DNA of 32,000 nt from Ignicoccus hospitalis KIN4/I (lineage in GTDB: Archaea; Thermoproteota; Thermoprotei_A; Sulfolobales; Ignicoccaceae). The stretch spans positions 1-32,000 of the forward strand of contig NC_009776.1 of NCBI RefSeq assembly GCF_000017945.1, in the 5' to 3' direction. The notes under the pieces are model-generated. The model saw only the letters and a list, made by a program, of their open reading frames with translations. It had not been told where the DNA came from and did not search any database. The translations under genes were made by a program, and so were the position numbers. Below, in pieces: positions 1-32,000 of this stretch; position 1 is the stretch's first letter, and each line of letters opens with the position of its first letter.

Positions 1-118
1 GCGTCGGAGCCCGGCCTCCGCTCACCCTTACGTCGCCCCTTTCAAACTTCCTCATCCGGTCGGCTGTTCCGTTTCCGGTCATTTCTAAACGAGATCTCCT
101 GACTCCCTTACTCCTCAT
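1..118 (-). CDS. Partial uncharacterised ORF running off the window (N-terminus MRSKGVRRSRLEMTGNGTADRMRKFERGDV...)
   Basis: ATG at 118-116, 25 nt downstream of the infB stop. Open for 39 codons to position 1. Too short to identify. Confidence 0.25.
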   Translation of the reverse strand, partial: MRSKGVRRSRLEMTGNGTADRMRKFERGDVRVSGGRAPT

Positions 119-142
119 CCCGGAGAGGGAGAAACGAACCGT

Positions 143-1972
143 TTAAGAGCTGGGCGAAGGCAGCACCACTCCGTAGAGCGGGTTCTGTTTCCTCTTAATT
201 TTTATTATCTCTTGTAAGACGAACTTCTCGTCGTCGCTGAGCTCGTTCTTGAACTTCGTCAACCAGAGCTTGGCGTGCTCCGCCGGGACGTCCGTGTACA
301 ACACGTCGCCCTCGTGTATGTGTCGCCCGACCATGACCCTTCCCTTTATTGAAATAGCTACTTGTTGACCAGCCCTCGCCTCGGGGACGCTCTGGCCCTT
401 ATCTTGGATCTGGAGTATGCTGCCAACCCTAGAGCCGTCCTCCTTCATCAGCGGGTACTTCGGTTTTATCACGCCTCCCAGAACCTCGACGCCTACTATC
501 GCCGGGTCACTCCTTCTAAACACGAAGCCGGGGAGTATCCTTATCTTCCCGGGTCTCACGAGGGTTTCCAAGACCTTTCTCTTCTCCTCCTCGCGGAGGG
601 CCTTCAACCACTCCTCGAATTCCTCTATTAGTCTGTATATCACGTTGTGCTGGAATATCTTTATGCCCTCCTTCTCCGCCAGTTCCTTTGCTTCTGGCAA
701 AACTTTAACGTTGAACGCTAGTATCACTCCATATTCTTTGTTCTTACTCTTGACAGTCATAGCCTCTACTATGTCTCTCTTAGTGACAGGCCCAACCCTG
801 GCCATTCTAACCGGTATGCCCCTGTTCTTCAAGAACTGTACCAACGCCTCGAGAGTTCCGAGGGTGTCTGCCTTAACTATCACGCCTTCCTTATCCGTCT
901 CTATCATTACCTCTTCTACTTCTCTCTTTACTTGTTCTTTCAGCTCTTCAAGCTTCTCCGGGCTGTCCACGACGTAGACCGGTGCGCCGGCCACCGCCTT
1001 CTCCAAGCCGGGCGCCACTATCTTCACGCCCGCTGCGGCGCTCACCTCCTCCACGGGTTCGAACCTCTTAGTGGCCCTCATCTCGGTCAAGGGGGCAGGG
1101 ACGAGTAGGGCCCTCACCTTAGTCACGATGGGTCCTTCTATTCCGCCGACGACTATAGTATCTCCTTGCCTTATTATGCCATCATAAATTATCGTGTCTA
1201 TGGTAGAGCCGTAACCCGGCTCCTCCTTAACTTCCATAATAACTCCCTTGGCCGGGCCCTCTACGTACTTAAGCCTCCCCTTCATGTACCTCTGGGCCAA
1301 GCCAGCGAGCACCGCTAACAGCTCCGGTATCCCCTCACCGGTCTTAGCGGATATCGGGACTATCGCTATCTGTCTAGTGAAGTTAGTTATCCTATCGAAT
1401 CGTTCACTGTCAAAGCCGAGCTTTGCCAGCTCCCCCATAATTTCGTATATCTTGTTGTCTAGTCTCTCCCTCACCTCCTCGCTCTGCTTTCTATAGCTAA
1501 TCAAGAATGGTTGGTCGGGGTAGGACCTCCAGCCGGGTATCCGGTCTATTTTGTTCGCCGCTACCACGAACGGAACTCGCCTCTGCTTGAGGATCTCCAC
1601 GGCTTCGTACGTCTGCGGCTGAAAGCCCTCGTTTAAGTCAACGACGAGTATCGCCAAGTCCGCGACCGCGCCGCCCCTTCTCCTCAAGTTCGAGAATATC
1701 TCGTGGCCTGGGGTGTCAATGAACAGCAGCCCGGGGAGTTCCAGCTTTACCGTAGGGATTATCTTCTTTAGCGGTTCCGTAACTTTCTCTATGACGTCTG
1801 TGGGAACTAGGCTAGCGCCTATGTGTTGGGTTATCTGGCCGGGCTCCTTCAAGGCTACTACGGTACCCCTTATCTTGTCCAACAGCGTAGTCTTTCCGTG
1901 GTCCACGTGACCCAGTACGGCTACGATAGGTTGCCTCAGCCTAGGCCTCTGCTCCGCGCTCAAGTTCAACAC
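143..1972 (-). CDS. infB: Translation initiation factor aIF5B (IF-2 family GTPase)
   Basis: 609-aa ORF. P-loop VLGHVDHGKTTLLD, switch II DTPGH and NKID G4 motif, followed by the long beta-barrel/helical C-terminal half typical of aIF5B. GTG start at 1972, with TTG at 1969 as an alternative. Confidence 0.95.
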   Translation of the reverse strand: MLNLSAEQRPRLRQPIVAVLGHVDHGKTTLLDKIRGTVVALKEPGQITQHIGASLVPTDVIEKVTEPLKKIIPTVKLELPGLLFIDTPGHEIFSNLRRRGGAVADLAILVVDLNEGFQPQTYEAVEILKQRRVPFVVAANKIDRIPGWRSYPDQPFLISYRKQSEEVRERLDNKIYEIMGELAKLGFDSERFDRITNFTRQIAIVPISAKTGEGIPELLAVLAGLAQRYMKGRLKYVEGPAKGVIMEVKEEPGYGSTIDTIIYDGIIRQGDTIVVGGIEGPIVTKVRALLVPAPLTEMRATKRFEPVEEVSAAAGVKIVAPGLEKAVAGAPVYVVDSPEKLEELKEQVKREVEEVMIETDKEGVIVKADTLGTLEALVQFLKNRGIPVRMARVGPVTKRDIVEAMTVKSKNKEYGVILAFNVKVLPEAKELAEKEGIKIFQHNVIYRLIEEFEEWLKALREEEKRKVLETLVRPGKIRILPGFVFRRSDPAIVGVEVLGGVIKPKYPLMKEDGSRVGSILQIQDKGQSVPEARAGQQVAISIKGRVMVGRHIHEGDVLYTDVPAEHAKLWLTKFKNELSDDEKFVLQEIIKIKRKQNPLYGVVLPSPSS

Positions 1973-2005
1973 CTCTGCAAGTCGGGGCGAAGAGGGATTA
2001 AGATG

Positions 2006-2096
2006 TGGAGCCGCCGGCGGGATTTGAACCCGCGACCACCGGCTCTCTCGGAGGGCCGTACGAGGCCGGCGCTCTGCCGGGCTGAGCTACGGCGGC
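2006..2096 (-). tRNA. tRNA-Thr (anticodon CGU) with a 14-nt intron and encoded CCA
   Basis: Manual fold of the reverse complement. Acceptor GCCGCCG/CGGCGGC, D arm GCTC-AGCCCGGCA-GAGC, anticodon stem CCGGC/GCCGG, loop CUCGUA..A, variable loop TGGTC, T arm GCGGG-TTCAAAT-CCCGC, discriminator U, CCA. The 91 nt include the intron. Confidence 0.9.
2045..2058 (-). other. tRNA-Thr intron (CGGCCCUCCGAGAG) at the canonical 37/38 position
   Basis: Anticodon-loop CUCG pairs with intron CGAG to give a 4-bp central helix. It is flanked by two 3-nt bulges (UA|C and AG|A), which is a bulge-helix-bulge motif. Confidence 0.8.
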
Positions 2097-2120
2097 CCGC
2101 CGGCTGGTCTGAAGAGTCCA

Positions 2121-2131
2121 TTAAATATTTT
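2121..2131 (-). promoter_or_regulatory. TATA-like box for tRNA-Thr
   Basis: AAAATATTTAA on the minus strand, 25-35 nt upstream of tRNA position 1 (2096). Confidence 0.4.
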
Positions 2132-3431
2132 ACAGCGGTATCTTCTTGCCAGGGTTTAATATTAGGTTGGGATCAAGGGCCTTCTTGATCGCCTTCCACA
2201 GCTCCAAAGCCGGCTCGTCGACCTCGCAGCCTAGCAAGGCCAGCTTGAGGAGCCCTATCCCGTGTTCGCCGCTAACTGTGGCCTTGTACCTTTTACTCAT
2301 TTCGCAGATGATCTCCTTGGCTTTTTCGATAGCCTTTCTAACCCACTCCTCTCCCGGAGGGTGAAGCAAGTTTACGTGCAAGTTGCCGTCGCCGGCGTGT
2401 CCGAAGACGGCCACCTCCCAGTCGCGAGCGTTCTCATAAACGAACTTTATCGCTTCTGGCAAGAGGCTAACCGGAACCGCGACGTCCCAGTCTGATCTAG
2501 AACCCTTCACGAGCGTGAGGGAAGGACCGGCCAGCTTGCGGTACTTCCACAACGTCTCTGGATCTTCCTTGATACCTTCATACTTATCCAAGATTAGCTT
2601 CGTCTTTTCAGAGGAGCGCTCATCGTCGAACTCAACTAACAATAAGTATTTCTCCGGCATTTTCAAGGACATATCAGTTCTAGAATTTACCGCCCTCACT
2701 GTCTTGGGATCCATGAATTCCAGCGCAGATGGCGCTAACTCTAGGATATCCAAGACCGCTTCGCCCATCTCCTCTGCCTCTTCAAATAGCAACAAGACAG
2801 CTTCCCTCCTCTCGGGAACCCTCGAGAGCGTGAGCAAGGCCTTGGTTACTATGCCTAGAGTGCCCTCCGATCCCACCAAGAGTTGGTGGACCCTCAACCA
2901 CGTGCTGCTCTTCTTAGCCCACGCCCCGCTCCACACGACCTCTCCGACGGGCGTAACGAACTCGAGCGCCCTCACGTGGTCAGAAGTCAAACCGTACTTG
3001 ACGGCCCTTATCCCGCCGGCGTTGGTGGCTACTACGCCGCCTACCGTAGCCCACTCCACGCTGCCGGGGTCCACGGGGAACCAAAGGCCGTATCTTCTTA
3101 AAACATGGTTCAGCTCTGAGAGCCTCCAGCCAGCTCCCGCTAGGACTAACTTATCCTTCTCAAAAACCTCCAAGTCCAGCAAGAGCGAAGTGTCTACGAC
3201 TATCCCGTCGAAAGGCAAGGGGGAGCCCACGAGGCTCGAGCCCCCGCCATAGGGGTAAACTGCCACCTTCTCCTTGTTAGCCCACCTAATTACTTTCGCC
3301 ACCTCGGCTGCGTCCGAGGGGAACAAGACGGCTTGTGGGAGGTTCCCGCGGAGCGGCGAGGCGTCGGTAAGGTAAGCCCTCAACAAGCTCTCGTCGTCTA
3401 TACAGAGCACGTCGAGGGGAGGGCAAGCCAT
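2130..3431 (-). CDS. FAD-linked oxidase (GlcD / D-lactate dehydrogenase family)
   Basis: 433-aa ORF. FAD-binding PCMH-type region (YPYGGGSSLVG, VATNAGG) and C-terminal GEHGIG motif typical of this family. Confidence 0.85.
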   Translation of the reverse strand: MACPPLDVLCIDDESLLRAYLTDASPLRGNLPQAVLFPSDAAEVAKVIRWANKEKVAVYPYGGGSSLVGSPLPFDGIVVDTSLLLDLEVFEKDKLVLAGAGWRLSELNHVLRRYGLWFPVDPGSVEWATVGGVVATNAGGIRAVKYGLTSDHVRALEFVTPVGEVVWSGAWAKKSSTWLRVHQLLVGSEGTLGIVTKALLTLSRVPERREAVLLLFEEAEEMGEAVLDILELAPSALEFMDPKTVRAVNSRTDMSLKMPEKYLLLVEFDDERSSEKTKLILDKYEGIKEDPETLWKYRKLAGPSLTLVKGSRSDWDVAVPVSLLPEAIKFVYENARDWEVAVFGHAGDGNLHVNLLHPPGEEWVRKAIEKAKEIICEMSKRYKATVSGEHGIGLLKLALLGCEVDEPALELWKAIKKALDPNLILNPGKKIPL

Positions 3432-3441
3432 GGGCGCTTCC

Positions 3442-3864
3442 TCAGACGAGGTAGAGTATCTTACTCTTAGACGTTTCCTCGAGGTATCCTTCTCTCTTGG
3501 AATTCATGTATATTCCCATCTTATTCGGAGTTATTATCACGTAATCGTAAAGGAAGCTGCCGGGCGTAACTACGGTTAGGTACTGCTGAACGTCCAAGTC
3601 AACGGCCCTTATCTCGAAGCCCCGGTAAACCCTCCGGTCGTTGGCTACCATATCTACGGCAGGGGGTCGCGTCAACGTGGGCAGACGAGCGTAAAACGCG
3701 TAAAACGCCCTGGTCTTCACGGTAGGCTCGGAGTAACGGACTTCGCTGTCCTTAGGCAAGGTCACGCTCCGCGCGTCCAACACTATTGAATCTGCCACGA
3801 TCAGGGCGTTCCCACTAACGTCCAGCTTTAACGAATATTCCTTAAACTTTATGAAAAACGGCAC
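3442..3864 (-). CDS. Hypothetical protein (beta-rich, no recognisable motif)
   Basis: The ORF is open to 3972, but 3936-3972 overlaps the tRNA-Met gene. ATG at 3921 lies 15 nt from the tRNA and upstream of the only A/T block. GTG at 3864 sits 31-38 nt downstream of that block, so I prefer it. The start is uncertain. It lies 10 nt upstream of the GlcD-like gene on the same strand. Confidence 0.5.
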   Translation of the reverse strand: MPFFIKFKEYSLKLDVSGNALIVADSIVLDARSVTLPKDSEVRYSEPTVKTRAFYAFYARLPTLTRPPAVDMVANDRRVYRGFEIRAVDLDVQQYLTVVTPGSFLYDYVIITPNKMGIYMNSKREGYLEETSKSKILYLV

Positions 3865-3887
3865 GTGGCCCCCTCCGGGACCGTGAG

Positions 3888-3902
3888 AAAAAAACTTTTT
3901 AA
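3888..3902. promoter_or_regulatory. A/T block (AAAAAAACTTTTTAA), candidate shared TATA for tRNA-Met (+) and the 3442-3864 ORF (-)
   Basis: It is the A/T-rich stretch nearest the two divergent starts, lying 34-41 nt from tRNA +1 and 31-38 nt from GTG 3864. Confidence 0.35.
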
Positions 3903-3935
3903 CGGTATCCCTACTCCCCATCACCGGAGGCCTGC

Positions 3936-4012
3936 GGGCCCGTAGCTCAGCCAGGCAGAGCGCCGGGCTCATAACCCGGTGGTCCGGGGTTCGAATCCCC
4001 GCGGGCCCACCA
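3936..4012 (+). tRNA. tRNA with CAU anticodon (elongator Met or Ile2), encoded CCA
   Basis: Manual fold. Acceptor GGGCCCG/CGGGCCC, D arm GCTC-AGCCAGGCA-GAGC, anticodon arm CCGGG-CTCATAA-CCCGG, variable loop TGGTC, T arm CGGGG-TTCGAAT-CCCCG, discriminator A, CCA. G1:C72 argues against an archaeal initiator, which has A1:U72. Confidence 0.9.
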
Positions 4013-4022
4013 CCCCTTCACG

Positions 4023-4610
4023 GTGATGCGTTTGATAGAGGTCAGAATTACGGAAGAAGGGTTAGGCATCCCAACGGGCGTCGTGCCGTCCTCGGTCGTA
4101 GGGATACGCAAGGGCGACCTACTCTTCCTCCACCCCCTGGAGACGTTATACCTAGTCCTCGAGGGGGAGGCGAAAGTACTAATAGACGACGAAGAGATAA
4201 AAGACTTCAAGGAAGCCCTCTCGAGAATAATCGAGATCGTGAAGACGTGGTGCATTAAAGAGAGGAAGGGGTGTTACTTGGCCAACGCGTTCTGGTCCAT
4301 GTTTACGACATACTACAAGCTCAGAAGGAAGGGGAGGAAGGTGTTACCCGAAGGGAGGAGGGAAGGAACGCTGATAGAAATAAGGAAGAACAAGTGGTGG
4401 GCAGAGTACTTGGTCTTAGAGGAAGGCATAAAGATCTCCATCGCACAGCTCCTCGAGTGGGTAGAGGAGGTTAGGGCCAACGACCTCAAGGCGATAATAG
4501 CAGTCGTAGACAGGAACGGGAGCGTGACCTTCTACGAAGCGAGCAGGGTCACCTTGAGGGCGCCCGATAAACGCTCGGAAGGAGGCCGAGTCGCTTCAAC
4601 CGCTCCATGA
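4023..4610 (+). CDS. tRNA-splicing endonuclease family protein, probable non-catalytic (structural/beta) subunit
   Basis: LHPLETLYLVLEG matches the EndA N-domain LSLVEALYL-type motif. The C-domain pattern YYKLRRKGRKV...EYLVLEEG...LKAIIAVVDRNGSVTFYE parallels M. jannaschii EndA (YKDLRTRGYIV...HSVYLV...KLLIAIVDADGDIVYY, from memory). The catalytic Tyr and His positions are replaced. GTG 4023 or ATG 4026 lies only 10-13 nt after the tRNA. The 3' end overlaps the convergent radical SAM gene by 62 nt. Confidence 0.6.
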   Translation: MMRLIEVRITEEGLGIPTGVVPSSVVGIRKGDLLFLHPLETLYLVLEGEAKVLIDDEEIKDFKEALSRIIEIVKTWCIKERKGCYLANAFWSMFTTYYKLRRKGRKVLPEGRREGTLIEIRKNKWWAEYLVLEEGIKISIAQLLEWVEEVRANDLKAIIAVVDRNGSVTFYEASRVTLRAPDKRSEGGRVASTAP

Positions 4611-5286
4611 TTGGGGGGTACAACGTCAAAACCTCGAACTCCACGTCGCCAAGCAACGGATGTATTTCCTCGAGCCTCTTGATCAGATCGGCGTACTCTT
4701 GGGGGGTCCCGTAGCCCAAAACCACCGCAGCCCTAACCATCTTAGGATCGACCCCCTCCTCGATCAAATTTTTCAACGCCCTTATTTGGAGCTCAAAGGC
4801 CTCCTTCTTGGCCCCCGTAACCCTCGAGAAGGCCTCGGGCGTCGGGGCCTTTATCGAGACCCTCACGAACACTTTCCTCTTGACTAAATCTTTGGCCAGA
4901 GACTTGTCATAACCTATCAATATTCCGTTGGTTTCTAACACAAAGGTTAGGCCGGCTTCGTTCACCAAATCGATAACTTTCAAGAGGTGGGTCGGACAAA
5001 GCGTGGGTTCGCCTCCGCTCACCCTTGCTAGCTCAAAGCCCCTCTCTCGGGCGATCCTTATCAACTTCTCAGCTACTTCGCTAGGAGAGTAGAACTTCGC
5101 CGTCCTCGGTATCCCTCTGGTAGCCTTCCAGCTCCAACAAAAAGCGCACCTCAGATTACAACCGACAACGTCAGCAGTCGAGATGCCGCCGTAGAACCTC
5201 GTCCCCCGGAACCTATAGTAGAGCCTCTCCTCCCCTCTACAGACGGACGAGGCGACCTTCTTGCCCAACTCTACCGGATCGTACAT
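4549..5286 (-). CDS. Radical SAM protein (function unknown)
   Basis: 245-aa ORF with CNLRCAFCWSW (CxxxCxxC cluster motif) and an SGGEPTL glycine-rich SAM motif. Confidence 0.85.
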   Translation of the reverse strand: MYDPVELGKKVASSVCRGEERLYYRFRGTRFYGGISTADVVGCNLRCAFCWSWKATRGIPRTAKFYSPSEVAEKLIRIARERGFELARVSGGEPTLCPTHLLKVIDLVNEAGLTFVLETNGILIGYDKSLAKDLVKRKVFVRVSIKAPTPEAFSRVTGAKKEAFELQIRALKNLIEEGVDPKMVRAAVVLGYGTPQEYADLIKRLEEIHPLLGDVEFEVLTLYPPIMERLKRLGLLPSVYRAPSR

Positions 5287-5290
5287 GGCC

Positions 5291-5671
5291 TCAGTCTTGG
5301 CTGACCGCTAGGGTGGCCGGCCTCTCGCGGACCTCTATCTTTAGGAACCTTCTGGGGTTTACCTTGGTTTCGTCCATTACTTCCAGCACTTTCTTCTCAA
5401 GCTCGAGTCGAGTATCGGGGTCCAACTCTCCAGCTATGTCCACGTCGGTGAGAATTACTCCTCTTGGAGTCCTGAAGCTTCTTATGGATACCAACCTGTC
5501 GTCGCCAACTAGGATCCGGATCTCATCCAATAACCTCGCCCAGAAGAGTGCAGGGAACCACCTTCCAAACAACCTTATCCTCGTAATCTTGGTTATGCCC
5601 AACCTTTGCTCGCCGCTGGCTTGACCTTCCTCCGGAACCGCTCTGCCTTGGAACGTTAACCCGCTACTCAA
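5291..5671 (-). CDS. Hypothetical protein
   Basis: 126-aa ORF with a TTG start at 5671. An A/T block lies 33-42 nt upstream. It ends 4 nt upstream of the radical SAM gene on the same strand. No motif recognised. Confidence 0.55.
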   Translation of the reverse strand: MSSGLTFQGRAVPEEGQASGEQRLGITKITRIRLFGRWFPALFWARLLDEIRILVGDDRLVSIRSFRTPRGVILTDVDIAGELDPDTRLELEKKVLEVMDETKVNPRRFLKIEVRERPATLAVSQD

Positions 5672-5703
5672 AAGCGCGCTCCCTGAAGCGTCCTTCGCAT
5701 CGC

Positions 5704-5713
5704 AATTATTTAA
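5704..5713 (-). promoter_or_regulatory. TATA-like box (TTAAATAATT) upstream of the 5291-5671 ORF
   Basis: A/T block overlapping the topoisomerase stop codon, 33-42 nt upstream of TTG 5671. Confidence 0.3.
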
Positions 5714-7683
5714 CCTTTAAACGTAGGTTCCGACAGTAACGCCTTTGCGACCTCCTTGGCCGCCGTCCCCGCTTGCTTTAAAGTCGTTACCTTCTTTAGG
5801 TACTCTTCAAAGCTTAACCCCAACCTCCTCCTCCAGACGGGGTACTTCGCGTAGAGCTCGTCCCTAGCTCTCTTGTGTACGACGCAGAGCCCGTCCTCCT
5901 CGGCCACCCTCCAACAAACCGCACACCTCCCCGGAGGCTCCATTTCACCCAGAGAGTAAGCAAGGTATTCGCCCACCTCTCTCATGTGAGGTTTATACTT
6001 GGCCAATATCATTCTCATGAACTTCTTAGCCTCCTCAACTATCTTTTCCTTACGTTCCACGCCCATCATAATCTTTTTCATATCTTCTTCGAACCTCCTA
6101 GTTAGTTCAACGCTAACTATTTCGGGAAAGAATTTGCTGAGCACCAACGCCACGCCTATCCCCAGGTCGGTCGCGTATACTTTCGAACCAACATTCTTTA
6201 GATACCCCCTCTTGAACAAGGTCTCCACTATTCTGGCCCTAGTCGCCTCGGTCCCTATTCCAACCCTTTCCATCCACTTGACTATCTTCGCCTTGGTGTA
6301 CCGCTCTGGGGGCTTTGTGTACTGCAACCTCCTGGTGCACTTGACTTGGAGGCTCTCCCCTTTAGTAAAGCTCGGCAAGCTCTTTTCTTGAGGAGCCGAG
6401 AAGGGATAGTATAGCGTCCAACCCTTCCACTTGACCCTCCTACCCACGGCTTTGAAGGTCTGACCGTTAACCTCTATCACCACTTTGGTTACTTCATAAA
6501 CGCTTTCGGAAGCGAGGGTTGCCATGAACCTCCTCACTATTAAGTCGTATACCTTCATGTGGTCTGGACTCAAGTTCTTCGGGGGCTTCCCCGTAGGGTA
6601 GATCGCCGGGTGGGCCGGGTCGTCCTTGGGTCCGTTGTTCGGAGAGAAACGTCCCCTGGTTTCCTTGAAGAGGGCCTTGGTCAAGGGGCGGTATTGAGGA
6701 ACTGAGGCAATGCCCTTTAGTATGTTCGCGTAATCCAAATCCTTGGGATATTTTTGGCTATTCGTCCTCGGGTAGGAAATGTAGGCGTCGAGGTAAAGCT
6801 CTTCGGCGATGCTCTGAGTCTTCGAAGGCGAGAAGCCGTAGAGCCTCGCGGCCTCCATTTGGAGGTCCGGCAAGTTGAAGGGGTGTGGAGGTGATAGCCT
6901 TTCGTCATTTACGATGACGTCAACTACTTTTCCGAGGCAGTTTGAAATAAAGTGGTCTGCCTCGTCCTTTGTTTCGAACTTAAGTGTGGGTTCGAGGGAG
7001 ACTCCCTTAGCGCTCAGTGAGACCGAAAAATAGGGCTCCGGGACGAAGCACTGGACGGCGAGCTCCCTCTCCACCACCTCCTTTAAGGTGGGGCTCTGAA
7101 CCCTTCCGGCTGACAAACTCTTGCTCTTGCCGGTGGCCACCCTGTAAGCGTGCATCAGAGCTCGAGAGACGTTGATCCCCCAGATCCAGTCCAGCTCATG
7201 TCTCGCCAACCCCGCGTTTATCATCTCCCAGTCGAGCGGCCTCAGGCTGTTCCACGCCCTACGTATCTCGTCCGGAGTTAAGGCGTGGAAAACCATCCTC
7301 TTGCTGCGGCGGGGGTCCCCGAACCTTTCTATTATTATATACCCTATAACGGAACCTTCCACGTCATAGTCACACGCGTTAACGTAGAGGCTCGAACCGG
7401 GACTGAGGCTGCTGATCAAAGCTATGTATTTCTTCGTGTGGGAGGCTCCCTTCTCGATTTCGTAAAGAGGACGCCATTCGTAGTCGAAGACGGGGAAGCC
7501 CTTGCCCAGAGGGGCTAGGCCGAACAGGTGTCCGGCCGCCGGTACCACGACTATCTTCTTGCCGTTTGTTAGTTCCCAATAAGGGACGCCATATTTCCTT
7601 TTGACTATAGGTTTGCCGAGAGCGTTCGCTATTTTCTCGGCCGCCTTAGGCTTCTCTGCGATTACTAGTATATGGCCTTTCAT
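5710..7683 (-). CDS. topA: DNA topoisomerase, type IA (archaeal Topo III / TopA-like)
   Basis: 657-aa ORF. TOPRIM N-terminus (ILVIAEKPKAAEKIA, acidic DYDVEGS), catalytic-Tyr motif YISYPRTNS, and a C-terminal Cys/His zinc-ribbon-like CAVCWRVAEEDGLCVVH. Confidence 0.95.
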   Translation of the reverse strand: MKGHILVIAEKPKAAEKIANALGKPIVKRKYGVPYWELTNGKKIVVVPAAGHLFGLAPLGKGFPVFDYEWRPLYEIEKGASHTKKYIALISSLSPGSSLYVNACDYDVEGSVIGYIIIERFGDPRRSKRMVFHALTPDEIRRAWNSLRPLDWEMINAGLARHELDWIWGINVSRALMHAYRVATGKSKSLSAGRVQSPTLKEVVERELAVQCFVPEPYFSVSLSAKGVSLEPTLKFETKDEADHFISNCLGKVVDVIVNDERLSPPHPFNLPDLQMEAARLYGFSPSKTQSIAEELYLDAYISYPRTNSQKYPKDLDYANILKGIASVPQYRPLTKALFKETRGRFSPNNGPKDDPAHPAIYPTGKPPKNLSPDHMKVYDLIVRRFMATLASESVYEVTKVVIEVNGQTFKAVGRRVKWKGWTLYYPFSAPQEKSLPSFTKGESLQVKCTRRLQYTKPPERYTKAKIVKWMERVGIGTEATRARIVETLFKRGYLKNVGSKVYATDLGIGVALVLSKFFPEIVSVELTRRFEEDMKKIMMGVERKEKIVEEAKKFMRMILAKYKPHMREVGEYLAYSLGEMEPPGRCAVCWRVAEEDGLCVVHKRARDELYAKYPVWRRRLGLSFEEYLKKVTTLKQAGTAAKEVAKALLSEPTFKG

Positions 7684-7710
7684 GCGTTCTCCGCAACTGT
7701 ATTAGCCCTT

Positions 7711-7720
7711 TGATTATAAC
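7711..7720. promoter_or_regulatory. Palindromic A/T block (TGATTATAAC), candidate shared TATA for topA (-) and the 7738 ORF (+)
   Basis: It is the only A/T-rich element in the 54-nt divergent spacer. It lies 29-36 nt from the topA ATG and 19-26 nt from TTG 7738. Confidence 0.35.
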
Positions 7721-7737
7721 TCGACGGGCCGCAAGCT

Positions 7738-8553
7738 TTGAAGAGGAAGTGGATCGTAGAACTCCCCGGCCACATATACGATACCAAGATAATTGAAGAC
7801 CAAGTCTTGTTGGCGAACGAGAACAGGGTAGTCTCAGTCGACGACGAAGGGAAGGCCACAATCATTTTTACACACGACGCCCCCATATATTCCGTCAAGA
7901 AGACGGGAGACGCGTTACTCATGGCCGCTGAAGACAAGAGGTTAATTATTGTCGACAACAACGAAATTAATGAAGTAAATACTGACTTCGGGCTCTTCTC
8001 GTTAGACTACAAAGACGGAAAGGCGGTTGCAGGGGGGTGCTGCGGAGCCCTCTACCTCATATCTGATGGCACAATAGTCAAGAAAACTAACGTGGGAGGG
8101 CATGTATATGACGTAAGCTGGTGGTCCGACAAGGTCTTGGCCGCAAGCTTTGACGGTCATTTGTACCTCTTCGATAGCGACTTAAATTTCATAAAGAGAG
8201 TTAAAATGGCAGAAAACGTAAACACAGTCAGGCCTTGCGGAGGTTTAGTAGCAGTGGGCACTTTCGAGCCCGGAGGGGTATTTGTACTAGACGAGGACTT
8301 GGAGGTAGTGTGGAGCAAAGGAGGGTACTTGGACGTCCGGCTGGTGGCTTGGAGGGAGGGCTGCAAGGGACTTTACGTAGGCAGTTGGGACGGCGTTCTG
8401 TCGCTATACGACGAACACGGAAATGAGGTCCTAGCCGGAAAGGGGCCCCGCGGGGTCGAGAGCGGCGACTGGAGGGACGGGCGCCTAGCGGTCTCGGGCT
8501 GGGGGCGGACTGAGCTCTACGAAGAGGAGGGGGACGAGCTAGGGGAACGATAA
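7738..8553 (+). CDS. Beta-propeller repeat protein (WD40/PQQ-like), function unknown
   Basis: 271-aa ORF with recurring ~40-aa units of short strands ending in D/G-rich turns (e.g. VVSVDDEGK, LIIVDNN, LYLISDG, LYLFDSD, VFVLDED, LSLYDEHG). TTG start; there is no upstream in-frame ATG. Confidence 0.65.
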   Translation: MKRKWIVELPGHIYDTKIIEDQVLLANENRVVSVDDEGKATIIFTHDAPIYSVKKTGDALLMAAEDKRLIIVDNNEINEVNTDFGLFSLDYKDGKAVAGGCCGALYLISDGTIVKKTNVGGHVYDVSWWSDKVLAASFDGHLYLFDSDLNFIKRVKMAENVNTVRPCGGLVAVGTFEPGGVFVLDEDLEVVWSKGGYLDVRLVAWREGCKGLYVGSWDGVLSLYDEHGNEVLAGKGPRGVESGDWRDGRLAVSGWGRTELYEEEGDELGER

Positions 8554-8557
8554 CGTC

Positions 8558-10516
8558 TCATATGTCGTTCTCCACGAAGACAATACTGTCCCTGATGTTA
8601 GGCGTGTATATCTTCATTCCCCTGGCCACCGTCCTGCTGAGGACCCTAGCTAGGCCCTCTATCCTGCTGGGCTCGCCGTGGTTTAGTATTATATTCTTGG
8701 GCCGCGGGGTTACCGACTTGACCCAGTTTATCAGCTCAGAACGGCTGCTGTGTCCCGAGAAGCCCTCTACCGAGAACACGTGACTCCTAACTTCTAGTTG
8801 GTAGAGCTTGGACTTGCCGTCCTCGTTGATTGCTATCTCGACTCTGTCGGCGCCCTCCTTCAACGTTCGGCCCAAGGTGCCGGCAGCTTGGTAAGCGACG
8901 AACACTATAGAGTTCTTGGGGTCCGGCGCGAGCTTCCGGAAGTACTCTAAGGACGGACCTCCCGTCAACATGCCGGAAGTAGCTAGTATCACTCCCGGTT
9001 CGGACTCCAGTACCTCCTCCCTCGATATGCCGCCCTCTATCGAAACGGACTCCACCTTGTGGACGAAGTCCGCTAGGAAGGGGTTCTCGCCTTTGATTAT
9101 TCTCTCCTTAACGCTTTTCGCCAGCCACTCCGGGTAGGCCGCGTGTATGGCTGTAGCCTCGTACACCATGCCGTCTAGGTATATAGGCACCGCACCTCCT
9201 TCCGGACTCTTGATCAGCTTGTTCTGAACGGCGTCAACCAGCAACAGCAGTATCTCTTGGGCCCTCCCCACTGCGAGCACGGGGATGAGTACGAAGCCTC
9301 CCTTCTCTATTGTTTTGTTTATTATATCTATGAGTAGCCTTTCTGCGAGCTCCCTCGGGGGGAGGTCTTGTGTCCCGTAGGTACTCTCCATTATTACGGC
9401 CTCTACCCTGGGGAATTGAGTGTTAGCCTTGTCTAAGAGTCTTGTGTAGCCATACTTGAAATCACCAGTGTAAACTAAGTTGAACAGCCCCTCGCCTACG
9501 TGGAGGTGCGCCATAGCGCTTCCCAAGATGTGCCCGGCGTTGTAGAAGGTCAACTTAATGTCCGGAGCTACGTCAGTTACCTCTCCGTAGTTCAAAGCGA
9601 TCGTTCGGAGCAACATGCTGTTGATGTCGCTCTCAGTATAGGGGACCGGCTTCCCTTCTTTCCGAGCTACCTCAATGTAGTCCTTCTGTACTAAGTACAT
9701 TAGGTCCCTAGTGGGCTGGGTGACGTAGACCGGCCCCCTATAACCGTACTTGTAGAGCCACGGAACGAGTCCGCAGTGGTCCAAGTGGGCGTGGGTGACT
9801 ATTACCGCGTCTAACTCATCTATGGGGACCTCCTCGACCTTCGGGAAGTGCTTCTGAGGGTCGTAAGAACCCACGTTGGCGCCGAAGTCCAACAGTACCT
9901 TGGATTCTTTCGTTTCTAGCAATATAGCCGAACGACCGACCTCTTTGAACGCCCCTAATGCAGTTATCCTAACATAATTGGTCTTGAACAAGAGGGGTCT
10001 GTGAATCCTGTTTCCTATTTCTAGCAGAGCTTCAAGTCGACGCTTTGTGTTCTCTCGATAGAATGCGCGAATCGTACTGATCACGTTAGACTTCAGCGGG
10101 GGGTTCCGCATGACTACGGGCTTCCAGCCCGTCGCGGTGAGGATTTTCCTAAGCCTGTGACCTCCCTTGCCCACCACGTACCCGGGTTTGTTGGTTATTA
10201 TGATCACTTCGCCGGTGGAAGGCTCGAACTGAAGCTCGACGATCTCGCCGCCCTCCCCGACTATCTTGTTTATCAGCTCGGCAGCCTCTTTCCTAGGCTT
10301 GCGTGCGCTCTCGTCGGGCTTAACTACTATCTTTTTGCGCACCGCCCTCGCGACCTTCCTAATCATTTCTGGATCTTCGTAGACAGGGAGCAGGTTCTTA
10401 GCATAGACCACCACCTCCGGACCTTCGTACTCTATCTTTACGATCTCAAGTTCCTTAGGTAATAGTGACTTTATCTTATCGGCCAAGTTTACCAGGTTGT
10501 CGTCGACCTTACTCAT
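8558..10516 (-). CDS. fttA: aCPSF1 (KH + metallo-beta-lactamase + beta-CASP ribonuclease; archaeal termination factor FttA)
   Basis: 652-aa ORF. N-terminal KH-like region (GYVVGKGGHRLRKI), MBL motif VTHAHLDHCG, and a beta-CASP C-terminal half ending in HGEP. Confidence 0.93.
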   Translation of the reverse strand: MSKVDDNLVNLADKIKSLLPKELEIVKIEYEGPEVVVYAKNLLPVYEDPEMIRKVARAVRKKIVVKPDESARKPRKEAAELINKIVGEGGEIVELQFEPSTGEVIIITNKPGYVVGKGGHRLRKILTATGWKPVVMRNPPLKSNVISTIRAFYRENTKRRLEALLEIGNRIHRPLLFKTNYVRITALGAFKEVGRSAILLETKESKVLLDFGANVGSYDPQKHFPKVEEVPIDELDAVIVTHAHLDHCGLVPWLYKYGYRGPVYVTQPTRDLMYLVQKDYIEVARKEGKPVPYTESDINSMLLRTIALNYGEVTDVAPDIKLTFYNAGHILGSAMAHLHVGEGLFNLVYTGDFKYGYTRLLDKANTQFPRVEAVIMESTYGTQDLPPRELAERLLIDIINKTIEKGGFVLIPVLAVGRAQEILLLLVDAVQNKLIKSPEGGAVPIYLDGMVYEATAIHAAYPEWLAKSVKERIIKGENPFLADFVHKVESVSIEGGISREEVLESEPGVILATSGMLTGGPSLEYFRKLAPDPKNSIVFVAYQAAGTLGRTLKEGADRVEIAINEDGKSKLYQLEVRSHVFSVEGFSGHSSRSELINWVKSVTPRPKNIILNHGEPSRIEGLARVLSRTVARGMKIYTPNIRDSIVFVENDI

Positions 10517-10526
10517 GATCGTTCAC

Positions 10527-10958
10527 CTATACCTTATACCTTCTGAGAAGCTCCACTATGAGCCAAGGCCTCGTAGGCCCCTTAGGCTCGGATCCGCGTG
10601 CCGCCTCCCTAGCACGGTTAATTAGTTCTTGAGGCACCTCCCCTTCCAGTTTAACTGAGCTCAGGGCCCGGCCTAGCCTCCATAGAGTCCTTTCGACCTC
10701 TCTCCTCACTTCCCTTAGCTCGTCATTTATTACATCCGACATCCAAGGCTTAACCACGAGTTCTTCGCGCAGTATTTTCTCCAACTTCTCTAATTTAGAG
10801 AGCCATTTGAGCGAGTCATACGCTATTATTAGAGCTTCCTCCTCGTCCATCTTAACGTCGCTCTGGGGATAAGCGATAACCACCTCGTCGTCTTCGACCC
10901 TCTCCTCGTCTTCCTCAGCCACTATTTCGGCCTCGTGAACTTCATTTTCTTCCATCAT
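10527..10958 (-). CDS. Hypothetical acidic / coiled-coil protein
   Basis: The ORF is open to 11030, but that extension overlaps the moaB start. ATG-ATG at 10958/10955 gives MMEENEVHEAEIVAEEDEE.... It lies 10 nt upstream of aCPSF1 on the same strand. Confidence 0.55.
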   Translation of the reverse strand: MMEENEVHEAEIVAEEDEERVEDDEVVIAYPQSDVKMDEEEALIIAYDSLKWLSKLEKLEKILREELVVKPWMSDVINDELREVRREVERTLWRLGRALSSVKLEGEVPQELINRAREAARGSEPKGPTRPWLIVELLRRYKV

Positions 10959-10983
10959 CCGAGCCACCTCGGAGAGCGATAAG

Positions 10984-11508
10984 ATGCACGAGCACGAACG
11001 CTTCGGGCCGGAAAGGGTCCGCTTCGGCATAGTAGTAGTCTCGGATGCAGTTTATGAAGGGCGCAGAGAGGACGTCAGCGGCAAGTTGGCCAAAAAGATT
11101 ATTACTGAGAGTGGCCACGAGGTAACGTATTTCTCACTCATACCCAACGATAAAGGAGCCATCCTCAACGTCCTCGAAGAAGCCAAGGAATCGCCAGTAG
11201 ACGTGATCGTATTTGTGGGGGGCACGGGATTGGGACCCAACGACCTAACGGTAGACGTCGTCGACCGAGTGGCCGACAAGGAGGTGCCGGGCTTCGGCGA
11301 GCTCTTCAGATACATCACGTTTCAAAAGAGGGGATCCATAGCCATCCTCACGAGGGCTGGCTTGTGGGTCTACTCGAAACTGCTCATATTGGTCACGCCG
11401 GGAAGCCCCGACGCAGTAGAGACTGCCCTTCAACTATTCTTGCCCGTAGCGAGACACGCCGTAGCGGAGGCGAGGGGACTGCGCCATGGCATGCCCAAAG
11501 GAGTTTGA
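10984..11508 (+). CDS. moaB: Molybdenum cofactor biosynthesis protein B (MoaB/MogA family)
   Basis: 174-aa ORF. FGIVVVSD..., FVGGTGLGPNDLT (GGTG motif) and PGSP near the C-terminus. Confidence 0.85.
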   Translation: MHEHERFGPERVRFGIVVVSDAVYEGRREDVSGKLAKKIITESGHEVTYFSLIPNDKGAILNVLEEAKESPVDVIVFVGGTGLGPNDLTVDVVDRVADKEVPGFGELFRYITFQKRGSIAILTRAGLWVYSKLLILVTPGSPDAVETALQLFLPVARHAVAEARGLRHGMPKGV

Positions 11509-11920
11509 ATACCTTCCACACACTGCAGACATCATTGTGGTAGGCTATGGAGAAACTCTGGAAGAGGCGTTCGCTAATGCAGCCAAGGGAGTTTTCAACA
11601 TAATTACTGACGTGAAGAAGGTAGAGCCCAAAGAATGTAGAGAGGTGATCGACGAGGCAGATGACCTCGAGCAAGCATTATATAAGTGGATAGACGACCT
11701 CCTACTGTACTTCGACGCAGAAGGTATGGTGTTCTCGAAATTCGAACTTGAGCTGAAGGAAGAGGAAGGGAAGGTCAAGATTCATGGAAAGGCGTGCGGT
11801 GAGAAGTTCGATCCCTCTAAGCACGAGTACGGCACCATAGTTAAGGCAATGACGTATGCAGAAATGGAGATAAAGAAGGAAGGTGAATGTTGGAAGGTTA
11901 AATTCGTAGTCGACATATGA
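11486..11920 (+). CDS. Archease (activator of the RtcB tRNA ligase / tRNA m5C methyltransferase chaperone family)
   Basis: 144-aa ORF starting MACPKEFEYLPHTADIIVVGYG, which contains the hallmark F-x-x-x-x-HTAD motif. It overlaps the moaB 3' end by 23 nt. Confidence 0.9.
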   Translation: MACPKEFEYLPHTADIIVVGYGETLEEAFANAAKGVFNIITDVKKVEPKECREVIDEADDLEQALYKWIDDLLLYFDAEGMVFSKFELELKEEEGKVKIHGKACGEKFDPSKHEYGTIVKAMTYAEMEIKKEGECWKVKFVVDI

Positions 11921-11945
11921 GTGGGGTCGCTAACACGGGTCGTCA

Positions 11946-13400
11946 TCATCCGTCAGATCCGTGGCGAGCGCTCATCCCCAGCTCACTTTCTATCATTTGG
12001 CGCACCGTACGCGGGTCCGCCTTCCCTCTCAAGGCCTTCATCACTTGTCCGACTAAGAAGTTTATAGCTTTAGGATTCTTCTTCGCATCCTCGACCGCCT
12101 TCGGATTTTCTCTCAAAACCTTCCTTACGATACTAAGTATCTTATCCACGTCCCTAACTACACCTAATCCCTTTTCCTCGATTACCCTTGAGGGCTCCTT
12201 ACATTCTCTAAGCATGGAAGGCAGCACCGTTTCCCTAGCTTGCTCCAACGTGATCTTTCCTCGGTCAACGTAGGAGAGGAGCTCAGCTAACCACTCGGGT
12301 TTGACACACTTCCCCAAAGGAAGGCCGAGCTCCTCTACCCACCTAAGGTAGTCAACTACCAACAAGCTCGCTAGCCTCTTGTAATTAGTGTAGAGCTTGG
12401 CGGCCTCTTCGAACAGGTCTGCCAACCTCTTGTCCCTTATGACCAGAACGGAAGCTAGGTACTCGCTCAAGGAGTATTCCTTTATCATTCTCTTAATCCT
12501 TTGATCTGGGAGCTCGGGGAGCTCCCTTTTCGCTTGCTCGAGGAGTCCCTCCTCAATTAAGTAGGGCGGGATGTTGGGTTCCGGCATATACCTATATTCT
12601 TCTTCCAACTCCTTGCTCCGCGCGCCCACGGTCACCCTCCGCTCCGCGTCCCAATGCCTAGTCTCCCTCTCCACCCTCCCACCTTGGTCTAACAATGTGC
12701 TCTGCCGCGTTATTTCGAACTTTAAAGCCTTCTCCACGTCCTTAATAGAGCCTATGTTCTTTATTTCGACCCTCTCGCCGCCCTCTACGCTCACGTTGGC
12801 GTCTACCCTCATAGCGCCCTCCAGCTCACAATCACATATCCCCAAGTGTTCCACGAGGCTCCTCAGCTTCTCTACGAAAGCTCTCGCCTCCTCGGGCGTC
12901 TCCATGTCTGGCTCGGTGACCAGCTCTATCAGAGCTATGCCAGACCTGTTGTAATCCACTAGCACGTACTCCGACGCCTTCCCACGAGGCCAAACTATCC
13001 TTCCGGGGTCCTCTTCCAACTGCAACCTTCGAATTCGAACGACTTTCTCCCTTCCATCAACCCTCATAACCAATTGCCCGCCCTGGCAGACGGGCGAGGA
13101 GCCTAGGGACGTGAACTGGGTAATCTGATAGCCCTTGGGCAAATCCGGGTAGAAGTAATGTTTCCTCGCGAACACCACCTTTCGACTCACTTTACCATTT
13201 AAGCTCAAACAGAGAGTTAAGGCCATCTTCACGGCCTCCTCGTTGAGCTTCGGGAGGGCTCCAGGGAGGCCCAGACAGACTGGACAGACTACGGTGTTTG
13301 GGGGTTTGTCCCTATAGTCTGAAGGGCAAGAACAGAAGAGCTTAGTCTTAAGTTTGGTCAGTTGAATGTGTACTTCCAGACCTATCTTCGCTTTCCTCAT
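11946..13400 (-). CDS. gatB: Asp-tRNA(Asn)/Glu-tRNA(Gln) amidotransferase subunit B
   Basis: 484-aa ORF. N-terminal IGLEVHIQL...KLFCSC, ALPKLNEEAV, DYNRSG and a YqeY-like C-terminal tail. Confidence 0.95.
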   Translation of the reverse strand: MRKAKIGLEVHIQLTKLKTKLFCSCPSDYRDKPPNTVVCPVCLGLPGALPKLNEEAVKMALTLCLSLNGKVSRKVVFARKHYFYPDLPKGYQITQFTSLGSSPVCQGGQLVMRVDGREKVVRIRRLQLEEDPGRIVWPRGKASEYVLVDYNRSGIALIELVTEPDMETPEEARAFVEKLRSLVEHLGICDCELEGAMRVDANVSVEGGERVEIKNIGSIKDVEKALKFEITRQSTLLDQGGRVERETRHWDAERRVTVGARSKELEEEYRYMPEPNIPPYLIEEGLLEQAKRELPELPDQRIKRMIKEYSLSEYLASVLVIRDKRLADLFEEAAKLYTNYKRLASLLVVDYLRWVEELGLPLGKCVKPEWLAELLSYVDRGKITLEQARETVLPSMLRECKEPSRVIEEKGLGVVRDVDKILSIVRKVLRENPKAVEDAKKNPKAINFLVGQVMKALRGKADPRTVRQMIESELGMSARHGSDG

Positions 13401-13752
13401 GTCCTTCGACGCCCTCGCTCTCCCCTTTCTCGCTCTTTTCTCCCTCGCCCTCTAGACACTCTATGACTTTTTCCAGTAGGCCAGCGTATTGGAGCACCAA
13501 CTTCGCGCCCTTCTCGGTTAAGGCAACGTTCATCTGAGGGTGGCGGCCTAAACTGTACTTCACTTTCACTAAACCCTCTTCTTGCATCTCCTTCAAGTGT
13601 TTCCAAACTGTCGACTTCGTTAACCCCAAATGTTTAGCAATGTCGCCCAATTTGCTCCACTTGTTAACCATAAGGTAGAACAGTATCGCCAGTCGAGTGG
13701 TGGTCACCTTGAGAGAGCCGAACTCTTTTATTAGCTCTCTGCACTTTGACAC
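13348..13752 (-). CDS. Winged-helix transcriptional regulator (ArsR/TrmB-like) with an acidic Glu/Gly/Ser tail
   Basis: RLAILFYLMVNKWSKLGDIAKHLGLTKSTVWKHLKEMQEEGLVKV fits an HTH plus wing. GTG start. The 3' end overlaps the gatB start by 53 nt. Confidence 0.7.
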   Translation of the reverse strand: MSKCRELIKEFGSLKVTTTRLAILFYLMVNKWSKLGDIAKHLGLTKSTVWKHLKEMQEEGLVKVKYSLGRHPQMNVALTEKGAKLVLQYAGLLEKVIECLEGEGEKSEKGESEGVEGHEESEDRSGSTHSTDQT

Positions 13753-14405
13753 AACGTCACCCCCACGACGTTTATTCCTAAAATCACAAAGACGTCAGAT
13801 ATTGAAAGGGCCCCGCTTACTATTAGTTCGGAAGGTCTCTTAGCTATGAAGTACATCGCAATAACGTCTATAATAGATGCGAGAGAGGCGAAGAGTGCTC
13901 CCAAGGCCATCGATTTAGGTCTTATTATCAGCGAATACAACAAAGAATTTGAAATGATAAGCACTATGACGAGGGACAGCGTCGTCAAGTTCCACATGCC
14001 GGTGGCAAGGGATATGTATGATAGAACGAGAAGCGTTGCTGCGACTAGGAAGAGGCCAACGGTTGTAAGAGTATAGAGTTTATTTAGTGAAGCTTTATCC
14101 TCCAAGAGCTTGACCAATTCCCAGTTAACCCTTATAGCGTACGAGACGTTCTCGGCCACCCGGTCTACAGCCAGCGCGAAGAGTAAGAGAACCCTCAAGA
14201 CCAAGAAGACGAGGATCCCGACCAAGCTAGAACCCTCGGCGAGGCTGGGCGTTATCAACAAGTCGAGGAGGAGGACCAGCGTTATGACGAACGACCAGTA
14301 GCTGGAAGCGTTCCTACAGACTTCTAACTTGGAGATCTGTGCGATTGTCTTAGAGAGGGGGCCTATGGCCATTATGCTTGCTCCGAGGACGCCGGGATGA
14401 AACAT
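13731..14405 (-). CDS. Integral membrane protein, function unknown
   Basis: 224-aa ORF with several long hydrophobic segments. ATG start. It overlaps the downstream regulator gene by 22 nt. Confidence 0.7.
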   Translation of the reverse strand: MFHPGVLGASIMAIGPLSKTIAQISKLEVCRNASSYWSFVITLVLLLDLLITPSLAEGSSLVGILVFLVLRVLLLFALAVDRVAENVSYAIRVNWELVKLLEDKASLNKLYTLTTVGLFLVAATLLVLSYISLATGMWNLTTLSLVIVLIISNSLLYSLIIRPKSMALGALFASLASIIDVIAMYFIAKRPSELIVSGALSISDVFVILGINVVGVTLCQSAES

Positions 14406-14446
14406 ACCTACAAAAGCTTTCTCAAGGAGGGCCGAGAGGGTGAGAT

Positions 14447-16678
14447 TTGAAATATATCTTAAAGGAACACAAGAAAACAGTCGTTCTGATAGTAACCATC
14501 TTGATCATAGCATCATCCTTCTATGTTAGGCTGATTCCGTACTTCAAGTATTCTCGTTATGGCATCTGGCTTCAGTACGACGACAGCATGTTCGAGTATT
14601 GGCTTTCCAAAACTCTTTACGAAAAGGGAGTTGGTTACTGGTACCAACTGACGCCCGAGAACACTAGACACTTGTGGTGGTGGCCGGAGGGAAGGGACGT
14701 TAGGAGGACCGAAACCCCGGGGTTGTCCTTCACGGGGGCGCTCTTATATCCCGTGGCGAAGGCTTTCAACTTAAGGCTAGTGGACTGGGTGGGGATAATC
14801 CCGGCCTTCTACGGCACGTTAGCTACGGCCGCGTCGGCCCTCTTGGGCTACACCATAGGGGGTCCAGCGCTCGCCGTTTTGATGGCGACGTCGACGGGAT
14901 ATCAATACGCCTTCATGCAGAGGAGCATTTCGAGTTTCGTAGAGAAGATGGCGCCGTGTATGTTCTTTGGAACGCTCTTCTTAGTGACTCTGGCGCTCTT
15001 GTTGAAGAGGTCTAACCTCGACGTACCCGCAGCGGCGCTCCTCGGAGCCCTCGGGGGAGGCGCTCTAATGCTCGCTTCGGCCTTCTGGGGCGGCTTCCTA
15101 GCGTTCTTGGCGGTTACTCTGATCTTCTCGATGCTAGTATTGTTCTTCACGGACAACGAAGCCGTTCTCAAAAACCTCATCATATTCTTAGCCGCGTCCA
15201 CAATAACTTTCCTAGTCACCTCGAAATGGATAACAACTATTTGGATGCACAAGACTTGGGCCTTCACACTGCTTCTCTACTCGCTCTCAATGGTTTTCGC
15301 GGCGGCAGAGCTTTTGGTGCTGAAGAAGTTCGACGAGGAGAAGAGGCTTAAGCTCTGGAGCGTCACGTTGATAGCCTCAATAATTGCAATGATACTGATA
15401 GTTACTCACCCCTACGTTTTGAGGACGTATCTTAACGCAAGGTACATAATGATGGTAATGCCGTGGACTAGAAGGATAGAGAGCCCGCTGGCGAGGAGCG
15501 TGGCAGAACACCAAGGCATATTTAACGTCTTTGCGCCCAACGACTTGATAAACGTCCTCGGTATAGGCCTCGCCGCCCCTCTCGCCTTACTGATTGCAGT
15601 ATACTATTACTTCAAGGGTCAAAAGGACGAGCTCCTACACGCCCTCCCTATAATAGCCTTGGGGGTGTTCGCTACGTACTTAGTCCTTACAAACGTATCA
15701 GTTTACATGCTCACGACGGTTGGTTACCTAAGCGCGATAGCCGGCGCGCTGGCCTTGTATTGGGCTTTGAAGAGCACAACTCTCGACACGGGCAGCTTGG
15801 CAAAGCTCCTCTGGTCCACAATAGCGTTAATCGCGGCGGTACTTTTGATAAGTGGGTCTTACACCGGGATCAATTACGCTTTAAACTATCCGCCGCCATC
15901 CTTCCTCTCCGCCGGTACCGCCTTCTACAGCCCCCTATTCCCAGACACCATGAAAGTGATCGAAAGTAAGTGTAAGTTCGTCTTGGCGTGGTGGGACTAC
16001 GGCTACATGATAGGTACCGTAGCTAACAGAACCACCGTGGTCGACCCGGCCACTCTCAACTCCACAAAGATAGCCCAGGTAGCGAAGGCGCTCATAGGCA
16101 ACGAGAACGACTTGTTGAAGGTTCTGAACGAGTTTTACCTTCCGAAGGAGAACACATGCATATTCACTTACGAAGTCTTTCCGCTCCTCTCAGACAAAAC
16201 TGTAATCTTAATACCCCAAGCCGGAGACTTCGCCAAGTCTGTATGGATGTTCAGAATAGCGGGGTTCGACGACACCACCATATTTAGCAAGTACATAAGG
16301 CTCAAGTACGTCGTGATCGGGACGACGGAGGACGGGCGTAGGGTTACCTTGATAGTCGATAGCCCCAACGACGTCGTTCCCACCCAGAGAGGCGTCTTAG
16401 TGAGGACCCCCCAAAGGGGCTCGGTACTGTTGAGAAGTGTAGAAGCAGTGACCTCGCGTCCCCTCTACGACATAGAGGAAGTGAACCTCTACAAGATGAT
16501 ATACTTAGGCTTGAAGAAAAAGGGCTTTACAGTGCTCGACTCCTTAGGACGCAAGCTGAACATGAACGTGGACTTCAGGCACTTGAAACTGGAAGAGGTA
16601 GTGGTGGACAGACTTTACCTCTCGAACAACAGAACTCTTCCATTCGTGGGGGTCGCTGTCGTTTACAAGTTCCGTTAA
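14447..16678 (+). CDS. aglB: Archaeal oligosaccharyltransferase AglB (STT3 family)
   Basis: 743-aa ORF. Multi-spanning hydrophobic N-terminal ~480 aa followed by the diagnostic WWDYG motif (LAWWDYGYMIG). TTG start preceded by GGGTGAG. Confidence 0.9.
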   Translation: MKYILKEHKKTVVLIVTILIIASSFYVRLIPYFKYSRYGIWLQYDDSMFEYWLSKTLYEKGVGYWYQLTPENTRHLWWWPEGRDVRRTETPGLSFTGALLYPVAKAFNLRLVDWVGIIPAFYGTLATAASALLGYTIGGPALAVLMATSTGYQYAFMQRSISSFVEKMAPCMFFGTLFLVTLALLLKRSNLDVPAAALLGALGGGALMLASAFWGGFLAFLAVTLIFSMLVLFFTDNEAVLKNLIIFLAASTITFLVTSKWITTIWMHKTWAFTLLLYSLSMVFAAAELLVLKKFDEEKRLKLWSVTLIASIIAMILIVTHPYVLRTYLNARYIMMVMPWTRRIESPLARSVAEHQGIFNVFAPNDLINVLGIGLAAPLALLIAVYYYFKGQKDELLHALPIIALGVFATYLVLTNVSVYMLTTVGYLSAIAGALALYWALKSTTLDTGSLAKLLWSTIALIAAVLLISGSYTGINYALNYPPPSFLSAGTAFYSPLFPDTMKVIESKCKFVLAWWDYGYMIGTVANRTTVVDPATLNSTKIAQVAKALIGNENDLLKVLNEFYLPKENTCIFTYEVFPLLSDKTVILIPQAGDFAKSVWMFRIAGFDDTTIFSKYIRLKYVVIGTTEDGRRVTLIVDSPNDVVPTQRGVLVRTPQRGSVLLRSVEAVTSRPLYDIEEVNLYKMIYLGLKKKGFTVLDSLGRKLNMNVDFRHLKLEEVVVDRLYLSNNRTLPFVGVAVVYKFR

Positions 16679-16736
16679 GCGCTGACGACTAAGGTTTTTG
16701 AAAGCGGAAGCGGCGGGAGTCGCGTGGAAGGAAGTA

Positions 16737-19700
16737 ATGAGGCTAGCATTGCTATTAATACTGATGACGTTCTCTGTGTTCGCCTCGCAGTACTCAGTAT
16801 CGCTCTCTAATCTGACGCCCGTAAAAATCACCAACGCATACGAATATAAGGTCCTAGACGGTACCATAGGAAGTCCGGAGAAATTCTGGTTCTCGCGACC
16901 CAACGTCATCTTCACCTACGCGAACGGGGAGTTGAACAAGTACACTATCACCGACAGAGGGGTCTCCTTAGTGTCTTCAAAGAAGTTGGACAACGTAGTA
17001 TGGGCCCTCCAACAGAACGAAACGAGGGTTATTATAGTAACTAACTCATCCATATTAATAACCAATAACGCCTTGGACGTCTTACACAAGATCGACTTCG
17101 ACGCCGAGGGCTTCAGGGCCGCGGGGAAATCCGAAAGGTGTTCTTGGTTCTCGAGCTCTGGGAAGCTCCTGAAAGTATGTCCATCCAACTTGAAGGTCTA
17201 CGACCTCCCCCGAGGAACGTTCGGCGTATTAAAGCCAGGAGGGATCTCGTTCTACCCCCTTTGGAAGCTAGCGGGAGCTTGCAAAGTTAACGTCACGAGC
17301 TTCCAAGAGTCATTTATAAACAACATTACGTTCGTGCTCCTAAAGTCTGAGCGCAGTTCTAAGCTAGCCAAAATAGTCTGGAGGGGAGGGCCCCGCCTAC
17401 TCAATTGTAAAGAATTAGGTCGCGAGGCCTACCTATCTAATACGTCGCTCGTCTTAACCCTCGGAGGAAGTGTTGGCATAAAATACGTTGATCTGGCAGA
17501 AAACGTCACGTTCACGCTCTTTGGAGCATCGTTAGCCAAGCTCCTCGGCCTCTCTCGCTCACCTCTTGGATACGAGGCTTACGTCCTACTCGTCAAGCCC
17601 CAAGGAGGCGGCGATCTCCTACTCTCTTTGAGAGCCAAGGATAGTAACCCCATGTTCGCGACGTTCTCAGAAAACATGTTCTGTACCCCCTTACCCAGTT
17701 TCATCTGCTTCCCTGAGGAACTGGCCTACAGGCCGATCTCTTTCCAAGACGTAGCCTCTCCGCACAGCGCCGTAGAGGTGGCGCTCACCAAGCGCTTCGT
17801 GGAGGTCGCAGGAGAGAGCTCTGTGGAAGTGAACTTAAAGCCCCTCTCTGCTCCCAATAAAGCCTACACGCTGAGGTTGAGCATACAAGAACCCTCCAAG
17901 ACCGTCTTGCTGCCCAGCGACACGTACGAGTTAAACGTGAAGAGTAAGATAGGACGCGTCGTGTTGTTCGTCGGGGCCCCTCCTCCCGGAACAGACTTCG
18001 ACCCTCCAGTAATAAGAGTGGAGATAACCCCGGACGTGATCATACCCTACGTATACAAGTTGAAGATAAAAGTAGTAGACGAGCAGACGGGCAACCCGCT
18101 TCCAGGGGCACTGGTTTACGTCAGTGGGGTTACCGTAAGAGGAAAGAGGCTCCAGCTAGGCCCCCAAGTAACGGACGCCAACGGGACTGTGGTCCTTCAC
18201 TTGGAAAAGGGCACGTACATGATAAGGGTAGTTAAAGACTACTATAAACCAGTAGTCATAAGGAATTTGGTCCTAGACAACGATAAATCAATAGCAGTAA
18301 AGATGATAATTAAGGGAACTGACGTAAAGATCAAAGTCATGAGTAAGGGCGCTCCGCCCTTCATACCTAAGGGTCCCATAGCAAATGCGACCGTATCGAT
18401 TCAAGGTAGGATAGCTTTAGAGAAGAAAACCGACAAGAACGGCCTAGCAGAGGTCGTGCTCCTTCCGGGGACGTATACACTAAGAGCAAGCGCACCCTTA
18501 CATAAACCTCATACAGAAACGCTCAACGTAGTACCCAGTAACAAACCCTTAGTGAAAGAAGTAACTCTAGATCCCATACTTTACAACTTGACGCTCGTGA
18601 TAAAAGACTCACTAACGGGAAGGCTCGTCATACCGTCGTTGATCTCCATAACTTCGCTTACCAGCGGACTTTCAAAAGTGATTAAGAACCCCGCCACCGG
18701 GACTGTCTTGGTCACATTACCCCCAGACGTATATTCCATAAAGGTATTGGCTAAGAACTACTTGCCCTTCGAGGAGACCTATAACATCTCAAAAAGCATG
18801 ACTCTGACCATACCTCTAAAGCTAAAGACGGTCAAAGTACGTATTATGGTATTCGACGAGCTCAAAAATTTAGTGCCCGCATTTAACATAACTCTAGTGA
18901 ACCAAGCGTTAGGCTTGAAATTCGAGTTCAGCTTAACCAGCGAGAACAACACCGTGAGCGTCCCGCCGGGTACGTATAGGCTGACAATATCAGCTAAGGG
19001 CTATGAGCCCTTGACTACGACTGTGACTATTTCCGAAAACACTAAAGTATTGCAACTAACAATAGCCCACAAATCGTTCAACGTAGTGATTAAAGCAAAG
19101 ACGGACGATAAGCTACTCTACGAGTTCATATTCTACTGTGAGGGCCAAGTTCAAGGCGGACCCCTCTTCGAGCCCTTGCCGCTACCCAGGATGACTAAGC
19201 CCTCCCTCCAGGCCACCATAAGGGTTCCGAGAGGCACTTACATGGCCACTCTGACGTGCTACTCCGCGACGAAGGAGAAGGCCGCCACCGGGAGCGCCAC
19301 GTTCACAGTACCGACGAACGCCGTAGTGGAGGTCCCCTTAACCCCTACTAAGACCTCAGTTGCCGTGACAGTGTTAGACGTAAGGACGAACAAGCCCGTA
19401 GTTAGGGCCACGGTAAAGTTGTACTACGGACAGAACAAGCTGTTGATAGGAGAAGGAATGACGGACGCCACGGGAAGGGCCATAATTAACGTCAATACTT
19501 ATTACATGGGTAAGCCGGTAGAAATAGTCATCACGGCCCCAGGGTACCAAGAGTACCGCTCCTCGGTGATTCTGACGAGACAACTCCCAGTAGTTTACCT
19601 AAAGCCTGCGCCAACAATCATCGAGACCATACTGGGCAACCCAGTACTACTAATAGCAGTCGTACTGGTAGGCGCGGCCGGAGCGTATTTGGCTTCGATG

Positions 19701-19751
19701 TTCGTGGGTAGGGGAGGCGAGGAGGAGGAGATATTTGAGGAGCTCGTCTAG
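16737..19751 (+). CDS. Large secreted, C-terminally membrane-anchored surface protein with carboxypeptidase-regulatory-like (Ig-like) repeats
   Basis: The ATG at 16737 gives a signal-peptide-like MRLALLLILMTFSVFASQ. At least 5 repeats have the pattern V-x-D-x-x-T/N-x-P...TD-x-x-G...PGTY-x-(L/I)-x... (nt ~18060-19580). The C-terminus has a TM segment (PVLLIAVVLVGAAGAYLASMFV) and an acidic tail. I count 13 N-x-S/T sequons. Confidence 0.8.
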   Translation: MRLALLLILMTFSVFASQYSVSLSNLTPVKITNAYEYKVLDGTIGSPEKFWFSRPNVIFTYANGELNKYTITDRGVSLVSSKKLDNVVWALQQNETRVIIVTNSSILITNNALDVLHKIDFDAEGFRAAGKSERCSWFSSSGKLLKVCPSNLKVYDLPRGTFGVLKPGGISFYPLWKLAGACKVNVTSFQESFINNITFVLLKSERSSKLAKIVWRGGPRLLNCKELGREAYLSNTSLVLTLGGSVGIKYVDLAENVTFTLFGASLAKLLGLSRSPLGYEAYVLLVKPQGGGDLLLSLRAKDSNPMFATFSENMFCTPLPSFICFPEELAYRPISFQDVASPHSAVEVALTKRFVEVAGESSVEVNLKPLSAPNKAYTLRLSIQEPSKTVLLPSDTYELNVKSKIGRVVLFVGAPPPGTDFDPPVIRVEITPDVIIPYVYKLKIKVVDEQTGNPLPGALVYVSGVTVRGKRLQLGPQVTDANGTVVLHLEKGTYMIRVVKDYYKPVVIRNLVLDNDKSIAVKMIIKGTDVKIKVMSKGAPPFIPKGPIANATVSIQGRIALEKKTDKNGLAEVVLLPGTYTLRASAPLHKPHTETLNVVPSNKPLVKEVTLDPILYNLTLVIKDSLTGRLVIPSLISITSLTSGLSKVIKNPATGTVLVTLPPDVYSIKVLAKNYLPFEETYNISKSMTLTIPLKLKTVKVRIMVFDELKNLVPAFNITLVNQALGLKFEFSLTSENNTVSVPPGTYRLTISAKGYEPLTTTVTISENTKVLQLTIAHKSFNVVIKAKTDDKLLYEFIFYCEGQVQGGPLFEPLPLPRMTKPSLQATIRVPRGTYMATLTCYSATKEKAATGSATFTVPTNAVVEVPLTPTKTSVAVTVLDVRTNKPVVRATVKLYYGQNKLLIGEGMTDATGRAIINVNTYYMGKPVEIVITAPGYQEYRSSVILTRQLPVVYLKPAPTIIETILGNPVLLIAVVLVGAAGAYLASMFVGRGGEEEEIFEELV

Positions 19752-20838
19752 ATTGGAGGTCCCAATCACCGAAGAACACACTTACAAAGTAATAATCGGG
19801 AGGAACGTCTTCAAAGAAGTCGAGAGCGCCTTGCCGGAGAACGTTAAGCCGTGTCTCGCGGTGGTAGGCGAAGGGGTGGCAAAGGGCGCACGGTGGGTCC
19901 TCAAAGAGGCGAGCGCAGTCTTCCCCCATTGGGAGATACTCAAGGACGGCGAGGCCGCGAAGGATCTGAGCGTGGCCTTGAACATTATTAGAAAGCTCTG
20001 GGAACTGAAGGCCGACCGCTGGTGTGCCCTAGGAGTGATAGCCGGGGGCAGCTTAGGCGATACAGCCTCCTTCGCTGCCTCCGTCTACATGAGGGGGATA
20101 CCGTTGATCCAGTTCCCCACGACGCTGTTAGCCATGATAGACAGCTCGCTGGGCGGAAAAACTGCGGTTAACTTCGAAGGCTTTAAAAACGTACTGGGCT
20201 CGTTCTACCACCCGTGGTTAGTAGTTGATGACTTGAGGTTTCTGGACACCTTACCGGACAGAGTCTTCAAATCCAGCATGGCAGAAGCAATAAAGTACGG
20301 AATCACTTTGAATCCCGAGTTCTTGAAGTACTTAAAAGACAACAGCTCGAAGATCTTGGCGAGAGACGACGAATACGTATCGAAAGTTATTGCAGAAAGT
20401 GTCAAAACAAAGCTCGAAGTGGTTAGGAAGGACCCCAGAGAACGAAAGGGAGTCCGAGAGGTGCTGAACTTCGGCCACACCGTAGGCCACGCCCTCGAGT
20501 CGGCCTCCAAGTTCGAGCTGCTCCACGGCGAAGCCGTGGCCCTCGGAATGGTCGTCGAGACCTTATACGCCGAGAGGGTAGGGGCGTGTTCCTCTTGTTA
20601 CGAAGCCTTAGAGGGCGCGCTCTCGGCTTATTCGTTAACCCAAGTTAAGGCTCCTAAGATGACCATAGAAGAGTACAAAGCTATGATACTGAAGGACAAG
20701 AAGAGGGTAGGCGACCGCTTGAGGTTACCCTTACTAGAGGGGGTGGGAAGGTGGAGGCTGGAGCTGGTCCCCTTGGACGAATTCGTCGAGACCACGTTCA
20801 AAATCATGGAAGAAGTGTTTTGGTCAGAGGACTTCTAA
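19735..20838 (+). CDS. aroB: 3-dehydroquinate synthase
   Basis: GGSLGDTASFAASVYMRGIPLIQFPTTLLAMIDSSLGGKTAVNF, KNVLGSFYHP, NFGHTVGHALE and LHGEAVALGM. TTG at 19735 overlaps the upstream stop; TTG at 19753 is an alternative start. Confidence 0.9.
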   Translation: MRSSSRLEVPITEEHTYKVIIGRNVFKEVESALPENVKPCLAVVGEGVAKGARWVLKEASAVFPHWEILKDGEAAKDLSVALNIIRKLWELKADRWCALGVIAGGSLGDTASFAASVYMRGIPLIQFPTTLLAMIDSSLGGKTAVNFEGFKNVLGSFYHPWLVVDDLRFLDTLPDRVFKSSMAEAIKYGITLNPEFLKYLKDNSSKILARDDEYVSKVIAESVKTKLEVVRKDPRERKGVREVLNFGHTVGHALESASKFELLHGEAVALGMVVETLYAERVGACSSCYEALEGALSAYSLTQVKAPKMTIEEYKAMILKDKKRVGDRLRLPLLEGVGRWRLELVPLDEFVETTFKIMEEVFWSEDF

Positions 20839-21534
20839 CCCTATGGCCAGCGCGGGGCCCGCTTCGGGTCCGTAGTACTTCTCGTAGACCTTGAGTCCCT
20901 CCTCGACGCTCAGCCCGGGCAACACTCTGTCCTCGCTTTCCAACATTTCTTTAAAATTCTTGTACATTACCAACTTCTTTACTTTAGCGTACAAGAGCTT
21001 GCCCGACTGAACGCTCTTAAACTGGATGACGTGACCCACGCGAAGCCTCTTCCTCTTTTCATCATAAACCCTGCCCTCGACCACCTTTTCCCCAGAGGCG
21101 ATCAGTTCGAACCAACGCTCCTCCAACTTCATCCGATGAACATCGTCCGACCGGAGCACCGCCGCGCCGAAGGGTTCGATGTGGTCGTCCTCCTCTAGGA
21201 GCCTAACGTCTTGAAAGGGTGCATCGCCTCTGTAAGGGCTCTCGCCCACCACGAAGTCCACGTGAACGGCCTCGGGCACTTTCCAAAAGCCCGCCGACGT
21301 GCGCCCGTCAGTAACCACAGCTCCCCGAGGCGTTATTAGTACGGAGAACGGGAGGAGGTCGAGCCACCCCTCCGTGGGGCGCTGACAGATCTTGCCCAGC
21401 GGACACGCGTAATAGGAGTCTCCCTCGTCAAATATCCCTACAGCGTAGTTACAGACGTCGTCGTTGACGTCCAAACACAAGGCGTATTTGGAGTGGTGAA
21501 CTACGAACCCGCTTCCGGCCCTCCTGATTATCAA
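20824..21534 (-). CDS. ASCH (PUA-like) domain protein with an uncharacterised ~125-aa N-terminal extension
   Basis: The C-terminal half (MKLEERWFELIASGEKVVEGRVYDEKRKRLRVGHVIQFK...) fits the ASCH pattern. The N-terminal half has coding-like codon usage but no motif I recognise. TTG start. An internal ATG would give a stand-alone ~110-aa ASCH protein. Confidence 0.6.
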   Translation of the reverse strand: MIIRRAGSGFVVHHSKYALCLDVNDDVCNYAVGIFDEGDSYYACPLGKICQRPTEGWLDLLPFSVLITPRGAVVTDGRTSAGFWKVPEAVHVDFVVGESPYRGDAPFQDVRLLEEDDHIEPFGAAVLRSDDVHRMKLEERWFELIASGEKVVEGRVYDEKRKRLRVGHVIQFKSVQSGKLLYAKVKKLVMYKNFKEMLESEDRVLPGLSVEEGLKVYEKYYGPEAGPALAIGLEVL

Positions 21535-21591
21535 GGCCCTTTCGGGTCAGACGTATTTACTCGCGCTTATATTGAGTGGTGGCGGGGCTCG

Positions 21592-22017
21592 GTGCCCTTC
21601 AAAGTATACCAGAAGATCTTAACTTTCTCCTCTACGAAGAGGAAGGAGCTAATCGACATAACTAGGGAAGTCGAAAGGGCCGTGGCCGAGTCCGGGGTAG
21701 AAGAGGGAACGTGCATGGTCTTCGTGCCCCACGCCACGGCAGCAGTGATAGCAAACGAACACGAACACGGACTGATGTCCGACATACTGAGGGCGCTAAC
21801 CGAATTGGTCCCCCCGGACAAGGGCTGGGAGCACAACAAGATAGACGACAACGCGGACGCACACATATTGGCATCTATAATAGGGCCATCGCGCTGTTTC
21901 CCAGTAAGCGGGGGCAGGCTGGTAAGGGGGACTTGGCAGAACGTCTTCTTGGTCGAACTCGACGGCCCTCGCCACTCTAGGAAGGTAATCGTTACTGTAA
22001 TGGGTGAAGGGAAATGA
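21592..22017 (+). CDS. YjbQ/UPF0047 family protein (secondary thiamine-phosphate synthase-like)
   Basis: [13 protein letters not shown]...[20 protein letters not shown]...[12 protein letters not shown]...[15 protein letters not shown]. The ORF is open from 21493, but GTG 21592 gives the family-typical N-terminus and removes the overlap with the divergent gene. A CTTATATT box lies 20-27 nt upstream. Confidence 0.8.
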
Positions 22018-23168
22018 GGCTTTACGTAGCGTCCGAAGAAGACATACTCTCCGGCAACGCGACAGACATATACTTCAAGAGGACCGTCGAAGTAGTCAAG
22101 AAGTCCGGAAAAGACAAGAAAGTCAGAATGGAATTTCACGCCTACAGCCTCCCGAAGGGGTACGAGTGGGGAGTTTTCGCCGGCCTGGAAGAGGCGCTAT
22201 ACGTCCTAAGGGGGAGGGACGTCACGGTCTACTCACTGCCAGAGGGAACGCTGTTCTTCCGAAAGGAACCCATCATGGTGATCGAGGGCAAGTACTCGGA
22301 GTTTGGCGAGCTGGAGACCGCGCTCTTGGGAATAATAAGGCACTCTACCTCGATAGCCACCAAGGCCGCTAGAATAAAGCTGGCCGCCGGAGACAAGAAG
22401 GTTTTGTTCTTCGGGTTGAGGGCGCTACACCCGGCCATACAGCCGGTCGCCGACAGGGCGGCCTTTATAGGCGGAGTGGACGGGGTGGCCGGCGCGCTGA
22501 GCGAGAAGTTCTTAGGCTTGAAGCCCCAAGGAACTATGCCCCACGCATTAATTGTAATATTCGGGGACGAGGAGAGCGCTTGGAAGGCCTTCGACGAGGC
22601 CTTGCCCGAGGAGGTACCAAGAATAGCCTTGGTTGACACCTTCTGTGACGAGAGGGAGAGCGCGCTCAAGGCGGCAAGGGTGTTGAAAGAGAAGCTGAAG
22701 GGGGTGAGGCTCGACACGCCGAGCTCTAGGAGGGGAAACATGAGGGCAATAGTGGAAGAGGTCAAGTGGACTTTGAGGCTACACGGCCTCGAGGTGCCCA
22801 TAATAGTCAGCGGAGGCCTCGACGAAGAGAAGGTAGAGGAGCTGAGGGACCTCGTAGACGCCTTCGGGGTCGGCACCAGCATAGCGTTCCCGCCGAGCGT
22901 GGACGTGTCAGCGGACATAGTGGAGGTGCTCGAAGGGGACAAGTGGGTCCCGAGGTCGAAGAGGGGGAAGCTGCCGGGCTTCAAGCAGCTCTTCCGGGAC
23001 CGCTGCTTCAAAGACGAAGTCCTCCCCTGGGGCTCCGAGGGCAAAGGGACCCCTCTCCTCACCAAGGTAATGGAGGGCGGCGAAGTGGTGACGAAGCTAC
23101 CAAAGATAACTGAGATTAGGGATTACGTCTTGCGTCAGCTCGAAGAGCTCAAGACTTGCAGAGCTTGA
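22014..23168 (+). CDS. pncB: Nicotinate phosphoribosyltransferase (archaeal type)
   Basis: 384-aa ORF. N-terminal [15 protein letters not shown] and DT...VSGGL, as in the NAPRTase/QPRTase fold family. ATGA start/stop overlap with the YjbQ gene. Confidence 0.85.
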
Positions 23169-23634
23169 ACAAGTCGTCCCCCAAGTAGTGTAAGTTCTTA
23201 ATTACTTTACCCCTTTCCATCTTTTCGGCCTCTTCCTTGTCATAGAGGGCTAACCCGACGGCTATGGGAAACTTTAAGTTCTCTGACCTTACCAACACCA
23301 CGTCTCCCTTTTTGAAGTCACCTTCAAAGGAGATTATTCCGGGCCTCATGACGTCCGCTCCCCTAGTGACGTAGGGCACCGCCCCCTTGTCCACCACCAC
23401 TGAGGGCCCTTCAACGTCGTTCCCGCACAAGACCGGAAGGTACTTGTCGTCCTTAACCCAGAACGTGGGCTTCCCTTCAACGAAGTAAACCACGTACTCC
23501 TTCTCGGTCTCAGTACGAACTTTTACTTCCTCTACTTTTTGGTCCACGGTGAACCTAGCCCAAGGAAGGCCCTCCACCTTCTTTAAGAGGAGTTTTTTCT
23601 CCTTCTTCGAGAGGGGCCTCCTTAACAACCTCAT
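23149..23634 (-). CDS. PUA-domain RNA-binding protein (Tma20/MCT-1-like, COG2016-type)
   Basis: ATG at 23634 gives [19 protein letters not shown].... The C-terminus has PUA signatures ([22 protein letters not shown]...GDVVLV). The 67-codon upstream extension of the ORF looks non-coding. Confidence 0.8.
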
Positions 23635-23815
23635 GCCTTTAACCGTGGGGTGTAACCCTTCTGGGGATGAAGAGCCGTTGGGCGACTGAACGACTTGATG
23701 TAGAAGTATTCTTCTCCGGCTACCGACCCCCAGTCGATAACGGCTTAACAACGGCCCGAACCTTGACGCGCCGACTTTTAGCCTTAACTTTATGGGGTAC
23801 ACCGTGTGATTCGGG

Positions 23816-24517
23816 TTGGAGGCCGCACACACCAAAGGCGTTGAGTGTTTGGAGTTGGAGAGGTACGGCTCCGAAGTATGTCACATAGCTTCTATACCAC
23901 TGGAGGCGTTGAAGGACTACCTCAAGTGTGAGGACTTGAAAGAGTGCGGGGGACTCGTTCAGAGTGCCTTCCTCTTAAGGGGCATATCGTATAAGAGCCT
24001 TAACGAGCTGGCCTCCGCGTGTAACTTACCACTACTTCAAGAAGGCCCGCGGGCGACGGAGCTTAGGATCTTGGAAGCTCTGGGAGCGAAAACTTTTAGC
24101 GAGGCGCGTGAGAAGATACTAGAATTGTCGAGTGATTTCAAGTACATAGAAGATACCGTAAATAGGTTGTTCGTAGTGCCCCAAGGCAAAATAACCGAGA
24201 CCTTGGACAAGTATTGCCTTAAGTTTGGCCTGAACTTAAACGATGAGTTCTGTGAGATGGCTCTAATGAACGAATTCTTCTACTTCCAAGCTTTAGTAAG
24301 GTTCGTCGAGTGCAGAGCTAACGGAAACGCCCTTCCTACTTGTGAGTACTTGCTACCGAAGTCGCTGAGGGTCGAAGGGGTGCTAGCCCTCAAGCTCGAC
24401 GACCTAGAGTGCTTGGAAAAAGTCGCAATGAAGCCTGAAGTCTCCGAAGAGACTAGAGAGGTGGTGAGGGCTATCCTCTCGCTGATAGAAAGGAAGTACG
24501 GCGTAGTATTACCGTAG
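23816..24517 (+). CDS. Hypothetical Cys-rich protein (10 Cys in 233 aa)
   Basis: TTG start at 23816, about 25 nt downstream of the A/T box CTTAACTTTAT (23783-23793). No motif recognised. Confidence 0.5.
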   Translation: MEAAHTKGVECLELERYGSEVCHIASIPLEALKDYLKCEDLKECGGLVQSAFLLRGISYKSLNELASACNLPLLQEGPRATELRILEALGAKTFSEAREKILELSSDFKYIEDTVNRLFVVPQGKITETLDKYCLKFGLNLNDEFCEMALMNEFFYFQALVRFVECRANGNALPTCEYLLPKSLRVEGVLALKLDDLECLEKVAMKPEVSEETREVVRAILSLIERKYGVVLP

Positions 24518-24605
24518 CGCCTTTCTGAATTAGTCTCTAAAACTTACTAGAGTAAAAACGGGATATGCTTTGTGTAACCCCACCCTCGCTCAGCCAGTCG
24601 TCGTG

Positions 24606-24944
24606 ATGAGGTCCTCTTACGACGGCTCTTGGTGGATCGTAGAAGGTAAGAGCGTTAGAAAGCTCCGCGAGGACGACCTCGTAGGCGCGCTGTCGGACTG
24701 TGAAGTGCGCGGTAGCGCGACCTACTGTCCTAAGGAGGCGCTGCTCCTCGTTTGGAGCAGGAACGGGAGTTGCGCAGTGGGCTTGAAGGGCGTGATCCCG
24801 GAGGACCCCGACGCTTGGTGTAACCTAGCGCGGCTGGCGGAGCTCTTGAGAGAGAAGCTTCCGGAGCCGGTAATAGTGGAAGACGTTTACGCCGCGGCTG
24901 CCCAACTAATTTGGAGCTCCGAAGGGGTAACGGCATCGACATAA
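24606..24944 (+). CDS. Hypothetical small protein
   Basis: The ORF is open from TTG 24570, and the first ATG is at 24606. It has 4 Cys after the ATG and no recognisable motif. It lies 34 nt upstream of the AOR gene. Confidence 0.45.
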   Translation: MRSSYDGSWWIVEGKSVRKLREDDLVGALSDCEVRGSATYCPKEALLLVWSRNGSCAVGLKGVIPEDPDAWCNLARLAELLREKLPEPVIVEDVYAAAAQLIWSSEGVTAST

Positions 24945-24978
24945 GCTCTGTGATTGGGACAGTACCCGGGAAGCGTTT

Positions 24979-26793
24979 TTGGAAAGGAAAATCTTGTTTA
25001 TAGACCTTTCTAGAACTAGGATAGATGAAGTAGAGGTTGACGATTACCTTCATACTAGATTCCTAGGAGGGAAGGGTTTCTGTACTTACTTTATATATAA
25101 GTACGCGCAGCCTTGTGCAGACCCCTACGGGCCTCGAAACGTAGCTGTGATCGCCGCCGGCGCGCTGGCCGGCTACGCGCCGGCGTCCGGGAAGACTTGC
25201 TTCGGTGCCGTGAGTCCTCTCACCGGACTGATTCACGACTCGTACGCGGGAGAGGTGTTAGGCCCCAAGCTCCGGATGGCCGGCTACGATGCAATAGTTA
25301 TCACTGGGAAGTCCGAAGAGCCAGTTTACATCTACGTAACTGAGGAGGGGACCGAGATCCTAAGTGCCGACGACATATGGGGTCATAGCACCTCAAAGGC
25401 GACGAAGGTACTCAAGGAGAGACACGGAAAGAAGAGCAGCGTAGCCGTCGTGGGACCCGCCGCCGAGAACAAGGTTAGGTACGCCTCGGTGATAGTGGAC
25501 TACCACCGGGCCGCGGGGCGGGGAGGGATAGGGGCCATCTGGGCGAGCAAAGGCTTGAAGGCTGTTGTAGTCAAGGCAGCCAAGCCCCTCCCAGAGCCGG
25601 CGCTGGGGAGGAAGGCGTGGAGGGAAGTGGCCACCAAGCTATACAAGAAGTTCCAAGCGTTGGGCTCCAGCTTCTCTAGGTACGGAACAAACAACGGCTT
25701 GGTGACTGCCGACAAGTTAGGTATGGCCCCGCACTACAACTTCAAGTACCCTCACCTGGGGGACGTAGGCGAGCTTAAGGGCGAGAACGTCGTAAAGCTC
25801 GCGAAGGGTCCTCACGAAGTAGAGGACCAGTCCGTCTTCGGTTACATGTGCCCCATAAAGTGTTCAAAAGTGGTAAAGGATGAAGGTATCAAAAGCGAGT
25901 ACGAACACTTGGGCATGTTGGGCGCAGCAGACGGGATATACAAGCTAATGGACGTTCTCAAAGCGATCAAAATAGTGAACGATCTCGGCTTAGATAGCAT
26001 ATCCTCTGGCAACGTAATAGGTTGGACCGCAGAGAGCGAGGAGAAGGGGTTGCTCAACGGCGTAATGAAGTGGGGAGACGGCGAGAAGCAAAGAAAGCTG
26101 CTAGAGGAAATAGCGTACAGAAAGGGCATAGGCGCAGTCCTCGCGGAGGGGGTCAAGAGGGCTTCCGAAATACTGGGCTTCGGGAAGGAGTGGGCAGTCC
26201 ACGTCAAAGGGTTGGAGGCCCCCGCTTGGGACCCCAGGGGACTGTTGGGCTTCGGGCTGAGCTACGCCACTGCAGACGTGGGGGCCAGCCACTTGAGAGG
26301 CTGGCCCCGCCCCCATAGACCTCCCACGGACAGCGCGCTAAAGGCGCTTGACTCCTTATTGTACGACAGGGACAAGACCAGCGTAGCTGATCACATGGGT
26401 ACGTGCGTGTTCTTGGCTTACGACTTTCCGGACTGGAGCGAGCTGTTGAAGGTAGTATACGGCTTGGATTACGACACGGAGGAGCTTAGGAAGCTCTCCC
26501 AAAGGACGGAGAGCTTAGCGCGATTGTGGGCACTCAAGGTCGGATATACTAGCGACGACGACACCGTCCCGCCCCGCTGGATGGAGCCCGTGCCCAAGGG
26601 CCCCAACGCCGGCCTCAAAGCCTTCATCTCATGGGAAGACTTAGAGGTCTCTAAGAGGGAGTATTACAAGAGGAGGGGTTGGAGCCCTCGGGAAGGAGTT
26701 CCCCTCCCTTCCACCCTCAAGTCGCTAGACCTTCACTTCGCAGTGGAAGACGCCGAACTCCTCTTGAGAAAGCTAGAACCCGAGTATTACTAA
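24979..26793 (+). CDS. aor: Aldehyde:ferredoxin oxidoreductase family tungsten enzyme
   Basis: 604-aa ORF. ILFIDLSRTRIDEVEV N-terminal domain, ...YGTNNGL..., GLDSISSGN, GLEAPAWDPRG and DHMGTCVF, typical of the AOR/FOR family. TTG start. Confidence 0.9.
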   Translation: MERKILFIDLSRTRIDEVEVDDYLHTRFLGGKGFCTYFIYKYAQPCADPYGPRNVAVIAAGALAGYAPASGKTCFGAVSPLTGLIHDSYAGEVLGPKLRMAGYDAIVITGKSEEPVYIYVTEEGTEILSADDIWGHSTSKATKVLKERHGKKSSVAVVGPAAENKVRYASVIVDYHRAAGRGGIGAIWASKGLKAVVVKAAKPLPEPALGRKAWREVATKLYKKFQALGSSFSRYGTNNGLVTADKLGMAPHYNFKYPHLGDVGELKGENVVKLAKGPHEVEDQSVFGYMCPIKCSKVVKDEGIKSEYEHLGMLGAADGIYKLMDVLKAIKIVNDLGLDSISSGNVIGWTAESEEKGLLNGVMKWGDGEKQRKLLEEIAYRKGIGAVLAEGVKRASEILGFGKEWAVHVKGLEAPAWDPRGLLGFGLSYATADVGASHLRGWPRPHRPPTDSALKALDSLLYDRDKTSVADHMGTCVFLAYDFPDWSELLKVVYGLDYDTEELRKLSQRTESLARLWALKVGYTSDDDTVPPRWMEPVPKGPNAGLKAFISWEDLEVSKREYYKRRGWSPREGVPLPSTLKSLDLHFAVEDAELLLRKLEPEYY

Positions 26794-26829
26794 CCCCTAC
26801 CCTTCCACTGGAACCCACTCTTTTCCCAC
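26787..26829. repeat. Left arm of a perfect 43-bp inverted repeat; ORB-like box (reverse orientation)
   Basis: TTACTAACCCCTACCCTTCCACTGGAACCCACTCTTTTCCCAC is the exact reverse complement of 27224-27266, compared base by base. It includes the aor stop codon (26791-26793). Confidence 0.9.
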
Positions 26830-27223
26830 AACACGCTTTCGCGTAAGAAGCACGCCCTCGACCTCCCTCAAGTTATACGCACGTGTAAAGGAGGGGTAGT
26901 TTCTTCTGGAGAAGGAACGAGCACCCCTCCCCCTCTCCCGCGCTACTCTAAACTTCAACCATCACTCTTGTAAAATTTTTCATAATCTATTAGATAGAAA
27001 TCAGTCACGTTTTATTACGTTTCTCCTTGATTTTGCCCTATAAGGATCGATGCTTAGATGCAATAGAAATACACTATTTTGTTACAAACTATGTGAATAG
27101 ATTATTAGACAAAACTGTTGTGTTGTTTTCAGTAAGAGTGATTTTCCAGAGGAAGCACCGGGGGAAGTTCTCTCCACTAAGCACCGGAGTATCACGGAAA
27201 AAGAGGTTTGGAGAAAAACTTAG

Positions 27224-27266
27224 GTGGGAAAAGAGTGGGTTCCAGTGGAAGGGTAGGGGTTAGTAA
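27224..27266. repeat. Right arm of the perfect 43-bp inverted repeat; ORB-like box
   Basis: GTGGGAAAAGAGTGGGTTCCAGTGGAAGGGTAGGGGTTAGTAA. Dyad TTCCA-G-TGGAA at 27240-27250, followed by GGGTAGGGGT. Confidence 0.9.
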
Positions 27267-27332
27267 CACGGGATTGTAAGAATCGCTAATAAAGCGCGCG
27301 ATACGAGAAGTTAATGACGGGGGACCGAAGTT

Positions 27333-27749
27333 TTGGCTCCTGAAGACGAAGTCCGGGAAGAGGTGGTGGAGGAGACTCACAAGAAAGTGATGGAGGAGCT
27401 TGAAAAAATATACGAAGACGAAGAGATAGAAGTGTTCGCGGCCCCGGACGACAGCGAACTGGAAAAATTATTACTGGAAATTCTCAAGGAGAAGCCGATG
27501 AAGTTCAAAGAACTGAAGGAGGTGTTCTCGGCAACGGCCGGTGAGGACCGGCTCAGGAGGTCGTTGATGAAACTCTTGGAAGAGGGACGCATAAGGGAGT
27601 TGGAAGATGGCACTTATACAGCGATCGACGTAGAGGATATATACTCCACGGTAGAGGACGAGGAACTCATAGAAGACGTGTTGGAAAACGTGGAGGGCGA
27701 GGAAGAGGAGGAAGAACTAGAGGAGTTAGAGTTCGACGAGGAATTCTAA
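27333..27749 (+). CDS. Small, highly acidic protein with a winged-helix-like core
   Basis: 138-aa ORF with 53 D/E residues (38%). The core KLLLEILKEKPMKFKELKEVFSATAGEDRLRRSLMKLLEEGRIRELEDGTYTA resembles a wHTH. The C-terminal tail is acidic (EEEEEELEELEFDEEF). TTG start; ATG at 27390 is an alternative. Confidence 0.55.
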   Translation: MAPEDEVREEVVEETHKKVMEELEKIYEDEEIEVFAAPDDSELEKLLLEILKEKPMKFKELKEVFSATAGEDRLRRSLMKLLEEGRIRELEDGTYTAIDVEDIYSTVEDEELIEDVLENVEGEEEEEELEELEFDEEF

Positions 27750-27790
27750 AAGAAAAATGAAGCTTATGCTCGAGAAGCTCCGCCTATAGT

Positions 27791-28123
27791 CTACGAACTG
27801 CTTTCGCTTCCTTCTTGTGTTAGCTCAGCTAGCTTGCGGCGCACTATTTCCGCCAGCTGGGTTCCATAGTACGTCTCTATCGCAGTGACGAGGTCTTCTA
27901 CTACCTCCTTCTTTCTTTTCAATAACCTTAGGACCTCGTCGAAGTCGCTGCTCTCTAAGTATTTCTTCAAGTTTTCTGTTGGGTCCGGGTTATCGAACGA
28001 GGAGAACTTGTACTTGTTCTCCGCGGCCCAGACCAGCTTCCGCGCCTCCTTCGTAGTCCTCTCGTCTAGTAGGTGCGACGCGAGCACTACGTTGAATATT
28101 TGTCTCAAGAAGTCCGGCTTCAA
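27791..28123 (-). CDS. Hypothetical helical protein
   Basis: 110-aa ORF with a TTG start. No motif recognised. Confidence 0.45.
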   Translation of the reverse strand: MKPDFLRQIFNVVLASHLLDERTTKEARKLVWAAENKYKFSSFDNPDPTENLKKYLESSDFDEVLRLLKRKKEVVEDLVTAIETYYGTQLAEIVRRKLAELTQEGSESSS

Positions 28124-28206
28124 GGGTCGGGGTCCCCATACAGGCCTCTTGTCATCCCCAAAATGTCGTTGGCGGTCCTACCCGGATTCTCAGGTCATTC
28201 CCGTTC

Positions 28207-28446
28207 CTACTCCTCTTGGACGCGCTGTTTATTCCGCTTTTGTTCGTAGAGCGCCTTGGGCATCGCTCTTATCTCACCGGTCTCGCTGTTTATTATAACG
28301 ATATATTCCCTTCCGTACTTGTGCACTACGTGCTTGGGTATGTATATGTTAAGCGGCAAGGTGTAGTAGGTGTACTTGTAGAGCTTGTCGTTCACGACCT
28401 TCTTGCCCACTACTTCCCTCACTAACGCGTCTCTTACTCTCTCCAT
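28207..28446 (-). CDS. AbrB/SpoVT-like small DNA-binding protein (tentative)
   Basis: 79-aa ORF with an ATG start. LPLNIYIPKHVVHKYGREYIVIINSETGEIRAMP resembles the AbrB/SpoVT swapped-hairpin motif (x-IPK-x-x-x-x-x-G ... G-x-I-x-x-x-P). Confidence 0.5.
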   Translation of the reverse strand: MERVRDALVREVVGKKVVNDKLYKYTYYTLPLNIYIPKHVVHKYGREYIVIINSETGEIRAMPKALYEQKRNKQRVQEE

Positions 28447-28585
28447 TTACATCCCCACTGACCTTGTGCACGCTTCTCAATTATAAGTTAATGTAAGCTT
28501 TTCCGCGTAGCAACGGAGTGATACGGGCCACCACCTCAGCGGTTGAATAAGGACCTTTTATCTCCGTGCTCGCGGGAGGTCTGAC

Positions 28586-28894
28586 GTGAGCGACTTCCTG
28601 TCCGAATTGTGGCTCGTAATAAAGAAAAGGATAGAAGAAAAACCTCAGGGTTCCTACACAGCCGAGATTGTGAAGAGAGGTCTACCCTTCGCTGCTAGGA
28701 AGTTCGGCGAAGAGAGCGTAGAACTCATCGTCGCCTCTCTCTCGGAGCCTCGGGATTCCGTAATCTACGAGGCCGCTGACGTAATCTACCACTTGATGGT
28801 GTTGTTAGCCTTGAGAGGGGTGGACTGGGCTGAGGTTATCAAGGAGCTAGAGAGGAGGTCAAGGGCGAAGAGCGGTGCTGGCGGCAATAGTTAA
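28586..28894 (+). CDS. hisE: Phosphoribosyl-ATP pyrophosphohydrolase
   Basis: GSYTAEIVKRG...KFGEESVELIVA...EAADVIYHLMVLL...ELERR. GTG start, with a CTTTTAT box ~29 nt upstream. Confidence 0.88.
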   Translation: MSDFLSELWLVIKKRIEEKPQGSYTAEIVKRGLPFAARKFGEESVELIVASLSEPRDSVIYEAADVIYHLMVLLALRGVDWAEVIKELERRSRAKSGAGGNS

Positions 28895-29468
28895 CTACGG
28901 AATAGGGAACTTATTTAGCGTTAAGAAAGGTTTCGAGAGGGCGGGCTTCAGAGTTGTAGTATCTAACGACAAAGAGGTCTTGAAGGGAAGCGACGTAATA
29001 GTGTTGCCGGGAGTGGGCTCCCACAAGGCCGCCATTGCTAACATGACCTCGTTAGGTATAGTTGACGTAATCAAAGAAGTTGACAACTTCAAGTTCGGGA
29101 TCTGTTTGGGCATGCAATTGCTTTACGAAGAGAGCGAAGAGGGCGGGCTCAAGGGCCTCGGAATCTTGAAGGGAAAGGTGATTAGGCTTAGAGGAGTTCC
29201 CAAAGTCCCGCATATGGGGTGGAACACCGTAGTGGGGGAGTCGCCTCTGCTCGAGGGCTTGAGCGGCGAGTACTTCTACTTCGCCCATAGCTACTACAAA
29301 GAGTACGAGGGGAGGAAAGAGGAGGAAGCGGTCAGCGATTATGAGGGAGTCAAGATAACGGCGCTTGTCTGTTCAGGGAAGGTCTGCGCGACCCAGTTCC
29401 ACCCCGAGAAGAGCTACGTTAACGGGGTACGACTGCTGAAGAACTTTTACACGTATGCGAGGCGCTAG
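28875..29468 (+). CDS. hisH: Imidazole glycerol phosphate synthase, glutamine amidotransferase subunit
   Basis: IVNYGIGNLFSV, VLPGVGS, catalytic GICLGMQLL, VPHMGWN, YFAHSY and QFHPEKS. GTG start overlapping hisE by 20 nt. Confidence 0.92.
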   Translation: MLAAIVNYGIGNLFSVKKGFERAGFRVVVSNDKEVLKGSDVIVLPGVGSHKAAIANMTSLGIVDVIKEVDNFKFGICLGMQLLYEESEEGGLKGLGILKGKVIRLRGVPKVPHMGWNTVVGESPLLEGLSGEYFYFAHSYYKEYEGRKEEEAVSDYEGVKITALVCSGKVCATQFHPEKSYVNGVRLLKNFYTYARR

Positions 29469-30049
29469 AGCGGTAAGACCTCTTCCACCTCTTCCGGACT
29501 CAGCCTGAGGGCGCCCATGCGGGCGTAGCCGCCGATGTCTATGTTGGTCATCTTTCCGTTCAACACGTCTCCCCTCTTTAGCCTCACTGATACTTCCTCA
29601 GCGTACAGCAAGGCGTTCAGAGTTTTGATGACCTCTGAGAACCTTCTCCTCCTCTTAAGGGAGGCGTTAGCTCTGACAGTTATGAGGGAATACACGTACG
29701 AGGGGAGGTTGTGGAATACTTCGTCTTCTGAAACTTCCATGAGGACCTCTTTCCCCTTTAGGGCCTTGTTGGGCCAGAGGTAGCGGACGTCGTCCCCGTA
29801 GAGGAACCTAAGCACTTTGACGGTCTCCTTCATCACTATTAAGAGGTCTACGACGCCCTTGTACGACAGCCTCTGCGGCTCCCTCTCCACTATCTCGTAG
29901 TATTTGCCTCGCCTCACTAAGGGGAGGCCCAAGCTCTTTAGCGTCCTGATTGCGGCGCGGAACTCGTACTCGTTTAGGTTTAAATCCCTCCTTATGGACG
30001 CTATGTCCTCCTTCACTTCTATTCTCCGGAGGATCTCTGAGGCCCACAC
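29465..30049 (-). CDS. Hypothetical protein with an N-terminal HTH-like segment
   Basis: 194-aa ORF. DIASIRRDLNLNEYEFRAAIRTLKSLGLPLVRRGKYYEI resembles a BirA/HTH_11-type wHTH. The rest is unrecognised. Convergent 4-nt stop overlap with hisH. Confidence 0.55.
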   Translation of the reverse strand: MWASEILRRIEVKEDIASIRRDLNLNEYEFRAAIRTLKSLGLPLVRRGKYYEIVEREPQRLSYKGVVDLLIVMKETVKVLRFLYGDDVRYLWPNKALKGKEVLMEVSEDEVFHNLPSYVYSLITVRANASLKRRRRFSEVIKTLNALLYAEEVSVRLKRGDVLNGKMTNIDIGGYARMGALRLSPEEVEEVLPL

Positions 30050-30098
30050 TCCTTGTAGCCCCGAGAGGGTTGTGAGGGGGAGGAGTTAAACGGTTAGA

Positions 30099-30226
30099 GG
30101 CCCGGTCCCAGCACGGGGCGGCTGCGGCGCCTCTCGGACGCCACTGCCGGACCCCGCGCGACCGGCTTAACTTCCGGGTTCGAAATGGGTCCGGGTGTTG
30201 CCCGGTCGCTGTGGCCGGGCCGGGCC
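30099..30226 (-). rRNA. rrf: 5S ribosomal RNA (not linked to any 16S/23S in this window)
   Basis: The reverse complement reads GGCCCGGCCCGGCCACAGCGACCGGGCAACACCCGGACCCATTTCGAACCCGGAAGTTAAGCCGGTCGC...GTGCTGGGACCGGGCC. The loop C/helix III core (GGGCAACACCCGGAC-CAUUUCGAACCCGGAAGUUAAGCC) is near-identical to Sulfolobus 5S as I remember it. The 5' and 3' ends pair into a ~13-bp helix I. The ends are accurate to a few nt. Confidence 0.9.
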
Positions 30227-30247
30227 GTGTCCCAGCACGCAGGGCTG

Positions 30248-30259
30248 TTATTAAACTTT
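30248..30259. promoter_or_regulatory. A/T block (TTATTAAACTTT), TATA box for 5S rRNA (-), possibly shared with the 30286 operon (+)
   Basis: It lies 22-29 nt upstream of the inferred 5S 5' end and 27-38 nt upstream of GTG 30286. Confidence 0.45.
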
Positions 30260-30285
30260 GTGTTGGTTAGGGAGGCCGGGCCTCG

Positions 30286-30687
30286 GTGAAGTATTGTTTG
30301 GTCTTGTCCGTCGGCTATGGTGTTGCACTGTTAACGTTGTGGACGGCCTTGTCCCTAGCTTGGGGTTTGGTAGACTTCAACGCGTTGGGCTTCCTACCTT
30401 ATGGCGCTATACTGTCCGCCCTAGTAGCGATATTGGGCGCCCTCGTCAACTGTACTTTCGAAGCTCTGGGGAACCTCTTAGGCGTAGAGCCCCCTACCTC
30501 AGTACTGGCTGGGTGGACTTTAGTCATGTTTACGTATTTCGTAATTACAAACCCACCGCCCGCCGGTTTGGGAGAGTTCGTATGGGCTGTAGGGAGGGCC
30601 GCGATGTTCGTTTCTAACGCGTTCCCCGCTTCGGACTTGTTTTATGAGTTGGGCAACTTTACGCTAACGGCGGTGGGGCTGAGGTGA
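30286..30687 (+). CDS. Small integral membrane protein
   Basis: 133-aa ORF with about 4 hydrophobic segments. GTG start. GTGA start/stop overlap with the downstream ASCH gene suggests translational coupling. Confidence 0.6.
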   Translation: MKYCLVLSVGYGVALLTLWTALSLAWGLVDFNALGFLPYGAILSALVAILGALVNCTFEALGNLLGVEPPTSVLAGWTLVMFTYFVITNPPPAGLGEFVWAVGRAAMFVSNAFPASDLFYELGNFTLTAVGLR

Positions 30688-31172
30688 TAGAGCCTCTGGA
30701 GGACCCGGAGACCCCGGTGGTACTGCTATCAATAAAGCCTAGGTACGCCCAGAGGATCCTCAGCGGCATGAAGAAGTTCGAGCTGAGAACTTGGATAGGC
30801 TTGAACCTCTACAGCGGTATGTTAGTGGTGATGTACGCTTCGGGCAACGTGAAGGCGATAGTTGGTGAGTTCAGGGTAGGGAAGGTTTACAAGGGCAGGC
30901 CCGAGTTCGTCTGGGGGCGCTTGATCGAAGAGGGGGGAGAGGAGAAGACCGGCGTAGGGGAAGAGGACTACCTTTACATAGCTAGGGCGAAGAAGGCCAT
31001 GGCCCTAGAGGTGTTGGAGCCTAAGGTGTACAAGAGGCCGCCCAAATTGGAGGAGATAAGAATGATAATACCCGGCTGGCTCCCCCCTATGAGCCACACT
31101 TTGCTCGGCACCGGCGACCCCCTCTGGGAGATGGTAATTAAACCCGTCAGAGAGGTTTCCGAGATACCTTAA
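30684..31172 (+). CDS. ASCH domain protein
   Basis: VVLLSIKPRYAQRILSGMKKFELRTW...VVMYASGNVKAIVGEF fits the ASCH/PUA-like N-terminal pattern (S-I-K-P-x-Y-x-x-x-I-x-x-G-x-K-x-x-E-x-R). Confidence 0.7.
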   Translation: MIEPLEDPETPVVLLSIKPRYAQRILSGMKKFELRTWIGLNLYSGMLVVMYASGNVKAIVGEFRVGKVYKGRPEFVWGRLIEEGGEEKTGVGEEDYLYIARAKKAMALEVLEPKVYKRPPKLEEIRMIIPGWLPPMSHTLLGTGDPLWEMVIKPVREVSEIP

Positions 31173-32000
31173 TCCTCAAACAACTCCTTACCTCCGATTT
31201 TCTTCTTAATTTCGTATAGTAACATTTTGTTCTTGGACTTTAAATAGTCTATAAATTCGTTTCTCCTAGAAGGTTCCATAAACCTCAATAGCATCGCGAC
31301 GTACCTGGTCCCTCCAGGCTCTTCCAACAAACGCTTTACAACTTTAGTGGTGCGCGACTTCCAATGAGGGTGCGAATAGTGGGCCAAGGCTTGGAGCACG
31401 AGGGCAGCCTGGTCCTCGCTCAGCTGTAACACTAGGTCAGGCTTTTCTATTAGCTCCTCTACAGAGATGCTCTTCGAGAACGCCCAGCTCACGAAGGCGT
31501 GAGCGGCCTCTGGGCCGACATAGGCACTGACCAACGTCGTCAACTCCTTTCTGAGCTCCTTGTTACCACTCCGCAAAGCGTCGTAGAGGTCCGGGTACGC
31601 GTTATACAAGGCCAAGGCTAAGCTCGACCAAGAGCGTGGCGTGGGGTAGGGCTCTAAGAGCTCCGTCTCTTCTGGGAGCTTGATCAAGTAGTCTCTGAAG
31701 GACTTGAGGAACGCGCAGACCTCCTTAGCCCACGAGTCGTTGTAGCGCTTCTGCATGTAGTTGCACCACATGTCCACAGATGGTTCCTTAACGTTAAAGA
31801 CTGCCAACCTGTTCAAGAGCGGGAGCGGTAAGGGTCTGGCTATGGAGCTGTACTCGGGGGGGTTACCCAAGGCTATGACAGGCTTCCTAAAGTAATACAA
31901 GTTAACCTTTTCTGACAGAACGATGTCGTAGGCAGCGCTAAGTACGGTATCGTCGTTTATGTTCGTAAATTCGTCCAGAATTACCAGCCCCGCCTTGGCT
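31169..32000 (-). CDS. AAA+ ATPase (MoxR/AAA_5-like), N-terminus outside the window
   Basis: The frame stays open beyond the TTG listed at 31900 to the window edge (…AKAGLVILDEFTNINDDTVLSAAYDIVLSEKVNLYYFRKPVIALGNPP…). Walker B is LVILDEF. LPLPLLNRLAVFNV and TPRSWSSLALAL resemble the MoxR sensor/lid motifs. Confidence 0.7.
   Translation of the reverse strand, partial: AKAGLVILDEFTNINDDTVLSAAYDIVLSEKVNLYYFRKPVIALGNPPEYSSIARPLPLPLLNRLAVFNVKEPSVDMWCNYMQKRYNDSWAKEVCAFLKSFRDYLIKLPEETELLEPYPTPRSWSSLALALYNAYPDLYDALRSGNKELRKELTTLVSAYVGPEAAHAFVSWAFSKSISVEELIEKPDLVLQLSEDQAALVLQALAHYSHPHWKSRTTKVVKRLLEEPGGTRYVAMLLRFMEPSRRNEFIDYLKSKNKMLLYEIKKKIGGKELFED

Follow-up and report, generated by a model that had tools for sequence, protein, structure and literature searches.

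Archaeal origins of the ORB-DUE-ORB type typically, although not universally, lie beside an orc1/cdc6 (or whiP) gene. In oriC1 of Sulfolobus islandicus and Sulfolobus solfataricus (ORB3-DUE/ucm-ORB2), mirror-image ORBs flank an A/T-rich DUE, the distance from ORB3 to ORB2 is about 130 bp, and the origin directly adjoins orc1-1. The S. islandicus boxes read CTCCAATGGAA-CCGAA-GGGGT and CTCCAAATGAA-ATACT-GGGGT (Table S1 oligo P23, PMC12141716), with their G-strings pointing outward from the DUE, and linker-scan mutation of either box abolishes oriC1 activity in vivo. The ucm sequence lies in the DUE as an inverted pair, and S. islandicus oriC1 cannot function without it; ucm has also been reported in the Aeropyrum pernix origins (PMC12141716), and the ubp gene in Desulfurococcales.

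In A. pernix, a member of the same order as Ignicoccus (Desulfurococcales), oriC1 (Ori1) has four Orc1-1 boxes, two on each side of A/T-rich DNA that turns nuclease-sensitive once Orc1 is bound (PMC8287685); the origin region is quoted as about 323 bp, and neither cdc6 gene adjoins the A. pernix origins (PMC5333045). The oriC of Pyrococcus abyssi and Pyrococcus furiosus, which has an adjacent cdc6/orc1 gene, combines ORB1 and ORB2, a 34-bp inverted repeat, with numerous 13-bp mini-ORBs, and P. furiosus ORB1 is bound by Cdc6/Orc1 in gel shifts. For Ignicoccus hospitalis, the genome paper names a predicted origin in passing only, without coordinates, and states that the Orc1/Cdc6 genes are not co-localised with it (PMC2614490).

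Given this background, we examined a 480-bp element that a preliminary description had proposed as a replication origin, together with its surroundings in a window of 32 kb, the whole stretch of I. hospitalis DNA that was analysed. The window is part of MAG contig DUJT01000013.1, and the protein encoded beside the element has 100% identity with an I. hospitalis protein at NCBI. The features of the element and its flanks are as follows.

24979-26793, plus strand: gene for aldehyde:ferredoxin oxidoreductase (AOR), the left flank; a conserved synteny anchor outside the proposed origin proper.
26784-26829, minus strand: left outer arm, holding ORB-L; ORB core 26793-26818, minus strand GTGGG-TTCCAGTGGAA-GGGTA-GGGGT, with the G-string leftward, distal to the A/T-rich core.
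About 26897-26913, minus strand: inner-left mini-ORB, minus strand TTCTCCAGAAGAAAC, with one mismatch to TCCANNGGAA.
26936-27140, no strand assigned: A/T-rich core, a candidate duplex-unwinding element, G+C 0.32.
26965-26976, minus strand: first ucm-like 12-mer, plus strand CTCTTGTAAAAT, matching the reverse complement of the S. islandicus ucm ATTATACAAAAG at 10/12 positions.
27104-27115, plus strand: second ucm-like 12-mer, ATTAGACAAAAC, 10/12, in the opposite orientation to the first.
27144-27164, plus strand: inner-right full ORB, T-TCCAGAGGAA-GCACC-GGGGG.
27224-27269, plus strand: right outer arm, holding ORB-R; ORB core 27235-27260, GTGGG-TTCCAGTGGAA-GGGTA-GGGGT, with the G-string rightward, distal to the A/T-rich core.
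27333-27749, plus strand: gene for a winged-helix protein of 138 aa whose tail is acidic, the right flank; a synteny anchor conserved within the Ignicoccus lineage.

The outer arms form an inverted repeat of 46 nt that is 98% complementary (one mismatch), and within it the perfect 43/43 match previously noted between 26787-26829 and 27224-27266 was recovered, as was the 394-nt spacer between the arms. Within the window, the 21-mer TTCCAGTGGAAGGGTAGGGGT is confined to two places, one in each arm, with 0 expected from 100 shuffles, and the left arm shares the last codons and the stop codon of the AOR gene. A metagenome contig from ENA (L008), the product of a separate assembly, matches exactly over 701 bp spanning the whole element, which is therefore not an assembly artefact.

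The base composition of the region had been estimated by hand at about 31% G+C for 26941-27140 against roughly half for the flanking genes, and computation returned the same value for 26941-27140 (0.31), with 0.563 for the AOR gene, 0.494 for the downstream gene and 0.529 for the window as a whole. The segment 26941-27140 is the most A/T-rich 200 nt of the 32 kb, and all 14 of the lowest-G+C 200-nt windows fall within the element. The spacer had been described as free of any credible open reading frame; two short frames are in fact present (26797-26958 and 27027-27263, 53 and 78 aa), which overlap the element and each extend into one arm, and neither is supported, there being no Pfam match for either and the spacer being poorly conserved between species. 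The GC skew across the 32-kb window mostly tracks gene strand, with no turning point or extremum at the locus.

Each arm contains an ORB-type box (TCCAGTGGAA, 5 nt, GGGGT), and the earlier reading of a TTCCA-G-TGGAA dyad followed by GGGTAGGGGT in both arms, with the G-strings directed away from the core, was borne out. A search for TCCA-N1-3-GGAA-N0-14-GGGG returned three matches in the window, all within the 480 bp, and a scan for the dyad with one mismatch added the inner-left mini-ORB, also within the 480 bp. The inner-right ORB has the orientation of the right outer arm and the same arrangement of dyad, 5-nt gap and G-string, while the inner-left mini-ORB falls in the sole internal block that can be aligned in all six orthologous spacers (GTTTC..TCTGGA), which has invariant TTTC/T/A columns at positions 131-141 of the first sequence in that alignment. 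The preliminary description had thus identified the outer boxes correctly but omitted the full ORB at 27144-27164, the mini-ORB at about 26897-26913 and the two ucm-like motifs.

The two ucm-like 12-mers are the only sites in the 32-kb window that match ucm with at most two mismatches, and both are located in the A/T-rich core. Across the six orthologous spacers there are 8 such matches, where composition-matched shuffles predict 0.60, with the agreement reaching 11/12 in the spacers of I. pacificus and I. islandicus and 10/12 in that of L093; the L097 spacer also contains GTTTTGTATAAT (read by eye). Two caveats attach to the origin reading at this level of detail, namely that the ucm-like matches in I. 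hospitalis itself are just 10/12 and that the inner-left box has no G-string.

Set beside S. islandicus oriC1, the I. hospitalis arm has the same 5-nt gap and the same terminal GGGGT, and shares the outward polarity of the G-strings, the mirror-image ORBs around A/T-rich DNA and the inverted pair of ucm sequences, although the match to ucm is not exact. It differs from the Sulfolobus origin in its dimensions, with distances of about 400 bp between the outer and about 230 bp between the inner boxes, and in having no initiator gene near. The four-box layout resembles that of A. pernix oriC1, a comparison made with the published description and not with the sequence, and both origins are without an adjacent cdc6/orc1 gene; the I. 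hospitalis element is longer (480 bp) and has its outer boxes embedded in a perfect 43-nt inverted repeat. With Pyrococcus oriC it shares the arrangement of long ORBs as an inverted repeat around A/T-rich DNA, supplemented by mini-ORBs, and its 13-nt core GGTTCCAGTGGAA is that of P. furiosus ORB1, but the gap from dyad to G-string is 10 nt in Pyrococcus (ATGAAACTCT) as opposed to 5 in I. hospitalis, and the Pyrococcus origin has many more mini-ORBs.

The absence of Orc1/Cdc6, WhiP/Cdt1 and MCM genes from the vicinity, as reported in the preliminary description, was upheld by Pfam scans and by precomputed Pfam hits. No Orc1/Cdc6, MCM or Cdt1/WhiP-like protein was found in the window or in positions 504-48206 of contig DUJT01000013.1, a search that covered about 37 kb on the upstream side of the element and about 11 kb on the downstream side. 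A clue that usually supports an origin assignment is therefore missing, but A. pernix shows that it is dispensable, and given the reports for A. pernix (PMC5333045) and for I. hospitalis itself (PMC2614490) an unlinked initiator is not new. A UBP was also sought among the small proteins encoded downstream (110 aa and 79 aa), with no significant PDB match.

Comparison of the spacer downstream of the AOR gene in related genomes, which the preliminary description had called for, revealed the same architecture in seven members of the Ignicoccus lineage (I. hospitalis, I. islandicus, I. pacificus and four MAG or metagenome contigs). In all seven an inverted pair of outer boxes, an A/T-rich spacer and inner boxes lie between the AOR gene and the winged-helix gene. 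Thirteen outer boxes yield the consensus GTGGG-aT.CA.aGGAA-N5-GGGG-ttaGTAAT, and the body of the element aligns across the six spacers with 52% mean column identity, the invariant columns being mostly in the arms. Identity between the two arms is just 64-72% in I. pacificus and in L093, yet the ORB consensus positions are kept, indicating that what is conserved is a protein-binding motif and not base pairing. The occurrence of this architecture at the same site in seven genomes, with invariance restricted to the ORB consensus positions, argues against a mobile element, an RNA stem and an assembly artefact alike.

Outside the orthologous spacers, the degenerate outer-box pattern has no match in about 950 kb of related DNA that was fetched. 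The corresponding arm pattern found one further orthologous locus and nothing else in JGI metagenomes, and no match in viral contigs. The exact 24-mer gave 0 matches in JGI metagenomes, and the exact 43-mer gave 0 matches in 185,579 species genomes, a set that apparently does not include the I. hospitalis reference genome.

We therefore consider it likely that the 480-bp element is a chromosomal replication origin of I. hospitalis, and that it is of the conserved crenarchaeal oriC1 type. Judged from the sequence, the origin proposed in the preliminary description is supported, as every testable sequence-level expectation of an ORB-DUE-ORB origin was borne out: the box grammar of a TCCA-N2-GGAA dyad and then a G-string is found in the outer and inner-right boxes; the ORBs are inverted with defined polarity around the A/T-rich region (left boxes on the minus strand, right boxes on the plus strand); ORB and mini-ORB copies are clustered here and rare elsewhere, both in the window and in the 950 kb; ucm, a feature of Sulfolobales and Aeropyrum origins, has an imperfect counterpart in the putative DUE; and the non-coding architecture is conserved in synteny at seven loci. 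An adjacent initiator gene was the one hallmark not found, in the window and in the contig interval searched. How the element is built, how rare it is and that it is conserved at a single syntenic position are observed directly, while protein binding, unwinding and firing at the element would be expected by analogy with Sulfolobus and Aeropyrum.

On that analogy, monomers of an Orc1-1-type initiator encoded elsewhere would bind the four ORB and mini-ORB boxes with defined polarity, two on each side in mirror orientation with the G-strings distal. The bound initiators would then recruit the MCM helicase to the A/T-rich core of about 200 bp between the inner boxes, activation may be aided by a UBP-like nucleoid protein acting on the ucm-like motifs of the core, and replication would run bidirectionally from there.

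Some ORB clusters are bound by Orc1 although no origin activity is known for them; in Pyrococcus, for example, a second ORB/mini-ORB cluster, within dp1, binds Cdc6/Orc1, and a role in initiation has been proposed but no separate origin mapped. An alternative reading, which we regard as unlikely, is that the I. hospitalis element is an ORB-like or Orc1-bound cluster lacking origin activity, either a dormant origin or a regulatory or architectural site at which the boxes, occupied by a paralogue of Orc1 or by some other winged-helix factor, would serve to control the flanking genes. In keeping with it, Sulfolobus Orc1-2 is described as a non-initiator regulator of the DNA-damage response (PMC9738581), dormant origins are known in haloarchaea (PMC4595724), and the element lies immediately 5' of the conserved winged-helix gene. 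However, the full origin grammar, with mirror-image ORBs, distal G-strings, the A/T-richest core of about 200 bp and ucm-like motifs, exceeds what an operator would need. Moreover, a conserved TATA-like sequence, TAATAAAG (27287-27294), sits beyond the right arm, so that the likely promoter of the downstream gene is independent of the element, and the published analysis of I. hospitalis already expects an origin unlinked to orc1/cdc6 (PMC2614490).

The position of the winged-helix gene also suggested that the 138-aa protein might itself be an origin factor of the Ignicoccus lineage, a WhiP-like co-initiator or regulator of firing, in which case protein and element would constitute a new type of replicator-initiator pair and not an orphan Orc1-dependent origin; we consider this very doubtful. 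The protein has no Pfam match, sequence and profile searches of the PDB gave chance-level results only, and Foldseek searches with its AlphaFold model (pLDDT 67.7) found generic winged-helix matches only, with E above 0.02. It belongs to an unannotated family spread across Desulfurococcales, for which 80 loci were returned, the I. hospitalis reference genome not being among them. None of 78 more distant Desulfurococcales loci has ORB-like inverted repeats beside the winged-helix gene, and at one locus (L095) the homologue abuts STT3 with a spacer of about 90 bp. Gene and origin are thus linked only within the Ignicoccus lineage, and the case for an origin factor is the weaker for it.

That the element is a MITE or the remnant of a mobile element, with the 43-nt arms as terminal inverted repeats and the spacer as its body, was raised in the preliminary description and is now highly improbable. 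A long perfect inverted repeat enclosing a short body that is A/T-rich and non-coding has the appearance of a MITE, and Logan k-mer assemblies break within the arms, as they do at repeats. The breaks fall at the dyad centre, however, a pattern that one inverted repeat exceeding k in length accounts for, and a contig assembled with megahit runs through the element without a break. Searches of the window, the 185,579 species genomes, JGI metagenomes, viral contigs and the 950 kb of related DNA turned up no dispersed copy; the element occupies the same syntenic spacer in all seven genomes, among which the neighbouring protein differs by up to about 40%; the arm ends have no direct-repeat target duplication; and the I. 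pacificus and L093 arms have drifted until the ORB consensus positions alone were kept. Least probable of all is a structured non-coding RNA gene with the arms as its closing or processing stem, given that, although the arms could pair into a 43-bp helix and co-vary between species in 4/6 genomes, the body is of 31-42% G+C in a hyperthermophile and barely alignable between species, Rfam returned nothing at gathering thresholds and chance-level matches only at E up to 1, and I. pacificus and L093 lose arm complementarity while keeping the ORB positions, the opposite of what a stem would predict.

Identification of the element as an oriC1-type origin would leave the general picture of archaeal initiation unchanged, as ORB-DUE-ORB origins and origins unlinked to orc1/cdc6 have both been described already. 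What it would provide is a precise location and a box map for a replication origin of I. hospitalis, the host of Nanoarchaeum equitans, together with a phylogenetic footprint, drawn from seven genomes, of an origin in Desulfurococcales, in which the constrained ORB positions are GTGGG, CA, GGAA and GGGG. The footprint also shows ORBs beyond Sulfolobales and Aeropyrum to be accompanied by a ucm-like motif.

The candidate origin at 26787-27266 is framed by an inverted repeat whose perfect 43-nt portion, reported in the preliminary description, proved to be the core of 46-nt arms that carry one mismatch and are separated by 394 nt. The low G+C content claimed there for the centre likewise held on recounting: 26941-27140 has 31% G+C, whereas the window averages 52.9% and the upstream gene 56%, and when the full 32 kb is ranked in 200-nt steps of sequence, the 14 segments poorest in G+C all fall in the element. 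The 21-mer TTCCAGTGGAAGGGTAGGGGT has two sites in the 32 kb, both in the arms, where shuffled sequences lead one to expect none. On the left the arm overlaps the stop codon of the aldehyde:ferredoxin oxidoreductase (AOR) gene (24979-26793), and on the right 64 nt lead from the arm end to the start of a 138-aa ORF (27333-27749).

Searching the window for Origin Recognition Boxes (ORBs) with the pattern TCCA-N1-3-GGAA followed by GGGG within 14 nt returned three matches, all within these 480 bp, namely both arms and an inner box. Together with a one-mismatch mini-ORB on the left, this inner box extends the set of boxes initially recognized, and the parts run in the order outer-left, inner-left, A/T-rich core, inner-right, outer-right, with minus-strand boxes to the left of the core and plus-strand boxes to its right.

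Features of the candidate origin (window positions; ucm, UBP-bound motif)
26784-26829, minus, left outer arm of the inverted repeat, 46 nt
~26897-26913, minus (as left arm), inner-left mini-ORB, TTCTCCAGAAGAAAC, one mismatch
26965-26976, ucm-like match 1 in the A/T-rich core, at most 2 mismatches to the ucm 12-mer
27104-27115, ucm-like match 2 in the A/T-rich core, at most 2 mismatches to the ucm 12-mer
27144-27164, plus (as right arm), inner-right ORB, T-TCCAGAGGAA-GCACC-GGGGG, pattern match
27224-27269, plus, right outer arm of the inverted repeat, 46 nt

The element is not an assembly artefact, since an ENA metagenome contig from an independent assembly (L008) includes 701 bp that match exactly and span it. 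This megahit contig reads through the arm dyad, whereas the Logan k-mer contigs of the locus (L002-L006, L009) all break off in the middle of the TTCCAGTGGAA dyad within an arm, as one would expect if an inverted repeat is longer than k; the locus thus illustrates how one single inverted repeat can fragment unitig assemblies.

The arms resemble the boxes of Sulfolobus islandicus oriC1, an ORB-DUE-ORB arrangement (DUE, duplex-unwinding element) given as ACACCCC-TTCGG-TTCCATTGGAG ... DUE ... CTCCAAATGAA-ATACT-GGGGTAGG (oligo P23, Table S1, Dhanaraju et al. 2025, PMC12141716). Read in ORB orientation, those boxes consist of the dyad, 5 nt and GGGGT, with G-strings directed away from the DUE, and linker-scan mutations in either box abolish oriC1 activity in vivo (PMC12141716); spacing and polarity are identical in I. 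hospitalis. The core GGTTCCAGTGGAA of the arms also matches exactly that of Pyrococcus furiosus ORB1, a box that Cdc6/Orc1 binds in gel-shift assays (PMC1904270).

The Sulfolobus DUE further contains an 11-bp ucm that is essential to oriC1 (12-bp probe, ATTATACAAAAG) and serves as a binding site for the nucleoid protein UBP; the motif is conserved in Sulfolobales and occurs in both Aeropyrum origins, and the ubp gene is reported in Desulfurococcales (PMC12141716). Allowing at most 2 mismatches, the 12-mer matched only two sites in the window, mutually inverted and both in the core. Six orthologous spacers held 8 such matches, at least one in each, against 0.60 expected from composition-matched shuffles; match quality was 11/12 in I. 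pacificus and I. islandicus and 10/12 in L093, and the L097 spacer has the same ucm-like GTTTTGTATAAT, spotted by eye.

Related loci were fetched via the neighbouring winged-helix gene family, with L097 added by a degenerate arm pattern. The spacer between the AOR and winged-helix genes has a common, element-bearing architecture in seven Ignicoccus-lineage genomes, those of I. hospitalis, I. islandicus (L091), I. pacificus (L011) and four MAG or metagenome contigs (L010, L090, L093, L097); more distant Desulfurococcales homologues of the gene adjoin no such element. The outer-box consensus (n=13 boxes) is GTGGG-aT.CA.aGGAA-N5-GGGG-ttaGTAAT. Inner boxes recur as well; in I. pacificus and L093, for instance, TTCCAGAGGAAAC occupies the left inner position. 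The two arms of one genome are 0.95-1.00 identical in four genomes (I. hospitalis, L010, L097, I. islandicus), 0.64 in I. pacificus and 0.72 in L093, with a mean of 0.70 between genomes. Since the positions surviving in the I. pacificus and L093 arms are those of the ORB consensus, the conserved feature is, judging from these alignments, a protein-binding motif in mirror orientation rather than base pairing per se. The perfect repeats in some genomes most likely reflect homogenisation between arms, and their concerted evolution in some lineages suggests intermittent gene conversion.

These comparisons bear on two other readings. A structured RNA is unlikely, as the body is A/T-rich although the organism is a hyperthermophile, is barely alignable (mean column identity 52%) and returned nothing above chance from Rfam. 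A MITE, the alternative raised in the preliminary description, would be expected as dispersed copies; none was found in the window, species genomes, JGI metagenomes, viral contigs or ~950 kb of fetched DNA, the species genomes including I. pacificus and leaving out the I. hospitalis and I. islandicus references. The degenerate outer-box pattern had no other match in the ~950 kb, a scan that tests specificity fairly and not sensitivity, the pattern being derived from these same boxes. The identical site in all relatives, the lack of a detectable target-site duplication and arms that drift yet retain ORB positions also make a MITE unlikely.

The 138-aa protein (plus strand) matches an Ignicoccus hospitalis protein at NCBI with 100% identity. 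Its AlphaFold model (pLDDT 67.7) combines a predicted winged-helix domain with a helix at the N terminus and an acidic, disordered tail, and matched only generic winged-helix structures (E > 0.02); Pfam and PDB sequence searches found no match. The family is unannotated and spans Desulfurococcales (Ignicoccus, Pyrodictium, Hyperthermus, Ignisphaera and Staphylothermus MAGs; alignment A1, loci L010-L089), with invariant motifs K-YED...AP..ELE...FS..AGEDRLR and two paralogues in some genomes (e.g. L054/L065, L029/L080). The protein's only functional pointer to the candidate origin is adjacency within one genus, and we regard a role as an origin factor as very improbable. The element might instead be an operator or promoter for this gene; against this, its structure far exceeds an operator's needs and a conserved TATA-like TAATAAAG (27287-27294, also in L090), probably the gene's TATA box, sits beyond the right arm, ~40 nt upstream of the ORF start.

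The locus is part of MAG contig DUJT01000013.1, and the earlier statement that no initiator gene lies nearby was borne out over contig positions 504-48206: Pfam scans of larger ORFs and precomputed Pfam hits for called genes revealed no Orc1/Cdc6, MCM, Cdt1/WhiP-like or other replication-initiation gene from ~37 kb upstream to ~11 kb downstream. Genes for a type IA topoisomerase (Toprim + Topoisom_bac, 657 aa; 5710-7683, minus) and an aCPSF1/FttA-type beta-CASP ribonuclease (8558-10516, minus) lie 17-21 kb upstream. A stand-alone 5S rRNA gene (30110-30216, minus; Rfam 51 bits) lies ~3 kb downstream, and a 91-nt tRNA gene (2006-2096, minus; Rfam tRNA 59 bits), called 'tRNA-???' with a 4-nt anticodon by ARAGORN, is probably an intron-containing archaeal tRNA.

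By analogy with Sulfolobus and Aeropyrum biochemistry, Orc1-1-type monomers, encoded far from the element and acting in trans, would occupy each box with fixed polarity and recruit MCM to the A/T-rich DNA that the inner boxes enclose; activation may be helped by a UBP-like protein sitting on the ucm-like motifs, and forks would depart both ways. A dormant or non-origin Orc1-binding cluster is a less likely but tenable alternative, given that the Pyrococcus dp1 cluster shows that Orc1 can bind groups of ORBs away from a mapped origin (PMC1904270).

The I. hospitalis genome paper mentions a predicted origin, based on a cited ORB paper and given no coordinates, with which the Orc1/Cdc6 genes are not co-localised (PMC2614490); quite possibly it is this element. 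The literature searched yielded no mapping of an Ignicoccus origin. Aeropyrum pernix, of the same order as Ignicoccus, already offers a described ORB-DUE-ORB origin with no adjoining initiator gene, and the element would, from its sequence, be a well-documented further example of such an initiator-unlinked origin.
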